A DNA stretch of 64,000 nt from positions 82,529 through 146,528 of the forward strand of contig JACPAF010000002.1 of the NCBI GenBank assembly GCA_016180965.1, in the 5' to 3' direction. Origin of the DNA: Candidatus Aenigmatarchaeota archaeon (GTDB lineage: Archaea > Aenigmatarchaeota > Aenigmatarchaeia > JACPZZ01). Positions 1 to 64,000 of the stretch are shown here, piece by piece. Each line of letters opens with the position of its first letter. Positions within the stretch are counted from its first letter, which is position 1. The notes below the pieces were generated by a model. The model was not told where the DNA came from. It made no database searches and saw only the letters and a list, made by a program, of their open reading frames with translations. The position numbers and the translations under genes are program-made.

Positions 1-2
1 AC

Positions 3-548
3 GGAACCAAGGGGATACAATATTTGAACGAGGCGATGGAACTTATCAAAGAGGGTTTCAAAAGCATGATGGACGAAGGGCCTTTGTCGAAAGAGCCGTG
101 CATGTTCTTGAAGGTTGTGATAACCGATGCTACGCTTCACGAAGACGCTGTACACAGGGGGCCGGCCCAGGTTTTGCCTGCGGTGCGATTTGCGATTAAA
201 GAAGGTATTTTGAAAGGCGACCCGTTTTTGCTGGAACCCAAGCAAATTATACGAGTCGATATTCCTAAGGAACAAATGGGCGGCGCGATCCGCGAGGTTC
301 AGAATAGGCGCGGCCAAATATTGGACATGGTCGAAGAGCGCGGCGCTTCGGTTATAACTGCCAAGGTTCCTGTGGCGGAAATGTTCGGTTTTGATTCCGC
401 ATTGAAATCTGCAACGGGCGGCCAGGGTTTCTATTCATTGATTGACGTAATGTTTGAAAGGATGCCAAGAGATTTGCAGGATAAAGCTGTGCTGCAAATA
501 CGCAAGAGAAAGGGAATGGTTGAAGAGATACCAAAACCGGAGAGTTAG
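3..548 (+). CDS. fusA: Elongation factor 2 (aEF-2), C-terminal part; 5' end is outside the window
   Basis: The frame is open from the window edge (GTKGIQYLNEAMELI...). It has the diphthamide-site motif 'HEDAVHRGPAQ' and 'AEMFGFDSALKSATGGQG'. Confidence 0.93.
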   Translation, partial: GTKGIQYLNEAMELIKEGFKSMMDEGPLSKEPCMFLKVVITDATLHEDAVHRGPAQVLPAVRFAIKEGILKGDPFLLEPKQIIRVDIPKEQMGGAIREVQNRRGQILDMVEERGASVITAKVPVAEMFGFDSALKSATGGQGFYSLIDVMFERMPRDLQDKAVLQIRKRKGMVEEIPKPES

Positions 549-580
549 AATCATTTTTTTGATTTTTTAATTGTTGATAA

Positions 581-937
581 TTAATAATTTAATTTCCAGT
601 CGATCATTACTAAACCCGATTTTGTGACTTTTCCGTTTATTTCTGCCGGCATTAAATCCTCTTCCGGCCTGAAAGGTTTATTCCCGTTGTAGAATCTGCG
701 CGCTTCGACTTCAACAGGCGACCCATTCCGATGTACAGGAATTATCAATCTTCTTCCCGGAAATTTTAACATGGGCGCGATGTGATTTTCAGGTCCTCTT
801 TCAGTTTCAAAATAACCTGATCGAAAAGTTTCGTTGAAGTGGCGTGCAAAATAATGCGGATGTTCTGCAAATTTCCCGCCTAGCCAATTATTAACGAATG
901 TAGAAGCCAGATAGACTTGTATTCTAGGATATCTCAT
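581..937 (-). CDS. Hypothetical protein, paralogue of 948..1403
   Basis: 118-aa ORF. It shares 'LKFPGRRLIIPVHRNGS' and a C-terminal 'SGLV..W' motif with its neighbour. No recognised domain. Confidence 0.55.
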   Translation of the reverse strand: MRYPRIQVYLASTFVNNWLGGKFAEHPHYFARHFNETFRSGYFETERGPENHIAPMLKFPGRRLIIPVHRNGSPVEVEARRFYNGNKPFRPEEDLMPAEINGKVTKSGLVMIDWKLNY

Positions 938-947
938 TCAGACCAAC

Positions 948-1403
948 TCAATATAGTGTTTTCCAGAAAACTTCCACGAGACCCGATCCCGTTTTTCCAC
1001 TTTTGATTTGTGCAGGATTTGTTTGCCTGCGACCCAACTGGAAAGGCCTTCTTTCATGATAGAATCCATGCGCTTCCATTGAAGTTTCAGAACCGTTTTG
1101 GTGCAAAGGAATTACGATACTTCTTTCTGGAAATCTCAGCCTGTATCTTCCATCGTTTGATAATTCCATGTAGCCCATCGAAAATCCATGGCCTAAACGA
1201 TCTATTATGGGCTGTGGATTGTGGCGATGAAAATATCTTCCGTGTTCCCATGTTTTTACGAAGCCCGGGGCGATGGAAACTTCGATAGTCAACGGTTCAA
1301 TTTTTCCTTGTCCATAAGTTGTGAAATGTGATTCTTGTCTTTTTTGTCGGTACTCCATAAAACCAGTTCGAAATAACACGGATTTTAAGGATTTATAACG
1401 CAT
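948..1403 (-). CDS. Hypothetical protein, paralogue of 581..937
   Basis: 151-aa ORF with 'LRFPERSIVIPLHQNGS' and 'GSGLVEVFWKTLY', matching its neighbour. His-rich. No recognised domain. Confidence 0.55.
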   Translation of the reverse strand: MRYKSLKSVLFRTGFMEYRQKRQESHFTTYGQGKIEPLTIEVSIAPGFVKTWEHGRYFHRHNPQPIIDRLGHGFSMGYMELSNDGRYRLRFPERSIVIPLHQNGSETSMEAHGFYHERRPFQLGRRQTNPAQIKSGKTGSGLVEVFWKTLY

Positions 1404-1486
1404 TTTACGGGAGAAAGTTTAGTTGAAATCACGTCATTCCAGTAAGCTATTTAAATATAACAGTGCTAAATAAGAGGTGATCAGCA

Positions 1487-2749
1487 ATGGCGAAACCGCA
1501 TATTAACATCATGACATCTGGGCACGTAGACCATGGAAAATCCACTTTGATAGGCCGATTGCTGTTCGATACGGGCGCAATCCGTGAAGACGAGATGCGC
1601 AAGTTGAAAGAAACGGCGACAGAATTAAAAAAAGAAACTTTTGAGTTCGCGTTTGCAATGGATACTTCCAAGGAAGAGCGTGAGCGAGGCGTAACGATAG
1701 ATTTGATGCACAAGCCTTTTGAAACACAGAAGAATTATTTCACGATCATAGATGCACCGGGCCACAGGGACTTTGTAAAGAACATGATTACCGGAGCAAG
1801 CCAAGCTGATGCTGCAATTTTGCTTTGTTCTGCAAAAGAAGGAATTCAGGATCAAACAAGAGAACACGCTTATTTGTTAAAAGTTTTGGGTATAAAGCAG
1901 ATGACTGTCGCAATAAACAAGATGGATGCTGTTGGATACGATGAAGCGAAGTTCAACGCGATAAAATCCGAAGTCACGAAGCTTTTGCAGGGCATTGGTT
2001 ACAAAATTGACGCTGTCCCAATGATTCCGGTTTCCGGTTACATGGGCGATAACGTTGTTAAGAAATCTGATAAGATGCCATGGTACAAAGGGCCGACGTT
2101 ACTTGAATCCTTAGATTCTATCCAGCTTCCTCCTAAACCAATTGACAAGCCGTTGAGATTACCAGTCCAAGATGTTTATGATATCAAGGGTATCGGTATA
2201 GTTCCTGTAGGAAGGATTGAAACAGGTGTAATGAAGCCGGGCGATCAAATCGTTTTCATGCCTTCTGGTACAAAAGCTGAAGTTAAATCGGTTGAAATGC
2301 ACCACAAGCAATTGACGCAAGCGGAACCAGGCGATAACGTCGGTTTCAACGTACGCGGCATATCACGCGACCAAATTAAGCGCGGTGATGTAGTTGGAAG
2401 GCCTGAGAACCCTCCGACTGTTGCAAAGGAATTCACAGCCCAGATAATCATATTGAACCATCCTACTGTCATAACAAAAGGGTACACGCCTGTATTCCAT
2501 TGCCACACAGCACAGATGGCCGGTGAAATATTCGAGATTGTAAAGAAATTGGATCCGAAAACAGGTGCAACGATTGCAGAAAACCCTGATTTGTTAAAGA
2601 CAGGAGATGCTGCGATCGTTAAGATAAGACCTGCGAAACCATTGGTAGTTGAGAAGCAGGCTGATTTCCCGCAATTAGCCAGATTCGCGATCCGCGACAT
2701 GGGCCAGACTGTGGCGGCCGGCGTTGTCATAGACTTGGTCAAGGCTTAA
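1487..2749 (+). CDS. tuf: Elongation factor 1-alpha (aEF-1alpha)
   Basis: GTPase motifs 'GHVDHGKST', 'DAPGH' and 'NKMD' in a full-length 420-aa ORF. 'GAGGTGA' lies 7 nt upstream of the ATG. Confidence 0.97.
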
Positions 2750-2833
2750 TTTTATTTCAAGTTTTTTTGATTAGTTTTTTGGTCGGTTTTTGATGTTTTT
2801 TGGGTATAAATCTTTTTAGGTCATTTTATAAAA

Positions 2834-3172
2834 ATGCCCAAACTAACTACAGAGCAATTAAGAGAACTTTATCCTGTGGCCCAGGTTTACACACCTTTGG
2901 GCGGTTATGATATTCAAAGAACTAGCAGGAGAATAACAGCTTTGGTTGTTGTGGAAGATGAAAGGGGCGGAAGGGATCTCAGGTTTTATAGCTGGCTAAA
3001 AAAAAGAACCGGACAGCAGGATGGGGATGATGAATCGGAAAGCGGAAAAGCCGGTTATCGATGGAAAGTGGATTTGGCGCGAAATTCTGTGGTCCACTGG
3101 AATTTGAGGGAGCTTGCCATACAAGGTAATAGACTTGCCAAAAAATATAATGTAAAAATGGATGATTTTTGA
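2834..3172 (+). CDS. Hypothetical protein (112 aa)
   Basis: Clean ORF in the slot after tuf where rps10 usually sits, but the sequence does not resemble uS10. Confidence 0.45.
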   Translation: MPKLTTEQLRELYPVAQVYTPLGGYDIQRTSRRITALVVVEDERGGRDLRFYSWLKKRTGQQDGDDESESGKAGYRWKVDLARNSVVHWNLRELAIQGNRLAKKYNVKMDDF

Positions 3173-3224
3173 TTTTTTATCGCAGCTTTAAATCTGAACC
3201 AACCGAATTTCTATTTAACATTTG

Positions 3225-3461
3225 CTGAGGTAGCCAAGCTAGGTCCACGGCGCTGGTCTGGAATGTATAGGAACAAGTTGTCCGCGGGAAAGTGGTTTTC
3301 CAAAAGAGAACTATTACAGTTTATCTTCGGATAGATTGTAAACGTATGTTTGCTAGTTTACCGATGTAAACTGCAGCAGTTTTGCCATGCAAAACTTGCT
3401 TTCCTACGGCCAGAGAGCCAGTGTGCGCAAGCACGCGGGGGTTCAAATCCCTCCCTCAGCG
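3225..3461 (+). tRNA. tRNA-Ser (anticodon GGA) with a 151-nt intron at the canonical 37/38 site (about 3265..3415)
   Basis: Acceptor stem GCTGAGG/CCTCAGC. D arm GCC..GGC. Anticodon stem CTGGT/GCCAG with loop CT-GGA-A. Long variable arm GTGC-GCAA-GCAC. T arm GGGGG-TTCAAAT-CCCTC. A central 4-bp helix CTGG/CCAG is flanked by 3-nt bulges AA|T and AG|A. No CCA is encoded. Confidence 0.85.
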
Positions 3462-3556
3462 TTGGAGTAAAACACAAGCGTCCTTACTGCGAAAAGAGAT
3501 GAAAGCGGTGCAAGGAATCGCGCGATTCGATGCACGTATTGTATTAGATGGTAAAA

Positions 3557-4546
3557 TCATCTTACCCATAACCAGGTATTTTTTCCTGTGTCTGCTACAG
3601 AGCAACAGCTGCTATAGACTCCGGAACTGCCTGTACCGCTGCTTATGCCAAACCCTAAAACAGAATCTACTGAGTTGCAATCGTTTTCGTTATTTCCTAG
3701 GTATCCCCATCTCACTTTACGGCTCCCATCGTTGTTGAAGCCTCTTGTGCCACAATTGGATTGGGCTGTTAAACTGAAAACGGCGTCGAATTGGGCTCTT
3801 GTTGGGCCCTCCTGCAAAAACGGACCGCTGAAAAGAGAGAGCGCAGACGTTTTTTGTGCGCCAAATGTGTGAGACAGACAATTCGATGTTGACGTAGTGA
3901 CGCAGCCCCTGATTTCTTGAAATGAAACCGTGTTGAATGATTTGTATTTTGCAGAGTTGGCTGCCAACGTCAAGTCTTCAGGATTTAGTGTGTTGGAGGT
4001 GGTCCAGTAATTGCTTGAATATTTCAGTGTGTTGGACGAGCTCAGGGTTTTCATGATCAATGTCCACCCGCCGTTGGCCATGTCGCAATAAACTTGAAAA
4101 ATGTCGTCCGATGTCGGTGCGATATCGTACAATCCATCCACGGCAGAGCCATCGAGGTTCAAAATGTCTTTGCACGACACACCTATAGGGACTGTTACGG
4201 TCAAAGTCGCGGTGTTGCATATGCTGGATGTGCACAACATTAATTTGTGACTGCCTTTTTCCATAACAGCAATGGGCTTTATCAATGCCGCCTCTCCGGC
4301 TTGTATGCTGCTTGGCATGAGAAGGTTTACGGAGTTCCCGTCCAAAGTCGCTGCAATGCTGGCGACGGCGTTTGTCCCGTCATTCCTTACGATTATCTGG
4401 TTGTTGGCGCTGCCCACAACATTTAACACGTTAGCGGCCTGGCTTGTGAACATCCCGGAAATAAAAACGTAGGTTGTGCCGATTATACCGACCGTGATTA
4501 TCAACAAAAGTGTGATTGCGATAACGGGTGTCACTGCTTTCCTCAT
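3557..4546 (-). CDS. Class-III-signal (archaeal type IV pilin-like) surface protein with an Ig-like domain and a C-terminal fibrinogen-related domain
   Basis: The N-terminus 'MRKAVTPVIAITLLLIITVGIIG' is a prepilin-type signal. 'SCKDIL..DGLYDIAP...FQVYCDMANGGWTLI' matches the fibrinogen C-terminal domain signature. Confidence 0.75.
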   Translation of the reverse strand: MRKAVTPVIAITLLLIITVGIIGTTYVFISGMFTSQAANVLNVVGSANNQIIVRNDGTNAVASIAATLDGNSVNLLMPSSIQAGEAALIKPIAVMEKGSHKLMLCTSSICNTATLTVTVPIGVSCKDILNLDGSAVDGLYDIAPTSDDIFQVYCDMANGGWTLIMKTLSSSNTLKYSSNYWTTSNTLNPEDLTLAANSAKYKSFNTVSFQEIRGCVTTSTSNCLSHTFGAQKTSALSLFSGPFLQEGPTRAQFDAVFSLTAQSNCGTRGFNNDGSRKVRWGYLGNNENDCNSVDSVLGFGISSGTGSSGVYSSCCSVADTGKNTWLWVR

Positions 4547-4686
4547 GAATCAATTTGAATATCGGTGGATAAAAGTTTATGTTCACAATATCCGGAAGCG
4601 TAAAACTCTTGGATGATAATATGATCATGATTCCGGACCGAGGCGAAACTTTAAATAAACTTGTCTACAACTGATCTTTGGTAAAT

Positions 4687-5088
4687 ATGACCATGCCAAA
4701 ATTTAGTGCCAGACTGCCCGATAAAACCGGCGGTTACAAAGTATTGCAAATCTATCAGCGGGGAGAGCCTGTTTTTGTAACTGGCAATTATGATGTTTAT
4801 GCGAGGGACCTGCTTAGAAAATATTATAAAGAGATGGGAATATCACACAAAGAAACGAAGAGCCAATCCGGTCCTATGATGCCAGATATAACTGATACGG
4901 AAGATCAAAGGGTTGCTGGCATGGGGTCTGTTTTTGTGGTACCGAATCTCAAACGGGCCAATTTTGACGGTTTGAGCATTGATTATGATCTGTGGTTGGA
5001 TGAAACCCATTTGAAACAATCAAAAGGATTGTATCCAGGCTGGACTTTCATGCTGCGGGGCAAGAACGGCGTTTATGTTCCGGTCTGA
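4687..5088 (+). CDS. Hypothetical protein (133 aa from the ATG at 4687)
   Basis: The ORF in the track starts at TTG 4678. The ATG at 4687 lies about 30 nt after the TATA-like 'CTTTAAATAAAC' (4647-4658), which suggests a leaderless transcript. Confidence 0.5.
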   Translation: MTMPKFSARLPDKTGGYKVLQIYQRGEPVFVTGNYDVYARDLLRKYYKEMGISHKETKSQSGPMMPDITDTEDQRVAGMGSVFVVPNLKRANFDGLSIDYDLWLDETHLKQSKGLYPGWTFMLRGKNGVYVPV

Positions 5089-5096
5089 TTATGCAA

Positions 5097-5144
5097 CGAA
5101 AACCAAAAGGTTTTCGTGCATAGGAAATTTGATAATTTCCTATG
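5097..5144 (+). repeat. Double-hairpin element, copy 1 (hairpin A CGAAAACC/GGTTTTCG followed by hairpin B CATAGGAAAT/ATTTCCTATG)
   Basis: Two adjacent perfect stems separated by TG. The same architecture recurs at 12603..12645 (minus strand) and 46771..46817. Confidence 0.8.
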
Positions 5145-5180
5145 TTTATTAAAACCACGCGACTAAACTACTGAGTAAAC

Positions 5181-5771
5181 ATGAAAAAAGAAATTGTAAT
5201 CGGCGTTGTTTTATTAACTGCGGTCCTTTTATTTATTGTATCCAAACCCATAATCAATGGACAAAGTGGAAATGATATGAATAAGATTGTTGTGTTAGAG
5301 ACTTCGAAAGGAAATGTAGAGGTACAACTTGATAATGTGAACGCGCCGATCACGACTGCGAATTTTTTGCGTTATGTCAATGAAGGCTTTTACAATGGCA
5401 CCATATTTCATCGTGTGATGCCTGGTTTTATGGCGCAGGGCGGAGGATTTACGCCAAATGGCACGGAAAAACAAACACACGAAGCGATAAAACTTGAATC
5501 AAATAACGGATTGAAAAACAAACGCGGAACGATTGCGATGGCTCGGACTTCGGTTCCGGACAGCGCGACGAGCCAGTTTTTTATCAATGCGGTTGACAAT
5601 TCTTTTTTGGATTACGCGCACGGGAATGACGGTTATGCGGTTTTTGGCAGTGTCACGAAAGGTATGGAGGTCGTCGATTCGATCCTTTCTGTGAAAACGG
5701 GCGATAGAGGATCATTTTCGGATTGGCCTTTGCAGGATATTGTTATAAAAGGCGCTTACGTTAAAAAATAA
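5181..5771 (+). CDS. Peptidyl-prolyl cis-trans isomerase (cyclophilin type) with an N-terminal membrane anchor or signal
   Basis: 'FHRVMPGFMAQGGGF' and 'GTIAMARTSVPDSATSQFFIN' are cyclophilin motifs. The N-terminus is hydrophobic. Confidence 0.92.
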   Translation: MKKEIVIGVVLLTAVLLFIVSKPIINGQSGNDMNKIVVLETSKGNVEVQLDNVNAPITTANFLRYVNEGFYNGTIFHRVMPGFMAQGGGFTPNGTEKQTHEAIKLESNNGLKNKRGTIAMARTSVPDSATSQFFINAVDNSFLDYAHGNDGYAVFGSVTKGMEVVDSILSVKTGDRGSFSDWPLQDIVIKGAYVKK

Positions 5772-5816
5772 GTAAATATTTTTGTTAAATTAACAATCGA
5801 TTGTGGATGATAGTTT

Positions 5817-6620
5817 ATGTGGGGAGACAAATCGGGGGAAACAAAAAAAGAAACTAATTGGCTGGGAGAAACCAAAGAATCCCATTATGACAGCGGCGGT
5901 AGCAAAATAGGAGAGACGAGATTTTCTACTAATTGGCTGGGCGGGTCGAAACAAGAACACTATGATTCGTCTGGAAACAAGGTTGGAGAAACGCGAAAAG
6001 GAACGGATTGGTTGGGCGGGGATAGAGCAGATCATTACGATGCACGAGGCGACAAGATCGGCACGAGCCGGGATGGGGTTGATTTCTTGGGCCAACCCGT
6101 CCAGAGGCATTACGATGTGCAAGGCAGTCAGATTGGATCGACGAGGCGAACTACTGATTTGTTAGGCACATCAAAGAAGGTGCATGAAGGCGATTGGCTT
6201 AAAGCTCCTTTGTCCAATTATCCAGCTGAAAGTACGGGCGGAAGCGGAGGAGATAGACATGATACACCTGCAAGTGCACCGCAATCCAGTTATGGGAACC
6301 AACCCCAACAACGACTGGCGCAAGATGCAGCGAGGGAACGCTTTGGGAAGGAATGGGACAAGAGCTTCGATCGTTCGATGAGGGAAATAGATGAAAAATT
6401 TGCACGAATCCAAGCAGAGTATCGTAAAAGCGAACTGGAACAAAAAAGAAAGCGGGACGAGGAGGATAGGCGCGTTCGAGTGGAATTGGACAAAGCTATT
6501 GAGCGTATTAGGATTGCCAATGTTGAGTATGAACAACAGGAAAGGAGAGAATGGAACGAGGTGTTTGAGCGTTCTCGCAGAGCATCAGAAGAAGTGGAAC
6601 GGGTTTTATCAGGACTATAG
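5817..6620 (+). CDS. Repeat protein: about 4.5 tandem 25-aa 'WLGxxxxHYDxxGxKIGxTR' repeats plus a charged coiled-coil C-terminus
   Basis: 75-nt periodic repeats run from about 5853 to 6200 (TNWLGETKESHYDSGGSKIGETRFS, then TNWLGGSKQEHYDSSGNKVGETRKG, and so on). The C-terminal third is rich in E, R and K. Confidence 0.6.
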   Translation: MWGDKSGETKKETNWLGETKESHYDSGGSKIGETRFSTNWLGGSKQEHYDSSGNKVGETRKGTDWLGGDRADHYDARGDKIGTSRDGVDFLGQPVQRHYDVQGSQIGSTRRTTDLLGTSKKVHEGDWLKAPLSNYPAESTGGSGGDRHDTPASAPQSSYGNQPQQRLAQDAARERFGKEWDKSFDRSMREIDEKFARIQAEYRKSELEQKRKRDEEDRRVRVELDKAIERIRIANVEYEQQERREWNEVFERSRRASEEVERVLSGL

Positions 6621-6695
6621 AAGCGGGAATAGGTTTGTACACCTTATCCCAGCCTTATTAATGATCACGCCCTAATTATTGGGGAAGATGAAGAG

Positions 6696-7892
6696 ATGAA
6701 TTTTGAAGATTTGCACCTAAAACCGGAATTATTGAAGGCTGTCCGTGAATTGGAGTTCACAGAATTAACTGAAATACAGGAGAAAAGCATACCTGAGATA
6801 CAGGCCGGCAAGGATATTGTCGGACAATCAAGCACAGGCTCAGGAAAAACCGCAGCTTTTGGACTGCCTATTTTACAGAAGATTGAGCACGGTAAAGGCA
6901 TTCAAGCGCTAATTTTGACTCCTACCAGAGAGTTGTGTGTTCAGGTCACGGATGCGCTAAGAAGTTTTGCTAAATATACCAATGTCAGCGTAGCCAGCGT
7001 TTTTGGCGGTGTTTCAATCGAACCTCAAGTAAATGCGCTGCGCAATGCGGATGTTATTGTCGGAACTCCGGGCAGGATTTTAGACCACACGGAACGCAGG
7101 ACGATAAATTATCAAAATGTGCGCTTTTTGGTCATAGACGAAGCCGATAAAATGTTTGAAATGGGCTTTATCGAAGACGTCGAAAAGATCATAAGACATA
7201 TTCCGAACCAAAGACAAACCATGTTATTCAGCGCGACCATGCCGTCGGAAGTAAGACACATAGTTGAAAAACATTTAATTTCACCGGTGACTATTAAGGG
7301 AATTGTTTACGTTGACACGAGCTTGCTGCGACAGGTCTATTACGACGTAAAGCCGCATGATAAATTTTCCTTGTTAGTTCACCTGTTAAAACAAAACAAG
7401 GAAGGCATTGCACTGGTTTTCTGCGCAACCCGAAGGGAAGCGGACGCTGTCGCATTCAATTTGAAAGAACAGGGAATAAACGCGATGGCGATACACGGGG
7501 GAATGGAACAGAATAAACGCTTAAAATCGGTTGAGGCTTTGAAAAACGAAACTATCAATGTGCTTGTTGCGACGGACGTTGCAGCGCGCGGTCTCGATAT
7601 CCGCAACGTATCACACGTTTACAATTATGACGTACCAAAAACGTCTTCCGATTACATACATCGCGTTGGGCGCACTGCGAGAGCGGGCGGAGAAGGCGAT
7701 GCTGTTACATTGTTATCCGAACGCGACCATGGAAGTTTCACAATGGTCTTGCGTGACCGCAGTTTGAAGATAACGCGTTCTGAAAAGCCCGGTTTTGAGC
7801 GTGTGCCTTTCAAAAGATCCGAAGGGCGAGAAGGAGGTTTCAGGAAACATAATTTCCGCAGGCCGAGTTTCAATAGAAGGCCGAGATACTAG
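6696..7892 (+). CDS. DEAD-box ATP-dependent RNA helicase
   Basis: Motifs 'GQSSTGSGKT', 'PTRELC', 'VIDEADKM', 'SAT' and 'HRVGRTARAG'. Confidence 0.95.
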   Translation: MNFEDLHLKPELLKAVRELEFTELTEIQEKSIPEIQAGKDIVGQSSTGSGKTAAFGLPILQKIEHGKGIQALILTPTRELCVQVTDALRSFAKYTNVSVASVFGGVSIEPQVNALRNADVIVGTPGRILDHTERRTINYQNVRFLVIDEADKMFEMGFIEDVEKIIRHIPNQRQTMLFSATMPSEVRHIVEKHLISPVTIKGIVYVDTSLLRQVYYDVKPHDKFSLLVHLLKQNKEGIALVFCATRREADAVAFNLKEQGINAMAIHGGMEQNKRLKSVEALKNETINVLVATDVAARGLDIRNVSHVYNYDVPKTSSDYIHRVGRTARAGGEGDAVTLLSERDHGSFTMVLRDRSLKITRSEKPGFERVPFKRSEGREGGFRKHNFRRPSFNRRPRY

Positions 7893-8923
7893 ATAAAAAG
7901 TTGCATTGTAAGATTTACATTGCGTTCTTGTTCTGCTGGGATTATTCCTTCCATAATTTGTACGCTGCCTATTGATACAGCTAAAGGCACTGGATATTCA
8001 GCTTCTCCAAGCATTTGAGCGATAGCGGCGTCATACATGTTTTCAAGTGAATCGCCTTGCAGCCATTCTGTTTTTTCCACGGCAGCGTTGATTGATGCCC
8101 ATTGTTTCACGTAATCGATGTTTACGGTTCCTACATTGCCGCGGAAAGTTGAATGCCTGTAGGTTTCTCGCGCTACGAAAGAATCTCTCATTCTCAGCTT
8201 GAATAAAGCTTTTAGATAAATGTTATTTATTTCAAATTGGAAATCGCCTTCAAACAAATCTTTGCCTGGATTTTGGTTGTTGACTTTGATTTGCTTGGAA
8301 TGTCCGTTGATTGATATTTTGTTGTTTCCGTGTACTGCGTATAACATCAAAAGATTTGCGATGTCATGAACTCCACAATCGAAGCTTACATCTGATAAAT
8401 GGCCGGCTTCCGGCATTCTTCCTTTTTCAATCGGCGGGCGCGAACGCACGATTTCAATTTCATCTATATCTCCAATTTCTTCTTGCACCAGTCGTTGGGC
8501 GTACCTGAACGCAGGGTTGAAATATTCGACAAATGCGGTCATCATTGGTTTTCCGGTGAATTTTTGGGTTTGTCTAACCTCGATAGCCTCTTTAGAGTTA
8601 GCGCTCATTGGTTTTTCGCAAAGTACGCCAGAGACTTTTGGAGAAATTAAAGCTTGCATAGATTGCGGTGCGTGGTATTGTGTGGGCGATGCGATAACGA
8701 CTAAGTGCGGTTTCGGAACGTCTAACCTTAGCAAGTCTTCGAATCTTTCATACTGTTTTACATTAGGCATGCCTGTCCTGTAAGAAGCTTCAGCTAACCT
8801 CGGATCGCATACAGCTACAAGTTCCATTTTGCCAGCATCCTGCAGTTTCAGTATTTTGGCTAAATGGTTGCGACCCATGTATCCGATACCGGCAAGCGAA
8901 ACGTAAACTTTTTGCATAAACAC
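7889..8923 (-). CDS. Gfo/Idh/MocA-family NAD(P)-dependent oxidoreductase
   Basis: N-terminal Rossmann motif 'SLAGIGYMGRNH' and the 'CEKP' motif. 344 aa. Confidence 0.75.
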   Translation of the reverse strand: MFMQKVYVSLAGIGYMGRNHLAKILKLQDAGKMELVAVCDPRLAEASYRTGMPNVKQYERFEDLLRLDVPKPHLVVIASPTQYHAPQSMQALISPKVSGVLCEKPMSANSKEAIEVRQTQKFTGKPMMTAFVEYFNPAFRYAQRLVQEEIGDIDEIEIVRSRPPIEKGRMPEAGHLSDVSFDCGVHDIANLLMLYAVHGNNKISINGHSKQIKVNNQNPGKDLFEGDFQFEINNIYLKALFKLRMRDSFVARETYRHSTFRGNVGTVNIDYVKQWASINAAVEKTEWLQGDSLENMYDAAIAQMLGEAEYPVPLAVSIGSVQIMEGIIPAEQERNVNLTMQLFI

Positions 8924-8973
8924 CGAACGTATGGTATGATATTTAAATTGATAAAAATTGCATTTTATTTGAT

Positions 8974-9192
8974 ATGAGCGGGTTTGAAGGCATTGGCAGT
9001 ATGTTAATAGTCGCGGGCGGATTATTGCTTTTATCGGGTTTAATTTTGGTATTGGGTGAGAAAACGCCGTTGGGCAAATTACCGGGCGATATTTTGATAG
9101 AAAAAGGTAATTTCAAATTTTACGCGCCAATCGCAACTTTTCTGGTAATCAGCTTAATATTAACTATTTTTGTAAACTTTTTTTTAAAATAA
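8974..9192 (+). CDS. Small membrane protein, DUF2905-like
   Basis: 'GKLPGDILIEKGNFKFYAPIATFLVISLILTI' fits the pattern recalled for the DUF2905 family. Two predicted TM segments. Confidence 0.6.
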   Translation: MSGFEGIGSMLIVAGGLLLLSGLILVLGEKTPLGKLPGDILIEKGNFKFYAPIATFLVISLILTIFVNFFLK

Positions 9193-9195
9193 AAA

Positions 9196-9675
9196 TCAGG
9201 CGGTCATGAACTCGGCAAACTGCACGACAGGTGTTTTATCGGGGGTTTCACCTATTTTTACGTATTTCAGATCCCTGCTGATTGATATGGTTGGTGGCAA
9301 CCCATCTTCCATGGTTTCCCTTATCCATTTTATCATATCAGTTGAGTCGGAGTACATACCCATTTCAAACTCACAGACATATAGTCCGTTATCCTGCCGT
9401 TCAATAGCAATAAAACTGCCCATGGAAAATCTTGTTTTTTTATTTTCCCGTGTCGAAATTCCAATAATACGTACCATCCTTTTGTCGCGGGATAAATATG
9501 TTCTGCCACCCACCCGCTGCAATTCTGTTTTTATATGGGATAACCCGACACTCATTTCTTCGAACATGCCATTTGCAGTATTTTCATCCGTGTATACATC
9601 CCGGATAGCTGCCGATGGCGTAAATCTACCTTTGTAAATATGGGCTTCCTTATCTTGCATCATTCCCTTAAACAT
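9196..9675 (-). CDS. Hypothetical protein (159 aa)
   Basis: The ORF has balanced composition. No recognised motif. Confidence 0.45.
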   Translation of the reverse strand: MFKGMMQDKEAHIYKGRFTPSAAIRDVYTDENTANGMFEEMSVGLSHIKTELQRVGGRTYLSRDKRMVRIIGISTRENKKTRFSMGSFIAIERQDNGLYVCEFEMGMYSDSTDMIKWIRETMEDGLPPTISISRDLKYVKIGETPDKTPVVQFAEFMTA

Positions 9676-9692
9676 ACAAAATTATTTAAACG

Positions 9693-10244
9693 TTATAACG
9701 AGGTCACGTTCAATGTGAACGGACCGATTATTCCTGAAGAACGCCCGGCTTCATCGGCTTTTACCCAGTAGTCGAATGAGCCTTTAGTCGTTATCGGCAG
9801 GTCATATGTGCATGAAAATGCCGTTCCGTTGGGTTTTGTGTTGCCTTGTACGCTGCAATAACGGCCAGTACAATTTGCGTTCTTGCAAACGCTTACAGTC
9901 ACGAATTCGCTTTCAGCGTCAGCTACTGCAATGTTGAATGTGGCTGTTTTTCCCACTTTCACAGGGTTTGGTTTCTGGGATGCTGATATTATTTGCGGCG
10001 GCTGGTTGCCTGTGATTGTGGTGGTTGTTGAAGTAGTTGTGGTAGTTGAGATCTCAATTGTTGTAGTTGGTGTTGTGGTGGTTGTCGTAATTGAGGTTGT
10101 AGTAGTTTCCAGAGTCGTTGTGGTTGTTGTGGCTGGGGTTTGTGTGTCACCTGTCAACAAAACGTATGCGATTAAAGCGAGTGCAGCGCCGATCAGGTAA
10201 ATTGGATTGGATTTTTGTTGGTTTTTCCTGTAACTGTATTTCAT
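9693..10244 (-). CDS. Membrane-anchored surface protein with a poly-Thr linker and a Cys-containing Ig-like domain
   Basis: N-terminal TM segment, then a roughly 45-aa Thr-rich tract (TTTTTTLETTTTSITTTTTT...), then a beta-rich C-terminal domain with 4 Cys. Confidence 0.6.
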   Translation of the reverse strand: MKYSYRKNQQKSNPIYLIGAALALIAYVLLTGDTQTPATTTTTTLETTTTSITTTTTTPTTTIEISTTTTTSTTTTITGNQPPQIISASQKPNPVKVGKTATFNIAVADAESEFVTVSVCKNANCTGRYCSVQGNTKPNGTAFSCTYDLPITTKGSFDYWVKADEAGRSSGIIGPFTLNVTSL

Positions 10245-10265
10245 GTTAATATTTTGTTTTTTACC

Positions 10266-11051
10266 TTAATTAAAATAATCGAACTGCCTGTTCTCTCCGA
10301 TTAATGATCTTATTCTGGGGGAATCCGGGAATTCGGCTAACCCGTGCAATGCAACAGCGCCTTTGCAATGGCCGGTCGTGTTTTCGGAGGTTCTTACAAA
10401 CCTGTAAATCGCTAATATTTTGTTTGGTATCGGATTGGTAGTTGTGTATTCCTTGTGGTCCGGCGCCTTTTCCATTCTTCTAGAAAAATCGATGAGCCCC
10501 ATGCGGGTGTTATAGCCATAAGTTATTGCCATTTGGCCGTTGCGTCGTTCGTAGACCATGCCTAAGAATTTGACATCGTCAACGTCCTGACCCGATAAAC
10601 CGGTTTCTTCAGCCAGTTCTTTGTAGAAGGACAATAAAGGAGATTTGACTGTTGGGTTGAAAATTGTGACCGCACCGGCCGGTATGCCTTGGGTCATACC
10701 TGAACTGAATGTTTCGCCCAACTCGCCTACGACTATGCCGTTTTCAGCAATTTTGGGCACACCAATCACACAAAGCGGCGTTATCCCGTCTCCCGGAATG
10801 AATTTTTTAAGCATGGCTAAATTGGTTGCATAATCGATTTCCTCGCATTCTAAAACAAGCCTGTTTCCTTCTTTTCTCATGTTTCGATAGCTGGGCAGCG
10901 GGTCGTTCTTTTTTAATGTTGAGGCTATTTTATCAATTTCGTATTGCCACATTGAGGCAAATTTAATCTTTCCGCCAATGCCCAAAACAACTTCTGTGAC
11001 ATCCGCTCCAGGCAAATACAGGTCTGCTATAGTTTGCGTCATGCGTTCCAT
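10266..11051 (-). CDS. Hypothetical protein with a degenerate Nudix-box-like segment
   Basis: 'KELAEETGL' resembles the REUxEExGU part of the Nudix box, but the upstream Gx5E part is not conserved. Confidence 0.4.
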   Translation of the reverse strand: MERMTQTIADLYLPGADVTEVVLGIGGKIKFASMWQYEIDKIASTLKKNDPLPSYRNMRKEGNRLVLECEEIDYATNLAMLKKFIPGDGITPLCVIGVPKIAENGIVVGELGETFSSGMTQGIPAGAVTIFNPTVKSPLLSFYKELAEETGLSGQDVDDVKFLGMVYERRNGQMAITYGYNTRMGLIDFSRRMEKAPDHKEYTTTNPIPNKILAIYRFVRTSENTTGHCKGAVALHGLAEFPDSPRIRSLIGENRQFDYFN

Positions 11052-11133
11052 TCGGTGCGAACTTATTTAAACTGATTTTTTATCGGAACGGTCTATGAGA
11101 AAGGGTTCTAAACCATGGATGCGAAATAATTGC

Positions 11134-12201
11134 ATGGAACGGATAATCCTACATGTTGATTTGGATGCGTTTTTTGCGGCTTGTGAAGAGCGCGAGGATC
11201 CGAATTTGAAAGGCAAACCGGTGATCATAGGCGCCGACCCGAAAAACGGTTCCGGTCGCGGCGTGGTTAGTACGGCCAATTATGAGGCACGCAAATTTGG
11301 CATAAAGTCTGCGATGCCCATTTCACGCGCATTTAGGCTTTGCCCAGATGGCATTTATCTACGACCTAATTTTTTGATTTATGATAAAGTTTCCGCCAGT
11401 GTTATGAGCATATTGAAGAAAAAAGCGGACAAATTCCAACAAGTTGGTATAGACGAGGCCTTTTTGGACGTGTCTTCGTGCGGAAGCTACGAAAAGGCTG
11501 TTGAAATTGCGAATGAATTGAAATCGGAGATAAAAGAAAAGGAGAAAATTACGGCATCGATAGGCGTTGCGCCGAATAAGATGGTTGCGAAAATCGCGTC
11601 CGACGAGAATAAACCGGACGGAATAACGGTTGTCAAACCGGAAGATGTTAAAAATTTCATTTATCCGAAAAGCGTGCGCAAACTGTGGGGCATAGGACCG
11701 AAAACTGAAATTATTTTGAACGGTATTGGGATAAAAACTATTGAGGATCTTGCAGAGGCGGACCCTAAAAAATTAAAAGATAAACTCGGCAACACGGGGA
11801 ATTATTTCCAATTCCTTGCGCACGGAATCGATGAAAGTCTAGTCGAAGAAGATTACGGGATAAAATCTTTTAACCGTGAACATACATTTGAAGAGGATAC
11901 GAATGACAAAGGCTTGATTTTATCCACAATAAAAATGCTTTCGCACGATTTGTTTGAACAATTGAAATCGGATAAAGCATCGTTCAAAACTGTGACACTG
12001 AAGATACGGTTTTCGAATTTTGAAACTTATACGCGGGCAAAAAGCATTAATTCATTCGCGAACGACGAAAATGAAATAATAACAAACGCTAACAGACTTT
12101 CCGAGGAATTTATAAAAACCGGGCGTAAAATAAGGCTTGTCGGAATACGCGTGTCCAATTTAAAATTTGGCGGTGCGCAAAAGAAATTGTCCAATATTTA
12201 A
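11134..12201 (+). CDS. dinB: Y-family DNA polymerase IV (Dpo4/DinB)
   Basis: 'ILHVDLDAFFAACEEREDPNLKGKPVIIG' and 'SIDEAFLDV'-like 'GIDEAFLDV'. The likely start is 'MERIILHVD' (track ORF starts at 11095). Confidence 0.93.
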   Translation: MERIILHVDLDAFFAACEEREDPNLKGKPVIIGADPKNGSGRGVVSTANYEARKFGIKSAMPISRAFRLCPDGIYLRPNFLIYDKVSASVMSILKKKADKFQQVGIDEAFLDVSSCGSYEKAVEIANELKSEIKEKEKITASIGVAPNKMVAKIASDENKPDGITVVKPEDVKNFIYPKSVRKLWGIGPKTEIILNGIGIKTIEDLAEADPKKLKDKLGNTGNYFQFLAHGIDESLVEEDYGIKSFNREHTFEEDTNDKGLILSTIKMLSHDLFEQLKSDKASFKTVTLKIRFSNFETYTRAKSINSFANDENEIITNANRLSEEFIKTGRKIRLVGIRVSNLKFGGAQKKLSNI

Positions 12202-12238
12202 TCCATTGTTTTATTAATCTTACTGGTGAATTTGAACC

Positions 12239-12538
12239 ATGATAAACGAAGAACAGGTTAAATCAGCATTAAAGAATTGCTACGACCCGGAGATACCCAT
12301 TAATATCGTGGATTTGGGCCTTGTTTATGGGATAAAAATAGACGACGAAAACAAAAAAATAAAAATTATTATGACACTCACATCTCCGGGTTGCCCGATG
12401 TATGTGCAGATTTCGGAAGATGTCAAAAGAAAAGTTGAAGAGAACACAACCTACGAAACGACGGTTGAAATGGTCTGGGAACCGAGATGGACACAGGAAA
12501 TGATGAGCGAAGACGCGAAAGCTATGATAGGGTTGTAA
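12239..12538 (+). CDS. DUF59/MIP18-family Fe-S cluster assembly protein
   Basis: 'DPEIPINIVDLGLVY' and 'TLTSPGCPM' are the family's characteristic motifs. Confidence 0.85.
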   Translation: MINEEQVKSALKNCYDPEIPINIVDLGLVYGIKIDDENKKIKIIMTLTSPGCPMYVQISEDVKRKVEENTTYETTVEMVWEPRWTQEMMSEDAKAMIGL

Positions 12539-12602
12539 AATGGGAAAGCATGGGAGTTTTTTGGCAGAGGAAACGCTTATAAAGGCTACCTTATATTATA
12601 GA

Positions 12603-12645
12603 TAGGAAATCATTGATTTCCTAACACGAAAATGATCACTTTTCG
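12603..12645 (-). repeat. Double-hairpin element, copy 2 (inverted orientation)
   Basis: The minus strand reads CGAAAAgtgatcaTTTTCG-tgt-TAGGAAATcaatgATTTCCTA. It sits immediately downstream of the TATA-like 'CCTTATATTATAG' in the rpl3 upstream region. Confidence 0.75.
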
Positions 12646-12692
12646 TTGATTTGGCAAACAAGGTTACGTTCGACAAAAGGATCGAATTTAAA

Positions 12693-12768
12693 GGGCGATA
12701 AGACCTTGCGGTTTTGGTTTCCGCATGGTTGGAATGCCCTCAAACCAAAAACCACACGCTGACGTGGT
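12693..12768 (+). promoter_or_regulatory. Structured leader candidate upstream of rpl3 (hairpin with possible pseudoknot, plus a second hairpin)
   Basis: An outer GGGC (12693) pairs with GCCC (12736), and an inner GCGG/CCGC stem follows. The loop TTTTGGTTT (12712-12720) is perfectly complementary to AAACCAAAA (12742-12750). A further hairpin is ACCAC..GTGGT. Confidence 0.4.
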
Positions 12769-12830
12769 TCTGGCTTAGGAGTTTGAACACTTCTTAGGTG
12801 CAGTTTTCAAGTAGAATGAGGTAGGTTAAT

Positions 12831-13823
12831 ATGCCAAAAGTGAAATCCCCAAGGAAAGGAAGCTTGGCCTTCAAGCCGAGAAAGAGAGCCAGCCGAATCT
12901 ATCCTGTCATACGATCATGGCCAATTGCCAAGGAAATAAAACCGCTGGGGTTCGCTGGCTACAAGGCCGGTATGACCCATGTAATGGCTATCGATAAACG
13001 TAATAATTCCCCTACGGCCGGACAAACGATACAATTGCCCGTGACCGTGATTGATTGTCCCCCGCTTTTTGTTTTTGGCGTACGCGCTTATTCCCATGAT
13101 TACAACGGATTGAAACCCACGAAAGATCTTTTTTTCAAAACTTTAAACAAAGACCTTTCAAGAAAAATAAAACCCCCAAAAAATTATGACTTTGAAAACA
13201 AACTGAAAGAATTTGAATCATGCAACCCTTCTGATGTAAAATTAATCGTTCATACTTTACCTAACAGATCCGGTCTTGGAAAAAAGAAACCGGAAATATT
13301 TGAAGTCGGAATAGGCGGTTCTGACGTGAAATCTAAGATCGAATACGCAAAACAAATGCTTGGAAAAGAAATTTCCGCGAAGGACATATTCAAAAACGGC
13401 GATTGGGTGGATGCAGTTTCCGTAACTACAGGCAAGGGTTTTGCCGGCACAATCAAAAGGCATGGAGTTAAGATGCTGGATCATAAGGAAGGAAAAAACC
13501 GGAGAGGTATCGGCTCAATGGGACAAAAACGTCCTGGGAAGCTGCGCTGGACGGTTCCGTTGCCCGGCCAGCTTGGTTTCCATTCAAGAACTGAATTGAA
13601 CAAACGCATAATTTTAGTCGGGGACAAAAACACGGCTGTAACGCCCGCAGGCGGTTTTGTCAAATATGGTTTGGTCCCCAACGATTACCTCATCGTGCAG
13701 GGTTCTGTCGCGGGCCCGCGCAAAAGATTAATACGACTGAGATTTTCAGTGAGGCCTCCAGCTCTCAACAGGCCGTTGCCGGAATTAAAATCAATTTCTT
13801 TGGAGAGCAAGCAGGGTGTTTGA
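12831..13823 (+). CDS. rpl3: 50S ribosomal protein uL3
   Basis: 'GFAGYKAGMTHV', 'GKGFAGTIKRHG' and 'GQLGFHSRTE'. Confidence 0.96.
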   Translation: MPKVKSPRKGSLAFKPRKRASRIYPVIRSWPIAKEIKPLGFAGYKAGMTHVMAIDKRNNSPTAGQTIQLPVTVIDCPPLFVFGVRAYSHDYNGLKPTKDLFFKTLNKDLSRKIKPPKNYDFENKLKEFESCNPSDVKLIVHTLPNRSGLGKKKPEIFEVGIGGSDVKSKIEYAKQMLGKEISAKDIFKNGDWVDAVSVTTGKGFAGTIKRHGVKMLDHKEGKNRRGIGSMGQKRPGKLRWTVPLPGQLGFHSRTELNKRIILVGDKNTAVTPAGGFVKYGLVPNDYLIVQGSVAGPRKRLIRLRFSVRPPALNRPLPELKSISLESKQGV

Positions 13824-13824
13824 C

Positions 13825-14619
13825 ATGGCTAAGATTAACGTTTACAGCATGGACGGCAAGGTAAAAAACCAGGTCGAGATGCCAAAAGTTTTTTCGAATG
13901 AGATTCGTAGAGATTTAATACAAAGGGCTTTCCTTTCTGTGATGTCCAATTCAAGGCGCAAGCATTCAAGAGACGTGATGGCAGGCAAGCGCACTTCGGC
14001 ACATTACCACGGACGCAGAAGCGTTTTCCAGTCAATGGCCAACAAGGAAATGGCGCGCGGTCCGAGGATAACAGGGCAGGGTTATTTGAATTTGAGATTA
14101 AGGTTCGCACCTCATGCAGTCAAAGGCAGATTGGCGCATCCGCCAACTGAAAAAAGAATATTTTCCGAAAAAATCAACGACAAGGAAAGGCGCATTGCGA
14201 TACTGTCAGCGATTGCTGCGACTGCCGATAAAAAAACAGTTTCCGAACGCGGCCATGTTGTTCCTGATATTGATTTGCCGATAATTGTAGACGACGTTTT
14301 GCAGAAAACAAGCAAGACTTCCGACATAGAAAAATTCATGTCTTTACTGGGTTTGAAAGAGGAACGCGAAAGAATGGACGGAAAAACCGTGAGAGCAGGC
14401 CGCGGCAAGCTCAGGGGAAGAAAATACAAAAACAAAACCAGCATTTTGATCGTGATTAACAAGGACGAAGGAATTGTAAACGCGGCTCATAACCTTGAAG
14501 GTGTAGATGTCGTGGAATTATCAAACATAAACGCAAAACTATTGGCTCCGGGCGGAAATCCCGGCCGCTTAACGCTGTGGACAGAATCCGCAGCGAAGAA
14601 GTTGTTGGAGTATGAATAA
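13825..14619 (+). CDS. rpl4: 50S ribosomal protein uL4
   Basis: The ATG lies 1 nt after the rpl3 stop. 'RAGRGKLRGRKYK' is a uL4 motif. Confidence 0.93.
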   Translation: MAKINVYSMDGKVKNQVEMPKVFSNEIRRDLIQRAFLSVMSNSRRKHSRDVMAGKRTSAHYHGRRSVFQSMANKEMARGPRITGQGYLNLRLRFAPHAVKGRLAHPPTEKRIFSEKINDKERRIAILSAIAATADKKTVSERGHVVPDIDLPIIVDDVLQKTSKTSDIEKFMSLLGLKEERERMDGKTVRAGRGKLRGRKYKNKTSILIVINKDEGIVNAAHNLEGVDVVELSNINAKLLAPGGNPGRLTLWTESAAKKLLEYE

Positions 14620-14620
14620 C

Positions 14621-15013
14621 ATGGCTGATGAAAATAAATTACCTGTCAAAGAAGAAAAGAAAACCAAAAAAACTGTTAAGAATGTTAAAAAAACCGAGCA
14701 AAAAACTGCAGTTCAGCCGAAGGAAAATAAACCTACGAGACGATTAACAACTAAAAACGAATGGGATGTTTTATCCCATTCGTTAATGACCGAAAAATCA
14801 ATAGGCCTGATTGAAAAGGAAAATAAGCTTGTGTTCATAGTCAATCTCAAGGCGACTAAACCAGAGATAAAAGGCGCTGTGGAAAAAGCTTTTGATGTCA
14901 GCGTTGACAGTGTAACCACGTCGATAACCAGGAAAGGCCAGAAAAAAGCGTTTGTAAAAATATCACAAGGCCATTCCGCGTCGGAAATAGCGACCAGATT
15001 GGGAATGTTGTAG
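14621..15013 (+). CDS. rpl23: 50S ribosomal protein uL23 with a roughly 45-aa Lys-rich N-terminal extension
   Basis: The core 'LMTEKSIGLIEKENKLVFIVNLKATKPEIKGAVEKAFDV' is preceded by the 'KEEKKTKKTVKNVKKTEQK' tract. Confidence 0.9.
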   Translation: MADENKLPVKEEKKTKKTVKNVKKTEQKTAVQPKENKPTRRLTTKNEWDVLSHSLMTEKSIGLIEKENKLVFIVNLKATKPEIKGAVEKAFDVSVDSVTTSITRKGQKKAFVKISQGHSASEIATRLGML

Positions 15014-15022
15014 GTGTTGTAA

Positions 15023-15736
15023 ATGGGAAAGCGGCAAATCGTGAGGGCGAGAGGAAAAGGTTCGATGAGTTACACGGCTCCATCCCACAATTGGGCGGGT
15101 GTGGTTGAATATCCGCAAATTGAAAATTCACAGGATTTGTCGCAAGCTGTCGTCACGGAATTGATACACGATCCCGGACGAAATGCGCCGTTGGCGAAAG
15201 TTAAATTCAATGACGGAGAGGAAATGCTTGTAATTGCGCCGGAAGGCATCCAGGTCGGCAACACAATATCATGTGGAATAACCGCGCCTGTAATCCCGGG
15301 CAACGTTTTAACATTGTCTGAAATACCGGAACGTACGCTGATTTACGGCATAGAATCAAAACCGGGTTCCGGTCCAAAGTTTTGCAGGTCTTCAGGCTCA
15401 TTTGGCATTGTAGCCGTGCATGATGCGGGGAAGGTTTTTGTACAAATGCCATCAGGCGAGATAAAAGAGTTTAAGCCGTTGTGCAGGGCAACAATAGGCG
15501 TGCCGGCAGGCGGCGGACGCAAAGACAAACCGTTTGTAAAAGGCGGTTCGAAACTTTATTTGATGCGCGCACGCGGTAAATTATTCCCGCGCTCGAAAGG
15601 TGTGGTGATGAATGCTACTGACCACCCGTTCGGCGGTAAAACGAGGCCGGGTCATGCAAAAACCATTTCACGCAACGCGCCTCCGGGGCAAAAGATCGGT
15701 TATATAGCTGCTAGAAGAACAGGAAGGAAGAAGTGA
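15023..15736 (+). CDS. rpl2: 50S ribosomal protein uL2
   Basis: 'GVVMNATDHPFGGKTRPG' and 'RARGKGSMSY'. Confidence 0.96.
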   Translation: MGKRQIVRARGKGSMSYTAPSHNWAGVVEYPQIENSQDLSQAVVTELIHDPGRNAPLAKVKFNDGEEMLVIAPEGIQVGNTISCGITAPVIPGNVLTLSEIPERTLIYGIESKPGSGPKFCRSSGSFGIVAVHDAGKVFVQMPSGEIKEFKPLCRATIGVPAGGGRKDKPFVKGGSKLYLMRARGKLFPRSKGVVMNATDHPFGGKTRPGHAKTISRNAPPGQKIGYIAARRTGRKK

Positions 15737-15740
15737 TGAT

Positions 15741-16115
15741 ATGAGATTGTTCCATTTCACATTGGTTTATGCTGACGGTAAAGGAAGAGAAACAAACCGA
15801 TTTGGAGAGCCGTTTACTGTGGATAAAGACGGTTTGAGAAGGTCACAATCACATCCCGTATGCCTGACGCCTTCGCTTGACCATGCTACTACATATGCAA
15901 CTGATAACAAAGGCAGAAATGCAAAAGCAATTGTATACACGGTCGAAAGCGATGATGTCCCAGACATAAGAAGCGGAAATGTTGTCTGGACAGCGGAATA
16001 TGTTCCCAGGGATGCAATAAAGGACATGATACAAGTTAGAGTTACGCGAGAAACGACGCCCAGAGATATCCAATATCATATAGAAAAAAGCGGAAAATTT
16101 AGAGGCTGGATGTAA
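15741..16115 (+). CDS. Hypothetical 124-aa protein embedded between rpl2 and rps19 (ADP-ribosyltransferase/Tpt1-lobe-like pattern, speculative)
   Basis: The ATG is 4 nt after the rpl2 stop. Its TAA overlaps the rps19 ATG (TAATG). Motifs: 'LFHFT', 'GLRRSQSHPVCLTPSLDHA' and 'NVVWTAEYVP'. Confidence 0.65.
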   Translation: MRLFHFTLVYADGKGRETNRFGEPFTVDKDGLRRSQSHPVCLTPSLDHATTYATDNKGRNAKAIVYTVESDDVPDIRSGNVVWTAEYVPRDAIKDMIQVRVTRETTPRDIQYHIEKSGKFRGWM

Positions 16116-16498
16116 TGGCAAAGAAATTTTTATTCCGCGGGAAAACTTTGGAGGAGTTGCAGGGCATGTCACTGGAAAATTTCTCCATTTTACTTAAATC
16201 GCGGGCTAGGCGCGCGTTGAAACGGGGCCTTACAGAACAGGAAAAAATACTGCTTGAAAATGTGCACAGGGAACCGAACAAGTTCCACAAAACACATTGC
16301 AGGGAAATGGTCATATTGCCTGAAATGGTTGGCAAAAAATTCGGCGTCCACAATGGAAAAGAATTTTTCTCAATAATTATAACTGAAGAAATGCTGGGCC
16401 ACAGGCTTGGTGAATTTTCCCACAGCACAAAAGAGGTCAAACATTCCGCTCCTGGAATAGGTGCAACCAAATCCAGCAAGTACATACCTTTGAAGTGA
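16115..16498 (+). CDS. rps19: 30S ribosomal protein uS19
   Basis: 'GVHNGKEF' and 'GHRLGEFSHSTKEVKHSAPG'. Confidence 0.95.
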   Translation: MAKKFLFRGKTLEELQGMSLENFSILLKSRARRALKRGLTEQEKILLENVHREPNKFHKTHCREMVILPEMVGKKFGVHNGKEFFSIIITEEMLGHRLGEFSHSTKEVKHSAPGIGATKSSKYIPLK

Positions 16499-16503
16499 TC
16501 GTT

Positions 16504-16896
16504 ATGGCAGATGCAAAATACTCAATGGAAATGGATCCGAAAAAATCCGCAAGGGCGTATGGAAGAGCTCTGCGAATATCAACAAAACATGCAATGGAGA
16601 TATGCCATGCGATAAGCGGTAAAAATTTACAAAAATCAAAAACAATGTTGCATAATGTTGCTTCGCTCCAGACTTCGTTGAATGGTAAATTTTACATCAA
16701 TGCCACCAATGAAATGATAAGCTTACTGGAAAGCGCAGAAGCAAATGCTAAGGCAAAAGGACTGGATGTAAATAAAATGATCGTGAAGGCAAATGCAACG
16801 AAAGGTTTCGCTTTCACCAGGCCGCGATCCAGAAGGAAATTGGCGGGCCAGACGGGAAGGATGACAAACGTACAGATAATGTTGAGGTTGGCATAA
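16504..16896 (+). CDS. rpl22: 50S ribosomal protein uL22
   Basis: 'ARAYGRALRISTKHAMEICHAISGK' and operon position. Confidence 0.92.
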   Translation: MADAKYSMEMDPKKSARAYGRALRISTKHAMEICHAISGKNLQKSKTMLHNVASLQTSLNGKFYINATNEMISLLESAEANAKAKGLDVNKMIVKANATKGFAFTRPRSRRKLAGQTGRMTNVQIMLRLA

Positions 16897-17526
16897 ATGA
16901 CAAAGGAAATGAAATTCGTCCAGGAAGGTATAAAATCCGTTTTCATAGAGGAATATCTTAAAAGCCAGTTCTTGCGTGCGGACTATTCGCACATTGAAGT
17001 GAGCAAAACCCCGCTGGGAACAAGGATAATAATCTACGCCAATAGGCCCGGCATAGTGATAGGCCGCGGAGGAGAAAAAATAAAAGCAATCACGGAATAC
17101 CTGCGCGACCATTTCAAACTGGACAATCCGCAACTTGACGTAAAAGAAGTCGATAACCCAGACCAAGATGCACAGATCATATCAAGGCAAATTGCATCTT
17201 CATTGGAACGCGGTTTAAATTACAAGAGGGTCGCCAACATGACAATAAAAAGGGTTATGGACTCAGGTGCGGTCGGAATACAAATCCGCGTATCAGGAAA
17301 ACTTGGCGGTGACAAATCAAGGACTGATAAATTCATGCAAGGTTATTTGCAACATTCCGGCGAAACCGCTGACAGGCTGGTTTCAAAAGGGAAAGCGGAG
17401 GCCCTGTTAAAACCCGGAAAGGTCGGTATCCAAGTCAAAATAATGACTATTAACATAGAACAGGAGATGAAGCTTCAAAAGGAGCAGAAAAAAGCCGCTG
17501 AGGAAAATGCGGATAAAAAAGAGTGA
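16897..17526 (+). CDS. rps3: 30S ribosomal protein uS3
   Basis: KH-domain motif 'RPGIVIGRGGEKIK' and 'GAVGIQIRVSGKLGG'. Confidence 0.95.
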   Translation: MTKEMKFVQEGIKSVFIEEYLKSQFLRADYSHIEVSKTPLGTRIIIYANRPGIVIGRGGEKIKAITEYLRDHFKLDNPQLDVKEVDNPDQDAQIISRQIASSLERGLNYKRVANMTIKRVMDSGAVGIQIRVSGKLGGDKSRTDKFMQGYLQHSGETADRLVSKGKAEALLKPGKVGIQVKIMTINIEQEMKLQKEQKKAAEENADKKE

Positions 17527-17531
17527 TCTTG

Positions 17532-17762
17532 ATGGCCGTAATAAAAACCAAAGATGTTCGTGCGATGAAAACTGAAGAACGTTCAAAGAGGCTGGGCGAG
17601 TTCCGTTTAGAACTGGCGAAATTGAGAGGCAGTTCAGCTGTCGGAGCAAGCATAAAACAACCCGGAAAAATGAAAGAACTCCACAAAGCGATTGCACGCA
17701 TACTTACGATAGACAATGAAGAGAAAATGAAGATTAAGAAAAAAGGAGGACAAGAAGCATAG
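17532..17762 (+). CDS. rpl29: 50S ribosomal protein uL29
   Basis: 'RAMKTEERSKRLGEFRLELAKLR' and operon position. Confidence 0.9.
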   Translation: MAVIKTKDVRAMKTEERSKRLGEFRLELAKLRGSSAVGASIKQPGKMKELHKAIARILTIDNEEKMKIKKKGGQEA

Positions 17763-18065
17763 ATGGCAGACACTTGCCCCAACTGCGGGTTGCCGAGAGA
17801 GTTGTGTGTTTGCGTTGCGATGGGTATCAAAGACCAGCAAATACTGGTGTACCTCGACAAAAGAAGCTACGGGAAAAACGTGACGATCATAGAAGGCGTA
17901 GATGAAAAAAACGCCAAGGATCTTACGAAAACCCTGAAATCGAAGCTCGCCTGCGGCGGGACTTACAAGGATGGACGGATAGAATTGCAGGGGGACCATA
18001 AAAACAAAGTTAAGCCCATGCTTGTCAAGTATGGGTTTAAAGAATCACAAATACAGGTGAAGTGA
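17763..18065 (+). CDS. Translation initiation factor aSUI1 (eIF1 homologue)
   Basis: N-terminal 'CPNCGLPRELCVC', then 'VTIIEGVD' and 'LKSKLACGGTYKDGRIELQGDH'. Confidence 0.92.
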   Translation: MADTCPNCGLPRELCVCVAMGIKDQQILVYLDKRSYGKNVTIIEGVDEKNAKDLTKTLKSKLACGGTYKDGRIELQGDHKNKVKPMLVKYGFKESQIQVK

Positions 18066-18334
18066 TGATCGGCCATTCGAATCTCGTACGCCACGAATTA
18101 ATCGGGCTGAAATGCGAGGCATGTTTGAAAAATAACGATATGATAATAACCGGAAAAATAATAGACGAAACAAGGAACACACTGGTGATGGCAACAGAAA
18201 CGGGAAAAAGAACAATGATAAAGGACAAATACAATTTTGTGTTTCAGCTGCCAGGAACCAGAGTAAAAGTGGATGGAACCGTCTTGATAGGCCGGCCAAA
18301 AGAAAGGGTAAAGAAAAAAATAGAAAAATGGTGA
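18065..18334 (+). CDS. rnp1: RNase P protein component 1 (Rpp29/Pop4)
   Basis: 'HELIGLKCEA', 'GKIIDETRNTLVM' and 'VDGTVLIGRPKERVKK'. The ATG overlaps the SUI1 stop. Confidence 0.88.
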   Translation: MIGHSNLVRHELIGLKCEACLKNNDMIITGKIIDETRNTLVMATETGKRTMIKDKYNFVFQLPGTRVKVDGTVLIGRPKERVKKKIEKW

Positions 18335-18338
18335 TGAT

Positions 18339-18677
18339 ATGAAAACTAAGCAAAATATTGGTGTGGACGCGGAACCGCCAGCTAAAACGTGCGATGATGA
18401 AAAATGCTGCTGGCACGGTTCGTTACCTGTACGCGGGCGTGTATTTGAGGGTAAAGTCATCTCTGACCGGGCATCTAAAACTGTCGTAGTTAAATGGGGT
18501 TACAACAAGCTCATAACAAAATACCAGAGATATGAACGAAGGAATACAACCTTGAGGGCGTACAACCCAGAATGCATCGCAGCAAAAACCGGCGATACTG
18601 TGAAAATCGCGGAATGCAGGCCTTTAAGCAAGACAAAGTCTTTCATAGTTGTTGAGAAATTGGAGGGATCAAAATGA
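18339..18677 (+). CDS. rps17: 30S ribosomal protein uS17
   Basis: 'RGRVFEGKVISDRASKTVVV' and 'GDTVKIAECRPLSKTKSF'. Confidence 0.94.
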   Translation: MKTKQNIGVDAEPPAKTCDDEKCCWHGSLPVRGRVFEGKVISDRASKTVVVKWGYNKLITKYQRYERRNTTLRAYNPECIAAKTGDTVKIAECRPLSKTKSFIVVEKLEGSK

Positions 18678-19072
18678 AAGCAATATCTTCATCCGCATCA
18701 CGCGGAATAAACGTGGATTCGGTGATAAACTGCGCAGACAATTCCGGCGGGAAAACACTGAACGTAATTGCTGTAAAAGTTTACAAAAGCACAAAGCGCA
18801 AAAAGCCCGCTGCTGCGATAGGCGACCTGATTGTGTGCTCAGTGGTAAAAGGCGATGTGAAAAAGAGGCATGAAGTGTGTTTGGCAGTCATAATCAGGCA
18901 AAAAAAAGAATACAGGCGTGCCAATGGGATGAGGATAAAATTTGACGATAATGCGGCGGTCCTTGTTAATGACAGAGGCGAACCAGTCGGGACTGAAATA
19001 AAAGGGCCGGTTGCAAAAGAAGCCGTGGAACGTTTTTCCGCGATCGGGAAAATAGCTTCACAAATTGTTTGA
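18674..19072 (+). CDS. rpl14: 50S ribosomal protein uL14
   Basis: 'NCADNSGGKTL' and 'IRFDDNAAVL'-like 'IKFDDNAAVLV'. Confidence 0.95.
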   Translation: MKAISSSASRGINVDSVINCADNSGGKTLNVIAVKVYKSTKRKKPAAAIGDLIVCSVVKGDVKKRHEVCLAVIIRQKKEYRRANGMRIKFDDNAAVLVNDRGEPVGTEIKGPVAKEAVERFSAIGKIASQIV

Positions 19073-19082
19073 GATGATTTGA

Positions 19083-19448
19083 ATGAAAACTAAAAACCGT
19101 AAAATCCAAAGGAAAATGTCACTTAATGCACCAATACACAAAAAGAAAAAATTGGTAAACGTTGCGTTAAGCAAAGATCTGCGTGTCCAGTTAAAGCGAA
19201 GGTCGTTGGGCATACGCAAAGGCGACCAAGTCCAGATAATAAAAGGAAAATTCAAGGGTACGCAGGGCACGGTTACGGACGTGAACCTTAAAAAGATGAA
19301 AATTTACGTTGATAACGCAAACATAAAAAAGAAAAACGGCTCCCAGGCGCAGGTTCCTGTGGCGGTTGCAAAATTGAGAATAATAAAATTAATTACAGCG
19401 GATAAAAGCAGGCAGAAACTCGTGGAAAACGCGGGTAAAAAGGTGTGA
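19083..19448 (+). CDS. rpl24: 50S ribosomal protein uL24
   Basis: KOW motif 'IRKGDQVQIIKGKFKGTQGTV'. Confidence 0.93.
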   Translation: MKTKNRKIQRKMSLNAPIHKKKKLVNVALSKDLRVQLKRRSLGIRKGDQVQIIKGKFKGTQGTVTDVNLKKMKIYVDNANIKKKNGSQAQVPVAVAKLRIIKLITADKSRQKLVENAGKKV

Positions 19449-19450
19449 TT

Positions 19451-20146
19451 ATGAAATTAAAAAGGCAATTGTCCCCGAAATTTTGGAGAATAGAAACTAA
19501 AACGAAAACGTTTACAACTAGCCCTAGCGCCGGCTCGCATCCCGCGTTTTCATCCATTCCGCTGAGAATAGTCATTAGGAACATACTTGGAATCGCTGAG
19601 AACGCATCGGAAACAAGGACCATACTCAATGGCGGGAAAATACAAATAGACGGAGTAATCAGGAAGGATAACGGCTTTCCCGTGGGTTTGATGGACGTGA
19701 TCCATGTGGCAGATGCGGAAAAATATTATCGTGTCATGCCTTCCAACAAAGGCCTTGTAATCAAAGAAATGACAAAAGATTACGACAAGAAAATGCTAAA
19801 AATAAAGAGCAAAAACATCCTGAGGGGCAACAAGATACAATTGGGCTTCCATGACGGCACAAATATCATAACGACCAAATCCGATTACAAACCGAATGAC
19901 GTCGTTGTTGTTAAACTGCCTTCAAAGGAAATAATTTCGCATATCCCGCTTGAGAAGGGCGTCACACTGCTCGTCACAGGCGGTAAAAACATGGGCAAGA
20001 CTGCTAAATTAAAGGAGATAGAAAAGATCAGCGGTTCGCGCGCGGACGAATTGATCATTGAAACCAGCGACGGGGATTATAAGACACAGATTAAATTTGT
20101 TTTCCCGATAGGCAAAGAAAAATCGTCAATAGATTTAGGTGAATAA
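19451..20146 (+). CDS. rps4e: 30S ribosomal protein eS4
   Basis: 'LKRQLSPKFWRI', 'FPVGLMDVI' and a KOW-like 'NDVVVVKLP'. Archaea/eukaryote-specific. Confidence 0.93.
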   Translation: MKLKRQLSPKFWRIETKTKTFTTSPSAGSHPAFSSIPLRIVIRNILGIAENASETRTILNGGKIQIDGVIRKDNGFPVGLMDVIHVADAEKYYRVMPSNKGLVIKEMTKDYDKKMLKIKSKNILRGNKIQLGFHDGTNIITTKSDYKPNDVVVVKLPSKEIISHIPLEKGVTLLVTGGKNMGKTAKLKEIEKISGSRADELIIETSDGDYKTQIKFVFPIGKEKSSIDLGE

Positions 20147-20147
20147 A

Positions 20148-20651
20148 ATGAACCCTATGCTTAACATTTCGATAGACAAAATCACTTTGAATATGGGAGC
20201 CGGCGGGCCGGGCGAAAAACTGGAAAAATCCAAAAAATTGCTGGAAAAGGTTAGCGGCGAAAAAGGCGTCATAACAGCAGCCCGCAAAAGATCCACATTC
20301 GGGGTTGCGAAAGGCAGGCAAATGGGCGTAAAGATAATCATACGCGGTGAAAGAGCTGCGGAACTTTTGAAAAGGGTGCTCGAAGCGTCCGAGAATAAAA
20401 TAAAAGGGTCGCAATTCGACGACCACGGCAATTTTTCTATTGGAGTCCACGAGTACATAGACGTGCCGGGGATGAAGTATGATCCGACAATAGGCATAAT
20501 GGGATTTGATGTCGCAGTTACTTTGAAACGGGCGGGTTACAGAGTTTCAAAAAGAAGGATAAAACCTTCCAAAATTGGAAAAAATCACAGGATCACAAAG
20601 GACCAGGCGATAGCTTGGATAAAAGAATCCATGGGGACTGAAGTAATATGA
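20148..20651 (+). CDS. rpl5: 50S ribosomal protein uL5
   Basis: 'ITLNMGAGG' and '[15 protein letters not shown]'. GGTGA Shine-Dalgarno upstream. Confidence 0.94.
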
Positions 20652-20806
20652 AACCCGGAAAAAGAGAGAAAAAATTCGGCCCCGGTTCGCGCACGTGCAG
20701 ACGATGCGGCAGGTACGGAGCAATAATAAGGAAATACGGGCTCAACTATTGCCGCCAATGTTTCCGCGAAGTGGCGAGAAGCGTCGGATTTAGAAAATAT
20801 AACTAG
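20648..20806 (+). CDS. rps14: 30S ribosomal protein uS14 (zinc-binding short form, 52 aa); too short for the ORF track
   Basis: Manual translation gives [52 protein letters not shown], with CxxC...CxxC. The ATG overlaps the rpl5 stop (ATATGA). Confidence 0.9.
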
Positions 20807-20815
20807 GTGAAAATT

Positions 20816-21202
20816 ATGGGACAAGATTTGCTAAATGAAGCTTTGACCGTTATAAGGAATGCGGAAGCATCCGGAAAAAGTGAATGTGTAGTACCGGCTT
20901 CCAAACTGATCAAAGATGTATTGCTGGTCATGCAAAAAGACGGCTACATAGGCAGTTTTGAATCAATCGAAACCGGTAAATCAGTTAAATTCAAAATTGA
21001 ACTGATAATGAAATTGAACAATTGCGGTGCGATATCGCCAAAGCTTTCGATAGGCGTCAAGGAAATGGAAAAACACGAAATAATCCACCTGCCGGCCAAA
21101 GATTTTGGCATATTGATATTATCTACGAGTAGGGGGATTATGGACCACAAAGAGGCCAAGTCAAAAAATATCGGCGGAAAGCTGATCTCATTTGCGTATT
21201 AG
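20816..21202 (+). CDS. rps8: 30S ribosomal protein uS8
   Basis: 'LNEALTVIRNAEASGK' and 'ILSTSRGIMDHKEAK'. Confidence 0.93.
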   Translation: MGQDLLNEALTVIRNAEASGKSECVVPASKLIKDVLLVMQKDGYIGSFESIETGKSVKFKIELIMKLNNCGAISPKLSIGVKEMEKHEIIHLPAKDFGILILSTSRGIMDHKEAKSKNIGGKLISFAY

Positions 21203-21211
21203 GTGAATAAA

Positions 21212-21730
21212 ATGACAGTATTACAGATCCCAAAGGAAGTAAACATAGACGTTAATGGCAACGAAATAACGGTAAAAGGCAAGCTTGGGACTATAAAAAA
21301 AAGCATTACCATGGAAAGCGTGGAAATAAAGAAAGAAGATTCCAAGATAACGATTATTCCAAAAAATGAAAGGCGCAAGTCCAAAGCGATGGCCGGCACA
21401 GTATCATCGCACATAGACAACATGCTTATCGGAGTCACGAAAGGATGGACTTACGTCCTGAAAATTTTATACCTGCATTTTCCGATGACTGTTAAGACGG
21501 AGAAAAACAAGGTCGTAATAAACAATTTCCTCGGGGAAAGGACGCCGCGCACAGCGAATATTATCGGAGAATCCAAAGTCGAGGTAAAAGGCGACCAGAT
21601 TATTGTTACCGGCGCCAACATCGAAGATGTCAGCCGTACTGCGTCAAACATTGAGCGTGCGACGCGGATAAAATCTTACGACCGGAGGGTATTCCAGGAC
21701 GGAATTTTCATAACTTCGAAGGGCGATTAA
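21212..21730 (+). CDS. rpl6: 50S ribosomal protein uL6
   Basis: 'VNGNEITVKGKLG' and 'HFPMTVKTE'. GGTGA Shine-Dalgarno upstream. Confidence 0.93.
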   Translation: MTVLQIPKEVNIDVNGNEITVKGKLGTIKKSITMESVEIKKEDSKITIIPKNERRKSKAMAGTVSSHIDNMLIGVTKGWTYVLKILYLHFPMTVKTEKNKVVINNFLGERTPRTANIIGESKVEVKGDQIIVTGANIEDVSRTASNIERATRIKSYDRRVFQDGIFITSKGD

Positions 21731-21731
21731 T

Positions 21732-22070
21732 ATGAGCAAGAGATTCAGAAGACAGGAAAAGTACGCGGAGAAGAGGGTAAAGAATAAAACCTGGAGAAAA
21801 CCGCGCGGCATAAATTCAAAGATGAGAATGCGCGAAGGCGGTAAGCCGAACGCTGTCCGCATAGGTTATGGTTCGCCTTCATTGCGAAAAAGTTTCCATC
21901 CTTCCGGGTTTAAAGAGGTCCTAATAAACAATGAGAAGCAGTTGGCGCTCGTAATAAAGTTAAAAGCTGAGAAAACTGCAGTAAGGATCGGAGCGACGGT
22001 AGGCGGCAAGAAACGTGCGGCCATGTTGAAGATGGCTGACGAAGCTAAAATAAAAATATTGAACAGGTGA
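21732..22070 (+). CDS. rpl32e: 50S ribosomal protein eL32
   Basis: 'WRKPRGINSKMR' and 'VRIGYGSP'. Confidence 0.9.
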   Translation: MSKRFRRQEKYAEKRVKNKTWRKPRGINSKMRMREGGKPNAVRIGYGSPSLRKSFHPSGFKEVLINNEKQLALVIKLKAEKTAVRIGATVGGKKRAAMLKMADEAKIKILNR

Positions 22071-22075
22071 AATTC

Positions 22076-22564
22076 ATGAATACCAGCATACAGAGAAGGA
22101 TTGCGTCCAAAATTTTGAAATGCGGAGAAAACAGAATATGGATTGATCCGCAGAAATTGAAGGATGTTGCGGAAGCGATCACGAGAGAAGACGTACGCAG
22201 ATTAATAAAAAGCGGAGCCATGGTGAAATCCGCCGAGGAAGCGCCTTCGCGTGCGGGAATAAGGCTAAGAGCGATTAAAAAAATCAAAGGCAGACGCTCG
22301 GGCCAAGGAAGCCGCAAAGGCACGTTTTCATCGCGTACAGGCAATACGAAGAAATTGAGATGGATACGCACAATACGACCCCAGAGGCAAATGATAAGCG
22401 AATTAAAATCGACCGGGGCTATTGACAATGAAATTTATAAGACTTTGTATAAGCTTTCCAAAGGTGGAGTGTTCCGAAGCCGTAAACACTTGGAACTTTA
22501 CATGAAAGAACACAAGATGCTGGCCGAGAAAGACAAAAAAGAAGAAAAGGGTGTTAAAAAATGA
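22076..22564 (+). CDS. rpl19e: 50S ribosomal protein eL19
   Basis: 'QRRIASKILKCGENRIWIDP'. Confidence 0.92.
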   Translation: MNTSIQRRIASKILKCGENRIWIDPQKLKDVAEAITREDVRRLIKSGAMVKSAEEAPSRAGIRLRAIKKIKGRRSGQGSRKGTFSSRTGNTKKLRWIRTIRPQRQMISELKSTGAIDNEIYKTLYKLSKGGVFRSRKHLELYMKEHKMLAEKDKKEEKGVKK

Positions 22565-23130
22565 TGAGGATGCAATTCCGGCGCAGACGCGAAAAAAGAA
22601 CAGATTACAACAAACGTCTTAACCTTCTACGCTCAGAGAGAACGAGGCTGGTTGTGAGAAAATCTTTAAAGCACTATCTGGTCCAGTTTGTCGATTACAC
22701 ACCAGAAGGCGATAAAGTCATTGTCGCAGCTAACAGCTCGGAATTGAAAAAATTTGGATGGGTCATGTCCACGGGTAATTTACCTGCGGCCTATCTCACG
22801 GGATTATTGTGCGGGCTGAAAGCCAAGGATAAAATAAAAACTGCCATCTTAGACCTTGGTTTGCAAGATTCGACAAAAGGCGGAACTATTTACGCTGTGT
22901 TGAAGGGCGTCGTAGATGCGGGCATTGAGATCCCGCATGACAGCGCGATATTGCCGAGTGCGGACAGGATCAGCGGGAAACATATTGCAAATTACGCTGA
23001 AATGCTGAAAAAAAGCGACCAGGCTGAATTTAAGAAAAGGTTTGGCTCTTATGTCAAGCAAAATGTGAAACTTGAAGAATTTCCAAAGATTTTTGAGGAT
23101 ACCAAAAAGGCCATCCAGGCGAAGTTTTGA
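22561..23130 (+). CDS. rpl18: 50S ribosomal protein uL18
   Basis: 'RRREKRTDYNKRLNLL', 'RLVVRKSLKH' and 'GNLPAAYLTGLL'. Last gene of the operon in this locus. Confidence 0.92.
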   Translation: MMRMQFRRRREKRTDYNKRLNLLRSERTRLVVRKSLKHYLVQFVDYTPEGDKVIVAANSSELKKFGWVMSTGNLPAAYLTGLLCGLKAKDKIKTAILDLGLQDSTKGGTIYAVLKGVVDAGIEIPHDSAILPSADRISGKHIANYAEMLKKSDQAEFKKRFGSYVKQNVKLEEFPKIFEDTKKAIQAKF

Positions 23131-23139
23131 TTCTATTTT

Positions 23140-24015
23140 TTAACCGCTTTTTTCCCTGATATAGACTATGTTCTTGTATTTGTTGAGGTCTAACTGGAAT
23201 TTTTCCGCTGGAATTTTTGGGTTGAAAACCATGTTCTTTAAAGTTGCTGTATATATTGTTTTTATACCTATCGAATTTTCGGAGGCTTCGGACGATTTTT
23301 TGAGTGTCCCCTGATATTTCAATAGTTTGAAATCATTAGTATCCAGCCATAAAATTATTTTCTGGTAAGGTATCTCCCTTTCGCTGATGTAGAATATACC
23401 CCCATCTACACTTTCCACCGAAACTTTTATGACATCCCGATTATTCAATTTTTCTTGACTGATGTTCACATTAAACATGGAAGAATTGTCAATGTTGGAA
23501 GGCACCTTCCATATGCTATCCGTTACCCACTGTGGGCATATATTCGGGTCCGAGGAATCAGCGCTTAAATCCGCACCCCTAGCACGGTCAGGTATCATGT
23601 AAAAAGTATCTTTATTGCATATTTCCTCCGTATCGCCGTAAGAACCTGCTTTTCGATACGAAAAATACCATGTACCGTTGATCAATTGACCGCCATTGAT
23701 ATGGTCGTCATTAGTTCCGGATGTAAAGATGGATTTTTTGTCCGGTTTTTCTATCAGCACTTTGAAGACCCATCTTTCGGAACTGTCGGATAGAATCTTA
23801 GGTTCTGCAATTTTATCGTCTTCCACAATACCGTAAGCTGTATAAGGTTTATCATATTCGTCCGTGCGCACCAAGTCCATGTCGTAGCTAAGAGACTTTA
23901 TGCCGCGATAAGAGTCTGCTATGCGCTTGTTTATGGATTCGGAAGAAACGCAACCACTGACCACAATGACAAAAACAAGAGAGACCAGAATCAACAATTT
24001 CATGTTTGAATACAC
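23140..24015 (-). CDS. Secreted or lipid-anchored hypothetical protein
   Basis: Signal peptide with a lipobox-like 'VVSGC'. The mature part is beta-rich. No recognised catalytic motif. Confidence 0.55.
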   Translation of the reverse strand: MYSNMKLLILVSLVFVIVVSGCVSSESINKRIADSYRGIKSLSYDMDLVRTDEYDKPYTAYGIVEDDKIAEPKILSDSSERWVFKVLIEKPDKKSIFTSGTNDDHINGGQLINGTWYFSYRKAGSYGDTEEICNKDTFYMIPDRARGADLSADSSDPNICPQWVTDSIWKVPSNIDNSSMFNVNISQEKLNNRDVIKVSVESVDGGIFYISEREIPYQKIILWLDTNDFKLLKYQGTLKKSSEASENSIGIKTIYTATLKNMVFNPKIPAEKFQLDLNKYKNIVYIREKSG

Positions 24016-24070
24016 CGAAATATTTTAGTAACTTAATAAATATATTACCCCCGCAGGACAGATTATTATC

Positions 24071-24439
24071 ATGCTTAACATCTATCTCTGGAATTTCCTG
24101 ATATTCTCCGGAGTCGCATTGATGCTTGTTTACATTTTTGCGTCTTATTTTATCCTGAAATTCGTTTACAGCACACACAAAAAACACGAAAGGCCGCTGT
24201 CATGGCTGGGTCTGGTAGCATCGATACTTGTTATTGGGGCAGCCAACCTGACTGAAGGCATATACCATTCGTATAACGCGTTGACTGGCAGTATTTTCGG
24301 GGACAGCTATGTGCTTTTTGACACCGAAGTTTCCAGATCGCTCATTTTCTTTGCACTCTTTTTCAAATACTATGCCGCATTGCTTCTGATTTTGTTCGCA
24401 CTGCTTGTGGCCCGTGAAACCAAAAAAACCTTGAAATGA
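24071..24439 (+). CDS. Hypothetical membrane protein (about 4 TM)
   Basis: Hydrophobic segments run through the 122-aa ORF. Confidence 0.5.
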   Translation: MLNIYLWNFLIFSGVALMLVYIFASYFILKFVYSTHKKHERPLSWLGLVASILVIGAANLTEGIYHSYNALTGSIFGDSYVLFDTEVSRSLIFFALFFKYYAALLLILFALLVARETKKTLK

Positions 24440-24549
24440 TTTTGATAGTGAAATTTAGCCAAAAATACGTTAATTGACGTTAAAAATCGACAAATAACGA
24501 ATAGGTGCTTAAATCAACGACAGTCCAATTAGTTTGTAGGTGAAACGAC

Positions 24550-24855
24550 ATGGCTGTTGGATTGGAACTATTAAGTAGTCCAGTTACAGGTGTGTTCGTT
24601 GTACTCGCATTAGCCGAGTACATCGGTATTCGAAAGATGGCCGAGAAGGCTTTCAATTGGGTTGCCGCGGGCGGAGTATTATTGCTCCTATCCGGCATAA
24701 CAGCTGAAAGCTTGGGATCTGGAACACTGGGTATGGTGGGTCTGGGTTCGCTGTCTTTTGGAAGCCAGCTAGCAGGGCTTTTTAGCGTCCTAGGCGGTAT
24801 ATCCGTCTTGGTCGGATCTTTGCTGGCGGCATTGACATTGCTGCAGGAAGCTTAA
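24550..24855 (+). CDS. Hypothetical Gly/Leu-rich membrane protein
   Basis: 101-aa ORF with three hydrophobic stretches. Confidence 0.45.
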   Translation: MAVGLELLSSPVTGVFVVLALAEYIGIRKMAEKAFNWVAAGGVLLLLSGITAESLGSGTLGMVGLGSLSFGSQLAGLFSVLGGISVLVGSLLAALTLLQEA

Positions 24856-24991
24856 CAGCTTCTCGTATGTCAAAACCACGAACAAAACTGTAAGACTGGT
24901 TTGCTATTTCTTTTATTTTATTTTTTTCTGATTAGCTGTTATTGGGTTTGATTAAGGTGCCTATATTTTTCCGAAAGATCAATATTCAAAG

Positions 24992-25522
24992 ATGTATCGG
25001 AAAATTTTTATTTTGTCGGCTATTATCCTTATTATATTAGGTGCTGTTTTGTCAGAAAAATTCCAACCGCCGCTGGAAGTGCGAACTCTGGTAATACTAT
25101 CGGAAGGCGAAACGCAACCAGGCGGCAATGCGGCGGATTTCATTCTGGAAGAAATAAACGGGACTGATATCAGGTCAGGTAAATTCATAGGCCAGCGAGC
25201 TCTGATAATCCATTTCTGGTCCATCGAGTCTGACAATGAGTTGACGCAGCTCCAGACGTTAAGAAATTTCCACGGCGACGAGATAGAAATCCTGGGCATC
25301 GGCGAAGACTTGAATAAATCATATGCGACGGGTCTGGCAAAACGCCTGGGTATAACTTTTCCCATGTTAATTGACAAGACCGGAGAAGTTAAACAAGCTT
25401 ACAGAGTTTCTCTGTCCCCGACTACATATTTCATCAGCAAAGATGGCCTGATAATTGATAAAAAGGAAGGTTCGATGACGGAACAAGAATTGAATGAAAA
25501 AATGAAGATACTAACCAAATGA
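24992..25522 (+). CDS. Membrane-anchored thioredoxin-fold (TlpA/AhpC-TSA-like) protein lacking the CxxC motif
   Basis: N-terminal TM segment. 'ALIIHFWSIESDNELTQL' sits where TlpA-type proteins have 'FWATWCxPC'. 'PTTYFISKDGLI' is the typical cis-Pro region. Confidence 0.65.
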   Translation: MYRKIFILSAIILIILGAVLSEKFQPPLEVRTLVILSEGETQPGGNAADFILEEINGTDIRSGKFIGQRALIIHFWSIESDNELTQLQTLRNFHGDEIEILGIGEDLNKSYATGLAKRLGITFPMLIDKTGEVKQAYRVSLSPTTYFISKDGLIIDKKEGSMTEQELNEKMKILTK

Positions 25523-25523
25523 A

Positions 25524-26270
25524 TCACCTTCGGTAATTCCATTCTTCGGCCTTGTAACGTTCTTTGGATAATTTTTTAGAAAGTTCCAACTCTTCGCTGG
25601 ACAATGATCCTATCGAGTATTCTTTATCCTTGGTGAATCCTTCTAACATCGCATTGTATACGTCTTGCATTGAAAAATTTCCGAAATTTAAAACCTTAGT
25701 TACACGCTCCTCGACAGATTGTATCATCTTATCCGATATTTTTTCCTTTGGAACCTTTAGAAGCGTGAACATGGTACGTACATCCAAATCGTATAACAAC
25801 GTCCCGTGCTGCAACAAGACTCCATTACGGCGCGTTTGAGCGTTACCAGAGATCTTCTTGCCGTTCGTAATTATATCGTTTATCGGCTTAAACTCGGATT
25901 CGATCCCGATTTTTTTCAACGATTCTATTATCCAGCCACAGATCAACTGGTAGGATTCACGTATGCCTTTGGGCATCATGGACTCGGGCGCGATAACGCT
26001 GTATGTTATTTCACCCTTAGTGTCGTGGTATACTGCTCCGCCTCCGGTACGGCGGCGGACTATATCCACGCCTAACTGCTTAGCCACGTTGACATCAACT
26101 TCATCATTGAGGCTTTGAAAATAACCGATTGAAACTGCAGAAGGTGTCCAAGTGTAAAATCTTATGGTGGGCTGTGATTCACCGGAAGCCACAAATTGGC
26201 ATATTGCCTCGTCCAAAGCCATGTTCATGTACGCATTGTTTGTCTGCAATGGAATAACACGCCATCTCAT
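25524..26270 (-). CDS. lplA: Lipoate-protein ligase A, catalytic domain
   Basis: 'NMALDEA', 'IRFYTWTPSAVSIGYFQ', 'RRRTGGGAVYHD' and 'KISGNAQ'. Confidence 0.92.
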   Translation of the reverse strand: MRWRVIPLQTNNAYMNMALDEAICQFVASGESQPTIRFYTWTPSAVSIGYFQSLNDEVDVNVAKQLGVDIVRRRTGGGAVYHDTKGEITYSVIAPESMMPKGIRESYQLICGWIIESLKKIGIESEFKPINDIITNGKKISGNAQTRRNGVLLQHGTLLYDLDVRTMFTLLKVPKEKISDKMIQSVEERVTKVLNFGNFSMQDVYNAMLEGFTKDKEYSIGSLSSEELELSKKLSKERYKAEEWNYRR

Positions 26271-26557
26271 TGTGAAACACCGACAGCTTTCATTATATTG
26301 CGTGCGATTGAGGCTGCGTCTATGCCAACCACATCAGCGCCAGTTTTTGTTATCACATTCTCTATTTTATGCCGCATCTCCTCTTCGCCCGCATTCACGC
26401 TCAAACCGCTAAGCGAATTTTCTATTTTTTCAATGACATCTTCCGGATGCGCGAAGAAGTCGCCTGTTATCCGGACTTGGTTGATTTTGCTGTCAAAATC
26501 CACTTTAACCCGCAAAAGCTTGCCGCCAACGACTTTTTCCGTGGATACGCCTTGCAT
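26267..26557 (-). CDS. lplB: Lipoate-protein ligase C-terminal accessory domain protein (LplB-like)
   Basis: 'GGKLLRVKVDFDSKINQVRITGDFFAHPED'. It overlaps the lplA start by 4 nt, matching the bipartite archaeal arrangement. Confidence 0.8.
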   Translation of the reverse strand: MQGVSTEKVVGGKLLRVKVDFDSKINQVRITGDFFAHPEDVIEKIENSLSGLSVNAGEEEMRHKIENVITKTGADVVGIDAASIARNIMKAVGVSQ

Positions 26558-26612
26558 ACATCATGATAATTCCGTACAATTAAATAAGCTTCAAAGACAA
26601 TATCATTTGATA

Positions 26613-27155
26613 ATGATGGATGACAAACCGAAAAAATTGATTGAAGCTTCGTTGTTTCTTTCGCAAAACCCTATTTCTGCGAAAAGTTTAGCGCAAATAG
26701 CAGGGGTCAGCGAGAAAGAGATCGAAAAGCTGATAACCGAGTTAAAAACGGAATACGCCGACCGCGGGGTTGAGATAAACCAAACGCCCGCAGGCTGGCA
26801 GATACACGTTAAAACTGAATTGATAAACAAAGTTTCACATCTTTCTCCTTATTCGGACTTGTCGGAAGGCGTTTTGAAAACGTTGGCTCTTGTGGTCTAC
26901 AAACATCCGGCCACACAATCCTACCTCGTGAAAATGCAGGGCAACAAGGTGTACAATTACATAAAAAAATTGGAAATACGCGGCATGATAAAAGCTGTCA
27001 AAAAAGGAAGGACTAAAGAAATTTATGTTACACAGGAGTTTGAAAATTATTTCGGAACAACCTTAGATGACATTAAAAAAAGGGTAGAGCAGCAAATAGC
27101 GGAAATAAAAACTAAACAGGATAAAAAAGCAAAAGCTGATACTAATGCCAAATAA
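26613..27155 (+). CDS. scpB: Segregation and condensation protein B (ScpB)
   Basis: 'LIEASLFLSQNPISAKSLAQI', 'GWQIHVK' and 'LSEGVLKTLALVVYKHPATQ'. The track ORF (26196) extends antisense into lplA/lplB, so the start was set at ATG 26613. Confidence 0.85.
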   Translation: MMDDKPKKLIEASLFLSQNPISAKSLAQIAGVSEKEIEKLITELKTEYADRGVEINQTPAGWQIHVKTELINKVSHLSPYSDLSEGVLKTLALVVYKHPATQSYLVKMQGNKVYNYIKKLEIRGMIKAVKKGRTKEIYVTQEFENYFGTTLDDIKKRVEQQIAEIKTKQDKKAKADTNAK

Positions 27156-27798
27156 AAAACTCCCGAAAAACTGGCACATGAAATTTGGTAATTTTACAAC
27201 CAGCGACGGTTATATTGTTGTAATCGCAGCCAAACCGACGGAAAAAGAAAAATTAATAACAAAATTTTCAGAAGAAAATGACCTGATTATTCGGTCAGAA
27301 GATCCTAATTCACCATTCATTCTGTTAAAAACCAATAACCAATTAAGCGAGACTGCATTGAAAGAGGCTGTTGAGTTTGCTGCAGCGCATTGTGTTCAAT
27401 GGCAGGATAAACTTGAAAATGCAGATGTTTACTGCGTTAAACCCAACCAATTATCGAAAACTATTCCGTCTGGTGAGCTGTTAGCTAAAGGTTATTTCTT
27501 TGTAAACGGTGACAAGAAATTATTCAGCAAAATCGATGTAAAATTATCCATCGGAGTTAAGATGGATGCATCTGGCATTGCATCATTGATCTCAGGCCCT
27601 GTTATGGCTGTACGGAAAAGTTCAGATTACTTTTTAACATTGCTGCCCGGATCAAATCCGAAGGAAACGTTTGCAGAAGAGATTAAAAGACGGTTATTGC
27701 TAAAGGCTATGCCTGAACATAAGATTGGGATAGAAAAGATCGTTCTTCAGGACATAACTTTTCATATGCCTTTGGGGAACGTAAAAGTGGCGGACTAA
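27145..27798 (+). CDS. NFACT-R (DUF814) domain protein, related to the RqcH/Rqc2 C-terminal module
   Basis: 'FTTSDGYIVVIAAKPTEKEKLI', 'DLIIRSEDPNSPFILLK', 'AAAHCVQW' and 'DVYCVKPNQLSKTIPSGELLAKGYFFVNG' follow the DUF814 pattern as recalled. Confidence 0.6.
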   Translation: MPNKKLPKNWHMKFGNFTTSDGYIVVIAAKPTEKEKLITKFSEENDLIIRSEDPNSPFILLKTNNQLSETALKEAVEFAAAHCVQWQDKLENADVYCVKPNQLSKTIPSGELLAKGYFFVNGDKKLFSKIDVKLSIGVKMDASGIASLISGPVMAVRKSSDYFLTLLPGSNPKETFAEEIKRRLLLKAMPEHKIGIEKIVLQDITFHMPLGNVKVAD

Positions 27799-27831
27799 GT
27801 AATCATTTAAGCTTTGTAAAACATCGCAAAT

Positions 27832-28191
27832 ATGACAGGTAGAAAAGAATATGATGCCATATCGGCTGCCTGTGCTGTGTGGCAGGCTTCATGCCCTCAC
27901 GATGATCCAGAGGTATCGGCTATATTCATAACTCACGAAGAAGCTCCTTTCGGACTTAGAACAGCGTTCGACAAAGTGACCGTGGGAAGAAAACGATTCG
28001 AGGTTGTTTATGATGATGACGGATTCCCTATAAAATATAGGCAACATACAAACGGGTCGCATGAGCTTACCACACCTTCCGGGGTACATTACGTTCTTGG
28101 AGCAGGAGAGGATCGAGGGGATTTCGTAGGCTACGAGGAGATTTCTGGATGGTTGGGCAAAAACGACAAAAAAGTAACGGAAACCCGTTGA
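27832..28191 (+). CDS. Hypothetical protein (119 aa)
   Basis: ORF only. No recognised motif. Confidence 0.4.
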   Translation: MTGRKEYDAISAACAVWQASCPHDDPEVSAIFITHEEAPFGLRTAFDKVTVGRKRFEVVYDDDGFPIKYRQHTNGSHELTTPSGVHYVLGAGEDRGDFVGYEEISGWLGKNDKKVTETR

Positions 28192-28229
28192 CTGCCTAGC
28201 TTTTAATTCTCCTATTCGAAATCTTTTTC

Positions 28230-30392
28230 GTGCCCAGCGAAGAAGAGTTTTTAAAGATATCCGGATTGACTTCATTTAACCCTGTCCAGCAGGAAAGCAT
28301 CAAGGCCGGCGTTTTAAACGGCGAAAGCCTTGTCGTGTCTGCGCCCACAGCCTCGGGCAAAACGCTGATAGCGGAGTTAGCCATGCTGCGCTGCGTCCTG
28401 GAAAAAAAGAAAAAGACTGTTTACATAGTACCGTTGCGCGCGCTTGCGTCTGAAAAATACGAGGCATTCAGGGAAAAATACGAAAAAATGGGAATAAAAA
28501 TTGCCATATCCATAGGCGATTACGATTCATCGGATTCCTGGCTGGAAAAATACGATGTCATAATTCTTACATCAGAGAAGTTTGATTCATTGCTGCGCCG
28601 TAATGTGTCGTGGATAGGCTCTGTTGGGCTGGTAATCGCGGACGAAGTCCATATTATCGGCGACCATGGAAGAGGGCCGACAATGGAGATTCTGTTGACA
28701 AAGTTAAAACGATTGACAAAGGCGCAATTCATTGCTTTGTCAGCCACAATCAAGAATGCGCGCGAGATCGCTGACTGGCTGGAAGCCAAAGTTGTAGAAT
28801 CCGACTACAGACCTGTTAAACTTTACGAAGGCGTTTATGCCGAAGGCAAGGTGGGTTTTTTCGGAAAGGAAGGTTTTTCGCTGGATGGTGAAGAGTTGCC
28901 GGAAATAAAGATTGTCCACGATACAACAAAGAAAAACAAGCAGTCGCTGGTTTTCGTCGCGACTCGAAAATCAGCCGAGGTGACTGCTGAACGAATTGCC
29001 GATTACATGAAGGATAAATTGTCCAGACCTGATGTTATTGAATTAAATAAAATATCCGAAGAAATATTACACGCCTTGGAATATCCTACGAGACAATGCG
29101 AACGATTGGCCAAATGCGTGAGAGGCGGAATTGCATTTCACCATGCAGGATTGGTTTCGAAGCAAAGGAAGCTGATAGAAAATGGATTCAAAAACGGTCT
29201 GATAAAAGGAATTGCTGCTACTCCAACCTTAGCTCAAGGCTTAAATTTACCTGCGTATCGCGTTATAATCCGCGACGCGAAAAGGTATTATGCGCTTACA
29301 GGATGGTCTTACATACCCGTGCTAGATTACCAGCAGATGGTCGGACGGGCCGGAAGACCGCAATACGATACTGAAGGTGAATCGATACTGATAGCCAAAA
29401 CCTCGGAGGAGGCCGAAGATCTCGCAGAGCGCTACATAATGGGAGAAACGGAAGAAATATATTCCAAACTCGCTTCGGAACCTGTGTTGCGCGTTCATGT
29501 GTTAGCGCTGATAGCGACGGAGACGTGCAATTCATTGCAAAGCGTCTATGATTTTTTTTCGCGCACTTTTTACGGCTTGCAATACGGGTCTTCATCAGAA
29601 ATGGCGGAAAAAGTGGATTCCATAGTGGATTTTTTGAAAAGGAACGGTTTTGTGGAACAGCACGGAGACAAATTACGACCCACGACGATTGGAAAACGCG
29701 TCTCGGAATTGTACATAGACCCTGACACGGCGGTGAAAATCATCGAAGGGATAAAAAATTCCAAAAATGCAAAAATAGACGGGAGCGCGCTGGTTGAATT
29801 GCTGACAAATTCACTGGAAATGCGCCCTTATCTTAATGTTAAACAAGGCGAATTCAAAGAAATTTATTCCAAGATAAGCGAAGCCCGCCTGTTACATGAA
29901 ATGCCAGACGAATGGGATTACGATTACGAAGAATCTTTGAAGGCTTTCAAAACCGCATTAATGGTTTTGGATTGGGCAAATGAAGCGACGGAAGAACAAA
30001 TATTTGATATTTATGGCTTGAGTCCGGGCGAGTTGCACAACAAAATTTCCATACTTGACTGGCTTTTTTATTCGGCACAGGAAATTGCAATTCTGATGGG
30101 CAACAAGGAAATAATCAAGGATTTGCGCAAGACTCGTGTGCGTGTTGTTTACGGAATTAAAGAAGAGCTATTGCCATTGGTAAAATTACGCGACATCGGC
30201 CGTTCGAGGGCGAGAAAATTGTTCAATGCCGGTTTTACATCCATAGAAAAATTAAGAGAGGCGCCTGAAATTACCATAGCTGCAATAGTAGGTCCGAGTG
30301 TCGCAAAATCCGTTAAAAAACAGCTTTCAGGCAAGGAGGATGAAAAGAATTTTGAGGCGAAGGGTTTGATGGAGTTCGCCAAAGAAGAATAG
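28230..30392 (+). CDS. hel308: Hel308/Ski2-type ATP-dependent DNA helicase
   Basis: 'APTASGKT', 'DEVH', 'SAT' and 'QMVGRAGRPQYD' in a 720-aa protein with a C-terminal HhH-like tail. GTG start. Confidence 0.93.
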   Translation: MPSEEEFLKISGLTSFNPVQQESIKAGVLNGESLVVSAPTASGKTLIAELAMLRCVLEKKKKTVYIVPLRALASEKYEAFREKYEKMGIKIAISIGDYDSSDSWLEKYDVIILTSEKFDSLLRRNVSWIGSVGLVIADEVHIIGDHGRGPTMEILLTKLKRLTKAQFIALSATIKNAREIADWLEAKVVESDYRPVKLYEGVYAEGKVGFFGKEGFSLDGEELPEIKIVHDTTKKNKQSLVFVATRKSAEVTAERIADYMKDKLSRPDVIELNKISEEILHALEYPTRQCERLAKCVRGGIAFHHAGLVSKQRKLIENGFKNGLIKGIAATPTLAQGLNLPAYRVIIRDAKRYYALTGWSYIPVLDYQQMVGRAGRPQYDTEGESILIAKTSEEAEDLAERYIMGETEEIYSKLASEPVLRVHVLALIATETCNSLQSVYDFFSRTFYGLQYGSSSEMAEKVDSIVDFLKRNGFVEQHGDKLRPTTIGKRVSELYIDPDTAVKIIEGIKNSKNAKIDGSALVELLTNSLEMRPYLNVKQGEFKEIYSKISEARLLHEMPDEWDYDYEESLKAFKTALMVLDWANEATEEQIFDIYGLSPGELHNKISILDWLFYSAQEIAILMGNKEIIKDLRKTRVRVVYGIKEELLPLVKLRDIGRSRARKLFNAGFTSIEKLREAPEITIAAIVGPSVAKSVKKQLSGKEDEKNFEAKGLMEFAKEE

Positions 30393-30428
30393 GCTTAAGT
30401 TATTTTATACGATTGTTAAGCGTGCGGA

Positions 30429-31541
30429 TTATTTTGGAAATCTATTTTGGAAATCGTAAAGATGGGCGTTTGTCTGCCATGAAAACCTGCCCATGTAATT
30501 TTCGTCGAAGCTGAACCATTCCATGTCTGCAGATTCAACATTTCTTGTTATTTGGCCCGAAGCCCATGCGACCTGCCTTCCGGTATTGAACATGTTTAGC
30601 CACCCATCTTTCCTTGATCTCACAGCTGTAACCACTTGAAAAGATGACATGGGGTATCTGGACATCAGGCCGTTTAACATATGGGCTCCTTCTTTGTCCT
30701 GCCTATTTTCTATCATAGAGGTTTTATAACCTTTGGACTCAAGATACTCTTCCGTGTCATATATCCATAAAAATTGCCTGGAGGCATCGCCTTCTTCAAG
30801 CCTTATTTCACCCTTAACAGGATGGATTGAAACCGCAACCCTTGCCTTCACATTTTCGAACGGAGCTCTTGTGGACAACAAATAATGATCGGGTTTTGCG
30901 GAACCCGCAAAACCATATAAGGTGCCAAGCAGTTTTCTTGGTATCAAAATATGCTCTTTGCCTGCGTCTGCCAGAATTGCCGGATCTTCAACTGCATCAT
31001 CGACAATGTGGATGTAAGGATTTTTAAGACTCATTTGATGCACGGGTCCTCTTATGTCCTCGTCATAACTGAAAACAAAGCACGTTCTATTATTAGCAGT
31101 TTGCTCCATTGCGTAGGCTAATAACTCCCTGTCTGCCATCTCGATAAAATGGGGCATGCCCTTTCTATCAGTTGTGTGGGCCCTCCTGGAATATGCCAGC
31201 CAAAGTTTTTTAGCGTCGGCTATTCTTTCCTCCAATTGCTCGGGGAACTCGATTTCTTGAAATTGATGCACCATTTCCACAGATGCCTTTGGGATGCCTT
31301 CACTGTCCAAAATGCAGCTGTCATACATATGCGAATATTCATCGGCAGCACCTTTCAGTACAACAAATTCGTATTTCGGGTCTGTATCAGATTCAGCTTC
31401 CAGCCTGTTAATCAATTTTGAAACAGCAGAAAGCGCGCCTATGTCATGCTGGCCGAATTTTACCAATGCGTTTGTATCCACCAGTATCATCGGCGGTTGA
31501 TATTTTCCCAATAAATGCCCAATTCTTACCATACCAATCAC
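30429..31541 (-). CDS. PIN-domain protein fused to a roughly 200-aa C-terminal region of unknown function
   Basis: PIN acidic positions are 'ILVDTNAL', 'ADRELLAYA' and 'SYDEDI'. The C-terminal half has no recognised motif. Start is GTG 31541 or ATG 31532. Confidence 0.6.
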   Translation of the reverse strand: MIGMVRIGHLLGKYQPPMILVDTNALVKFGQHDIGALSAVSKLINRLEAESDTDPKYEFVVLKGAADEYSHMYDSCILDSEGIPKASVEMVHQFQEIEFPEQLEERIADAKKLWLAYSRRAHTTDRKGMPHFIEMADRELLAYAMEQTANNRTCFVFSYDEDIRGPVHQMSLKNPYIHIVDDAVEDPAILADAGKEHILIPRKLLGTLYGFAGSAKPDHYLLSTRAPFENVKARVAVSIHPVKGEIRLEEGDASRQFLWIYDTEEYLESKGYKTSMIENRQDKEGAHMLNGLMSRYPMSSFQVVTAVRSRKDGWLNMFNTGRQVAWASGQITRNVESADMEWFSFDENYMGRFSWQTNAHLYDFQNRFPK

Positions 31542-31562
31542 AAAACTGAGTTAATTCTGTTC

Positions 31563-31660
31563 ATCCTAATTTATTCCATTAGGATTAATTGAACCCTTTA
31601 CCCTTCTGAAATAGCTAGTTTATAAATATGTCACTACTATATGATAGAAATCCTTATATA
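31563..31660. promoter_or_regulatory. Divergent promoter region: inverted repeat ATCCTAAT-N7-ATTAGGAT plus two TATA-like boxes
   Basis: Inverted repeat at 31563-31585. 'TTTATAAATA' at 31619-31628 and 'TTATATA' at 31654-31660. It lies between the minus-strand PIN gene and the plus-strand cassette. Confidence 0.3.
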
Positions 31661-31776
31661 CCACTTCATCATAATATCACTAACTCGTAGTAAACGTGAA
31701 CTGAAGCATACTGGAAACTGACACACACCAAGTGTGCGTCCAGTCGTCCATGCTTCTAGTTTCGGAGGTTGATAAC

Positions 31777-31971
31777 ATGGTTGTAATTAACAAGGAAGAT
31801 GCGGAAGATTTGATCAAAGTGTACAGGGAACAGCTTGTAGATGCCAAAATAAGGCTTAACGCTGCGCGTACGCTCAAGGAAATCAAATTCCTGCAAAGCA
31901 AGATCAATTTCCTGACTTCTCAAATAAGCGAGGTCAAGGATAGTAAAATCACCCGCAAAGGGAAGAGATGA
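31777..31971 (+). CDS. Small coiled-coil protein (64 aa), first gene of the orphan cassette
   Basis: 'GGAGGT' lies 8 nt upstream of the ATG. Heptad-like, Lys/Glu/Leu-rich sequence with a basic tail 'ITRKGKR'. Confidence 0.5.
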   Translation: MVVINKEDAEDLIKVYREQLVDAKIRLNAARTLKEIKFLQSKINFLTSQISEVKDSKITRKGKR

Positions 31972-31981
31972 GGTCATTTTT

Positions 31982-32302
31982 ATGAGGCAAAATTTAGCAG
32001 ACTTGGGACTACCAAACGTTTGGGGCGTGCTGTTCACGCCGGAACTGGATGTGATAGAAGTCTTTCCGAAAAATTTCGATTCCATAGACATCCGCGCACT
32101 CGCGGAGATAAACCAGGTTTTGAAGGAATGGATAACCACGCGCGGTATAAGCGAAATAGTTGATGCCGAAATCAATCTTTACGCGGGTAAAATAGGCGAA
32201 AAAATACTTTACGTTTCCGGCGACCCAAACACAGATTTCACCCATCTTTGGGAAGTTGTTTTAGACGTGAAAAACAGGTACGCCAGCAATACGAAGATTT
32301 AG
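31982..32302 (+). CDS. Hypothetical protein (106 aa), possible Roadblock/LC7-like alpha-beta fold
   Basis: Starts 10 nt after the previous gene. The predicted pattern is beta 'VWGVLF', beta 'VIEVF', a helix, beta 'EINLYAG', beta 'ILYVSGD', then a helix. This is inference only. Confidence 0.45.
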   Translation: MRQNLADLGLPNVWGVLFTPELDVIEVFPKNFDSIDIRALAEINQVLKEWITTRGISEIVDAEINLYAGKIGEKILYVSGDPNTDFTHLWEVVLDVKNRYASNTKI

Positions 32303-32334
32303 GTTGGCGCGCACAAGAATTGAGGGGAATAATT

Positions 32335-33120
32335 ATGGAAACTAAATTAACGGACGAGTACCTTCTCAAATCTTTATTTTACAATGTTTATGACATTGAC
32401 AGCGGAGGCGTTATGGCGCAGACACTGCTTGTGGACACACTTGTTTCGGGCGTTCAGATACCATATGAAACAGGAGAAAACACACTTTCCATAAGATTGT
32501 GCGCAAATAAGGCAAACTTGTACGCCAATCCCATTGTTGCCGGGGCGCTTGATCCAAAATATGCGGAATCCATGTCGTTCATATTCCCTGTCCATTATTT
32601 CGGGGAAGACGAAGAAAGACTGCGACAAATGAAGTCCGATTTGGACAGATTAGCTGTAATGGGCCGGTACGAGGCTTTGCAGGCGATTGTGCATCATAAC
32701 TTTGGATCAGGACCGCTTGACGAATGTGAGATTGAAGAAGTTACAAACGCGCTTAACGCGCTTGGAAGCGCAAGAGGGTTGGAGCCGCTTAAAAAAGATA
32801 ACGTTGAAAGGTTTCTTGGAGATGAATACTTAAAGGAATTCCAGCCAGACGTGCATCAATACTGGAATGGCGGCGGCAGAAAAGAGCGTGTCCAATATCA
32901 TACGTCTAAACTTGAATTAATGAACGCAATAACCGGGGCTGCAATAAAAAAAGCCAAACTTGTTGGAATAGATCCGGACACGTTAGCCAGAAATGACGCG
33001 GAGCACGCATTATATTGGAAACAGGTCTACGATGAAGATGTGCCGTTGCCGGGTGTTCTTTTAGCACGCGCACAGAACGCAGTCGCAGATGCATTTGAAA
33101 AATATCCGAGAGGACGATAA
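32335..33120 (+). CDS. Hypothetical protein (261 aa), paralogue of 33126..34001
   Basis: 'GAGGGG' Shine-Dalgarno upstream. It shares 'ANLYANPIVAGALDP' and 'WNGGGRKERVQYHTSKLELMNAI' with the next gene. Confidence 0.6.
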   Translation: METKLTDEYLLKSLFYNVYDIDSGGVMAQTLLVDTLVSGVQIPYETGENTLSIRLCANKANLYANPIVAGALDPKYAESMSFIFPVHYFGEDEERLRQMKSDLDRLAVMGRYEALQAIVHHNFGSGPLDECEIEEVTNALNALGSARGLEPLKKDNVERFLGDEYLKEFQPDVHQYWNGGGRKERVQYHTSKLELMNAITGAAIKKAKLVGIDPDTLARNDAEHALYWKQVYDEDVPLPGVLLARAQNAVADAFEKYPRGR

Positions 33121-33125
33121 TCTGT

Positions 33126-34001
33126 ATGGTTAATTATAAACCGCTGTTGAGTATCGCAAGAAATTATTTGGACGCGGAAAGTGCCGGTGCACGGCCGCAA
33201 ATAAAACTTTTAGAACATCTGATGGGCGAGGATCCAATTGTATTGGATCCAAAAGCCCCGAATTTTTCGACATCAAGAACCATCGCAGGAGAATCCAGTG
33301 CTAATATCTTAGCTACACCGATAGTTGCAAGAACTTTAGATCCATCTTTGTTTGAAGGTGCAAATGAAAGGTTCAATGCTTCAACACCTCCGGAATTTTT
33401 CGGAAAGTATTGCGACGGATTGAGAAGGCTTAACGATCAACATCAAGATAATATCCGGAGAGGAAGAAGTTACGCTTTACGCAACATAGCCGGAATGCCG
33501 TCGTACTTCGGACAGGATCCAATAAACGATGAAGATGCGGCTAAAATATCCGATGCATTAAATTCCAAAGGTTACAAAGCTGGCGATATGGAATTTACGC
33601 CAAAAATTTTAACTGATTTTGTTAAAGGCTATAATGGTATTATTCCTGGTCTTGAAAATCCCATCTTAGATCATTGGACTGGGAAAGGCAGAAGAGAACG
33701 TGTGAAAACACATGCCGGCAAATTAATATTGATGAACTGCATAATGGCTGCCACTTTGGAAATGGCCAGAGAAGCGGGCGTAGATTTATTCGAAACCCCA
33801 AATGGAAACGGCACACCTTTGTACCAAGACGAATATATTTCAGATTCTTGGAAAAAGGCGGGTGAATACCCGCAATCACCCTCGGCTTTGTTGGAAGAAT
33901 CCAGAAGAACAATTGCAAGAGCTAAAAATTATTTGATGTTCTCCGGTATTGCCACTGCGGCGGAACGAGCAGTTTACAATTTACGAAGGAATGGGAAATA
34001 A
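33126..34001 (+). CDS. Hypothetical protein (291 aa), paralogue of 32335..33120
   Basis: 'ANILATPIVARTLDP' and 'WTGKGRRERVKTHAGKLILMNCI'. Starts 5 nt after the previous gene. Confidence 0.6.
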   Translation: MVNYKPLLSIARNYLDAESAGARPQIKLLEHLMGEDPIVLDPKAPNFSTSRTIAGESSANILATPIVARTLDPSLFEGANERFNASTPPEFFGKYCDGLRRLNDQHQDNIRRGRSYALRNIAGMPSYFGQDPINDEDAAKISDALNSKGYKAGDMEFTPKILTDFVKGYNGIIPGLENPILDHWTGKGRRERVKTHAGKLILMNCIMAATLEMAREAGVDLFETPNGNGTPLYQDEYISDSWKKAGEYPQSPSALLEESRRTIARAKNYLMFSGIATAAERAVYNLRRNGK

Positions 34002-34010
34002 TCTAAACGA

Positions 34011-34760
34011 TTAAAATATCCCAAATTTCTTTTCGACGGGTTCTATTCCGCTGTCTGTTAATAGGAAAGTCACGGACTTGCCTTCAGGCATTGAGCGATG
34101 CTTCACTATTGTAGCACTTCGCACGCTTGTTTCGCCCGTTTTTTCGATAAGAATAATTGATTTGCACCAGTATTTCATCGCGTCGCCGCCGATCACGTCA
34201 AGCAATTCGGAATCATTTTTCTTGTATACGTGCGTTGTAATGATCGCAGGAATTTTAAATTCGCGCGCGATAGCAGACAATATTGACAAATGTATGCCCA
34301 ATTGCTTGTTGGCTTTCATCACGTCATCGGTTTCAGCGTATTCCAAACGGTACAACGCGACGGACGAATCCAAAACGACTAAACCAAATTCATCGTTGGT
34401 TACCAAGGAACGACATTTTTTTATGGTTTCTTCCTGCTCTTTGAACGTTCTTGGTTCGAGAAACATTATCCTATCCAAAATCTTGTCCGTATTCTCGCCG
34501 GCCAGCTGGCTAAAACGTTCGAATGAGAAACCGCCTTCGGTGTCTATGTAAATAACTTTTTTCCCTGAATTCACGGCGTTAATGGCTGCCAGCATACATA
34601 TGTTTGTTTTTCCGCAGCCGGGCGGGCCGCAAAAATTTGTTAACGCACCCGCTTCAATGCCTCCGGATAATAAATTATCCAACGGCTTGGATAAACGCAG
34701 TTTTATGGAAAAACCCTTCTGCACTCCCGCCTCAATTTTTTCGTTTTCCATTGATTTCAC
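34011..34760 (-). CDS. radB: RadB-type RecA-superfamily ATPase
   Basis: Walker A 'GPPGCGKTN', 'IYIDTEGGFSFERF' and Walker B 'LVVLDS'. Confidence 0.85.
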   Translation of the reverse strand: MKSMENEKIEAGVQKGFSIKLRLSKPLDNLLSGGIEAGALTNFCGPPGCGKTNICMLAAINAVNSGKKVIYIDTEGGFSFERFSQLAGENTDKILDRIMFLEPRTFKEQEETIKKCRSLVTNDEFGLVVLDSSVALYRLEYAETDDVMKANKQLGIHLSILSAIAREFKIPAIITTHVYKKNDSELLDVIGGDAMKYWCKSIILIEKTGETSVRSATIVKHRSMPEGKSVTFLLTDSGIEPVEKKFGIF

Positions 34761-35071
34761 AGCTTCATTATTTTGAAAAACACGTTTCTTTTTCCGCAGT
34801 TCGGACAGAAATTTGAATTAAATGGCATGTTATTGGTGCAATTATCGCAATTGCCGGTGCCGCCCATGAACTTTTTCAGGTTGATCAGCAACGACAAACC
34901 GGCAGATGATAAACCGACGAACAGGCCGAATAGGACTGCGATAATTGTTATGGCGAATAAACCAAATATGCCGGGCGAAACAGCCTTCGAGACGTAATAG
35001 ATTAAACCCAGCGAGGACAACAGTCCCGCCACGGCCGCAATGAATATCGTATTCGAAAAAACCTTCGGCAT
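34757..35071 (-). CDS. Membrane protein with a C-terminal zinc ribbon
   Basis: Two or three TM segments followed by 'CDNCTNNMPFNSNFCPNCGKRN'. It overlaps the radB start by 4 nt. Confidence 0.55.
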   Translation of the reverse strand: MPKVFSNTIFIAAVAGLLSSLGLIYYVSKAVSPGIFGLFAITIIAVLFGLFVGLSSAGLSLLINLKKFMGGTGNCDNCTNNMPFNSNFCPNCGKRNVFFKIMKL

Positions 35072-35119
35072 AACATCAAATCGGAAAGGTGATATTTATA
35101 TTAAATTAACAGCGACAAT

Positions 35120-36454
35120 TCATCTCTTAAACACGTGCCATTTGGACTTGCGGAACAGGTGCGAAGCTATTTTTGCCTCAAAACTTTTAGATTTTTTGAA
35201 CAATTGATGAACAATCAATCCCGCCAAGATTACCAATGCTTCTGCAATAAACAATTCCTTTGAAAAATGGGACAGCATAAACATGCTGCTCAAAAGGCCG
35301 AACAGCGCCAAAACTGGAAATTTACCCATGTTGACCGGAGATTTAAACGTGTTTTTTTCGATTGGATTTTTGTAGCGGATAACTATCAGTGACGAATTGA
35401 CAAAAACGTACACTATAAAAATTCCCAAATCTGTGAGAAGCGCGATTGATTTTATGTCTCCCATGAACAATGAGATTAAAACTATTGCCATCACTATTGC
35501 TATGGCCATGTACGGCGTTCTTTTTTTGTCCAGATTACCGATAAATTTTGGCAACGAACCAGAATTGGATAGACCGTAGAGCATTCTTGAAGCGACAAGC
35601 ATTATTATCATAGCAGTGTTGGATGTGGCGAATAGCGCTATCAACGACATGATTAATCCGCCGTTCGGTGTTACCGAAGAAACGACTTCCGTTAACGGCG
35701 CCGATGATTTACCAAGTTTCTCTGAACCTAAAATGCTTATTGCAGATACCGAAACGAGCATATAAAAAAGAGTCGATACGCCTAATGAAATAACGAGCGC
35801 TTTGGGTATTATTTTTCTGGCATTTTTCGTATCTTCGGACATGTTGACTATCTCCTCGAATCCGATGTAAGCGAAAAATATCAGCGACGCTGCGGAAAAT
35901 ATCCCTGCTAAACCGCTTGGCGAACTGAAAAAATCCTGGCTAGGTTTGAATATAAAAAGTAAACCAATCGCAACTATGATCAATAAGCCTAAAATCTCGA
36001 TAAAAGTCGATATTGTGTTATATTTTGTCGAGGCTTTTATTCCGATATAATTAACAGCGGACAAAACTACAACCAAAATTGCAGCAGATATTTTGGCATC
36101 TATTCCGGAGATATAATGCAAATAGCCCCCGAAACCAAGCGCAACCGTAGCGGCGCTAACTACTAGTGTGAACAACATTATCCATTGGACCACGAAAGCC
36201 AACCGATTGTTGTTAAACGCTTTTTTTGTGTAAGTGTATTCTGCTGCGCTTTTTGGGAACCTGCCAGATAATTCTGCGTAACTGAAGCCTGTGAACATGG
36301 CGATAAAGGCTGCGACTACGAACGACAACCACAAAGCGTTTCCGGCTATTGCAGCCCCCTGGCCGATCAGGACATAAATGCCTGCGCCAAGTATGACACC
36401 GATCCCGTAGACGACAACATTAAACAATGTCAACTCTTTTTTTAATTTTTCCAT
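35120..36454 (-). CDS. APC-superfamily amino acid/polyamine permease
   Basis: About 12 TM segments. The N-terminal 'GIGVILGAGIYVLIG' motif is typical of APC transporters. Confidence 0.85.
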   Translation of the reverse strand: MEKLKKELTLFNVVVYGIGVILGAGIYVLIGQGAAIAGNALWLSFVVAAFIAMFTGFSYAELSGRFPKSAAEYTYTKKAFNNNRLAFVVQWIMLFTLVVSAATVALGFGGYLHYISGIDAKISAAILVVVLSAVNYIGIKASTKYNTISTFIEILGLLIIVAIGLLFIFKPSQDFFSSPSGLAGIFSAASLIFFAYIGFEEIVNMSEDTKNARKIIPKALVISLGVSTLFYMLVSVSAISILGSEKLGKSSAPLTEVVSSVTPNGGLIMSLIALFATSNTAMIIMLVASRMLYGLSNSGSLPKFIGNLDKKRTPYMAIAIVMAIVLISLFMGDIKSIALLTDLGIFIVYVFVNSSLIVIRYKNPIEKNTFKSPVNMGKFPVLALFGLLSSMFMLSHFSKELFIAEALVILAGLIVHQLFKKSKSFEAKIASHLFRKSKWHVFKR

Positions 36455-36458
36455 TTTA

Positions 36459-37073
36459 TCACCTTTTGTTTAATTTTTTAATGTGGGGATTCAGGTAATA
36501 AAAAACCGCTGCAATAATACCAACGATTACCAATACGTCCAAAATTGAACTGAACTTGTGTATCTGGTCCCAGCGCTCTCTTAGCTGAATACCGATCCAC
36601 AAAAGGAAGGTGTTCCATGTTGTTGCGCCGATTAAAGTGTACAACGAAAATTTTTTGATGTCCATTTTGGCTAAACCTGCGGGGATTGATATCAAATGGC
36701 GAACCACGGGAATTAAGCGGCTCGCAAAGATCGTTATTGAACCGCGTTTTTTGAACCAAGACTCCGTTTTTTTGAGATGTTCCCTGTCAATAAAAAAGAA
36801 TTTACCGTAATTGTGGATGAGTTTTTTCCCTCCAAAATATGCAATGTAGTAAGACAGCAACGAACCTGTCAATGACGCTAAACTTGTCACAATGACAACA
36901 TACAAAAGGCTCATTTTCCCGTCAGCGACAAGAAAACCCGCAAAAGGCATGACCAATTCACTTGGAACCGGGAATGCCATGCTCTCCATGACCATTAACA
37001 CGAACAGTCCGAAGTAACCGGTTGACGAAATTAGCTGTGTGGTGTGGCTAATTAGAAGATCCGAAATGACCAT
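36459..37073 (-). CDS. DedA/SNARE-associated family membrane protein
   Basis: 'ESMAFPVPSELVMPFAGFL' and 'RLIPVVRHLISIPAGLAKM'. Confidence 0.85.
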   Translation of the reverse strand: MVISDLLISHTTQLISSTGYFGLFVLMVMESMAFPVPSELVMPFAGFLVADGKMSLLYVVIVTSLASLTGSLLSYYIAYFGGKKLIHNYGKFFFIDREHLKKTESWFKKRGSITIFASRLIPVVRHLISIPAGLAKMDIKKFSLYTLIGATTWNTFLLWIGIQLRERWDQIHKFSSILDVLVIVGIIAAVFYYLNPHIKKLNKR

Positions 37074-37139
37074 GCAACAGCATTCGTCTTCTTAACTATT
37101 ATCTGATGTTTAGATCAACTATACCATAAATTTAAATAT

Positions 37140-37331
37140 ATGTTCAACTATATTTTAGATCAAGTAAACACAAAAGGCGGTCATTTGGAAATTTCCCAAT
37201 CCAAGAAACAAATGGTAACGATACAATCGATAGGTGAAACGCCGGTTTTTGCAGTATTCGACTCCAAATCCGAGGCTTTCATGGCTTTGTTTAACCTGAA
37301 TAAAGACAAAATAACCCTCCACGACAATTAG
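37140..37331 (+). CDS. Hypothetical small protein (63 aa)
   Basis: ORF followed by the hairpin AGAAAACC-aat-GGTTTTCT (37330-37348). Confidence 0.35.
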   Translation: MFNYILDQVNTKGGHLEISQSKKQMVTIQSIGETPVFAVFDSKSEAFMALFNLNKDKITLHDN

Positions 37332-37358
37332 AAAACCAATGGTTTTCTCAAACTAGGG

Positions 37359-37736
37359 ATGACTATGAGAATCGAAATAAGAAAAAATGGCGAAAATACG
37401 GGTATACTTATATCGTTCGATATGGATTGTTCCAAATTCGATTCGAACTATGAAAGGAATAAGTTTTTCCGAGGCTTGTACGGTTGGGACCAGGTAATAC
37501 GAAAAAATAACAGCGTTTATCATTATCATCGGGAAGGCGTAATGAACGAGGTCCCGCACATCAAGGTCGACAATTCGGTTTTCATAGTGGCTATGGAAGA
37601 AATGCAACGGATACTGGATTATTTCGGCGAATGGGAAAGTAAGATCCACTGGAAAACTTTCCAAGTGCTCCTGGCTCCGGAAGAGCTGCGTCTACTCGAA
37701 AAGAAGGTCAAAGAGAGCGATTTAAACGAAGAATGA
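37359..37736 (+). CDS. Hypothetical protein (125 aa)
   Basis: ORF only. The alpha/beta pattern could not be assigned to a family. Confidence 0.4.
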   Translation: MTMRIEIRKNGENTGILISFDMDCSKFDSNYERNKFFRGLYGWDQVIRKNNSVYHYHREGVMNEVPHIKVDNSVFIVAMEEMQRILDYFGEWESKIHWKTFQVLLAPEELRLLEKKVKESDLNEE

Positions 37737-37762
37737 AATAATAATTTAAGGAACGTGAAAAG

Positions 37763-40700
37763 ATGAAAGACGAGAAGGTTGAAATCAAGCTCAAGATTGG
37801 CGAATTAACCAACCGCTCGGAAGTGGGACGCGGAATAGTAAGAATGGACATGACCGCGATGAAATCGCTGAACATACGCGAAGGCGACATTGTTGAACTG
37901 GAAGGGCAGAAAAAAACGGCCGCAATCGCTGTACGCGCATACCCGGCCGATGTCGGATTAAATATCATAAGAATGGACGGGCTGCTGCGAATGAATGCGT
38001 CCGTCGGACTCGGTGAAATGGTAAAAATAAGGAAAGCCGAGGCCAAAGAAGCAAAAAAAGTTGTTTTAGCCCCGGCACAGAAAGGTATTTTGCTAACCGT
38101 AAGCCCAAATTTATTGAGGCAAAATTTGATAATGCGCCCGCTTGTAAAAGGCGACATTATATCACCTTCACCGGTTTATAGAAAACGCACGAATACCATG
38201 TTCGATGAGTTTTTCGGCGTCGACGTTGAGAATTTCTTTTTTGGCCTGCCGATAGGGTTTCCGGGAGACATAAAATTAATGGTTGTTAAAACCCAGCCGG
38301 AAGGCATTGTAAAAGTTACAGATATCACGGAAATGGAATTGCTGACCGAAGCTGTTGAGGCTGACGAGAAAAAGATACCTGCTGTAACTTACGAAGATAT
38401 AGGCGGTTTAGGCGATGCTATTCAAAAAATTCGGGAGATGGTAGAACTTCCGCTAAGGCATCCGGAATTGTTCGAGAGATTAGGAATTGAACCGCCGAAA
38501 GGAATTTTATTGTACGGGCCACCCGGGACTGGAAAAACATTATTAGCCCGGGCTGTGGCCAATGAATCCGGCGCAAACTTTTTGACGATAAGCGGTCCTG
38601 AGATAATGAGTAAATGGTACGGCCAGAGTTTGCCATACAATCAGGAAATTGTTATTTTAGAGGATGGTTTAATAAAGAAAAAACCAATAGGCGAAGTGGT
38701 TCAAAGCGGAAATAAAAATATAAAAGTTCTAGCTTTCGATGAAAACGGAAAAACCACATTCTCACAAGTCACTGATCTGATAAAGCATAAAAACAGATCA
38801 AAGATTTTAGAAGTGAAAACACAAAGCGGCAGGAAAATTAAAGTCACGGATTACCATTCGCTTTTCACATTAAAGGGCAATAAGATTGAATCGGTAAAAA
38901 CTTCTGAACTCATACCTGGACAATCTTATGTTGCCGTACCTAAGATGATTCCCGTAGCAGAAAACATTGTAAAAGAAATAAATTTCTTGGAATACCTCAG
39001 AAAAAACGATTTAGGCCTTGTTATCAGAGATGTTAAAAACCAGCTAAGACTGGCGACCGAAAAACTTGGCCACAGGGAAACTGCTAAGATGCTTGGATTC
39101 AAAGAAAAATATCTATATGACGTAATTTCAAAAAATGTCGGAATAAAAGTTTCTAAATTTTTAGAATTGATGGAAAAAGCTGCGATTTCGATAGATCCTG
39201 AACAGATTAATATATCTTCCAAAGGAAAATCCCTGCCCGCTAAAATAAAAATTACGAAAGATTTCTGTGAATTTTTAGGCTTATGGATAGCTGAAGGATC
39301 TTTCAATGGGGACGAAGCTGTTAGGATAAGCATCCACCAAAACGAAGTCAAAAAAGTATTGCCATTGATTGAAAGCTTGTTTGGAAAGGCGACATTATAC
39401 CAAAAGAAAGACGGAAAGGGTGTGGACATATACATAACCCACAAGGTTCTGGTAACCTTCATGAAAAATCTTCTTGGAATGGCGGATGGAGCAAGAAGAA
39501 AGAAAGTGCCTGAAATTATATTTTCTACGGGCAGAGAAAATATAGCTGCATTTTTACGCGGCTACTTTTCTGGTGATGGATCGCTGGCCCAAAATCACCG
39601 CAATGTAATTACGATAGAAGGGTCTACGGAAAGTGAAAAACTGGCAAATGATTTGACATACCTTTTAACTTACTTCGGTATAGTTGCGAAAATCTATCCC
39701 AGAGCAAGAGACGGCCACGAAGCTTATAGAGTTTGTTTTGCTGGCGCGCAGCCAATTGAAAAATTCAAGGAGATAGGATTTTTCGACCATGATAAAATGG
39801 AAAAAATAAACAACTATCTAAACGGTGTAAAATGGGACAGGGACGCCCAGATCCCAATAACATCCTCTATCAAATCTTATTTATCGAATGTCAACGATGC
39901 AAAGCCGTGGACGTCATCTTCAACAATAGGCATAGGCAAGCTTGAACAATTTGCATCGCAGACGGAAGGTTTAGGTCATGAGGATATTTTGAGAATCAAA
40001 AAACTGGTTAACATGGACATATACTGGGACAGGGTTGAAGAAATCAATGAAGTAGAAAATGAAGAATATGTTTATGATATTTCTGTAAACCCGGCACAAA
40101 ACTTTGTCGGTGGATTTGGTGGTATATTTGCACACAACTCCGAAGAAAACTTAAGGAAAATTTTCGAGGATGCTGAAAAGAATGCGCCCAGTATAATTTT
40201 CATAGACGAGGTTGATGCCATTGCTCCGAAGAGGGAAGAAGTCACGGGAGAGGTTGAACGAAGAGTCGTTGCGCAATTGTTATCATTGATGGATGGAATG
40301 AGAAAACGCGGGCGTGTTGTTGTTATCGCTGCGACTAACCGCGAAAATGCAATAGACCCTGCGTTGCGAAGGCCTGGCAGGTTTGACCGCGAAGTCGAAA
40401 TAGGCGTGCCGGACCGCAAAGGGCGCCGTGAGGTTTTGCAAATTCATACGAGGAACATGCCTCTTGATAAAACAGTTAGTATTGACGAGTTGGCCGCGAA
40501 AACGCACGGGTTTGTAGGCGCGGATGTTGAGGCGCTGGCCAAAGAAGCTGCGATTTCCGTTTTGCGGCGCGTGTTACCGGAAATACGATGGAGGGAAGAA
40601 GGCGAAATTCCGAGTGAGATAATGGAAAAATTAATTGTTACTTCGGTCGATTTCGACAATGCTTTAAAAATTGTTGAACCGTCGGCTATGCGCGAGGTTT

Positions 40701-41563
40701 TAGTTGAGATCCCAAATGTAAAGTGGTCGGACATCGGCGGGATGGAAGAATTGAAAGAGCGATTACAAGAAGTTATTGAATGGCCTTTGCAGAATCCGGA
40801 CGCTTTCAAGAAAATGGGAATAAAACCGCCCCGCGGCATACTTTTATACGGGCCTCCGGGCTGCGGAAAGACTATGATCGTGAAGGCTGTGGCGAATGAA
40901 GCGGGATTGAATTTCATATCTATCAAAGGGCCGGAACTGCTTTCAAAATGGGTGGGCGAAAGCGAAAAGGCGGTGCGCGAAATATTTCGCAGGGCAAGGC
41001 AGGTATCGCCGGCTATTGTGTTTTTTGATGAAATAGACGCGCTAGCTCCGAGAAGGGGTTTGGAAATGGGATCGCGCGTTACGGAACAGGTTGTTTCTCA
41101 ATTGTTAACTGAAATGTCAGGTTTAGAAGATTTGCATGATGTAATTGTTATCGCAGCGACGAACAGGCCTGACATTTTGGATCCAGCTTTGTTGAGACCG
41201 GGACGCTTTGACCGTCACATACTCGTGACCGCTCCGGACGCGGACGCAAGGGAAAAGATTTTCAAGGTGCACACCAGCGGGATGCCGTTAAACAAAGACG
41301 TTTCGATAGAAAAAATTGCAAAAGAAACTGAAGGTTATTCCGGTGCGGACATCGAGGCGTTGTGCCGCGAAGCTGCAATCTCGGCTTTGAGGGAAGACAT
41401 TAAGGCCAAAGAGGTTAGATGGAGGCATTTCGAGGCAATGTTGAAAGTTATAAAACCATCGCTGTCGCCGGAATTAATGCGCGCATACCAGGCCGTATTC
41501 GAAATGATGAAAAAGCCCGACAAAAAAGATGAGCTGCAGGAACAACTGAGTTACGTGGGATGA
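37763..41563 (+). CDS. cdc48: CDC48/VCP-type AAA+ ATPase (two AAA domains) interrupted by an intein in D1
   Basis: N-domain, then D1 Walker A 'GPPGTGKT', then the intein, then 'IIFIDEVD', then D2 'GPPGCGKT' and 'IVFFDEID'. The protein is 762 aa without the intein. Confidence 0.95.
38627..40138 (+). mobile_element. Intein (504 aa) with a LAGLIDADG homing-endonuclease domain, inserted in Cdc48 D1
   Basis: The host sequence 'SKWYGQ|SEENLRK' is restored on excision. The intein starts '[14 protein letters not shown]'. Block B is 'VTDYHSLF'. LAGLIDADG motifs are '[11 protein letters not shown]' and '[11 protein letters not shown]'. It ends 'GIFAHN' followed by Ser. Confidence 0.9.
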
Positions 41564-41566
41564 ATA

Positions 41567-42157
41567 ATGGTAGATGTTTACATATTTGGTGAGCGCCACA
41601 ACGATGAAAGGCACTCAAGGCAGCAATCCAAATTCATTCTCAAAAAGAAACCAGACTGGGTTCTAATGGAACATCTTGGAGAACAAGTCAAAGAAGATCC
41701 TAAATTTTTGCAATCAATGCCTCCTGATAGCATTGAAATGCGAAAATTGCGAATGATTGGAAAAGCTGGTGAAACCGTAGGTGCCAAACTTGCTGGCTGT
41801 GATCCGGATATGCCTTACCGATTAGCTGGCAGGCATTCCCGAATAGTGCAATCGGCTGATGATCGCAAAAATCCTCACAAATACATGAGCTATACCCCAA
41901 AACTAGGAGGTAGCCAATACACATCAGAAGCCAAAAGAGAGGAAAGGATGGCAAAAGTGATAACAGCGTACGTAAAAGATCACAATCCCGGCAAGCCAAT
42001 GGTTGCTATCGTAGGCCGTTACCACATCAGGAACGATTCGATACTTTTAAAAACTCTCGAAGACTTTGGTATAAGTTATCAAATAATTGATCAACGAATA
42101 AAAAAACCTTCCGGAAGACCAAATGATGAATACGTCAAAAAGAAACCCTCCTTATGA
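41567..42157 (+). CDS. Hypothetical protein, possibly ChaN/DUF399-like
   Basis: The N-terminal 'VYIFGERHNDERH' resembles the 'GExH' motif of ChaN/Tiki-type proteins. Weak support. Confidence 0.35.
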   Translation: MVDVYIFGERHNDERHSRQQSKFILKKKPDWVLMEHLGEQVKEDPKFLQSMPPDSIEMRKLRMIGKAGETVGAKLAGCDPDMPYRLAGRHSRIVQSADDRKNPHKYMSYTPKLGGSQYTSEAKREERMAKVITAYVKDHNPGKPMVAIVGRYHIRNDSILLKTLEDFGISYQIIDQRIKKPSGRPNDEYVKKKPSL

Positions 42158-42169
42158 ATGATATACCAA

Positions 42170-42856
42170 TCAAATATACAATAAACCCGCAAGCCTGTTA
42201 ATTAAAACATCCGGATTCGCTTTTTCCAACATATCACGTGTGTGATAACTACCACGCCTGCTAATTGCTATTGATGTGGTTTTCGTTGCACGAGCCACTG
42301 ACACGTCCCATGTCTTGTCGCCCGTGTAACAACCTTTCTCCGGCGGCACGCCAAGCGTTTGGAATGCGTATTCAAGCGGCTTGGGCGAGGGTTTCATTTC
42401 ATCCACATCTTCCGCACTCACACTTAAATCCACAATTCTGTCCAATCCATATTCATGCATGTGCATATCCAACCTGCTGCGCGGTATGTTTGAAACTATC
42501 CCAACAACTTTTTTTCGCGCCTTCAATTCCGTTATAGTTGGAACTGCGTCCGGAAAAGCAGAAACCATATGAGCGTACCTGGAATCGAAGAATTGCCTGA
42601 ATAACCTGTCAACATCGGCGCGTTCGCTTTGCTGGAACCCGTGTTTCAGGTAATGGTCCCAATAATGGCTGCCTTCAAAACTTCGATAATCGGCAAGTGT
42701 TGGCGGTTTCCTACCAAAAGATAAAAAAACATCCACTATGGAACGATAAACTGCGGGTAATTCGTCCCGTATCGTCCCGTTCATGTCTATCAGAAAACAA
42801 TCCGCTTCTGCTATGGACTCACGATACGTACTCAGAATACTTTTGTTCTTGGCCAT
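42170..42856 (-). CDS. HAD-superfamily hydrolase (motif I variant D-x-N)
   Basis: Motif I 'LIDMNGT', motif II 'VSN' and a motif IV-like 'GDKTWDV'. Paralogue of 43873..44511. Confidence 0.75.
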   Translation of the reverse strand: MAKNKSILSTYRESIAEADCFLIDMNGTIRDELPAVYRSIVDVFLSFGRKPPTLADYRSFEGSHYWDHYLKHGFQQSERADVDRLFRQFFDSRYAHMVSAFPDAVPTITELKARKKVVGIVSNIPRSRLDMHMHEYGLDRIVDLSVSAEDVDEMKPSPKPLEYAFQTLGVPPEKGCYTGDKTWDVSVARATKTTSIAISRRGSYHTRDMLEKANPDVLINRLAGLLYI

Positions 42857-42941
42857 GGTAGTAATTCAATGCAAACTTATAAAAACGACGATTCATGACC
42901 AGCGAATGTATTCTTATGTTTTTCATTACCAAGTTTTCATA

Positions 42942-43871
42942 ATGAGCTATAAGACTTTGATAGTTACCGACCCCTTCAATGACGTAGACGACATTGTGGC
43001 ACTTTACACGACTCTAAAATCCGGTAAAATCGATGTCAAAGGTGTGGTTACAACTTATGGAGATGCTAGAACAAGGGCAAAAGGCACCAGAAAATTCTTT
43101 GGAATTGCAGGTTTTGAAAGCGTACCGATCCATTACGGCGTAAGCGGCAACGGCAATTTTGACGTGCCGAACCAGATGCCTGAAAGCGGCTATGAATTCC
43201 TTGGAGAGAAAGAGCTTGCATCGAGTGATGATGAATTTGGGATAAAACCCGGCGGAGAAGAATTTATCTCGCGCACAATCAGGGAAAACCCAAAAAATAT
43301 TTCAATAGTTTCAATAGCGCCTATGACCAGCATCGCGAATGCATTTGATATTGCAGATCCCAGCGATGTTAAAAGGATTTACGTAATGGCCGGGCGCGTT
43401 GGCGGTTATGATAACAGACCAGACGCACAGCACCACAACGCAAGAGTTCCATCGTACAACGTCGCATGTGATGTCGAGGCGTCGAGGAAAGTTCTCAATT
43501 CAGGGGCAGAAATTTATGTTGTAGGCAAAAACCTATGGTCTGACGATCTTTTCAAACTCGAAGATTTCGAACAGCTAAAAAACGGGACGGATGCACAAAA
43601 ACAATTGTGGAGAATGATAAAACTCAGGGACGAATTTAATGTAAAAACTCTCAGCCCGTTCGGGATAAAAACGATAACATACATGTTCGATTCGATAACA
43701 ATGGGCGCATTGCTATTTCCCGAGCTTTACGATTTCCAAAAAATAGATTTGCGCACCGATGATTCTGGAATAATGGAAACCAAACCGTCAAGAAGCGGCA
43801 AAGTTTACGGCGCAGTCGATGCTAATTTACCTGAAATAAAAAACAGGCTTATGCAAATTATCCTGGGATGA
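42942..43871 (+). CDS. Inosine/uridine-preferring nucleoside hydrolase family protein
   Basis: The N-terminal 'LIVTDPFNDVDDIVAL' is a DxDxxxDD-type motif. The start was set at 'MSYKTLIV' (track ORF starts at 42783). Confidence 0.75.
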   Translation: MSYKTLIVTDPFNDVDDIVALYTTLKSGKIDVKGVVTTYGDARTRAKGTRKFFGIAGFESVPIHYGVSGNGNFDVPNQMPESGYEFLGEKELASSDDEFGIKPGGEEFISRTIRENPKNISIVSIAPMTSIANAFDIADPSDVKRIYVMAGRVGGYDNRPDAQHHNARVPSYNVACDVEASRKVLNSGAEIYVVGKNLWSDDLFKLEDFEQLKNGTDAQKQLWRMIKLRDEFNVKTLSPFGIKTITYMFDSITMGALLFPELYDFQKIDLRTDDSGIMETKPSRSGKVYGAVDANLPEIKNRLMQIILG

Positions 43872-43872
43872 A

Positions 43873-44511
43873 TTATTCTACCAAAAGTTCTTCAAGATTG
43901 TGGATTAGTTTTTCCGGGTTAGCCGCAAATAAAGCGGATTCTTCGTGCTGGCCCAACTTCCTGCTGATCGCGATCGCTTCTGTTCCGGCTGCATGAGCTG
44001 ACATAATGTCCCAAGTTTTGTCAGCCACGTAACAACCATTCTGGGGGGATATACCCAAACGACGGAACGCCACCAATAAAGGTTTTGCAGAGGGCTTGCG
44101 CTCTTCAACTTCATCGCCTCCCACAACAACGGACACAAATTTTTCCAGGCCATAATCGGCCAATTGGGATTTCACAGCCGCGGCACGGTGATTTGAAACA
44201 ACACCGATCATGGCTCCATTGTTTTTTAAACCGGAGATCGCAGGGTATGCATCGGGAAAAATCTTTACAGCAGCCTCGTAGCGGGAATGGAATATTTCGC
44301 TGAAACGCCTTTCAACCGCCTGTTTTTCGGATTCGTCGAACCCGCGCTTTTTATAAGTATCCCAAAAATCCGGACTAGGATTATTTCTATATTCTCTTAT
44401 GGTTGGCGGATTCCTTCCAAACTCGTGAAAAACCTCAACCATGGATTCATAGACTGCGGAAAAATCGTCCCTGATGGTTCCGTCCATGTCGAACAAGTAA
44501 AGTTTTTTCAT
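43873..44511 (-). CDS. HAD-superfamily hydrolase (phosphatase)
   Basis: Canonical motif I 'LFDMDGT', then 'VSN' and 'ADKTWDI'. Confidence 0.8.
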   Translation of the reverse strand: MKKLYLFDMDGTIRDDFSAVYESMVEVFHEFGRNPPTIREYRNNPSPDFWDTYKKRGFDESEKQAVERRFSEIFHSRYEAAVKIFPDAYPAISGLKNNGAMIGVVSNHRAAAVKSQLADYGLEKFVSVVVGGDEVEERKPSAKPLLVAFRRLGISPQNGCYVADKTWDIMSAHAAGTEAIAISRKLGQHEESALFAANPEKLIHNLEELLVE

Positions 44512-44532
44512 ACCGTAACCCGATAAATGTTT

Positions 44533-45246
44533 TTACGCAGTATTATTCTTTTCATAGTGTTGGCGCGAACCCCTCAAAGCCATTCTGTTCGCCACGACCC
44601 CTATATGGGGTATCAAATAAGTCGGTTGTTTTGCCAACAACCTTTCACGGTTGCTGTAGCTGCCCTCATAAACTATGGCTGCAGTCTCCAGGCCAGCAGC
44701 GTGCCCCGCCACTATGTCCGTGACGCTGTCGCCAACCATAATTCCGCGAACCTCGTGGGCTCTTACTTTTTTCTTTTGTATTCCCAGCTTCTCCATGGCC
44801 ACATACAAAGGTACTGGCGAAGGTTTTTGTTCATCGCAGTCGTCCCTTGTCACAGCTACTCCAATAAAATCGTCAAATCCGAAACGCCTGGAGTATCCTT
44901 CCCAAGATTTTCTCGACATGCTCGTAACTACTCCTATACGCCTTGATCTTAACAACTTCAATGCACTAGTCACTTCCGCCGGTTCTGTTACCATAAATTT
45001 CATTCCGTCGAAATAAGCCCTGTAACGGTTGATGGCCTCGTTAACATCATTTGCCGGTACTCCGAGTGACTCATAGAAACGTTTCAAATTCGGATTCTGC
45101 CTTTCCCTCCACGTGTCTATATCCAGAGGCTTCAAATCAAAACTCTCCAAGACCTGGTTTAACGCGGCCAACGCAGGTTCCGCAGAATTCAACAGAGGCC
45201 CGTCTCCATCAAACAAGTAAACCAGAGGGCGGTTTAACTTAGGCAT
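44533..45246 (-). CDS. HAD-superfamily hydrolase (divergent)
   Basis: Motif I 'LFDGDGP', then 'VTSMSR' and 'GDSVTDI'. Confidence 0.7.
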   Translation of the reverse strand: MPKLNRPLVYLFDGDGPLLNSAEPALAALNQVLESFDLKPLDIDTWRERQNPNLKRFYESLGVPANDVNEAINRYRAYFDGMKFMVTEPAEVTSALKLLRSRRIGVVTSMSRKSWEGYSRRFGFDDFIGVAVTRDDCDEQKPSPVPLYVAMEKLGIQKKKVRAHEVRGIMVGDSVTDIVAGHAAGLETAAIVYEGSYSNRERLLAKQPTYLIPHIGVVANRMALRGSRQHYEKNNTA

Positions 45247-45262
45247 GTTAAATCCTTTTTAA

Positions 45263-45847
45263 TTATTGTTTACCCAATCCGATTTTCCGGGCGATTATCT
45301 GCTTAACCGGTTCATCCGCGATTAAACCCTGATATATTGCAAGGCCCGCGGTGGGTGATGTTTCCAAATCTTTCACACCTGTCATGTCAGAGCCGGACAA
45401 GTCCGTATATCTTAAACTGATTCCTCTCACGTATGCGCTATTAAGTTTGACATTACGCATTACCGCATTGTCCAAGGTCGCGTATGCCATCCTGCTTCTT
45501 GTGTCAGAACCGTTCGGGTTTTTATATGGCCCGAAATCCGAATCGCTGAGAAACCCATAACTGAAATTCACGTTCAATGCACGAACTCCGCGCGCCCTCG
45601 TATGGGGCGCGTATATATGCGGGGCTTGCACGCCGGATATATCCGCGAGATCGAAAATCAAAGGCTCACTTTCCAGATTGGACATAGTGAGATAATCGTT
45701 GATTCTTTGCATGTGTTCCAACACGATGTTTTCGCCTATGATTTTGGTCCTGCTGAAATCGCGCTCGCCGGCGAAAAGTTTCCTCATCCATTCGGATCCT
45801 GTCATTTGGACATGTTTTTGCATAAATTCCACTGCGAATATCATCAA
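45263..45847 (-). CDS. Pentapeptide-repeat-like protein
   Basis: The C-terminal half, 'ATLDNAVMRNVKLNSAYVRGISLRYTDLSGSDMTG', follows the A(D/N)LxX quasi-repeat. Confidence 0.5.
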   Translation of the reverse strand: MMIFAVEFMQKHVQMTGSEWMRKLFAGERDFSRTKIIGENIVLEHMQRINDYLTMSNLESEPLIFDLADISGVQAPHIYAPHTRARGVRALNVNFSYGFLSDSDFGPYKNPNGSDTRSRMAYATLDNAVMRNVKLNSAYVRGISLRYTDLSGSDMTGVKDLETSPTAGLAIYQGLIADEPVKQIIARKIGLGKQ

Positions 45848-45869
45848 AAACTAGACTTATATCCTTTGA

Positions 45870-46745
45870 TTATGCAGTCGTAACAACCGGCTTGTCGCGC
45901 ACTATGACAGTGTGCTCGGCTTGTGCGACTTTTCCGTGTCCGGCTTCGCGTAAAACTGCGTGCGGTTGTATGGCTCCCGCAGCGACCAATTGCTTAACGG
46001 CCAAATCGAATTTTATCGGCGTAATTCCTTTTATCCAGCGCTCACAAAATGGTAACGATAAAAAATCCTTTTTTGCCAAATTTAGAACCTGCCTGCTTTC
46101 AGGCAGTCTTGTGTTGTGATCTTTCAGATAACTAAAAATGTAAACACGTTCGCTGTCTTTTACTGTTCCCGCGCCATCGGTTGCGAAAGGTTCGACAGCG
46201 AAGACGTCATCGACCTTGAATTCGTAATTGATTTTGTTCCGAATGTTCGGTATTGTAACCGGGCCGTGGAATGTGAATTTGTCCAAGCTGTGGCCTGTTA
46301 AATTGTTTACGGCACGGAAACCCTTGGATTCGATTTCGCTCTCAATAACCTCCGAAACGTCGCTAACTTTTTTGCCAGGTTTCATAATTTTCACTGCGGC
46401 GTTAACAGCGTCTGTAACAGCTGTTATCATATCACTTTTTTCCGAGTTGAATGTGACTGCACCGTCGGCTATGTAACCGTCGATATGCGCGCCTAAATCC
46501 ACTTTTACGAAATCTCCATCTTTAACAACCGTTTCGTCATTGGGAATTGGGGTGTAATGCGCGGCTATGTCATTGATGGATATGTTGGCGGGAAATGCGG
46601 GCATCGCGCCTTTCCTGATAATCTCATTTTCCACTGTATCCGCGATGTCTATGATTTTATCCCCGGGCTTTATGCGCAACGCTGCGTAAATGTCTTTCAA
46701 TATTTTTCCGGCTTTCGTATAATTTTCGAAAATTTTCGCGTCCAT
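45870..46745 (-). CDS. map: Methionine aminopeptidase, type 2 (archaeal)
   Basis: 'FPANISINDIAAHYTP', 'VDLGAHIDGYIAD' and 'GHSL' metal-ligand regions. Confidence 0.92.
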   Translation of the reverse strand: MDAKIFENYTKAGKILKDIYAALRIKPGDKIIDIADTVENEIIRKGAMPAFPANISINDIAAHYTPIPNDETVVKDGDFVKVDLGAHIDGYIADGAVTFNSEKSDMITAVTDAVNAAVKIMKPGKKVSDVSEVIESEIESKGFRAVNNLTGHSLDKFTFHGPVTIPNIRNKINYEFKVDDVFAVEPFATDGAGTVKDSERVYIFSYLKDHNTRLPESRQVLNLAKKDFLSLPFCERWIKGITPIKFDLAVKQLVAAGAIQPHAVLREAGHGKVAQAEHTVIVRDKPVVTTA

Positions 46746-46770
46746 ATCAAATTCCTTTTTGGTAAAACAA

Positions 46771-46817
46771 CGAAAATCAACGGATTTTCGTGCACAGGAA
46801 ATCCTTGATTTCCTGTG
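46771..46817 (+). repeat. Double-hairpin element, copy 3
   Basis: CGAAAATC-aacg-GATTTTCG-tg-CACAGGAAAT-ccttg-ATTTCCTGTG. Both stems carry compensatory changes relative to copy 1. Confidence 0.8.
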
Positions 46818-46879
46818 AGGCCTTTGAGAACTCCAAAAACTATTTTGGTCCCAAGACCTGAATACAATATTAACTTATG

Positions 46880-47251
46880 TTACTTCTTAAAACTTAATAC
46901 ATCACCGATTCTTATCCTTTTATTTTTCGCTTCCCCGGCGTTTATCTCAATAACATGCTTGCATTTCACGGGCGGTTTTACAGTTTTCCACGTTGACGGG
47001 TTTAAAGAAAGAGGTTTGGCTGCGTGTTCTATGCAGATTACTTTCATGTTTTTATCAATGAAAACGATGTCTATTGGAAAACGCATCCCGAACATCCAGA
47101 AAGACCATTTGTTTTCGAATGGGAATGAAAAAAGCATTCCGTTGTTTTTTCCGAGCTCGGAACGAAACATCAATCCTACCATCTTTTTTGCTATACTTGA
47201 GGCTTCCTCGGCCAAAAACAGTTTTTTGTGATGTTTGTACACGGTTTTCAT
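46880..47251 (-). CDS. DUF192 family protein
   Basis: 'GLMFRSELGKNNGMLFSF' and 'FWMFGMRFPIDIVFID' are typical of DUF192 (COG1430). Confidence 0.8.
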   Translation of the reverse strand: MKTVYKHHKKLFLAEEASSIAKKMVGLMFRSELGKNNGMLFSFPFENKWSFWMFGMRFPIDIVFIDKNMKVICIEHAAKPLSLNPSTWKTVKPPVKCKHVIEINAGEAKNKRIRIGDVLSFKK

Positions 47252-47286
47252 ATTGTTATTATAAACTATCCCAATTAATACAGTTC

Positions 47287-48054
47287 ATGGACGAAACGCA
47301 CAGTTACGACATAGTGGGAAATATAGCAATAATCGAAGTTCCGGAAGGAGCCGATGAAAAACTCATGGCAAATGAAATAATGAAGAATAAAAACATAATT
47401 ACCGTTGTAAAAAAACTTTCCGCAAGAGAAGGCGTTTTTAGAACCAGGCAACTGGAAGTTGTCGCAGGCAAACAAAACTTGGAAACCATTCATACTGAAC
47501 ACGGAATGAAATACAAGCTCGACGTCGGTAAGGTTTATTTCTCACCGCGCGAGGGCGAGGAGAGGCAAAAAATAGCTGATAAGATACGAAATGATGAAAC
47601 TGTGCTTGTAATGTTCGCAGGCATAGGCGCGTATGCCATAGCGATAACAAAGAAAAAACCGCAGTCAAAAGTTTATGCCGTCGAAATAAACAGCGACGCG
47701 TACGAATACATGCGGACTAACATAAGGTTGAACAGAGTGGACGCGTTAGTTTATCCGTTAAAAGGCGACGTTCGCATTGTGTGCAAAGGCATGGACGGCA
47801 AATTTGACCGCGTTGTGATGCCTTATCCGGCTGGCGCGCATGAATTTTTGGATATTGCGATTGGGTGTTTGAAGAAAAACGGATTTATACACTTTTACAC
47901 AATCAGCAAAGAAGGCGAAGAAGACGCCGGAAAGGAACTTCTTGGGAAGGAAGCAAATAAGCTCGGACGTAAAACGGTTAACGTGGAATCACGCAAAGTT
48001 TTACCGTATGCGCCGAGGATGTGGAAACGCTGCGTAGAGGCTCAGATAGTTTGA
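47287..48054 (+). CDS. trm5: tRNA (guanine37-N1)-methyltransferase Trm5/Taw-like (Met-10+ family)
   Basis: 'YDIVGNIAIIE', 'VYFSPR', 'VLVMFAGIGAYAI', 'VYAVEINSDA' and 'DRVVMPYP'. Start set at 'MDETHSY'. Confidence 0.88.
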   Translation: MDETHSYDIVGNIAIIEVPEGADEKLMANEIMKNKNIITVVKKLSAREGVFRTRQLEVVAGKQNLETIHTEHGMKYKLDVGKVYFSPREGEERQKIADKIRNDETVLVMFAGIGAYAIAITKKKPQSKVYAVEINSDAYEYMRTNIRLNRVDALVYPLKGDVRIVCKGMDGKFDRVVMPYPAGAHEFLDIAIGCLKKNGFIHFYTISKEGEEDAGKELLGKEANKLGRKTVNVESRKVLPYAPRMWKRCVEAQIV

Positions 48055-48081
48055 AATATGCAACAACCGTATTGAGACGTT

Positions 48082-48672
48082 ATGGAACAGACCAAAATAG
48101 ACAAAATAAAAGCCCATTGGTATTCGCATCCGTCATGGAATGCTGAAAGACCATTGTTAAAGGAATTTCTCGCGGAACCTCCACTGATGCTTGCGCGGGC
48201 GGTGTTTGCCATGTCTGGGGACAGGCTTGAACTGCCTTATTGGAGATTCCAAAACGATGCGAAGATGCACGCATTGTATATGGCAGGGCGCGACGTTTAC
48301 GATCCGGCTGATGTAGCGGCTGATTATGCATCTGCGGTTCTGGAAGTTTCAAAGCGGATAATAACCAACGAAGGCCAATTCGACAGGGTGATGCAGATTT
48401 CGGTCGATAAATTACTAAATTCGAACCTGCCAGTGGTTACTGCGGAGGTCCTTGCCAGGAGGTTCGGCCTTGACGGCAAACCGAGGACCTATGCGGAGAC
48501 GGGTGCCGAATTAAATTTCAATGCAGGCGAGATATCGAGATTGGAATCCGACGGTTTAAAATTGTTAAGACATCCTTCACGTTCAGGGGTCATCGGTTCG
48601 TATCTGCAGGAAAGACGCAGGGTGTTCTTAAAATATCTGTATGAATCAGGTATAATGACGGAAGACCTATAG
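48082..48672 (+). CDS. Protein with a bacterial primary-sigma-factor (RpoD) region-4-like C-terminal segment
   Basis: 'TAEVLARRFGLDGKPRTYAETGAELNFNAGEISRLESDGLKLLRHPSRSGVIGSYLQE' parallels E. coli RpoD '...[59 protein letters not shown]'. Confidence 0.7.
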   Translation: MEQTKIDKIKAHWYSHPSWNAERPLLKEFLAEPPLMLARAVFAMSGDRLELPYWRFQNDAKMHALYMAGRDVYDPADVAADYASAVLEVSKRIITNEGQFDRVMQISVDKLLNSNLPVVTAEVLARRFGLDGKPRTYAETGAELNFNAGEISRLESDGLKLLRHPSRSGVIGSYLQERRRVFLKYLYESGIMTEDL

Positions 48673-48689
48673 GACTATTAATAAGAAAC

Positions 48690-48826
48690 GCGGGGGTAGC
48701 CAAGCCCGGTTAAAGGCAAACCGAAACGGATTGATACTAAATACAATCCGTTTCTGTCCACAACAGGCGCAGGCTTCAGGAGCCTGTCTCCTAGCGAGTT
48801 CGCCGGTTCAAATCCGGCCTCCCGCA
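48690..48826 (+). tRNA. tRNA-Leu (anticodon CAG) with a roughly 51-nt non-canonical intron between the D arm and the anticodon stem
   Basis: Acceptor stem GCGGGGG/CTCCCGC. D arm GCC-AAGCCCGGTTAAA-GGC. The insert is about 48718-48768. Anticodon stem CAGGC-TT-CAG-GA-GCCTG. Long variable arm. T arm GCCGG-TTCAAAT-CCGGC. Discriminator A. Confidence 0.85.
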
Positions 48827-48828
48827 TT

Positions 48829-49266
48829 TTCGTTGAAGCTGCTTTTAGGCAAATAAAAGGCGTTAAGTCCACAAGAGTGGGTTATGTTGGCGGCTCGATG
48901 AAAAATCCTAGTTACGAGGATGTTTGCACGGATAAAACCGGACATGCGGAAGCGGTTGAAGTTACCTTTGATCCGAAAAAAATTAATTACGAAAAATTGT
49001 TGCAAGTTTTTTGGGATAACCACAATCCGACTCAATTAAACAGACAAGGACCTGATCTGGGGACGCAATACAGGTCCGTGATTTTTTACCATAACGATAA
49101 GCAGAAAGAAGCTGCGATAAAATCCAAGGAAAAATTACAAAAGTCGGATAAATACAAGGACAGGAAGATTGTTACTGAAGTTGTTCATATTGAGGCGTTC
49201 TACGAAGCTGAAAAATACCACCAACAATATTTGGAGAAGCGCGGGCTTTCCACCTGTCACATCTAA
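48829..49266 (+). pseudogene. msrA: Peptide-methionine (S)-S-oxide reductase MsrA, 5'-truncated; catalytic GCFW(G/C) motif absent
   Basis: Homology ('VEAAFRQIKGVKSTRVGYVGG...GHAEAVEVTFDP...GTQYRSVIFY') starts 3-6 nt after the tRNA-Leu 3' end. The only in-frame start is GTG 48877. Confidence 0.7.
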
Positions 49267-49268
49267 CT

Positions 49269-49300
49269 AGAAACAGGTGCTGCTTTGTATGCACCTGTTT
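49269..49300. terminator. Perfect 11-bp hairpin between the convergent msrA and msrB genes
   Basis: GAAACAGGTGC-tgctttgtat-GCACCTGTTTC. Confidence 0.45.
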
Positions 49301-49315
49301 CAGACAGTTTTAGAA

Positions 49316-49714
49316 TCATTTCTTCCTGAAGTTTAACGCGGCCGAGTTTATGCAATAACGCATTCCTGTAGGCGCAGGCCCGTCTTCAAATACGTGACCT
49401 AGATGGCTGCCGCATTTCTTGCACAACACTTCGACGCGGTTCATGCCAAACGTTTTGTCAGTTTTCTTTTCTATGTTGTCATTATTCATGACGTCATAGA
49501 AACTTGGCCAGCCCGTACCGGAATCAAATTTTGTGCCAGAGGAAAACAATTCCGCACCACAGCCGGCGCAGATGTAAATACCAGTTTCCTTGTTTTTCAA
49601 CAGTTTGCCTGTAAATGCCGGTTCCGTTCCTTTTTTACGAAGTATCGCATACTGTTCGGGTGTCAAGCAAGTCTTCCATTCATTCTCGTTTTTGGGCATT
49701 TTTGACTTTTCCAT
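49316..49714 (-). CDS. msrB: Peptide-methionine (R)-S-oxide reductase MsrB
   Basis: Zinc-site Cys pairs 'CAGCG' and '[12 protein letters not shown]', plus 'GTGWPSF'. Confidence 0.93.
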
Positions 49715-49765
49715 AAGATACTTACGGCTAGGATGTTAAAAAAATTAAAAAAATAGAACATTCTA

Positions 49766-50026
49766 TCAGCACATGTGCCCGTGTAGACCGCAGTTTCTGT
49801 GGGATTCCATGCCTACTATCTTACCAAGCTCTTTGACAACTAAACCTACGAAATACAACGGCAATATGCTCATGTATAACGCCAAGCTGTTCTGGCCTGT
49901 CAAACCAACCGCCAGTTGAGCTCCGATACCCGCTATCAGTACGAATATACCTACAGCGGAGATTGCTTTTGCAACAAGCATTAAGCCTATGTTACAATTG
50001 CAAACTGCTTTTCCTTTTCCAGCCAA
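49766..50026 (-). CDS. Small membrane protein with Cys/His-rich termini
   Basis: Two TM segments. N-terminal 'VCNCN' and C-terminal 'HRNCGLHGHMC', which could be metal-binding. Confidence 0.45.
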   Translation of the reverse strand: MAGKGKAVCNCNIGLMLVAKAISAVGIFVLIAGIGAQLAVGLTGQNSLALYMSILPLYFVGLVVKELGKIVGMESHRNCGLHGHMC

Positions 50027-50073
50027 TCAATGCACCTCCTTTGTCTAAACTGAAGCAGATCGTTATGTAAACT

Positions 50074-50105
50074 GAATCATACCGTATAGTATACAGGTAT
50101 GATTC
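50074..50105. promoter_or_regulatory. Near-perfect palindrome of about 15 bp in a divergent intergenic region
   Basis: GAATCATACCGTATA-g-TATACAGGTATGATTC with a 1-nt bulge. It is preceded by the direct repeat TAAACTGAA x2. Confidence 0.4.
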
Positions 50106-50198
50106 TAGCCCCGATCGATCTGTTTCTAGCTACTTATTAGTAAAACACACGTTAAATAACAAATTGTCGTTTAATAGTATAATATATTAGGTGTTTCC

Positions 50199-50543
50199 AT
50201 GTTCGATTCCAAGTTACCAAGGCACTCCAGAGAGGATAAGGAATTAGACAACGATTATGGCAATCCGATCAGCTATTCAACGGTCCTTGGAGTTCCGATA
50301 CCATATTCCGACTCAAAAGCTATCGCGGGAATGGAAGTTGTTGAAGTCGCCGGCTGCTATATGCCGGAGAACGTTCTTGGAATGACCGATTGCATCAAAA
50401 AAATCTGGATACGTTACGGGTTAGGCTATCTGAAAAAGCATGTTTTGATACACGAAATAGAGCACGTGAAAGATCCGATGGCTAGCGAGTACATTATAAG
50501 ATTGCGGGCTAAACAACGTGAGCCTGTGCATTACGTAATTTAA
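50199..50543 (+). CDS. Small HEXXH-motif protein (putative Zn-metallopeptidase-like)
   Basis: 'HVLIHEIEHVKD' near the C-terminus of a 114-aa ORF. Confidence 0.45.
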   Translation: MFDSKLPRHSREDKELDNDYGNPISYSTVLGVPIPYSDSKAIAGMEVVEVAGCYMPENVLGMTDCIKKIWIRYGLGYLKKHVLIHEIEHVKDPMASEYIIRLRAKQREPVHYVI

Positions 50544-50567
50544 ATACCTAACTTTCTGATCTTGGTC

Positions 50568-51362
50568 ATGATTGTTTACGAAGCGGACATACGCAGAGCT
50601 TATTCGAATGCCTGGAATCGCCTGTCGACTGCTGCGAATATGGGCAAAGCCACTCCGCCTTCTCTGGTGTTGTCAAGAAGCGAAGGGGAAGGCCTGGTAG
50701 TATCAAAGCTGAAAGAACTGTCCAGAAGATATCCCATCACTCTCAACCAAAATACCGAAGGCAGGGAACTTGCTCTCGGTTACGAGGAAAGCGGAATTAC
50801 CTATTGTCAAGTCTTCACGCCCGCCGAAGGGCAAAAATTTCCAGTGCAAATAGTATTAGGACCAGTTTTTCTGGGAAATTTTAAAAATGCAAGATCGATA
50901 AAGCCTTACGTGTACCATGAATTGTCACATATTGTGAGGTATATGACCCAGCCGGAAATTGCAGTTTATTCGGATGCATTTTCTGAAAGAACTAGAGGCA
51001 ATTTAGTCACATTGAGAGACGTTTTTGACTTTTGCGTCGAGGAGAGTGTTGCATGGTCTGCAAGTTTTCTGGAAACGAGGAACATCAAATTTATCGTGCG
51101 CCACCTGCAGCGTTTGAAAAAACAGGGCAACATGACCGTGGAAGATGTGGCAGTTATTGTGGAGCAGATAGATGCGTATGTGCCCACAGTCTCGGAGCTT
51201 CTTACATCGAACGGTTTCATGGAAAGAATAGGACATGCTATGAAAAGCCACAGAAACCCGAAAGTACAGGACATGGGAGATGTTTATCTCGGATATTCAC
51301 AGGATTTAAAGAATACCAGAGCCCGGATGGACAATGCGGGAATGGAACTTTATGTTTTGTGA
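50568..51362 (+). CDS. HEXXH-motif protein (putative Zn-metallopeptidase-like)
   Basis: 'YVYHELSHIVRY'. The track ORF starts at TTG 50562 and the first ATG is at 50568. Confidence 0.5.
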   Translation: MIVYEADIRRAYSNAWNRLSTAANMGKATPPSLVLSRSEGEGLVVSKLKELSRRYPITLNQNTEGRELALGYEESGITYCQVFTPAEGQKFPVQIVLGPVFLGNFKNARSIKPYVYHELSHIVRYMTQPEIAVYSDAFSERTRGNLVTLRDVFDFCVEESVAWSASFLETRNIKFIVRHLQRLKKQGNMTVEDVAVIVEQIDAYVPTVSELLTSNGFMERIGHAMKSHRNPKVQDMGDVYLGYSQDLKNTRARMDNAGMELYVL

Positions 51363-51408
51363 AATTAATTTCATTAATAAGTAAAAACAAAATTATTGAG
51401 GTGTTTGT

Positions 51409-51522
51409 ATGAGCAGGCAGGAATTTTTTGAAAAGGACAGGGGTCACAAAAAAAAATACAACACAGTCTACAAGAAAGGGTTCAAGAGGAAATACCAAAA
51501 ACTCGTTTCTACCGTCAACTGA
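51409..51522 (+). CDS. Small basic protein (37 aa); too short for the ORF track
   Basis: 'GAGGTG' lies 6 nt upstream. MSRQEFFEKDRGHKKKYNTVYKKGFKRKYQKLVSTVN. The stop codon is embedded in the following hairpin. Confidence 0.35.
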   Translation: MSRQEFFEKDRGHKKKYNTVYKKGFKRKYQKLVSTVN

Positions 51523-51551
51523 AACATACGCATACCGAAAGCGTATGTTTC
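51521..51551. terminator. Perfect 11-bp hairpin between convergent genes
   Basis: GAAACATACGC-ataccgaaa-GCGTATGTTTC. Confidence 0.45.
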
Positions 51552-51554
51552 CAG

Positions 51555-51965
51555 CTATTTAACCGGTTTTTTCTGCTGCTCCGGCTGTACGGATTTTTTA
51601 TCTTTACTAAGTGTTAGCAGGAACAATAGAACCGTTATTAATGCCGAACCGGCCACGAACAACAATGACGAACTGCGGAAAAGGGTTACAAGCGATTTAA
51701 CGGAGTCCGGCAGCAAAGATGAATAGGATTCAAGCACATTGAATATCGCGTATTCGCCTACGAGGTATATCACCAACAAGCCTATAGTCACGATCAATGA
51801 ATAAACGAACGCGGACGTGTTCTGTTTTACAGGCTTGGTGTTTTTCAGGCATTCAACGCAAAAAAGGGTTTTGTTGAGGGTGCGCGCGTGCGCATAGCAC
51901 ACTTCTTTCTGGCATGACGAACACAGGTAATTTGATTCGTCGGAACCGCAGATGTGGCATGGCAT
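51555..51965 (-). CDS. Membrane protein with an N-terminal B-box/zinc-ribbon-like Cys cluster
   Basis: 'CHICGSDESNYLCSSCQKEVCYAHARTLNKTLFCVECL' followed by three TM segments. Confidence 0.55.
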   Translation of the reverse strand: MPCHICGSDESNYLCSSCQKEVCYAHARTLNKTLFCVECLKNTKPVKQNTSAFVYSLIVTIGLLVIYLVGEYAIFNVLESYSSLLPDSVKSLVTLFRSSSLLFVAGSALITVLLFLLTLSKDKKSVQPEQQKKPVK

Positions 51966-52022
51966 ACAGATAATTCGGCAAGCGCTCTTAAATTATTCTA
52001 TTTAGACGCCCAATAATGATAT

Positions 52023-53033
52023 ATGAAAGCCGTAACGCCGGTAATCGCTTTAGTTATGCTGATGTTAATCACAGTCGGGATGGTCGGGACAGCATACACA
52101 TTCGTTTCAAGTTCGTTCAACAGCAAAATATCCAACGTCTTTAGCGTGATATATTCTTTACAAAATACTGTGATAATCAGAAATGACGGTACGCAGCCTA
52201 TAACCTCATTTACCGCGACACTGGACGGGAACCAGGAAAATATGGTCATCATGCCCGGCATATCAGGTTTGGTTGCGTATTGGGGCTTCAACGACGGTGC
52301 CGGAACAGTTGCGAAAGACTCGCAAGGCGCTACGAATTTTGAAATAAGGAACCTCGTGACTTGGGTAAGCGGAAAATTCGGCAAGGCCGTTAAAATAGAT
52401 GAAACAGTTGACGCAGGCTGTATCAACCAGGATGCGGGAGTTTTCACCGACAGCATACCAGCGTTGATCCAATCACTGCCGCAAAACTCATTTACACAGT
52501 CGTGGTGGAATTACCTGCCGGTAAACAGCGGATCCACTAGGGTCCATATGGCAAGTGTGGTTGTTCCGGGATGCGGAGTATGCAGCGTATGGAATATGAT
52601 AAACAAAGTGGAGGCGAGAACCGTTTCGGGCGGGGTTTCCGACATGCTGTACACCATGCCGTCGGCAAACGCGTGGCACCACATGGCGTATGTTTTCGAC
52701 AAGCCCAACCTCCGGCATAAGTTTTATATCGACGGCGAACTGGTCGCCGACAATCCGTTAGTTAACGGCGATTACGGCACAGTCCAGTGGCTGGCTGTGG
52801 GTGTGTATAATCCAAACTGCGTGGATGCGATACCGGGGGCCATTTACGACGAATATGGGATATACAACAGGGCTCTAGGCGTTGATGAAATAAAGAAATT
52901 ATACTCTTCAGCGTCCATAGAACCGGGAAAAACTGCGACGTTGAAACCACTTACAACTTTGTCAGCAGGCAAACACACCCTAGTATTGTGCACGGCAAAC
53001 GCGTGCAATACTGTGATTTTAACTGTTACTTAA
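52023..53033 (+). CDS. Class-III-signal (pilin-like) surface protein with a LamG/ConA-like lectin domain nested inside the Ig-like domain
   Basis: 'MKAVTPVIALVMLMLITVGMVG'. The LamG signature is 'LVAYWGFNDGAGTVAKDSQG...WVSGKFGKAVKID'. The flanking halves 'IIRNDGT..TATLDGN..MPG' and 'IEPGKTATLKP..GKHTLVLCT' match the domain that is contiguous in 3557..4546. Confidence 0.75.
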   Translation: MKAVTPVIALVMLMLITVGMVGTAYTFVSSSFNSKISNVFSVIYSLQNTVIIRNDGTQPITSFTATLDGNQENMVIMPGISGLVAYWGFNDGAGTVAKDSQGATNFEIRNLVTWVSGKFGKAVKIDETVDAGCINQDAGVFTDSIPALIQSLPQNSFTQSWWNYLPVNSGSTRVHMASVVVPGCGVCSVWNMINKVEARTVSGGVSDMLYTMPSANAWHHMAYVFDKPNLRHKFYIDGELVADNPLVNGDYGTVQWLAVGVYNPNCVDAIPGAIYDEYGIYNRALGVDEIKKLYSSASIEPGKTATLKPLTTLSAGKHTLVLCTANACNTVILTVT

Positions 53034-53149
53034 CCGGATGCATGCAGACCAGACCAAAATGTTCCTTAACAATATTAATTCTTTATCGCTAAATCCCATT
53101 TCGTAAAGATGTTTTAAGACCGCTGCGCCAATTTAAAACTTAAGATAAA

Positions 53150-53959
53150 TTATCTTTTCTTTGCGAACCTGTAAAGATTGTCATCGTTAATATTTTTTAC
53201 CGCTTTCAAATATTGTGGGTTTCTTTCCAAATCTTTCTGCTTTATCCCAAAGCCCGATTTCATATATTCACCCACGATGCGCCTGAGAGCCCAACCGGGC
53301 AGGTCCACGCTTTGGTAAGGCATGAAACCCAGCCTCGTCGCGTGCGCATGCCCGCCTTTCCTCACAGGAGGTATTTCAAATTCAACGTCTTTCACGAAGT
53401 ATCCCGTCCTTTCCACTATGTCACCCATACTCTTCTTCGAAACTTCAACATCGTTGAAAAATCCGATCGGTTTTTCACCGTGTTTGGCTGCGTATTGCTG
53501 CAATTGCGGCATGAAATTATCCACGCCTTCGACTATCCTCAGCAAGGATCCTCGGCTGCGCGGATCTACGGAAGTGTACCACCTTACTCCGAAACGATCT
53601 CCGGGAAAATAACTCATTTGACTGGCAGCTACAATTTGATCGGTTTTATTCCCCGCAATTGTCGTATCCCTGACAACGAGAACATGAAACTCGCTGTTGC
53701 TGCCCGGATGGGCTTTCCCGGTTTTTTGAGTGCTCTTGAGGTAGTTAGCGATTTTGTAAACCTCTTCCCTCTCGTCCTTAGGAAAAGTTTTTACGTATAT
53801 TTGCATCGCTTTTTTAAATTCCTGCGAATCCGGATCCGTGACTTCTTCAACCACAAGAGTGGACGAAGGCAAAGCCAACAAAGCTTTTTTGTGCAGCGAC
53901 GGCCCTGTTGTTTCCAATTGTCTTCTTACGTCTTTGATTTTTTCTGCAATAACCATCAA
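53150..53959 (-). CDS. Hypothetical protein (269 aa), possibly GNAT-like
   Basis: Balanced composition. The 'VDPRSRGSLLRIV' region is only weakly reminiscent of the acetyl-CoA-binding motif. Confidence 0.4.
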   Translation of the reverse strand: MMVIAEKIKDVRRQLETTGPSLHKKALLALPSSTLVVEEVTDPDSQEFKKAMQIYVKTFPKDEREEVYKIANYLKSTQKTGKAHPGSNSEFHVLVVRDTTIAGNKTDQIVAASQMSYFPGDRFGVRWYTSVDPRSRGSLLRIVEGVDNFMPQLQQYAAKHGEKPIGFFNDVEVSKKSMGDIVERTGYFVKDVEFEIPPVRKGGHAHATRLGFMPYQSVDLPGWALRRIVGEYMKSGFGIKQKDLERNPQYLKAVKNINDDNLYRFAKKR

Positions 53960-53965
53960 ATCACA

Positions 53966-54949
53966 TCAAAACTTCATAACTTCTTCCGCTGCCTTCCTTA
54001 CACGATCTACGTTGGGCAAATATAAATTTTCATGTTTTGCGAGAGGCATCGGTATATCAAAGCCGGTAACGCGTTTAACTGGCGCTTTTAGTGAAAGTAT
54101 ATCAGCTTCACTTATCGTTGCAGCTATTTCTGCGCCCAACCCCAAGGTGTGCGGTGCTTCATGCACGATGACAGCACGGCCCGTCTTATTTACAGACTTC
54201 AAAATAGTTTCCGTGTCCATCGGCGACAGGGAACGCAAATCAATTATTTCAGCGTCTATGTTTTTATTTTTCAACATTTCCGCCGTTTCCTCGCATACGC
54301 GAACCATTGTACCCCACGAAATTATTGTAAGGTCCGAGCCTTCTTTAACTATATTCGCTTTTCCTATCGGAATTTCATAATCCTTTTCCGGCACTTCCAT
54401 TTTCGGCGCGCGGTAAAGTTTTTTCGGTTCAAAAAATATTATCGGATCCTTTTCGCGCATTGCCGATGTTAACAAACCTTTCGCGTCATAAGGCGTAGAA
54501 GGCATCACGGCTTTCAAGCCGGGCGTGTGGACTATATAAGTTTCGGGAGATTCGGAGTGATGCTCGGGCGCATGAATACCGCCGGAACATGGGACACGAA
54601 CGACTATAGGGCATGCGAAACGCCCGCGTGAACGGTTCCTTAATTTTGCAGCGTGCGAAATTAATTGGTCCAATGCAGGATAGATAAAACCGTCGAATTG
54701 TATTTCCGCGATCGGTTTTAAACCGCGTATAGACATTCCTATTGACACGCCTACTATTGCCGACTCTGCTAACGGAGAATCTATTACGCGTTCAGAACCG
54801 AATTTTTCCATCAAACCTTCCGTAACGCGGAACACGCCTCCGTCTTTGCCTATGTCTTCGCCCAACAAAACTATTTTTTCATTTTTTTCCATTTCCTGAC
54901 GCAAGGCCATGTTGATAGACTGCGACATATTCAACAATGGCATAATCAT
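53966..54949 (-). CDS. 2-oxoacid (pyruvate/branched-chain) dehydrogenase E1 component, beta subunit
   Basis: 'LLGEDIGKDGGVFRVTEGL', 'RVIDSPLAESAIVG' and 'AEIQFDGFIYPALDQ'. Confidence 0.93.
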   Translation of the reverse strand: MIMPLLNMSQSINMALRQEMEKNEKIVLLGEDIGKDGGVFRVTEGLMEKFGSERVIDSPLAESAIVGVSIGMSIRGLKPIAEIQFDGFIYPALDQLISHAAKLRNRSRGRFACPIVVRVPCSGGIHAPEHHSESPETYIVHTPGLKAVMPSTPYDAKGLLTSAMREKDPIIFFEPKKLYRAPKMEVPEKDYEIPIGKANIVKEGSDLTIISWGTMVRVCEETAEMLKNKNIDAEIIDLRSLSPMDTETILKSVNKTGRAVIVHEAPHTLGLGAEIAATISEADILSLKAPVKRVTGFDIPMPLAKHENLYLPNVDRVRKAAEEVMKF

Positions 54950-55416
54950 TTCTCCAAAACAATGGCGCGCTGTTCTTTCGGGAATTTTTTTTGGTCCTGC
55001 ATAACCAGCAAACGAGGCGTTATTTTATACATCCTGATTTCTCCAGATCCCAAAACGCTGGCTGATTTTATTATTTTTTCCGCTGCAGGATAACGTTTAA
55101 CGAAAATTTTATACGCAGCTTCCAGCTCTTTTCCCATTAACATTTTGGCTGCGCCTTCAAACTGCATACCTGTATTAGGCGCGCTGAATATTTTTTGCGG
55201 TTTTACTATCGTGCCTGCGACATTTGGATTTTTTCGTATTTCAAAACTGTGGCGGCGGTGATAGCGGGAAAGGAAATATAAATTGAATTTTTTATCGTAT
55301 GCATAAAACACCGTGGAAGCCCACGGTTTTTTATTCGAACAGGTTGCCAATGCCATTATCCTGACGTTTTCCATGTAATTGAGGGCCAATTTTTTAAGAT
55401 TTGTTTTCATCTTCAA
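54946..55416 (-). CDS. Pyridoxamine 5'-phosphate oxidase-like FMN-binding protein
   Basis: 'IMALATCSNKKPWASTVFYAYD' and 'LYFLSRYHRRHSFEIRKNPNVAG' follow the PNPOx-like split-barrel pattern. Confidence 0.7.
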   Translation of the reverse strand: MKMKTNLKKLALNYMENVRIMALATCSNKKPWASTVFYAYDKKFNLYFLSRYHRRHSFEIRKNPNVAGTIVKPQKIFSAPNTGMQFEGAAKMLMGKELEAAYKIFVKRYPAAEKIIKSASVLGSGEIRMYKITPRLLVMQDQKKFPKEQRAIVLEK

Positions 55417-56461
55417 CCTCCTTTTGCTGCGCTTCCAGGTTAGTTGTCATTTTCGAGTACACATACTCAAATATTTTTCCTTTGTCTTCTGCTGTTACGG
55501 ACAAATATTTTTCCGCAGCTTCATCTACTTTCTTTTTCATTTTTTCATTTACTTTATCATCATACGCTTTCGTCCAGATTGTTTTTGATTCCATATATTT
55601 TCGCAATCTCTCTATAGGGTCTTTTTTTATTCACTCTTCGACTTCAGTTTTTTCGCGGTATTTTCCGGCGTCGTCGGCGGTCGTGTGGTCGCCAATCCTG
55701 TACGTAAATAATTCTATCAACGTAGGTCCGCCGCCGGAACGGGCTTTTTCAAGCGCATCTTTCACTGCTTTGTAAACCGCGAAAACGTCGTTGCCGTCTA
55801 CCTGTATACCGTTGAAGCCGAAAGCTATGGCCTTTTGCGCTATTGTTTGTGCGGCCGTCTGTTTTTTTCGCGGAACAGAAATTGCCCACTGGTTGTTCAC
55901 GCAAACTAAAACCAATGGAAGTTTAAAAACACCTGCAAAATTCATGGCTTCATTGACATCGCCTTCCGATGTGGCGCCGTCGCCGAAATAAACGAGTGAA
56001 ACGATTCCATCATTCATTATTTTGGAAGCCATTGCTATGCCTGCGGCATGCAACGGCTGCGTCCCTACGGGTATGGCGAACGGCAAATCATTCTGTTCAA
56101 CTGGTATTTTCTGGCCGCGTTCGTCTCCGCCCCAATATTGTAAAATCATTTCCATCGGCAATCCGCGCACTATCATGGATGCGTTTTCGCGGAACGCGGG
56201 TATCATCCAATCGGATTTGCCCAAGGCGTACGCACTTGCAACTTGCGCGGCTTCCAGACCGCGTATTGACGGGTATGTTCCCAATAAACCTTCACGCTGC
56301 AGGCTAATCGCTTTCACGTCAAAAATTCTTGAGAGAACCATAAATTCATAGATTTCTTTTATCTGGTCTTTTGTCAAATCGGAAAAAGATTCGCCACAAT
56401 GGCCGTTCTCGTCTAGAATCTGCAAATAATTGACAGAAAACTTGGCTATTTCCTTTTCCAT
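55394..56461 (-). pseudogene. 2-oxoacid dehydrogenase E1 component, alpha subunit, interrupted by one in-frame TGA (55631-55633)
   Basis: TPP motif 'YFGDGATSEGDVNEAMNFA'. The reading frame continues as '...YREKTEVEE*IKKDPIERLRKYMESK...', with the stop at a position that is normally Trp. Confidence 0.8.
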
Positions 56462-56499
56462 GCTGGCACGCTGGAATAAATTGTATTTACTGCCAGATA

Positions 56500-57393
56500 T
56501 TAATTGCTGCCTTGACCGCCGTTAATGACCGATTTTATAAAGAGTTCGCCGGCACGGTACGACGAACGGATGAAAGGTCCGGATGCTACATAAAGGAAGC
56601 CTCGTCGCTCGCCTTCCGACTTTAGTTTTTCAAATACATCCGGATGGACATAATTTTCGACTGCCATCTGCCTTTTACTGGGACGCAAATACTGGCCTAT
56701 CGTGAAAAAATCGACTCCTATGCTGCGCAAATCGTCCATGGCTTCGCAGACTTCCTGTTCGGTTTCGCCTAAACCAAGCATTATCGAGGATTTTGTGCGT
56801 ATATTTGGGTTCAATCTTTTCACAGTTTTCAATACGCTTAACGACTGATCGTAGTTAGCACGCATGTCGCGGATAAATCTTTGAAGGCGGCGAACGGTTT
56901 CAATATTATGCGCGATCACGTCCGGATTTGCGTCAACTATGTTTTTAATAAGATCTTCACGCCCGCGGAAATCCGGTATTAAAACTTCAATCAGAATGCC
57001 GGGATTCATTTTCTTGACAGCTTTGATGCATGCTGCGAAATGCAGCGAACCCTGGTCTGGCAAATCGTCGCGATCTACGGATGTTATAACAACGTAATCC
57101 AGGTTAAATTCTTTCACGGCCTTGGCTAGTTTAACTGGCTCGAATATGTCCAATTCCTGCGGTTTTCCGTGCGAAACCTCGCAAAAACGGCAGCCTCTTG
57201 TGCACACGCTACCCATAACCATGAACGTCGCTGTCCCGCCGGACCAGCATTCGGATATGTTCGGACAATGCGCTGACTCACAAACAGTGTTTAAACCGAG
57301 GGCTTTGACTGTTTCACGCACTTTAGCGAAAGAACCCATGGTCTGCAATTTTGTTTTCAGCCATTCCGGTTTGTTGCTTGAAACTAACGACAT
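56500..57393 (-). CDS. lipA: Lipoyl synthase
   Basis: 'CESAHCPNISEC' and the radical-SAM motif 'CTRGCRFC'. Start set at 'MSLVSSNKPEW'. Confidence 0.93.
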   Translation of the reverse strand: MSLVSSNKPEWLKTKLQTMGSFAKVRETVKALGLNTVCESAHCPNISECWSGGTATFMVMGSVCTRGCRFCEVSHGKPQELDIFEPVKLAKAVKEFNLDYVVITSVDRDDLPDQGSLHFAACIKAVKKMNPGILIEVLIPDFRGREDLIKNIVDANPDVIAHNIETVRRLQRFIRDMRANYDQSLSVLKTVKRLNPNIRTKSSIMLGLGETEQEVCEAMDDLRSIGVDFFTIGQYLRPSKRQMAVENYVHPDVFEKLKSEGERRGFLYVASGPFIRSSYRAGELFIKSVINGGQGSN

Positions 57394-57395
57394 AC

Positions 57396-57662
57396 TTATC
57401 CGCCTAAAGCCCATTTTTTCAGGTTTTCGTAACCGGTCGATCCGCAAATCCATTTTCCCGTTTTTTTGTTAAAAAAGAATGGAACGCCTCCGCAGTAACC
57501 TTTGTCGCACTTACTCATAACCTCGGCATTTTCCCGGCTGTGCCAGACTTCCATACGGGTTATCTTGATTTTTTCCTCCTTTTCCAGACGCTCTATCAGC
57601 GGCTTCATCTCTATACAAGGAGCGCATTCAGCACCGTAGAATTCCAAAAGTTCTTCGGACAC
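57396..57662 (-). CDS. Glutaredoxin/thioredoxin-like small protein
   Basis: 'FYGAECAPCIEMKP' (CxxC) and 'GVPFFFN'. Confidence 0.75.
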   Translation of the reverse strand: MSEELLEFYGAECAPCIEMKPLIERLEKEEKIKITRMEVWHSRENAEVMSKCDKGYCGGVPFFFNKKTGKWICGSTGYENLKKWALGG

Positions 57663-57734
57663 AATAGATAATTTCGCACTATGGTATTAAAGTCTGATAT
57701 CATCTTAAAATCGACATTAATCGAATATTCATGT

Positions 57735-58581
57735 ATGAAAGGCGTCACACCTGTCATAGCTTTGGTCATGCTGATGTTAATCACAGTGGGCATCGTTGGC
57801 GCGTCCGCGACATGGTTTTCGGGCACGTTTACATCACAGACGAAAAAATTCGTGTTTCTTCGGCGATATGAAAAATTATATGGCCGGTTATTGGAAATTT
57901 GATGAAGGGTCTGGTACAACAGCGTCGGATAATTCCGGCACAGCACCGCCGAATACAGGAACATTGACGAACATGGATACCGCGACTGTTTGGGTCGCAG
58001 GGAAATCAGGACGCGCATTGAAATTCGACGGGGTCAACGATTATGTAAATGTGCCTGACAGTGCGAGTCTTACTATTTCAGGCCCAATTACTGTATCAGC
58101 CTGGGTCAATTTCAAGTCATTCACAAACATAATTGAGGCGATCGCCAGCAAAAATGCTGTCAGCAATGGATGGACTTTGGAAAAAGAAGCCGCTTCAAAT
58201 GCGCTGTCATTCTGGATAAATAGTGCAAACAGGGCAACAACGGACGTTTTATCATTAAACACGTGGTACCACATCACGGGCACGTTTGACGGTTCGAATA
58301 TCAAAATATACAGAGATGGCGTGCGCAAAGCCACAACAGCGCAAGGCAGTTCCACAGCTTCTGCCGGCAGCCTGAGAATAGGCGTGGCTGCTTTGGACGC
58401 CAACCGCTTTTTCGACGGGGTAATAGATGAAGTGAAAATCTACAACAAAGCTATCGGCGATGTCAACATACAGCCTGGAAGTTCCGGTCTTGTTATCAAT
58501 TATCCTGGCCTGGAAGGCAAACACGCAATTAAAATCGGAACGTCTTCAAACGTTGCAGAAGCAGGCGTAACTTGCGTGTAA
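57735..58581 (+). pseudogene. Class-III-signal (pilin-like) LamG-domain protein, frameshifted; a +1 shift is needed between 57796 and 57902
   Basis: The signal 'MKGVTPVIALVMLMLITVGIVG' is in frame 0. The LamG part 'MAGYWKFDEGSGTTASDNSG...WVAGKSGRALKFDG' is in frame +1. An A6 run (57843-57848) lies in the overlap. Confidence 0.7.
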
Positions 58582-58586
58582 CGTTT

Positions 58587-59546
58587 TTAATTTCTCTTGA
58601 CCCGTTTAAAACCGGAAATTTCCACGATTTTCAACTTAAATTTCTTTTCCATCTTATCCAGAACCAGGTTCATGCCCAAAGAATCGGAAGACATGTGGCC
58701 TGCAGCAACGACGTTGATGTTATGCGACTTCGCTTCTTCGTACTGGTCTTTTGACATGTGCATCGCCACTATGGTGTTTATTCCGGATTCGGCCATGATT
58801 TTCATGCGTGATTTGTCAAGCTCTGTTCCGCCGGTCATATCAAATGTTATTTTGCCGCATTCGTTATCCGAGTTACCAACGAAAATGGTCGGACCCATTC
58901 CGTGAGATGCGGCCCACTGGTATTCGGGAATTTTATAAAGAATATCCAACAGGTTTTTTATCGTTCTTGGTTTTTCCTTATCCAAAAGTTTTTGTAAAAA
59001 CGTGTGTACGTGATTGTCTGCTATGGTGTGCATGGACATGAACGGGATATTCAACAGACGTGCCGAGTCTATAGTGCGTGTGTGATTAAACGGATGCAAG
59101 CCTCGGCGGACTTCATCAACGCGCGGTCGGACGATTGCTTCGGCCTGTGAAATTGGCACGCCGCTCTGATGCAATATGCGGATTTGCATGTCCATTACCT
59201 GGTGTAGCGCAGCCAACGCACGGCCTTCCGGGTGGTGGGTTATAACCGCGTCTATTTTCGTCCCCTTTTGCTTTAATCGATCAATTAAAAGCATTTCAGG
59301 AGTTTCTATATCTATTCCGATTGCGACCGATTCTATGTTTTTTGCGTTTTCGTCGTTCAAAAGCAAGCTATCAGCAAACGGATTCTCCGTGCGTCCTTTG
59401 TCGAAATATTCCTTATTGTAACCTTTCAGGTCGTTGTATTTTTCCTTTGTCTCATCAAGAATACGTTTTATTTCCTGCTCTCCCCGCGGATCCTCCTTAA
59501 TACCTTCCTTGACCGCGAATTCGTGCAATTCCTTCAAAGAAGCCAT
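58587..59546 (-). CDS. NIF3-family (GTP cyclohydrolase 1 type 2-like) dinuclear-metal protein
   Basis: 'DAVITHHPEG', 'MHTIADNH' and 'VVAAGHMSSDSLG'. Confidence 0.8.
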   Translation of the reverse strand: MASLKELHEFAVKEGIKEDPRGEQEIKRILDETKEKYNDLKGYNKEYFDKGRTENPFADSLLLNDENAKNIESVAIGIDIETPEMLLIDRLKQKGTKIDAVITHHPEGRALAALHQVMDMQIRILHQSGVPISQAEAIVRPRVDEVRRGLHPFNHTRTIDSARLLNIPFMSMHTIADNHVHTFLQKLLDKEKPRTIKNLLDILYKIPEYQWAASHGMGPTIFVGNSDNECGKITFDMTGGTELDKSRMKIMAESGINTIVAMHMSKDQYEEAKSHNINVVAAGHMSSDSLGMNLVLDKMEKKFKLKIVEISGFKRVKRN

Positions 59547-59629
59547 TCAAACCAGATAATATTATGTAAATTCGGGTTTAAATTACCAAATCAACTATTG
59601 TAAGCGTGGCTGGTCAACTTTATTTACCC

Positions 59630-61054
59630 ATGCACAAATGCGGCATAGGGGCGGCTGTAAACACAGAAACGCCTTTTCAGGATATGTTTCAGCAAGCTGT
59701 GAGCATACAAAACAGGGGTTACGACGGCTGCGGATTCTCGCTCCACGATTTGGATAGCGGAATAATAAAAACTTACAGGGGCCCGGGCAGGGTGGTGAAT
59801 GTTTTTTTAGAAAGCCTGGACGCATCGGAAATAAATTCCGACAGGGGAATTTTTAACAACAGATACAGGACAACAGGAGACACAAACCCGCAAAATTTGC
59901 AGCCTATTGCTGCCGGAGGTTATGTTGTCTCGCACAACGGCAATGTTTTCAATTCCAGGCGCCTCGCAGAAGAACACGGGATAAAACTGGAAGATTCTGA
60001 TTCTGATACACACGTGATTGCCCAAATAATCAGGCAGGCGGGAAGTATCAAAGCTGGCATGAAATTGTTGGCAGAGGAGGCGCTCGGCGCGTTTAACCTT
60101 GCTGTCATGGATATCAACGGAGTCGTTGGCGTGTACAGGGACCCGTGGGGTTATCACCCGTTATTCGCGGGAAGGCGCGGAAAATCAACATATTTCGCAT
60201 CCGAGGAACCCGGGATACATGCGCTCGGAATTTATGATGCTGAAGAACTAAAACCCGGAGACTTGTGGTTAACGGACGGGGTTTACACTGATAAAATTTC
60301 GATAAGGCCTTCGCGCACCAAATCCGGTTTTCCGATAAGAACAAGCATATGCTCGGTGGAAATTCCATACTTCATGAATCCGGGGGGCAGTTTCGGAGGA
60401 ACTCTCAGTTCACAGTTCAGGGAAAACGCCGGCGCAAGACTGGCTGATCTGGACGAATTCCCGAATGACGGCGATACAATTGTAGTGCCGATAATGAATT
60501 CCGGGGAACATTATGCAATAGGCTATAGCGAGAGGAGCGGAATACCAATGAAAAAAGGTTTCCAGGTTAATACAGCAATGAACAGGCTCTACATGGAGGA
60601 AGACAAATTAAGCGTGTTGGGCGTGACCCCGCAAAAGATGGCCAGGCTAAAAAATATGGTAGTACCGGAAATAGTCAGGGGCAAAAGAGTCATAGTCACT
60701 GACGATACGATAGTGAGGGCAGGAACTGTTCCAGAATTAATAAAAGACCTTTTTGATGCCGGCGCCGAAGAAGTTCATTTAAGAATCGGGACGTCTCCGA
60801 TAATATCCTCCTGCCACATGGGGCTGAATCATTCGGACACAACTAAATTACGCGCTGCCACAGCGGTTGAAAATCCCCGAACCGCACCTCTTAGAGAAAT
60901 GGAGGAGAGCGTCCGAATAGGCATTGACGGCAGAATAAAATCGCTGCGTTATTTGCCCATGGAAGATTTCAAAACCCTCCTAGGCGACAAAAATGACCAT
61001 TGCTTCGGATGTTTTACCGGAGTTTACCCGGTTCCCATACTGCAAGCCCATTAA
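59630..61054 (+). CDS. purF: Amidophosphoribosyltransferase-like protein (class-II glutamine amidotransferase plus PRTase domain)
   Basis: 'MHK-CGIGA' supplies the N-terminal nucleophile Cys. 'QNRGYDGCGFS', and the PRPP loop 'VIVTDDTIVRAGT'. Confidence 0.8.
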   Translation: MHKCGIGAAVNTETPFQDMFQQAVSIQNRGYDGCGFSLHDLDSGIIKTYRGPGRVVNVFLESLDASEINSDRGIFNNRYRTTGDTNPQNLQPIAAGGYVVSHNGNVFNSRRLAEEHGIKLEDSDSDTHVIAQIIRQAGSIKAGMKLLAEEALGAFNLAVMDINGVVGVYRDPWGYHPLFAGRRGKSTYFASEEPGIHALGIYDAEELKPGDLWLTDGVYTDKISIRPSRTKSGFPIRTSICSVEIPYFMNPGGSFGGTLSSQFRENAGARLADLDEFPNDGDTIVVPIMNSGEHYAIGYSERSGIPMKKGFQVNTAMNRLYMEEDKLSVLGVTPQKMARLKNMVVPEIVRGKRVIVTDDTIVRAGTVPELIKDLFDAGAEEVHLRIGTSPIISSCHMGLNHSDTTKLRAATAVENPRTAPLREMEESVRIGIDGRIKSLRYLPMEDFKTLLGDKNDHCFGCFTGVYPVPILQAH

Positions 61055-61086
61055 CCTTTATTACCGCGCATCAACAACTGTTTTTG

Positions 61087-61533
61087 ATGAAAAATCTGAA
61101 TTACAAAATATGCGAAATCATTGACAGGAAACCGTTTCGTGTATTTGCCGTATTGCTGCTTATTTTGAACTTATCCGGGCTTGGAGACGCCAATTATTTA
61201 ACATTACTCGCAATCTCTGGTTCTTTGCTTTCAATTTTCACCAGCCTGGCGCTTAAAATGATTTTCAAAACAAGACGGCCTGAGCATAACAAATACAGGA
61301 TAATAAAATACGGGTTTCCGTCCGGACATGCCCATGTAATCTTTACGATAGCTACGATATACTCATACTATTTGCCTTATCTGACAATGCCGTTTTTCAT
61401 ATTAGCCAGCTTTGTGTCTGCAAGCCGGATAAAAATAAAGGCGCACGGGCACGTGGACTTATTGGGCGGGATTTTTTTGGGAATCTTCACAGGCCTTATT
61501 GTCGCGGTTTTAGCGCCCAGATTAATGGGTTAA
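61087..61533 (+). CDS. PAP2-family phosphatase (membrane)
   Basis: 'KMIFKTRRP', 'PSGH' and 'SRIKIKAHGHVD' are the three PAP2 motifs. Confidence 0.88.
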   Translation: MKNLNYKICEIIDRKPFRVFAVLLLILNLSGLGDANYLTLLAISGSLLSIFTSLALKMIFKTRRPEHNKYRIIKYGFPSGHAHVIFTIATIYSYYLPYLTMPFFILASFVSASRIKIKAHGHVDLLGGIFLGIFTGLIVAVLAPRLMG

Positions 61534-62627
61534 CGGGATTTCTTGTTGTATATTTCCCATTTCACGTCCTTGCCCGATGCCATTTTGAAAACGGTTTCCA
61601 TTATTGAAATACCGAAAACCAAAACCATCGGTATGATCAATGGGGAATAGAAAACAAATTTTATTTTTTTCCCTTTTACCGAACAGATCAAGGAAAATAA
61701 TGACGCTGAAATAACCAGAATGGCGAGCATTGAAACTGCGAAAGCTTCCATTGACAAAAAATAATACAAGTAAAACGGCATCGAAATTGCTATTAACGAA
61801 GAAATAACAAGTATAGCAACTGAAAGGTAATCTTTGCCTGTCGACAAAATAAACCCTTTCATGCGCGCGCCCACCCCTTTACGGTAATCGCGCAGCGAAC
61901 TTGGGATGTGCTGGTAAGTTTCAGCATCGGCATGCTCTACTGTGAAACTGTTTCTTCTCGCATCATTGACGAAGTCCCAATCTTCATTGAAACTGTTCTT
62001 GAATCTGATTTTCTTGAAAACGCCCGTTTTAACCATTGACCCGATCCCCATGTATTCCCCGGATTTCAACAAAGACCCCAAACCTTCGGATATCCTGGAA
62101 GTGAAATACAACCCGTAACCGTAGATCTTACCGTATAATGATTTTTCCGATATGGAACAAAATTCGGATATTATTATATCCGCATCCCTGGCAAGCATTT
62201 TTTTAATCCAATTGCTTTCCAAGACACAATCTGCGTCAACGAAAGCTGTATAATCGCCTTTAACTTTTCCGATGGCCGTATTCAGGGCGAACCATTTTCC
62301 GCGCCTGGCTTTTTCGTGTATAAAATTAACGCGCTTGCCGCGGGCCAAGTTATTGCATATCTTCAAAGTGTTTTCATCCCCTCCGCCGATTAAAATTACA
62401 TTAAACTTTCCTTCCGGATAATTTTGCGCTAAGATTGAATTAACACATTTAGCTACTCGATTACCTTCGTTCCATACTGCGACTACAAAAGAAATTCCAG
62501 GCTCTTTTTTGATTTTCATTGACGGCCTGGTGAAAATTATCCCGAATGCGGCAATTATTTGTATCAGGATTATGGGAACAACCCATATCACGGAAAACAA
62601 CTGAATTTCGGATACCAATTTAACCAC
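61530..62627 (-). CDS. Membrane glycosyltransferase family 2, paralogue A
   Basis: 'SFVVAVWNEGNRVAKCVNSILAQNYP' and 'FVDADCVL', with N- and C-terminal TM segments. Confidence 0.85.
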   Translation of the reverse strand: MVKLVSEIQLFSVIWVVPIILIQIIAAFGIIFTRPSMKIKKEPGISFVVAVWNEGNRVAKCVNSILAQNYPEGKFNVILIGGGDENTLKICNNLARGKRVNFIHEKARRGKWFALNTAIGKVKGDYTAFVDADCVLESNWIKKMLARDADIIISEFCSISEKSLYGKIYGYGLYFTSRISEGLGSLLKSGEYMGIGSMVKTGVFKKIRFKNSFNEDWDFVNDARRNSFTVEHADAETYQHIPSSLRDYRKGVGARMKGFILSTGKDYLSVAILVISSLIAISMPFYLYYFLSMEAFAVSMLAILVISASLFSLICSVKGKKIKFVFYSPLIIPMVLVFGISIMETVFKMASGKDVKWEIYNKKSR

Positions 62628-62639
62628 ACATTTTAAACA

Positions 62640-63734
62640 TTATTTCCCTGTTTTATTGTAGATCTCCCATTTTATTTCCCTTCCAAACAGCATTTTAACA
62701 ACGGCTTCGAGGGAAAATAACCCGGTGAACGCCATCAAAGGGATCATCATAGGCGAATAAAAAATAAACCTGTAGTTTTTGTATTTAATTGAGCATACAA
62801 GCGAGAATACCGCCAAAGAAAATATCGTGAGCAAAATGGAATTTATTGCAAACTGGCTGCCGGAGATTATCTGATATATATTGAACGGTATGGACAAAGC
62901 TGCAATTATATAAAAAGCGGACATGAATATTGACGACGCATTTCCCATAGACATCGCCTCAAGTACGAATCCTTTGCTTAACCTCAACAGACCTTTGCGA
63001 AGGCCGTTTAAAGTTTCGGGCGCATGCTCGTATGTTTTCGCAGTTGAATGTTCAACCGAAAAGTTGCGTTTCTTTGCGTCTTCAACAAACCACCAGTCCT
63101 CTATGAAGCTGTTGCGGAATTTTATTTTCTCAAAGACTTTGGATTTTACCAAGGAACCGATGCCTATGAACTCCCCATTTCGTAAAAATTTATTGAGCCC
63201 TTCGGACAAGCGCGGGCCGATATATAATACATAAGCATAAAACTTGCCTTTCAGGGTTTTTTCGGATATCGAAAGATAATCCGCAACTACTATGTCTGCA
63301 TCGTGAGTTAACATCTTTTTTAGCCAATCCTTTTCCAGCACACAGTCTGCATCGGTAAACGCGACATAGTCCGTTTTAACCTTTTTCAAAGCCGTGTTCA
63401 AAGCGAACCATTTTCCGCGCCTCTCCTTTTCCATCATGTATTCGATCTTGTGTTCTCCGGCTAATTTTTTGCATTCTTCGACTGTTTCTTGATTACCGCC
63501 GCCGACTACAATAATACGGATATTTTCAACCGGGTAATTTTGGGTTAAAATTGAGTTAACGCACTTGGCGACACGCCTACCTTCGTTCCATACTGCCACG
63601 ATAAAAGTTAATTTTGGCTGTTTTGTTACCAAGCTCGGTTTTTTTGACAGCTGTATCAGCATTCCCAAACTGCACAAAAAAACCAGAGGGATAAGAATAA
63701 ACATCCACAAGTAGGACAAAAATGCCAACGACAT
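62640..63734 (-). CDS. Membrane glycosyltransferase family 2, paralogue B
   Basis: 'TFIVAVWNEGRRVAKCVNSILTQNYP' and 'FTDADCVL'. Collinear with 61530..62627. Confidence 0.85.
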   Translation of the reverse strand: MSLAFLSYLWMFILIPLVFLCSLGMLIQLSKKPSLVTKQPKLTFIVAVWNEGRRVAKCVNSILTQNYPVENIRIIVVGGGNQETVEECKKLAGEHKIEYMMEKERRGKWFALNTALKKVKTDYVAFTDADCVLEKDWLKKMLTHDADIVVADYLSISEKTLKGKFYAYVLYIGPRLSEGLNKFLRNGEFIGIGSLVKSKVFEKIKFRNSFIEDWWFVEDAKKRNFSVEHSTAKTYEHAPETLNGLRKGLLRLSKGFVLEAMSMGNASSIFMSAFYIIAALSIPFNIYQIISGSQFAINSILLTIFSLAVFSLVCSIKYKNYRFIFYSPMMIPLMAFTGLFSLEAVVKMLFGREIKWEIYNKTGK

Positions 63735-63850
63735 CGTACTATTCCTCTCTCAAGTTGTTAATTCTTTGCTATTAATAAGTTGTGAAATCCATTAAAAATT
63801 TTAACGTTCGAATTTCCCAATAAAAACCATGAGCAAGAAAATTCATTATT

Positions 63851-64000
63851 TTATATAGGCTTGGTAAAGCCCCATTTGCCGAGTGCTGCATGCAATTCCA
63901 CGTGGGTTTTAGCGTAATCTGAAAGGGGTATTCCGAGGTGATAGCTTTCTATAGCTTGCATGACCGCTCTTGCTCCGGCTTCAGCTCCCGCCGGGTGGCC
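63851..64000 (-). CDS. rbcL: RuBisCO large subunit (form III-like), C-terminal 49 aa; the rest is outside the window
   Basis: Manual translation gives 'GHPAGAEAGARAVMQAIESYHLGIPLSDYAKTHVELHAALGKWGFTKPI*', which matches the conserved RbcL C-terminus (GHPxGxxAGAxAxRQA...EL..AL..WG). Confidence 0.75.
   Translation of the reverse strand, partial: GHPAGAEAGARAVMQAIESYHLGIPLSDYAKTHVELHAALGKWGFTKPI

What the first reader, a model, noticed from the sequence alone, without database searches (positions are those of the whole stretch)
3557..4546. Pilin-like surface protein ending in a fibrinogen-related (FReD-like) domain
The N-terminus is an archaeal prepilin-type (class III) signal, 'MRKA|VTPVIAITLLLIITVG'. 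An Ig-like module follows. The segment at about 3560-4180 encodes 'SCKDILNLDGSAVDGLYDIAP...FQVYCDMANGGWTLIMK', the hallmark start of the fibrinogen C-terminal globular domain. That domain is a carbohydrate or acetyl-group lectin best known from animals. A FReD displayed on a pilin-type anchor would be a plausible host- or partner-cell adhesin for a small symbiotic archaeon.
Basis: partly seen in the sequence, partly recalled or inferred. Interest (0 to 1): 0.65.

Follow-up and report, generated by a model that had tools for sequence, protein, structure and literature searches.

The report
Archaeal pilin carrying intelectin/fibrinogen-like binding domain
A small symbiont-type archaeon (Aenigmarchaeota) encodes a complete type IV pilin fused to a domain distantly related to animal fibrinogen-type and intelectin lectins, so it is most likely a surface or pilus adhesin; the domain belongs to a large, uncharacterised family of bacteria and phages rather than being a true animal-type fibrinogen domain.

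Summary
The 329-aa ORF at 3557..4546(-) is real and reads as quoted.

- **Pilin module (residues 1-~120).** This is a complete archaeal type IV pilin: leader MRKA|V, a hydrophobic helix and a β-sandwich. Its family profile matches only solved archaeal pili, and about 185 relatives are mostly stand-alone pilins.
- **C-terminal module (residues 124-329).** This is a confidently folding domain (pLDDT 95.9) of the "fibrinogen-like YCDxxxxGGGW" family (NCBIfam NF040941, 45 bits against a cut-off of 30).
- **How fibrinogen-like it is.** Only the first ~50 residues are fibrinogen-like by sequence. Pfam Fibrinogen_C scores 21.1 bits, under its cut-off of 22.
- **Fold.** The closest solved structures are intelectins (TM 0.53-0.58). 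Fibrinogen and ficolin domains score lower (TM ≤0.42), and their ligand-binding P subdomain is missing. Uncharacterised cyanophage proteins are near-identical in fold (TM 0.86).
- **Distribution.** The family has about 1,800 clusters, mainly Myxococcota, with scattered members in CPR bacteria, DPANN archaea and phages.

The window holds two more pilins of the same scaffold carrying LamG lectin domains. All such archaeal modular pilins almost completely lack N-glycosylation sequons (11 observed, 84 expected).

Best reading: a modular pilin adhesin. Ligand and filament assembly are untested.

The parts
3557..4546 (-). Complete gene: 329-aa modular pilin (pilin module plus FReD/intelectin-like module), including the stop codon
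   Evidence: ORF list; identical to NCBI HYT71_02325; same protein in 3 independent runs
4535..4546 (-). Class III (prepilin) leader peptide M1-R-K-A4; predicted cleavage after Ala4
   Evidence: In the profile alignment, residue 1 of the deposited Iho670 chains (3j1r/5kyh, 'VSPVIATLL...') aligns with V5 of the target. Conserved K-(A/G)-(V/I)-(S/T)-(P/T)-V-I-A motif in 11 scaffold relatives. Cleavage itself is inferred.
4454..4534 (-). Hydrophobic N-terminal α1 helix of the pilin (about residues 5-31): filament core / membrane anchor
   Evidence: Only strongly hydrophobic stretch (Kyte-Doolittle 19-residue windows >1.6 start only at residues 1-16); helix 7-19 in the model; Pilin_N match at residues 3-61
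4187..4453 (-). Pilin globular β-sandwich (about residues 32-120) ending in the conserved LCTSS(M/I)CNTA hairpin (Cys105, Cys110)
   Evidence: Scaffold alignment A5; profile aligns over positions 2-108 with the Pyrobaculum calidifontis type IV pilin 8fk7 (E=2e-4; identity of 8FK7 from PMC10334743); weak CARDB/Ig hits in relatives. AF2 confidence is low here.
3560..4177 (-). C-terminal FReD-superfamily / intelectin-like 'GGGWT' domain (residues 124-329), with Cys125-Cys154, Cys215-Cys223 and Cys265-Cys290 as likely disulfides
   Evidence: Domain-only AF2 model pLDDT 95.9, pTM 0.92; Foldseek PDB and BFVD; whole-domain homologues; phrog_1325 E=9e-20; column conservation
4055..4177 (-). The only part similar in sequence to fibrinogen C domains and intelectins: A-subdomain plus first β-strand, 'SC...DG.Y.I...YCDM..GGWTL' (residues 124-164)
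   Evidence: NF040941 match at residues 124-164; Fibrinogen_C match at 124-172 to profile positions 4-54; PDB alignments
52023..53033 (+). Paralogue: same pilin scaffold with a LamG (concanavalin-A-like lectin) domain inserted into the β-sandwich (336 aa, HYT71_02700)
   Evidence: Laminin_G_3 E=3.9e-12; scaffold alignment with the insert removed; name
57735..58581 (+). Second LamG pilin paralogue, split over two frames at an A6 run (57843-57848). Removing one A gives a continuous 281-aa pilin-helix + LamG ORF.
   Evidence: Laminin_G_3 E=1.4e-28

Best explanation
The gene encodes a modular archaeal type IV pilin. After export, a prepilin peptidase removes the four-residue leader (MRKA|V). The hydrophobic α1 helix and the small β-sandwich (residues 5-~120) form a full pilin subunit, which can sit in the membrane and be built into a type IV pilus. 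It is probably a minor or tip subunit among stand-alone pilins of the same family. The disulfide-stabilised 206-residue C-terminal module (residues 124-329) is held outside the cell as a binding head. It is a prokaryote/phage-type member of the fibrinogen-related superfamily, nearest in fold to the Ca2+-dependent intelectins. It most likely recognises a surface glycan or other surface polymer of a partner or host cell.

Shown: the gene, the two modules, their homologies and the fold.

Inferred: cleavage, incorporation into a filament, ligand class and the role in attachment.
For: **Pilin module.**
- The conserved class III motif and a 118-residue scaffold are shared with 10 other archaeal proteins.
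- 8 of 11 of these hit Pfam Pilin_N, best E=4.6e-9.
- The scaffold profile hits only solved archaeal type IV pili: P. calidifontis 8fk7 at E=2e-4 over the whole pilin, H. volcanii 8fj5, Iho670 and Natrinema PilA2.
- 185 relatives are mostly stand-alone 120-150-aa pilins of Aenigmarchaeota/Micrarchaeota named 'flagellin-like / type IV pilin N-terminal'. The first 120 residues are therefore a complete pilin.

**Head module.**
- NF040941 scores above its cut-off.
- The AF2 model has pLDDT 95.9.
- Every PDB match at E<=0.001 is an intelectin/X-type lectin or a fibrinogen-related domain.
- Three conserved Cys pairs fit an extracellular protein.

**Deployment elsewhere points to extracellular recognition.**
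- In bacteria the domain sits in secreted multidomain or lipoproteins.
- It is fused to a bacterial type IV pilin N-methyl domain in P0122.
- In cyanophages it has TM 0.86, and in phage S-8S29 the homologue lies between genes annotated as tail fibre proteins.

**Same scaffold, other binding modules.**
- Two LamG paralogues lie in this window.
- LamG inserts occur in P0230/P0232/P0245, and a tail-fibre-like C-terminus in P0235.
- The pilin + GGGWT architecture recurs in other archaeal contigs: P0003, P0008, P0010, P0055, P0165 and L045, which is from Aenigmatarchaeota.

**Sequon depletion.** Observed 0 against 5.6 expected in the target; 11 against 83.6±8 expected in 19 archaeal modular pilins. 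This fits export past an N-glycosylation machinery, with selection to keep the surface bare.

**Precedent.**
- Bacterial modular pilins carry lectin or vWA modules (PMC8179133).
- Lectin-like minor pilins are implicated in Saccharibacteria host binding (PMC11623550).
- Lectin-like surface proteins are proposed for host recognition in DPANN (bioRxiv 10.1101/2023.10.27.564410).
Against: - No prepilin peptidase, assembly ATPase or platform gene was recognised in the 64-kb window, although only a motif scan was run. None lies next to the homologues in two other archaeal contigs.
- The target alone is under the Pilin_N gathering score: 14.9 bits for the whole protein and 17.8 for residues 1-122, against 25.2.
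- No ligand can be inferred. The canonical FReD binding subdomain is absent, the intelectin structural Ca2+ motif HENxxxGxCTxGD (PMC9682848) is not present after GGWTLIMK, and no member of the GGGWT family was found in the searched literature.
- A 206-residue head on a 115-residue pilin may be too bulky for the body of a filament.
- The symbiotic lifestyle of this MAG is assumed from its lineage, not shown.
Confidence: 0.55

Rival explanations
1. A cell-surface receptor that is never polymerised. The class III signal and hydrophobic helix serve only as a membrane anchor or for a short surface assembly, as with the class III-signal sugar-binding proteins ('bindosome') of Sulfolobus. The head captures environmental or host-derived polysaccharide at the cell surface rather than at a pilus tip.
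For: - The gene is solitary among housekeeping genes: EF-1α, cyclophilin and a DEAD helicase.
- No pilus machinery lies nearby here or in two homologous loci.
- The head is bulky.
- A DPANN lectin-like protein with an N-terminal TM helix and Ig fold has been described as a surface protein.
- The bindosome precedent rests on my own knowledge, not on a tool result.
Against: The N-terminal 120 residues are homologous over their full length to filament-forming pilins, not just to a signal peptide. Archaeal pilin genes are commonly scattered away from their machinery (general knowledge).
Confidence: 0.2
2. The head is not a lectin. It either binds a protein or an abiotic ligand, or it is an enzyme acting on cell-envelope polymers. 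The invariant polar residues (K200, N271, R279, N285, D/N294) would then form an active site or an anion-binding site.
For: - Near-invariance of K200 (104/107), N271 (104/107), R279 (106/106) and N285 (93/106) across very divergent members.
- No carbohydrate-binding motif of ficolins or intelectins can be aligned.
- Animal FReDs also bind proteins, for example fibrinogen, angiopoietins and FGL1 (names).
Against: - All structural neighbours are binding domains, none an enzyme.
- The domain travels with adhesin-type partners (pilins, Cys-rich repeats, tail-fibre neighbourhoods) and not with catalytic domains.
- The paralogues on the same scaffold carry LamG lectin-type domains.
Confidence: 0.15
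3. One reading: a canonical fibrinogen-related domain, equivalent to ficolin or tachylectin-5A, that binds acetyl groups or GlcNAc-type sugars through the standard S1 pocket.
For: Fibrinogen_C is the top Pfam hit (E=3e-4). Tachylectin-5A, ficolins and FIBCD1 appear among the PDB sequence hits.
Against: - The hit is below the gathering score and covers 51 of 221 profile positions.
- TM to ficolins, fibrinogen γ and FGL1 is 0.30-0.42.
- Nothing aligns to the P subdomain, which holds the Ca2+ site and acetyl pocket.
- The second half of the model is β-strand rich, unlike what I recall of the mostly irregular P subdomain.
Confidence: 0.07
4. A chance ORF or annotation artefact.
For: None beyond its 'hypothetical protein' label.
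Against: Homologues cover both modules. The fold is very confident. The identical protein occurs in several samples.
Confidence: 0.01

Closest known systems
NCBIfam NF040941 'fibrinogen-like YCDxxxxGGGW domain-containing protein' (GGGWT_bact) and the full ~205-residue domain behind it
   Same: The target passes the model (45.3 bits against 30). It aligns over its whole C-terminal domain with hundreds of such proteins, with shared motifs SC..I, DG.Y.I, YCDM..GGGWTL, W-T, AK..FN, G.N, R.G...NNE, D...GFG and (I/L)WVR-COOH.
   Different: The curated model covers only 46 residues, is labelled bacterial, and has no assigned function. Here the domain is in an archaeon and hangs on an archaeal pilin.
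Intelectins / X-type lectins (human intelectin-1 4WMQ/4WMY/6USC, Xenopus XEEL 4WMO, lamprey serum lectin 7E1E)
   Same: - Best sequence and structure matches in PDB: phmmer E=2e-5, profile E about 1e-10 to 1e-11, Foldseek E about 1e-5 with TMq 0.53-0.58.
- Shared fibrinogen-like lobe.
- A permissive hhalign run lays the whole domain collinearly on intelectin-1 (NNE on NNE, Cys-Asn, G.G, terminal aromatic-x-R), but with no confidence outside the first 50 residues. The intelectin C-terminal sequence used was verified against PDB.
   Different: - About 75 residues shorter.
- TM normalised on the intelectin is only 0.42-0.46.
- The structural Ca2+ motif HENxxxGxCTxGD is absent (PMC9682848; sequence).
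- The ligand-site residues cannot be matched with confidence.
- Intelectins are soluble animal trimers, not pilin fusions.
Canonical fibrinogen-related domains (Pfam PF00147: fibrinogen β/γ C domains, ficolins, tachylectin-5A, FIBCD1, angiopoietins)
   Same: A-subdomain with its Cys-Cys pair and the YCDM...GGGWT strand. There is also local structural overlap of about 120-130 columns.
   Different: Below the Pfam gathering score. No P subdomain, Ca2+ loop or acetyl pocket. Global TM 0.30-0.42.
Modular type IV pilins of bacteria (S. sanguinis PilB with a vWA module, PilC with a ConA-like lectin module; Raynaud et al. 2021, PMC8179133) and lectin-like minor pilins PilX1/PilX2 of Saccharibacteria (PMC11623550)
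   Same: A small complete pilin module with a functional binding module grafted on. LamG/PF13385 is one of the common grafted modules in that survey and is also present on this scaffold in the window. A bacterial pilin + GGGWT fusion exists (P0122).
   Different: Those are bacterial pilins with the N-methyl/IPR012902 motif. The word 'archaea' does not occur in the main text of that survey. Here the carrier is an archaeal Pilin_N-type subunit. In some relatives the module is inserted inside the β-sandwich rather than appended.
Uncharacterised cyanophage proteins (phrog_1325; S-CAM8 A0A1D8KMS1, P-HM2 E3SSV2; S-8S29 WLW36872)
   Same: Same domain over nearly its full length: phrog_1325 E=9.3e-20, Foldseek TMq 0.86 and rmsd 2.7-2.9 Å, tblastn 30% identity over 81%.
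   Different: Phage proteins of about 300-316 aa with a different N-terminal part. In S-8S29 the gene lies among tail-fibre genes. Function unknown.

Membership tests
Pfam PF00147 Fibrinogen_C (canonical FReD) | Score at or above the curated gathering score, over most of the 221-position profile | tested here: not met
   21.1 bits against a cut-off of 22; E=3e-4; only residues 124-172 aligned to profile positions 4-54
Pfam PF00147 Fibrinogen_C (canonical FReD) | A-subdomain with a conserved disulfide pair and the YCDM...GGGWT strand | tested here: met
   C125 and C154 are nearly invariant, and G159-G160-W161-T162-L163 are invariant or nearly so, in 107 relatives; aligned to FReDs
Pfam PF00147 Fibrinogen_C (canonical FReD) | P subdomain with Ca2+ loop, second disulfide and ligand (acetyl/peptide) pocket | tested here: not met
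   No sequence or profile alignment beyond about 55 residues. Foldseek aligns about 120-130 columns, or gives TMq 0.30-0.42 globally.
NCBIfam NF040941 GGGWT_bact | Score above the curated cut-off | tested here: met
   45.3 bits against 30, E=6.2e-12, residues 124-164 aligned to profile positions 1-46 of 46. All six close homologues also pass.
Intelectin / X-type lectin | Same overall fold as solved intelectins | tested here: inconclusive
   Best PDB matches. TM 0.53-0.58 normalised on the 212-residue query but 0.42-0.46 on the intelectin, with rmsd 6-7 Å.
Intelectin / X-type lectin | Structural Ca2+ motif HENxxxGxCTxGD directly after GGGWTLVASV | tested here: not met
   Motif taken from PMC9682848. 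The target reads GGWTLIMKTLSSSNTLKYSSNYWTT.
Intelectin / X-type lectin | Ligand-binding Ca2+ site and aromatic box (as I recall, N260/E262/E274, H263, W288, Y297 in hIntL-1) | tested here: inconclusive
   A permissive hhalign run puts C290-N291 on C259-N260 and N285-E287 on N242-E244, but with zero confidence. No coordinates were available for superposition.
Archaeal type IV pilin (Pfam PF07790 Pilin_N / class III signal peptide) | Profile score above the gathering score | tested here: inconclusive
   Target: 14.9 bits for the whole protein and 17.8 bits for residues 1-122, against 25.2. 8 of 11 scaffold relatives match, best E=4.6e-9. TIGR02537 gave no hit for the target.
Archaeal type IV pilin (Pfam PF07790 Pilin_N / class III signal peptide) | Short basic leader, then small residue | hydrophobic residue, then a helix of about 25 hydrophobic residues | tested here: met
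   MRKA|VTPVIAITLLLIITVGIIGTTYVFISG; hydropathy; V5 aligns to residue 1 of the deposited Iho670 chains
Archaeal type IV pilin (Pfam PF07790 Pilin_N / class III signal peptide) | Homology of the whole subunit to filament-forming pilins | tested here: met
   Profile A5 against PDB: 8fk7 E=2e-4 over positions 2-108, plus 8fj5, 9myg, 5kyh and 8gi2, with essentially no other kind of protein. 185 relatives are mostly stand-alone pilins.
Archaeal type IV pilin (Pfam PF07790 Pilin_N / class III signal peptide) | Processing by a prepilin peptidase and assembly by a type IV filament ATPase/platform encoded in the genome | not testable with these tools
   None recognised in the 64-kb window by motif scan. 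The rest of the 280-kb contig and the MAG could not be read.
Modular pilins (sensu Raynaud et al. 2021) | Pilin module plus an extra module that is a defined domain not specific to pilus biology | tested here: met
   Complete pilin module plus GGGWT/FReD-like domain; definition from PMC8179133
PHROG phrog_1325 | Significant profile match over the domain | tested here: met
   E=9.3e-20, domain residues 7-192 aligned to profile positions 104-308 of 334

The most novel reading that the evidence does not exclude
DPANN archaea such as this Aenigmarchaeote may carry a toolkit of N-glycan-free modular type IV pilins. One conserved pilin scaffold would display interchangeable recognition heads: an intelectin/fibrinogen-like GGGWT domain, LamG lectin domains, and phage tail-fibre-like tips. 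These heads are shared with phage proteins found among tail-fibre genes and with Myxococcota surface proteins, and would be used to pick out host cells. The prokaryotic GGGWT domain, which includes a full-length β-rich version conserved from cyanophages to archaea, would then represent the ancestral form from which animal intelectins and fibrinogen-related lectins descend.
Probability: 0.3. Interest if true: 0.7.

Novelty: new variant of a known kind. Interest (0 to 1): 0.5.

Why it matters
How ultra-small DPANN archaea recognise and hold on to partner cells is largely unknown. A pilin that carries a ready-made recognition head is a concrete candidate that can be cloned.

The finding also extends the 'modular pilin' idea from bacteria to archaeal pilins. 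It shows the same scaffold accepting different heads, either appended or inserted.

It also puts attention on a large prokaryote and phage domain family (about 1,800 clusters at 50% identity) with no tested function. That family links the animal intelectin and fibrinogen-type lectins to microbial surface proteins.

The near-absence of N-glycosylation sequons in these archaeal lectin-pilins is a new and testable signature. It could also serve as a search criterion for further adhesins.

Tried and rejected
- **Extending homology to FReDs or intelectin beyond the first ~50 residues.** phmmer, a family profile against PDB and hhalign local all stop at about position 55. hhalign with -glob or very low mact produces a collinear full-length alignment to intelectin-1, but with no confidence. 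I treat it only as a lead.
- **Pilus machinery or an AglB motif in the window.** Motif scans found no T2SSE-type Walker A ATPase, no obvious A24 peptidase and no WWDYG motif. The GxGD hit at 61000..61533 looks like a PAP2 phosphatase by eye, not a peptidase.
- **Conserved gene neighbourhood.** The target contigs found by exact look-up are only 2-3 kb. Two archaeal homologues (P0003, P0008) sit among unrelated housekeeping genes. There is no conserved operon.
- **Literature on the prokaryotic domain.** Searches for GGGWT / YCDxxxxGGGW and for bacterial fibrinogen-related domains gave nothing relevant. Wesener et al. 2015 (PMC4526365) is not held, so the intelectin-1 ligand residues are cited from memory.
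- **Genome scan with the six-sequence alignment.** It failed for lack of a conserved stretch and was repeated with a four-sequence alignment.
- **tRNA scan of the window.** No genes found.
- **Cluster name look-up.** Almost no organism names were returned.
- **Spurious-ORF and canonical-ficolin-type readings.** Both were considered and rejected, as set out under the rival explanations.
Full report
**Observation.** It is identical to an NCBI entry, 'MAG: hypothetical protein HYT71_02325 [Candidatus Aenigmarchaeota archaeon]', on a 280,827-bp contig. The identical protein is also found on short contigs from three separate sequencing runs. The surrounding window is archaeal housekeeping DNA: EF-1α at 1487..2749, a cyclophilin at 5181..5771 and a DEAD-box helicase at 6696..7892. 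A block of ORFs at about 12.8-23 kb looks like a ribosomal-protein cluster by eye. GC content is about 43% throughout, so the gene does not sit in a compositional island.

**The N-terminal module is a complete archaeal type IV pilin.**
- The protein starts MRKA-VTPVIAITLLLIITVGIIGTTYVFISG. This is the only strongly hydrophobic stretch in the protein.
- Alone, the target is under the Pfam Pilin_N cut-off: 14.9 bits for the whole protein and 17.8 bits for residues 1-122, against 25.2. TIGR02537 does not hit it.
- It aligns at 28-51% identity over about 118 residues with ten other archaeal proteins. They share the motif K-(A/G)-(V/I)-(S/T)-(P/T)-V-I-A, then '(I/V)RNDGT', 'ATLDGN', 'I.PG..AT.KPL' and a terminal 'LCTSSMCNTA.LT'.
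- Eight of these eleven sequences hit Pilin_N, best E=4.6e-9.
- A profile of the eleven finds essentially only solved archaeal type IV pilins in the whole PDB. These are 8fk7 (E=2e-4, aligned over profile positions 2-108, so helix plus β-sandwich), 9myg, the Ignicoccus Iho670 adhesion filament (3j1r/5kyh), 8fj5 and Natrinema PilA2.
- 8FK7 and 8FJ5 are the Pyrobaculum calidifontis and Haloferax volcanii type IV pili (PMC10334743).
- Residue 1 of the deposited Iho670 chains aligns with V5 of the target.
- Searching the same profile against 5.8 billion proteins gives 185 hits. Most are stand-alone proteins of 120-150 aa, called 'flagellin-like protein' or 'archaellin/type IV pilin N-terminal domain-containing protein'. 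The few that carry organism names are from Aenigmarchaeota and Micrarchaeota.
- Residues 1-~120 are therefore a whole pilin subunit, not just a signal peptide.
- The 'Ig-like module' rests on this homology. The AlphaFold model is unreliable there, with pLDDT 40-50 for residues 22-95.

**The C-terminal module.**
- Pfam Fibrinogen_C is the top Pfam hit but scores 21.1 bits against a gathering score of 22 (E=3e-4). It covers only residues 124-172 against profile positions 4-54 of 221.
- NCBIfam NF040941, 'fibrinogen-like YCDxxxxGGGW domain-containing protein' (GGGWT_bact), is clearly passed: 45.3 bits against 30, E=6.2e-12.
- phmmer against PDB puts Xenopus XEEL and human intelectin-1 first, followed by angiopoietin-like proteins, FGL1, fibrinogen β/γ, FIBCD1 and tachylectin-5A. 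All matches cover only about residues 124-185.
- A family profile raises the significance to E about 1e-10 to 1e-11 but still aligns only about 55 positions. hhalign against intelectin-1 gives 97.6% probability over 46 columns.
- The whole 206-residue region is nevertheless a conserved domain. A profile of six homologues finds 1,688 proteins, typically covering 85-100% of the domain. An exhaustive phmmer run finds 1,818 cluster representatives at E<=1e-3 and 674 at E<=1e-10, including giant multi-repeat proteins.
- Near-invariant positions across 107 aligned members:
  - C125 and C154;
  - G159, G160, W161, T162 and L163;
  - W181, N188, K200, G269, N271, R279, G281 and N285;
  - G298, G300, G309 and the C-terminal R329.
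- N286/E287 and D/N294 are common. Two further Cys pairs, 215/223 and 265/290, are each present in about 55-60% of members.

**Fold.**
- With a 107-sequence alignment the domain alone is predicted at pLDDT 95.9 and pTM 0.92.
- Against the PDB, every hit at E<=0.001 is an intelectin/X-type lectin or a fibrinogen-related domain.
- The best matches are intelectin-1, XEEL and the lamprey serum lectin: E about 1e-5, with TM 0.53-0.58 on the query and 0.42-0.46 on the target.
- Fibrinogen γ/β, FGL1, ficolins and tenascin reach TM 0.30-0.42. They often align only about 120-130 columns at 4.5-6 Å, which is the A and B subdomains.
- The second half of the model is β-strand rich.
- The intelectin structural Ca2+ motif HENxxxGxCTxGD (PMC9682848) is not present.
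- A permissive hhalign run lays the domain collinearly along intelectin-1. It puts NNE on NNE, C290-N291 on C259-N260, GFG on GGG and WVR-COOH on FYR-COOH, but with no confidence. The intelectin segment I had recalled was verified as exact against 6usc/4wmq. I regard this as a lead only.
- Against predicted viral structures, two uncharacterised cyanophage proteins (S-CAM8 A0A1D8KMS1 and P-HM2 E3SSV2) match at TM 0.86 and rmsd 2.7-2.9 Å.
- The domain hits phrog_1325 (unknown function) at E=9.3e-20.
- tblastn finds seven Synechococcus phage records. In phage S-8S29 the homologue lies between genes annotated 'putative short tail fiber' and 'tail fiber protein'.

**Distribution.**
- Among GTDB species representatives, 296 stretches encode a relative.
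- The 80 best are dominated by Myxococcota. There are also Auribacterota, several Patescibacteria/CPR lineages, Leptospiraceae and Prosthecobacter.
- Only two are archaeal: an 'uncultured archaeon' and a Candidatus Aenigmatarchaeota MAG.
- The uncultured-archaeon protein is a 1,374-aa protein with a hydrophobic, signal-like N-terminus and the domain near its N-terminus.
- The Aenigmatarchaeota protein (L045, 368 aa) is again a class III-signal pilin. There the GGGWT domain is inserted before the last β-strands rather than appended, as in P0010.
- Other proteins with an archaeal-type pilin N-terminus plus this domain are P0003, P0004, P0008, P0030, P0039, P0054, P0055, P0059, P0096 and P0165.
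- A bacterial type IV pilin (N-methyl motif, PF07963) fused to the same domain also exists (P0122).

**A modular scaffold.**
- The window holds two more genes with the same pilin N-terminus.
- 52023..53033(+) (336 aa, HYT71_02700) has a LamG / concanavalin-A-like domain (PF13385, E=3.9e-12). It is inserted between 'LDGN...MPG' and 'SIEPGKTATLKPL...LCTANACNTVILTVT'.
- 57735..58581(+) has the pilin helix and a LamG domain (E=1.4e-28) in two different frames. Removing one A from the A6 run at 57843-57848 restores a 281-aa ORF.
- Relatives elsewhere carry LamG inserts (P0230, P0232, P0245), a Cys-rich tail (P0210), or a phage tail-fibre-like C-terminus matching many PHROG tail-fibre families (P0235).
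- This is the 'modular pilin' design described for bacteria: S. sanguinis PilB with a vWA module and PilC with a ConA-like lectin module, with PF13385 among the most frequent grafts (PMC8179133). The main text of that survey does not contain the word 'archaea'.
- Lectin-like minor pilins are implicated in host binding of the episymbiotic Saccharibacteria (PMC11623550).
- Lectin-like surface proteins have been proposed as host-recognition factors in cultivated DPANN archaea (bioRxiv 10.1101/2023.10.27.564410).

**An unexpected signature.**
- The target has 26 Asn and 22% Ser+Thr but not one N-x-S/T sequon. About 5.6 are expected, and only 0.14% of shuffles give zero.
- The two LamG paralogues also have none.
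- Nineteen archaeal modular pilins have 11 sequons against 83.6±8.0 in shuffles (minimum 56 in 2,000 shuffles). The control motifs [ST]-x-N (103) and N-[ST] (96) are not depleted.
- Stand-alone pilins of the same scaffold family have an observed/expected ratio of 0.84. The other, mostly bacterial, GGGWT proteins have 1.00, and all window ORFs have 0.79.
- I read this as indirect evidence of two things: these proteins are exposed to an N-glycosylation machinery, so they are exported, and they are selected to stay unglycosylated. The reason is unknown. Self-glycans blocking the lectin head is one possibility.

**Mechanism proposed.**
- Shown: the gene; a complete pilin module with a class III signal; a confidently folded, Cys-paired, FReD-superfamily head nearest to intelectins and to cyanophage proteins; recurrence of this architecture; and swapping of heads on one scaffold.
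- Inferred: leader cleavage by a prepilin peptidase, incorporation (probably as a minor or tip subunit) into a type IV pilus made of stand-alone pilins, binding of a surface glycan or polymer of a partner cell, and a role in attachment.
- Against: no machinery was recognised in the window or beside the homologues, and no ligand can be inferred.
- I put about 0.55 on this model.
- The alternatives are about 0.2 on a non-polymerised surface receptor, about 0.15 on a non-lectin (protein-binding or enzymatic) head, and less than 0.1 on a canonical ficolin-type acetyl lectin.

**Verdict.**
- The domain should be called a prokaryote/phage-type 'GGGWT' fibrinogen-related domain, closer to intelectins, and not a ficolin/TL5A-type FReD.
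- The family is already catalogued (NCBIfam), and the modular-pilin principle is known in bacteria. I therefore rate this a new variant of a known kind, of moderate interest. The sequon-free archaeal lectin-pilin family is the most original by-product.

Noticed in passing
window 3557-4546, 52023-53033, 57796-58581; proteins P0003, P0004, P0008, P0030, P0039, P0230, P0232 and others: Near-total absence of N-x-S/T glycosylation sequons in archaeal modular (lectin-bearing) pilins: 11 observed against 83.6±8 expected in 19 proteins, and 0 in each of the three window genes. Stand-alone pilins of the same family (ratio 0.84), bacterial GGGWT proteins (1.00) and the other window ORFs (0.79) are not depleted.
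   Followed up: partly
window 52023-53033 (+): Paralogous pilin (HYT71_02700, 336 aa) with a LamG / concanavalin-A-like lectin domain inserted inside the pilin β-sandwich. The same design occurs in P0230, P0232 and P0245.
   Followed up: partly
window 57735-58581 (+), A6 run at 57843-57848: A third pilin + LamG gene is broken by a frameshift at a homopolymeric A6 tract. Deleting one A gives an intact 281-aa ORF. This could be an assembly error, a pseudogene or slipped-strand on/off switching of an adhesin.
   Followed up: partly
L084 (Synechococcus phage S-8S29, OQ504979.1 66286-67236): Cyanophage homologue of the whole GGGWT domain (phrog_1325), lying between annotated short-tail-fibre and tail-fibre genes. 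BFVD models of S-CAM8 and P-HM2 proteins match the archaeal domain at TM 0.86.
   Followed up: partly
P0235 (566 aa; not in the window): The same archaeal pilin scaffold is fused to a long C-terminus that matches many phage tail-fibre / long-tail-fibre distal-subunit PHROGs (best E=9e-28). It is, in effect, a pilin carrying a phage-like receptor-binding tip.
   Followed up: no
L045 546-1652 (Ca. Aenigmatarchaeota MAG) and P0010: In these relatives the GGGWT domain is inserted into the pilin, and the last β-strands ('...SVQPGETAT...CSGLCSY...') follow the domain. In the target it is appended.
   Followed up: no
L012 1678-5802 (uncultured archaeon): A 1,374-aa protein with a hydrophobic, signal-like N-terminus begins with a GGGWT domain. 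It is preceded by a 523-aa Gly-rich repeat protein. This is a different archaeal deployment of the same domain.
   Followed up: no
window 5817-6620 (+): A 267-aa ORF with no Pfam hit has about 25-residue tandem repeats of the type 'WLGxxKxxHYDxxGxKIGETR', followed by a charged, probably coiled-coil tail.
   Followed up: no
window 61000-63734: By eye, a PAP2-type phosphatase-like membrane protein (KxxxxxRP / PSGH / SR...H...D motifs) next to two paralogous ~365-aa membrane proteins that look like glycosyltransferases. This may be an envelope-glycan locus. No Pfam scan was run.
   Followed up: no
P0122, P0109 (bacterial metagenome proteins): Bacterial type IV pilin (N-methyl motif 'GFTIVELLIVVVVIAILA') fused to the same GGGWT domain. 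The pilin + GGGWT combination has therefore arisen in both domains of life.
   Followed up: no

Follow-up and report, generated by a model that had tools for sequence, protein, structure and literature searches.

We have found that three double hairpins in an archaeal genome probably belong to a family of miniature, non-coding DNA repeats that is lineage-specific and insertion-polymorphic, and the element is apparently an undescribed one of the REP/MITE-like kind. They lie in a stretch of 64,000 nucleotides, the window of this study, which corresponds to C3:82529-146528 of a 731-kb, 7-contig Aenigmatarchaeota genome of 44% G+C (referred to here as G000). The initial annotation of this DNA had offered three readings of the element, a small structured RNA, a pair of operators for dimeric transcription factors, or a REP/MITE-like element; multiple copies, empty orthologous sites and mixed genomic contexts favour the last, and the failure of orthologous loci to keep the element speaks against the other two. 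REPs and other small palindromic repeats have been studied in depth in bacteria, and a dedicated tyrosine transposase moves them there. Our literature search found no account of such repeats in Aenigmatarchaeota or in other DPANN archaea. The main points of interest are what mobilises the units, their targeting of hairpin loops and tRNA introns, and their tolerance within core promoters of a streamlined genome.

Three copies of a two-hairpin unit in the window

Each of the three copies consists of a hairpin A and a hairpin B that are directly adjacent, and all three were found where they had been reported. Their locations thus stood, but the lengths first given to them did not; the true units are somewhat longer, because an invariant CA (100/100 copies) precedes hairpin A. 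The features of the window to which we refer are as follows.

5094-5144, plus strand: copy 1, intact, model score 75.1 bits
12573-12600, plus strand: TATA-like promoter region of the L3 operon (cttataaaggctaccttatattatagat), conserved in 6 genomes and marking the insertion point of copy 2
12601-12648, minus strand: copy 2, degenerate, model score 53 bits
46768-46817, plus strand: copy 3, intact, model score 75.8 bits
46818-46859, plus strand: neighbouring hairpin module (AGGCCTTTGAGAAC-TCCAAAA-ACTA-TTTTGG-TCCCAAGACCT), outside the 50-nt unit

The pattern AGGAAAT-N4-7-ATTTCCT (hairpin B) matches the window three times, where dinucleotide shuffles predict 0.00, and CGAAAA-N5-9-TTTTCG (hairpin A) does so three times, where the same kind of control predicts 0.22. 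Copy 1 is laid out as CA, hairpin A (ACGAAAACC-AAAA-GGTTTTCGT), a single G, and hairpin B (CATAGGAAATT-TGAT-AATTTCCTATG). Folded as single-stranded DNA it forms two hairpins on either strand, at -18.2/-17.6 kcal/mol (z of -9.1 at -18.2), as does copy 3 at -18.5/-17.5 kcal/mol (reported z of -9.0); over the two strands, z for these two copies is about -9 and -7.5 to -9. Copy 2 folds at -11.1/-10.8 kcal/mol, with z of -5.2/-4.2. Its hairpin A has merely a 7-bp stem and a 7-nt loop, and one base is missing ahead of hairpin B.

The surroundings of the copies differ. Copy 1 starts 5 nt past the stop codon of a 136-aa ORF, and the TATA-like sequence tttattaaaa of the cyclophilin gene (ATG at 5181) lies directly 3' of it. 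Copy 2 is wedged exactly between the TATA box (ttatattata) of the promoter of the L3 operon, whose L3 protein has 330 aa in G000, and a conserved leader that starts with atttgg. Inspection of the sequence agrees with what had been said of the positions of copies 1 and 2 relative to these TATA-like boxes, and a further copy outside the window, G000 copy a, also abuts one. Copy 3, which reads on the minus strand as hairpin B, hairpin A and then TTG, sits 22 nt upstream of the ATG of the methionine aminopeptidase (MetAP) gene (45870-46745, minus strand). The hairpin module at 46818-46859 joins the unit in a subfamily that in G000 includes copies d, g and k, and to which several copies of relatives also belong, and a module of this type is found upstream of MetAP without the unit in three relatives (G003, G005 and G006). 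The right flank AGGTCTTTGRGAAC is common to many copies.

The window sequence is matched in four groundwater metagenomes. Other metagenome contigs begin to match the window exactly at 5094, the edge of copy 1, and metagenome depth over copy 3 is 13-33x that of its flanks, with contig breaks at 46764-46768 and at 46818. The family thus breaks metagenome assemblies at its copies.

Conserved ends, covarying stems and strand symmetry

To describe the unit we aligned 104 copies (100 of them distinct) from 8 genomes, fitting them to the covariance model; an unfitted MAFFT alignment of the 13 copies in G000 gives the same picture. With a length of 48-51 nt, the unit comprises two palindromic modules of 22-26 nt that abut, each framed as 5'-CA...TG-3'. 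Module A has the form CA-ACGAAAAnn-loop-nnTTTTCGT-G, with one unpaired A, and module B the form CAyAGGAAAy-loop-rTTTCCTrTG. All 100 distinct copies have the 5' CA, 99% have the linker G, and the lower stems (ACGAAAA/TTTTCGT and AGGAAA/TTTCCT) are almost invariant. The two loop-proximal pairs are near-random in sequence and nevertheless keep their pairing, and the loops themselves are near-random (55 versions in hairpin A, 46 in hairpin B). What is conserved in the lower stems, termini and linker is the sequence, and in the upper stems only Watson-Crick pairing; the loops are free to vary.

The initial annotation had noted that the variable stem positions of the three window copies change in pairs, and had argued from this for selection on pairing or dyad symmetry. 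Both points gain from the larger sample. Among the 13 copies in G000, both sides change at 12/20 pairs and 94% of cells pair. Among the 100 distinct copies the paired share of stem cells is 97.4%; it is 85.1% in shuffles and 26-51% in a control with slid partners. Compensatory change is seen at 16/20 pairs (296 cells).

The kinds of pair are informative about what is being constrained. The 1995 stem cells comprise 1925 Watson-Crick pairs, 34 A·C, 18 G·T and 18 others. As G·T is rarer than A·C, the constraint is on Watson-Crick symmetry of both strands, not on a fold of RNA from one strand; complementarity of this sort fits a DNA hairpin, cruciform or palindrome, and does not fit an RNA fold. 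In the folding described above, the two strands did equally well. By contrast, the conserved L3 leader beside copy 2 contains G·U pairs and is in the same place in 7/7 genomes compared. We considered and rejected a generic structured RNA, given the 18 G·T against 34 A·C, the mixed orientation and the mostly empty orthologous sites described below. A small RNA gene or member of a known RNA family was likewise rejected, as we see no match in Rfam, no fixed relation to promoters and no tolerance of wobble pairs. At gathering thresholds the whole window is without a match in Rfam 15, and around copy 2 there is no more than a chance-level hit.

A family confined to one order

We searched for further units with a relaxed pattern and with a covariance model built from the G000 copies. 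A scan of this kind had been proposed from the three window copies, and it recovered many further, covarying ones. G000 has 13 copies with scores of 53-78 bits, and across 8 genomes of the order the counts at E<=1e-5 are 14, 10, 31, 16, 17, 45, 12 and 7, the richest genome (G004) having 45 units. No copies were found in 33 genomes from other orders or families of the class, and none in IMG/VR. An exact-pattern scan of 185,579 GTDB species genomes gave matches only in these Aenigmatarchaeota MAGs, which were deposited from groundwater, together with one match in a Nitrososphaerales MAG that we attribute to chance, as it lies within coding sequence and has no second hairpin.

Gain and loss of units between species

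As judged from orthologous sites compared between species, the units come and go as exact blocks, and no target-site duplication accompanies them. The clearest cases come from the two closest genomes, G000 and G002, whose flanking proteins at these sites are 92-98% identical. Filled and empty sites in this pair differ by a block of 49 nt in the leader of a gene at C3:17092/17100, by a 50-nt block in the intron of tRNA-Tyr, and by a 97-nt composite block after a stop codon. Before the gene for aIF5A, a 49-nt block lies in the loop of a TTAAACTTT/AAAGTTTAA hairpin, and G002 is empty. A 50-nt block between convergent genes distinguishes G003 from G000. None of the clean filled/empty pairs contains a target duplication, with at most 1 nt of ambiguity. 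When about 15 occupied sites of relatives were mapped onto G000 by both of their flanking ORFs, 2 were occupied in G000. We note that gain and loss are not always separable; the site before aIF5A is empty in G002, the closer genome, whereas G001, which is more distant, has a collapsed derivative, a chimeric hairpin in which the 5' arm of B is fused to the 3' arm of A.

All three copies in the window are ordinary members of the family in these respects. Copies 1 and 3 are intact, and this species alone has them. The cyclophilin gene was located in 5 genomes, of which G000 has copy 1 and the other 4, its congeners, do not; there is no clean empty site for this copy, because upstream synteny differs in G002. 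Copy 3 is absent from the orthologous site in 6/6 congeners. In G002, G001 and G004 the DUF192 and MetAP genes almost abut at this site, in G003 a cassette of TATA box, hairpin and Shine-Dalgarno sequence is present minus the ~48 nt of copy 3, and in G005 and G006 other hairpin modules occupy the exact slot. Copy 2 is older and decaying, and is common to the sister species G002. The region upstream of L3 was compared in 7 genomes, the contig of G003 stopping short of the TATA region; copy 2 is shared with G002 only, and in G001, G004 and G006 the site is empty, with the TATA box abutting atttgg. A co-occurring relative in run X2 also lacks copy 2, its joint running from 12600 to 12690 with 39 diverged letters. 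An independent copy is seen in G006 further down the L3 leader, where it occupies the loop of a CAAACTTTT/AAAGTTTG hairpin; in G001 this site is empty.

Genomic context and a possible role for the host

Every copy lies outside genes or at gene ends. Crude ORF calls suggested in-frame insertions in protein genes, but these candidates proved to be over-extended ORFs, tRNA regions or C-terminal run-ons. The units occupy tolerant DNA, namely leaders between promoter and start codon, spacers between genes, tRNA introns and the loops of another hairpin family. The 80 intergenic copies are distributed as follows.

Tandem genes, gene start beside hairpin A: 29 copies
Tandem genes, opposite orientation: 20 copies
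Divergent genes: 16 copies
Convergent genes: 9 copies
Gene called on one side only: 6 copies

These counts extend to the whole family the earlier observation that orientation is not tied to the direction of flanking genes. Within G000 a bias can be seen, with 7/8 copies beside gene starts sharing the order hairpin B, hairpin A, gene, the genes being housekeeping ones; family-wide this bias is weak.

It is conceivable, although improbable, that the unit is a host element acting in cis in RNA or promoters (a leader or processing hairpin, a roadblock, a terminator or a protein-binding site) that has been recruited repeatedly before housekeeping genes. Copies in G000 that read B-A-TTG(TTTT) do stand 22-190 nt before seven such genes or operons (aIF5A, FtsZ, NDK, the L3 operon, MetAP, KsgA and DUF655), the same orientation is in mild excess across the family, and mismatches compatible with G·U are in excess on the would-be RNA strand (34 versus 18). 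With regard to a terminator, hairpin A is often followed by TTG and a T-rich target; only 9 of ~80 copies lie between convergent genes, and most are in leaders or introns. Bacterial REPs are moreover known to influence mRNA stability and termination (PMC12306157). However, orthologous promoters are not conserved for the presence of units even where flanking proteins are 92-98% identical, copies also occur between convergent genes, in tRNA introns and in the opposite orientation, and there is no match to Rfam. A strong terminator is unlikely because copy 2 stands between the TATA box and the essential L3 leader, and the G006 copy is inside that leader. A 5'-UTR element of a translation-related regulon was rejected on two grounds, its absence from sister species and the family-wide orientation counts. 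A host function in RNA or promoters cannot account for the distribution of the units, although the lean in orientation and the excess of A·C over G·T may reflect some host-level or RNA-level effect.

We give still less credence to the idea that one or two dimeric transcription factors, controlling a regulon, use the two palindromes as operators, and regard it as very improbable. The stems are perfect dyads with conserved half-sites, and copies 1 and 2 and G000 copy a adjoin TATA-like boxes, as such operators might. Yet the spacing of the half-sites varies (loops of 3-7 nt or more), and the dyad centres covary, which is needless for a protein that reads double-stranded DNA. Occupancy also differs between species, again even with 92-98% identity of flanking proteins, copy number ranges from 7 to 45 among congeners, and copies reside in tRNA introns and between convergent genes. 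A symmetric BRE-TATA-BRE promoter was rejected from the sequence as well; CGAAAA is like the BRE consensus of archaea and the spacing would fit, but the central 8 bases lack A/T richness and show the covariation of a stem.

Beyond the leaders, copies occur in two further settings of note. Many tRNA genes of G000 bear introns, which together with its 330-aa L3 protein marks the genome as archaeal. Nine copies lie in the anticodon-loop introns of different tRNAs identified with ARAGORN, and 2 more, read by hand, form an inverted pair in the ~155-nt intron of the G000 tRNA-Met(CAT). The intron of tRNA-Arg(CCT) is 41 nt long in G000 and 102 nt in G006, where a unit lies within the loop of the resident hairpin. 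No bulge-helix-bulge splice motif formed by the unit was evident on inspection. The inverted doublet recurs as a block of ~135 nt in four places: the G000 tRNA-Met intron, a site that follows a protein gene in G001, and two sites in G005. The second setting is the loops of other hairpins; inverted repeats of 6 bp or more flank 26/104 units, most of these flanks belonging to one other hairpin family, and as only 8.9 would be expected, such loops are a preferred landing place. The flank on the CA side is A/T-rich, and we see no fixed target word of 4-5 nt beside the units.

What might move the units

No cognate transposase was found in the 8 genomes. The Y1 transposase TnpA (PF01797) is present in 2/8 genomes of the order, G000 not among them, and the genes concerned belong to ordinary IS200 copies whose end hairpins are unlike the unit. 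In G006 one of these genes has itself been split by a 48-nt two-hairpin unit related to ours, and the corresponding gene in G005 is intact. TnpB is present in 7/8 genomes and absent from G004; the genome with the most units has neither TnpA nor TnpB. We therefore rejected mobilisation by IS200/IS605 elements, given the mismatched distribution of TnpA and TnpB and the fact that just 3/20 TnpB genes of G005 have a unit within 200 nt, at inconsistent positions. No insertion sequence with the ends of the unit was seen near TnpB or TnpA genes, and a gene of G007 that is bracketed by two units, and was considered as a transposase candidate, encodes NAD synthase.

The main rival to a mobile repeat does without a dedicated transposase altogether. 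During replication, sequences that form hairpins could undergo template switching or ectopic gene conversion with one another, which would spread and homogenise the units, with the A/T-tract arms (GAAAA/TTTTC, GGAAA/TTTCC and CTTTT/AAAAG) supplying microhomology and palindrome correction restoring the stems with no need of selection. We consider this unlikely, but the absence of a cognate transposase from our searches is what it would lead one to expect, as is the fact that all hairpin families of G000 have arms with A/T runs. Unit ends and targets frequently share short similarities, for example TTTTCGTTG and the resident TTTTGTT upstream of MetAP, the collapsed chimeric hairpin of G001 is in keeping with such a process, and strict Watson-Crick pairing would likewise result. 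This explanation accounts less well for the exact and invariant ends, which are identical at unrelated sites down to the CA. Some targets, such as caaat|cttct, are dissimilar to the unit, and the combination of conserved lower stems and linker with free loops resembles recognition by a protein.

If the units are instead mobile repeats, as we think probable, the unit would be recognised as a folded pair of single-stranded DNA hairpins or as an extruded cruciform. A putative trans-acting enzyme, specific for both structure and sequence, would read the lower stems and the CA/TG borders, cut at those borders, and paste the unit into A/T-rich single-stranded DNA, hairpin loops being one such target. 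The mode would be like that of the HUH/Y1 transposases that move REPs and IS200/IS605 ends. If only copies with both stems stay mobilisable, this would explain the covariation. A more specific version, which we put forward tentatively and hold to be possible rather than probable, is that the candidate enzyme is not a transposase of RAYT or IS200 type, that it pastes the folded CA/TG unit without duplication into hairpin loops and tRNA introns, and that nested hairpin arrays, like the long and multiple tRNA introns usual in these very small genomes, might grow stepwise in this way.

Streamlined genomes of less than 1 Mb keep dozens of units, even at the junction of TATA box and leader in the main ribosomal-protein operon and in tRNA introns. 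This raises the questions of which enzyme moves the units, as the usual suspects do not fit, of why the units are tolerated or kept, and of whether archaeal tRNA introns, and promoter and leader cassettes, grow and turn over because of them. In practical terms, gene callers can be misled by the units because ORFs run through them, and the units provide a fine-scale marker for comparing strains and species in this clade.

Comparison with known systems

The preference for the loop of another palindromic repeat recalls IS1397 and ISKpn1, which insert into the loops of REP palindromes. Unlike our unit, those are full-size elements of the IS3 family with a DDE transposase, and they generate target duplications. 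Archaeal tRNA introns have reportedly been gained by transposition in Thermoproteales, as Fujishima et al. are said to have described in 2010. As in that case, introns at orthologous positions here vary in content among relatives and contain repeated sequence; the difference is that a defined 50-nt hairpin unit enlarges introns that already existed, with no sign that it creates the splice motif.

Prokaryotic MITEs include SM1-SM4 of Sulfolobus, the Correia elements of Neisseria and the RPEs of Rickettsia (PMC3184786). Like these, our unit is small, non-coding and insertion-polymorphic among close relatives, and MITEs too land in leaders and occasionally inside genes. Unlike them, it has no terminal inverted repeats past CA...TG, each module being its own palindrome, no parent insertion sequence was found for it, it makes no target-site duplication, and at 50 nt it is far below the typical size of a MITE.

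PATEs and the ends of IS200/IS605 elements move by peel-and-paste transposition as single-stranded DNA (PMC6006769, PMC3119063). By analogy, the hairpins of our unit may be recognised in single-stranded DNA as subterminal hairpins are in those elements, and insertion beside a short target is likewise free of duplication. The clade's own IS200 hairpins nonetheless differ from the unit, the target shows only A/T richness where those elements use a fixed word of 4-5 nt, and copy number does not track the presence of TnpA or TnpB. A further likeness lies in the unpaired base in one stem, as the hairpins of IS608 also carry an unpaired base.

In its behaviour the unit is closest to the REP, BIME and REPIN elements of bacteria, which are mobilised by RAYT transposases of the Y1 HUH type (PMC3116915, PMC3733652). 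There are differences. The host is an archaeon of the DPANN group; the unit is made of two different hairpins in tandem; its invariant tag is CA and not a GTAG or CGTC tetranucleotide at the 5' foot; it enters tRNA introns and the loops of other hairpins; and a cognate RAYT flanked by repeats was not found, the Y1 genes in 2/8 genomes having unrelated end hairpins. Nevertheless, as with REPs and REPINs, these are short extragenic palindromes with covarying stems and variable loops in tens of copies per genome, inverted doublets are frequent and travel as a block, insertion leaves no target duplication, and the families are lineage-specific and vertically inherited, with turnover at single sites.

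Other hairpin families

This genome (G000) carries another double-hairpin family that is related to the unit family yet distinct from it. Its members read TTGAGAAAAyC-loop-GrTTTTCTCAA followed by (A)ATAGnnnnC-loop-GnnnnCTAT(T), and they score 34-45 bits with the covariance model of the unit family, whose own copies score 53-78 bits:

C2:38326-38373, C2:66546-66592 and C2:228132-228182, TTGAGAAAAyC-type double hairpins
C5:15952-15999, C6:1391-1439 and C7:29015-29064, TTGAGAAAAyC-type double hairpins

A second hairpin family in G000, GACNCATAC-N3-GTATGNGTC, has a 9-bp stem and a 3-nt loop and is present in at least 10 copies; tRNA genes lie 10-50 nt from these hairpins, with the hairpin mostly upstream. 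Examples are:

C2:2876-2896, C2:41014-41034, C2:98452-98472 and C2:126446-126466, hairpins on contig C2
C3:42266-42286, C5:7404-7424 and C5:40200-40220, hairpins on contigs C3 and C5

Between the DUF192 and MetAP genes (window 46746-46879 and the orthologous loci L042-L047), three species have a spacer of 5-15 nt; four further species carry a cassette of 90-250 nt there, containing a TATA box, hairpins and a Shine-Dalgarno sequence. The slot that follows 'ctcaaagacc' in this spacer holds hairpin modules that differ between species, among them the GAAGCATACC...GGTATGCTTC family, which also precedes the single TnpB gene of G000 (C2:236626).

Units and hairpins in tRNA introns, reading frames and a gene leader

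Units or other hairpins also lie in tRNA introns and reading frames:

G000 C3:173421-173715 (L001 ~922-1216), outside the window, apparent tRNA-Met(CAT) with two introns, read by hand
Window 3223-3462, tRNA-Ser(GGA) with a 144-nt intron, found by ARAGORN with introns allowed
L076 1318-1369 (G006:C5, ~95317-95368), two-hairpin insert in an IS200-type tnpA, compared with L075 (G005:C8)
G000 C4:17376-18647, ORF of 423 aa running through a unit, its product putatively a secreted or membrane protein

The apparent tRNA-Met(CAT), for which ARAGORN made no call, has an intron of ~155 nt in the anticodon loop that holds two units as an inverted pair, and a further intron of ~59 nt in the T-loop. We note that tRNA-Tyr(GTA) at C3:46130-46300 resembles it. 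The intron of tRNA-Ser(GGA) includes the hairpin AGTTTTGC-CAT-GCAAAACT; a default tRNA scan across the window found no tRNA.

In the related genome G006 the 48-nt insert follows codon 16 of tnpA and begins with an in-frame TGA, whereas the G005 gene is intact. The flanking exon bases, ACGTG/CACGT, could pair; the G006 gene may be either dead or relieved of the insert at the RNA level. In the 423-aa ORF, the repeat supplies the stop codon and the last ~24 codons. At the same loop upstream of aIF5A, G000 has a full unit whereas G001 (L177, G001:C17) has one chimeric hairpin, AGGAAAAGC-TTT-GCTTTTCG-TTG, which looks like a unit collapsed via recombination between GGAAA and CGAAAA arms.

The L3-operon leader

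Beside copy 2 of the unit, in the stretch from the TATA box to the start codon of L3, lies a further structured element:

Window 12649-12830, core ~12690-12775, L3-operon leader of ~180 nt

This leader is kept in 7 genomes and adopts a multi-stem GGGC...GCCC fold in which two pairs covary and G·U pairs occur. A pseudoknot may also form, as suggested by the complementarity between the loop TTTTGGTTT and AAACCAAAA further downstream. The leader has no match in Rfam, and may represent an autoregulatory leader, so far undescribed, of the archaeal L3-L4-L23-L2 operon.

Follow-up and report, generated by a model that had tools for sequence, protein, structure and literature searches.

The rpl2-rps19 junction

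Between rpl2 and rps19, the genes of the ribosomal proteins L2 and S19, the DNA analysed here carries an additional open reading frame, which we call ORF-X. The whole stretch, 64 kb of an Aenigmatarchaeota genome, is referred to as the window. An earlier, sequence-only reading had placed the start of ORF-X 4 nt past the rpl2 stop and its end in a TAATG overlap with rps19. Direct reading confirms this layout, and the ORF-X peptide quoted at the time is exact. The features of the junction are:

15023..15736, plus strand: rpl2, archaeal L2 of 237 aa, from the list of open reading frames; stop TGA at 15734-15736
15722..15733, plus strand: purine-rich 3' end of rpl2, GGAAGGAAGAAG, read from the sequence as a possible Shine-Dalgarno-like element with a putative role in initiation
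15738..16113, plus strand: segment of 376 nt that is present in the window and missing from the sister genome L003 (indel, blastn breakpoints)
15741..16115, plus strand: ORF-X, 124 codons plus TAA (NCBI MBI2085340.1, hypothetical protein HYT71_02405)
16102..16105, plus strand: GAGG in the final ORF-X codons, 9 nt before the rps19 ATG, a possible ribosome-binding site of rps19
16113..16117, plus strand: TAATG, overlap of the ORF-X stop with the rps19 start (ATG at 16115-16117)
16115..16498, plus strand: rps19, 127 aa, from the list of open reading frames

The spacer between rpl2 and ORF-X is TGAT (15737-15740). L2 of the window is 75-97% identical to its homologues in Aenigmatarchaeota MAGs, the copy of the sister genome L003 being 97% identical, and rps19 shares 82-98% identity with its orthologues in the related genomes L003-L008. 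In a further genome, L047, Pfam finds Ribosomal_L2_N/C in the rpl2 orthologue and Ribosomal_S19 in that of rps19. In L003-L006 and L008, 7-8 nt separate the purine-rich end of rpl2 from the rps19 ATG; here it precedes ORF-X. One relative, L007, has the same arrangement as the window. Its junction is identical, GGATGTAATGGCAAAG, and its copy of ORF-X also keeps the GAGG ahead of rps19.

A genuine gene under purifying selection

The product of ORF-X is a soluble protein of ~14 kDa that lacks a signal peptide. With 42.4% its G+C content equals that of the window (43.2%). An independent assembly from Logan, L049, shows the rpl2/ORF-X/rps19 arrangement with 100% identity. Compared with the L007 copy, ORF-X has a dN/dS ratio of 0.26 (bootstrap 95% CI 0.11-0.46), and none of 491 replicates reaches 1. 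The corresponding values of rpl2 and rps19 are 0.03-0.05. In dS, ORF-X (1.2-1.4) is similar to rpl2 (1.4-1.7), while dS of rps19 is saturated. ORF-X is thus under purifying selection, although its distribution is patchy.

ORF-X is a genuine gene, as judged from its homologues, its dN/dS and a confident structural model. The alternative, a reading frame that arose by chance in the spacer or an artefact of assembly, has nothing in its favour except that no Pfam or NCBIfam family is assigned to ORF-X; it is already refuted by these three findings, by the 100%-identical independent assemblies and by Rfam, which detects no RNA family in the window.

A rare accessory family

Four proteins of 120-126 aa are homologous to ORF-X. 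Searched exhaustively with phmmer, 1.84 billion representatives yielded only three stand-alone homologues (P0003, P0004 and P0005); the L007 copy at the same junction is the fifth member of the family. In all, five members were found among about 15 billion proteins. All are singleton clusters, their pairwise identity is 30-58%, and they are mildly basic (pI 8.0-9.1). Only two of the five carry an organism name, and both are groundwater Aenigmatarchaeota. A word-indexed protein search, run with ORF-X and then with the family alignment, returned the query and members already known. The phmmer matches to four giant proteins (P0002, P0006, P0007 and P0008) are artefacts of summed low-complexity repeats.

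Searches at the nucleotide level added nothing. Scans of genome, metagenome and viral contigs with patterns from an alignment of the family (A1) found no further copy. These negatives are weak, since T[PG]RD in the pattern does not admit the TYRD of L007, so that this copy was missed although it is present in the genome contigs. A metagenome scan with the junction pattern GGNTGGATGTAATGGCNAARAA hit seven loci, all by chance; none has rpl2, rps19 or ORF-X. No relative was detected in phage genomes by tblastn or in phage and viral collections, nor is there a canonical Tpt1 or an ORF-X paralogue within the 64-kb window. The literature search on the family and on insertions at the rpl2-rps19 junction found nothing relevant.

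Among the six closest species representatives only L007 has ORF-X at the junction. It is missing from L003, which is the sister of the window's genome with 100% bootstrap support, and from L004, L005, L006 and L008, where rpl2 and rps19 are spaced by 7-8 nt. According to blastn, positions 1-1015 of L003 correspond to 14723-15737 of the window and positions 1018-4011 to 16114-19110. The mismatches against L003 are evenly distributed, and no recombination tract is seen to flank the indel. Overall, 35 of 37 rpl2-rps19 loci have no gap of the size of an open reading frame.

The sequence-only reading had tied the interest of the locus to conservation of the gene in relatives. Half of this expectation holds: there is purifying selection, but the gene is patchy and missing in five close relatives. 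It does not keep the same position in relatives as a member of the conserved archaeal ribosomal-protein cluster would. ORF-X is a lineage-specific accessory gene outside the conserved ribosomal gene set.

Two of the other three members lie elsewhere. P0005 starts 1 nt past the stop of glmS. P0004 is surrounded by unknown genes, a ferredoxin and an enolase. P0003 sits on a contig of 738 bp, in a tight array of three genes encoding 85 aa, P0003 and 39 aa. A search for its neighbours via the C-terminus of L2 gave only 22 unrelated L2 fragments. In its layout, the P0003 array is similar to the window's fragment L049.

An unrelated open reading frame of 108 aa fills the rpl2-rps19 junction of a Woesearchaeota genome (L036). 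It was considered as a distant homologue and rejected, the hhalign probability being 0.04% and no Pfam family being found. This junction, which is usually deemed fixed, therefore tolerates insertions; in DPANN it can gain and keep translationally coupled accessory genes, as two unrelated cases indicate.

Predicted fold

A single-sequence AlphaFold model of ORF-X is unusable (pLDDT 44), and the fold is deduced from a second model, based on an alignment of only four sequences, with a pLDDT of 91.6 and a pTM of 0.85. The predicted structure has the split beta-sheet of the ADP-ribosyltransferase (ART) core. Its top Foldseek matches in the PDB are entries of Tpt1 from Aeropyrum pernix (8tg3, 8tg6 and 1wfx), with a probability of 1.0, a TM-score of 0.53-0.55, alignments of 104-110 columns and modest E-values of 0.035-0.06. 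About 22 of the top 25 matches are ART-fold chains. Besides Tpt1 these include cholera toxin, heat-labile enterotoxin (LT), pertussis S1 and EcPltA, as well as the Rhs ART toxins TreX and TreTu, in entries with immunity proteins. The BFVD matches include small proteins of phages with a DarT or PARP-like annotation.

The likeness to the NAD+ lobe of the RNA 2'-phosphotransferase Tpt1/KptA, an enzyme of RNA repair, had first been noticed from the sequence alone, with a proposal to compare ORF-X with ART families by structure and profile. The suspicion survives this comparison: Foldseek places the Tpt1/KptA NAD+ lobe closest to the model, and weak profile matches fall in the same region. The motifs then quoted for E. 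coli KptA are present in the real gene in the order given, i.e. LYHGT, a stretch of 30 letters and NGVWLTSTVAVEFL. The N-terminal RNA-binding lobe is indeed missing; the alignments span only positions of about 100-183 of Tpt1.

Taken singly, each link to Tpt1 at the sequence level is weak. The profile NF002013 (RNA 2'-phosphotransferase) matches residues 27-94 of ORF-X with its positions 110-179 at an E-value of 0.038, scoring 13.5 bits against a cut-off of 231, and matches two of the five members at all. The phage profile phrog_5470 also matches two of five, with a best E-value of 0.0094. By hhalign, Tpt1 is found with E-values of 1.3e-4 to 9.4e-5 and a probability of 53-59%, which falls to 27.6% when the five-sequence profile is aligned with full-length Tpt1. 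A relaxed alignment with the C-lobe of Tpt1 extends over residues 1-95 and pairs H5 and T7 with HGT. Pfam PF01885 is not reported in ORF-X at E <= 10. Sequence searches of the PDB with the protein and with the profile gave no Tpt1, only chance matches with E > 0.2.

The elements of the predicted protein are:

15741..16025, plus strand: predicted ART core, residues 1-95, aligned by hhalign with the whole Tpt1 NAD+ lobe (58.9%, E 9.4e-5)
15753..15761, plus strand: H5-F-T7, an H-x-[ST] motif that pairs with H105-G-T107 of KptA (alignment A3, hhalign)
15774..15818, plus strand: family-specific segment, residues 12-26, which would replace the adenine-binding helix alpha4 of Tpt1 (12-residue insertion by hhalign)
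15855..15869, plus strand: strand PVCLT, in which C41 takes the position of the second motif His (H-H-h) in YVHLS of Tpt1
15981..15989, plus strand: V-V-W, paired with GVW of Tpt1, where the motif has its hydrophobic third residue
16026..16112, plus strand: C-terminal extension, residues 96-124, a strand and a helix (model and alignment), absent from Tpt1

The H-x-[ST] motif is invariant in all five members. In Tpt1, the equivalent HGT binds the 2'-OH of the adenosine ribose (PMC6333775). The segment of residues 12-26 keeps G15, N19, G22 and T26 invariant and forms strands, not a helix, in the model. The column of residue 41 reads C, Y, C, F and F. The family thus has the first His of the H-H-h signature without exception, C, Y or F instead of the second, and V or W at the third position. 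In the C-terminal extension T106-x-R108-D109 (16056-16067) and G122 are invariant.

The residues by which Tpt1 acts on its substrates have fared less well. The columns equivalent to the Arg cage that holds the NAD+ phosphates in CthTpt1 (R121, R139 and R140) contain S/A/C and K/R/N/G/H and are not conserved. Three residues of the Arg-His-Arg-Arg tetrad are absent because ORF-X has no winged-helix RNA lobe; the position of the remaining one (R121/R125) pairs with S37, in a column that is not conserved. Without the RNA lobe and without the tetrad, a Tpt1-type RNA 2'-phosphotransferase is excluded for ORF-X.

Relation to known ART domains

The NAD+ lobe of Tpt1 (PF01885/NF002013; 1wfx, 8tg3, 6e3a) is the best structural match. 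Its order of strands and helices recurs in residues 1-95 of the model, and the alignments share a G-L ahead of strand 2, the helix that follows this strand, 'aIVYtV' with 'PVILTV', and V-W with GVW. Both proteins lack a catalytic Glu. Tpt1 has, however, the winged-helix RNA lobe, the tetrad, the second His, a conserved Arg cage and helix alpha4, in place of which ORF-X has a segment about 12 residues longer. The extra C-terminal strand and helix with the invariant T-x-R-D are peculiar to ORF-X.

DUF952 (CC0527) is a stand-alone H-H-h ART-fold protein with an HX[S/T] motif and a sporadic distribution (PMC8120803). Like ORF-X, it is small (about 110 aa) and consists of one domain, which resembles the NAD+ lobe of Tpt1. 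The profile PF06108, however, matches no member at E <= 10, and no DUF952 structure is among the top 50 Foldseek matches. DUF952 is bacterial, whereas the named organisms of the ORF-X family (for two of five members) are Aenigmatarchaeota only.

With the bacterial ART toxins (cholera toxin A1, LT, pertussis S1, TreX and TreTu) and the small phage ART-like proteins ORF-X would share the fold. The toxins, in contrast to ORF-X, have a catalytic Glu in an R-S-E signature, exceed it in size or belong to bigger proteins, and come with delivery or immunity partners.

If the fold assignment is right, ORF-X would represent a new, not yet described family of stand-alone ART-fold proteins: a minimal branch that amounts to the NAD+ lobe of Tpt1, lacking its RNA lobe and its known catalytic residues. 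The stand-alone ART domains of the H-H-h type, a small set that includes DUF952, would gain a further case; no Pfam or NCBIfam model covers it.

Possible function

We consider ORF-X to be, more likely than not, a rare accessory ART-fold gene that resembles the Tpt1 lobe, is expressed together with ribosomal proteins and likely binds NAD+ or ADP-ribose. Its product would be a single ART-fold domain that resembles the Tpt1/KptA NAD+ lobe most, and to which the family adds a C-terminal helix of its own. There is no space for a promoter of its own, and transcription presumably occurs from the polycistronic ribosomal-protein mRNA. For initiation, ORF-X may have taken over the purine-rich end of rpl2 that appears to serve rps19 in relatives. 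Ribosomes could then be passed on to rps19 via the internal GAGG and the TAATG overlap. NAD+ or ADP-ribose may be held by the H-x-T motif, the aromatic or Cys residue of strand 2 and the V-W strand. Binding of NAD+ or ADP-ribose is the most likely activity; ADP-ribosyl transfer or NAD+ cleavage is possible. The position in the operon is most likely a tolerated insertion that may have gained strong constitutive expression in a compact genome.

The Arg cage and the second His are not conserved and the adenine helix is replaced, so the domain could be non-catalytic or bind no NAD+ at all. ORF-X might then be a degenerate ART-fold pseudoenzyme which has lost its NAD+ chemistry and works as a small binding or adaptor protein. 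This we regard as rather unlikely. Of the three signature positions of ARTs, the family keeps just one invariant, the first, and has C, Y or F in place of the second His. A catalytic Glu is lacking (E86 is not conserved), a hairpin stands in for the adenine helix, and the most conserved stretch is the C-terminal T-x-R-D helix, which does not belong to the ART fold. Yet H-Y-E ARTs normally carry an aromatic residue at position 2, and this counts against degeneration. The H-x-[ST] motif, which has a ribose-binding role in ARTs (PMC8120803), is invariant at 30-58% identity and thereby argues for retained ribose binding. Moreover, H-H-h ARTs such as Tpt1 and DUF952 work without a catalytic Glu anyway (PMC8120803).

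The sequence-only reading had proposed that an ART enzyme or an NAD/ADP-ribose-binding factor acts here on the ribosome, translation factors or RNA, its place ensuring co-production with ribosomal proteins. The ART fold and the H-x-T motif would fit. Two diverged lineages keep an identical junction with the TAATG coupling intact, which is compatible with a real link to translation, and a dS near that of rpl2 suggests long residence at the junction. P0003, the closest homologue outside the clade, lies in an equally tight three-gene array, and the family proteins are mildly basic. ART toxins that target translation are known; one paper on Rhs ART toxins reports a tRNA anticodon loop as the target. 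The comparative data nevertheless turn against the proposed target. The sister genome lacks ORF-X, as do four of the remaining five close relatives; P0005, after glmS, and P0004, near enolase and ferredoxin, are not in translation contexts; Foldseek does not match the model with any ribosomal or translation protein; Tpt1's RNA lobe and tetrad are missing and its catalytic residues are not conserved. Since an unrelated open reading frame fills the same junction in a Woesearchaeota genome, position alone is no evidence of function, and ORF-X is optional, being missing from the closest relative, so that any tie to the ribosome is weak. In its general form the proposal is unlikely. Slightly less credence still is due to the specific version in which ORF-X would act endogenously on the archaeal translation apparatus, either as an NAD+-dependent modifier or as an NAD+/ADP-ribose sensor; it would be made with ribosomal proteins by translational coupling and would ADP-ribosylate or bind a ribosomal protein, rRNA, tRNA or aEF2. 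If true, it would be a minimal ART that makes the work of ribosomes depend on NAD+ status in a DPANN archaeon with a reduced genome. The practical weight of the family is limited by its rarity and patchy distribution; a proven ribosomal target would raise it considerably.

Finally, ORF-X could have its place in biological conflict, be it as a small ART toxin, as an effector of an episymbiont on its host, or as an anti-defence protein of the AcrIF11 type that landed in the operon. We consider this very doubtful. No immunity, antitoxin or hydrolase gene adjoins ORF-X, as would be expected of ART systems such as DarTG, ParST or RES-Xre; here and in L007 there is no partner gene beside it because both neighbours are ribosomal protein genes. 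Pfam detects no macrodomain, Nudix or other NAD/ADP-ribose partner in ten nearby non-ribosomal ORFs, PADLOC matches no family, and the phage and viral collections hold no relatives. The base composition is host-like, and a signal peptide is lacking. AcrIF11, at about 130 aa, is similar in size to ORF-X and is likewise an accessory gene. It is a stand-alone anti-CRISPR ART with an H-H-D motif and as such demonstrates that small stand-alone ARTs exist (PMC8120803). It does not appear among the top Foldseek matches, however, and ORF-X has neither a conserved acidic third position nor a phage or defence context. What would suit a role in conflict are the patchy distribution, the extreme rarity and the varied genomic contexts of the family, and an evolution of ORF-X five to ten times faster than that of the flanking genes. 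Among viral structures the model comes nearest to small ART-like proteins of phages, some of them with DarT or PARP annotation. Last, P0005, and no other member, has a gene of the Xre HTH type nearby, 290 nt downstream.

Locus and translational coupling

ORF-X is a rare accessory gene for a minimal ADP-ribosyltransferase (ART)-fold protein of 124 residues. It is embedded in an archaeal-type ribosomal-protein cluster, which by its ORF list is of typical make-up; the Pfam labels were taken from the orthologous locus L047. The relevant features are:

12831-13823, rpl3, first gene listed of the cluster
15023-15736, rpl2, after rpl3, rpl4 and rpl23; TGA stop at 15734-15736
15741-16115 (+), ORF-X, between rpl2 and rps19; TAA at 16113-16115
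16115-16498, rps19, following ORF-X
3' of rps19, in order: rpl22, rps3, rpl29, SUI1, Rpp29, rps17, rpl14, rpl24, then rps4e, rpl5, rps14, rps8, rpl6, rpl32e

Direct reading of the sequence gives a spacer of four bases, TGAT, between rpl2 and ORF-X, and the final A of the ORF-X TAA is shared with the rps19 ATG (TAATG). The peptide reported in the sequence-only reading is exact, and so is its layout, a start 4 nt past the rpl2 stop and an overlap of TAA with the rps19 ATG. NCBI lists the protein as MBI2085340.1, a 'hypothetical protein' from a Candidatus Aenigmarchaeota MAG, where its contig measures 280,827 bp. An assembly error as the source of this layout is ruled out, since window 15299-16329 is recovered at 100% identity in an independent Logan assembly (run SRR12113431).

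ORF-X would be expressed within the ribosomal-protein mRNA. It lies behind the purine-rich end of rpl2, which precedes rps19 in relatives, and itself contributes both the TAATG overlap and a GAGG located 9 nt ahead of the rps19 start codon. Both elements are conserved in L007, the second genome with ORF-X at this junction, and we infer that translation of rps19 would stay intact.

Fold

ORF-X has no sequence match in Pfam, PADLOC or the PDB sequences. The NCBIfam model NF002013 'RNA 2'-phosphotransferase' is hit with an E of 0.038 (residues 27-94 versus profile positions 110-179 of 183), PHROG 5470 of the same name with a best E of 0.0094; each is matched by two of the five family members. In hhalign, the ORF-X family was compared with four Tpt1 sequences, E. 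coli KptA from the genome and three PDB sequences, which yielded a probability of 53.5% (E 1.3e-4), dropping to 27.6% with the five-sequence ORF-X profile. Against the NAD+ lobe of Tpt1 alone the values were 58.9% and 9.4e-5, and once the alignment threshold was relaxed, residues 1-95 of ORF-X spanned that entire lobe. These sequence signals, weak but independent, converge on one family and one region.

An AlphaFold model from the single sequence was useless (pLDDT 44); with a four-sequence alignment pLDDT reached 91.6 and pTM 0.85, all five models scoring 84-92. In a Foldseek search of the PDB with this model, Aeropyrum pernix Tpt1 ranked first (8tg3, 8tg6, 1wfx) with probability 1.0, a query-normalised TM-score of 0.53-0.55 over 104-110 aligned columns and an E of just 0.035-0.06. 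About 22 of the top 25 matches are ART-fold chains; they include cholera toxin, heat-labile enterotoxin, pertussis S1, EcPltA and PDB entries in which the Rhs ART toxins TreX and TreTu are paired with immunity proteins. When predicted viral structures were searched, small phage proteins (100-120 aa) came out on top, some of them annotated as DarT or PARP catalytic domain. We assign ORF-X with fair confidence to the ART fold, with the NAD+ lobe of Tpt1 as its closest counterpart, on the strength of a model built from four sequences. The sequence-only reading had guessed an ART or Tpt1-lobe relationship and proposed Foldseek on an AlphaFold model; the structural ranking bears the guess out, and the weak NCBIfam, PHROG and hhalign matches agree.

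Comparison with Tpt1 and DUF952

In Tpt1 the catalytic tetrad consists of R18, H19 and R68 of the RNA lobe and R121 of the NAD+ lobe; H101-G-T103 binds the 2'-OH of the adenosine ribose, helix alpha4 with the following loop binds adenine, and R121, R139 and R140 cage the phosphates (PMC6333775). The ORF-X family retains an invariant H-x-[T/S] (HFT, HLT, HFT, HGS, HGT) and the V-W of the 'GVWL' strand. As had been noticed from the sequence, it lacks the N-terminal RNA lobe. ORF-X has S37 where Tpt1 has R121, a position that varies within the family; C, Y, C, F or F stands in place of the second His of the H-H-h signature, and the positions of the Arg cage vary. Helix alpha4 gives way to a longer segment with invariant G15, N19, G22 and T26, and a 29-residue C-terminal extension carries an invariant T-x-R-D. 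A Tpt1 enzyme is therefore ruled out. ORF-X resembles the stand-alone H-H-h domains of the DUF952/CC0527 kind (PMC8120803), yet the profile of that family does not match it.

Tpt1-like domains that stand alone are already known, as is the ART superfamily. The ORF-X family, its architecture (alpha4 replaced by a hairpin, T-x-R-D helix) and its location are undescribed in Pfam, NCBIfam, PHROGs and the searched literature.

Family and selection

A word-indexed protein search returned the query alone. An exhaustive phmmer run over 1.84 billion representatives yielded three genuine homologues, each a stand-alone protein: P0003 (120 aa, 45% identical), P0004 and P0005 (126 aa each). Giant Thr/Ser/Ala-rich repeat proteins (P0002, P0006, P0007, P0008) reached an E of 1e-31 and were rejected as low-complexity artefacts, in which many short stretches are summed; they remind us that whole-sequence E-values mislead with repetitive targets. 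Synteny added a fifth member (P0031; 125 aa, 58% identical) from the Aenigmatarchaeota MAG NC_groundwater_903, L007:3714-4091. In a collection of about 15 billion proteins, each of the five forms a singleton cluster. Invariant in them are, besides the four residues of the longer segment, M1, H5, G31, A49, P74, G79, P89, A92, I93, T106, R108, D109 and G122.

Between window and L007, dN is 0.32 and dS 1.2-1.4, hence an omega of about 0.26 (bootstrap 95% interval 0.11-0.46; 0 of 491 replicates reach 1). The flanking genes, compared across these two genomes, give omega values of 0.04 (rpl2) and 0.025 (rps19). ORF-X is under purifying selection, but its rate of evolution far exceeds that of the genes on either side. 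In G+C content it is equal to the window. ORF-X is a genuine gene and belongs to a very small family.

Distribution

With the window L2 as query, 37 loci were retrieved from GTDB species representatives. ORF-X occupies the identical junction in L007, including GGATGTAATGGCAAAG, as two independent Logan assemblies confirm. It is absent from L003, L004, L005, L006 and L008, the L2 of which is 83-97% identical to that of the window; there rps19 starts 7-8 nt past the last rpl2 sense codon. The window genome has L003 as its sister, a pairing with 100% bootstrap support on 3.3 kb and a dS of about 0.45; the two are collinear apart from a 376-nt indel at 15738-16113. Window/L003 mismatches are evenly spread, which gives no hint of a recombination tract around the indel. 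The conservation asked for in the sequence-only reading holds in part: selection is purifying and L007 shares the insertion, but the sister and other relatives lack it. ORF-X is dispensable in the sister lineage.

The tree supports (L004, L005) at 93.5% and places L006 and L007 poorly; given this uncertainty, the pattern needs either one gain and one to three precise losses or two gains. Because ORF-X dS is similar to that of rpl2 (rps19 dS is saturated), the comparison favours one old insertion followed by losses.

Of the 37 loci, only L007 and the Woesearchaeota locus L036 (CAYJRP010000007.1) have a gap big enough for an ORF. In L036 a 108-aa ORF (3702-4028) fills the junction, its ATG overlapping the rpl2 stop and rps19 beginning 1 nt past its own stop. 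It was rejected as a homologue (hhalign probability 0.04%, no Pfam family). In DPANN archaea, the rpl2-rps19 junction seems open to repeated insertion of translationally coupled genes. Most loci in the set of 37 have spacers of 7-20 nt; in two further archaeal genomes (L009:3703-3797, L012:3736-3830) the spacer is unusually long, about 95-100 nt, and in neither does it hold an ORF of at least 25 aa wholly inside; rpl2 of L009 is seemingly three codons longer.

Possible function and other contexts

Since H-x-T is invariant, the most likely activity would be binding of NAD+ or ADP-ribose. Rarity, patchiness and fast evolution have suggested a role in a conflict system, against which stands that ORF-X comes without any partner gene, PADLOC match or viral relative. 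The action on ribosome, translation factors or RNA envisaged in the sequence-only reading is possible, with a link to the ribosome that is purely positional; this position is weak evidence, because the sister does without the gene, an unrelated one holds the same junction in L036, and other family members live elsewhere. P0005 starts 1 nt past the glmS stop (TAA A ATG, L001:2764-2770), upstream of a Suf cluster; P0004 neighbours unknown genes, a ferredoxin and enolase; P0003 is one of three tightly packed genes on a 738-bp contig. ORF-X is optional and extremely rare, and its locus a neat curiosity.

In four of the five members, no more than 5 nt separate the start from the end of a same-strand upstream gene, which may reflect compact genomes or a typical mode of insertion. 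P0005 is followed, 290 nt downstream, by an Xre/HTH_3-type regulator with a Cys-rich C-terminus (L001:3438-3827; GCA_053531295.1, JAIYRE010000134.1), which shortly precedes a SufBD-SufS-NifU cluster and could either regulate Suf or act as a partner to P0005. In the window, ORF-X has no Xre-type gene beside it.

Further observations in the window

Across the 64 kb, ARAGORN found no tRNA gene and Rfam no RNA family at the gathering threshold; neither a canonical Tpt1 nor an ORF-X paralogue was found. For four further uncharacterised ORFs, 125-261 aa in length, Pfam returned no family at E <= 0.001:

10266-11051 (-)
9196-9675 (-)
37359-37736 (+)
4678-5088 (+)

The ribosomal cluster is immediately preceded by genes for a Y-family DNA polymerase (IMS/impB, 11095-12201) and for a small FeS_assembly_P protein of the DUF59 type (12239-12538). 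SUI1 (aIF1, 17763-18065) and the RNase P subunit Rpp29 (18062-18334) sit between rpl29 and rps17, which is the usual archaeal arrangement and is annotated likewise in L047.
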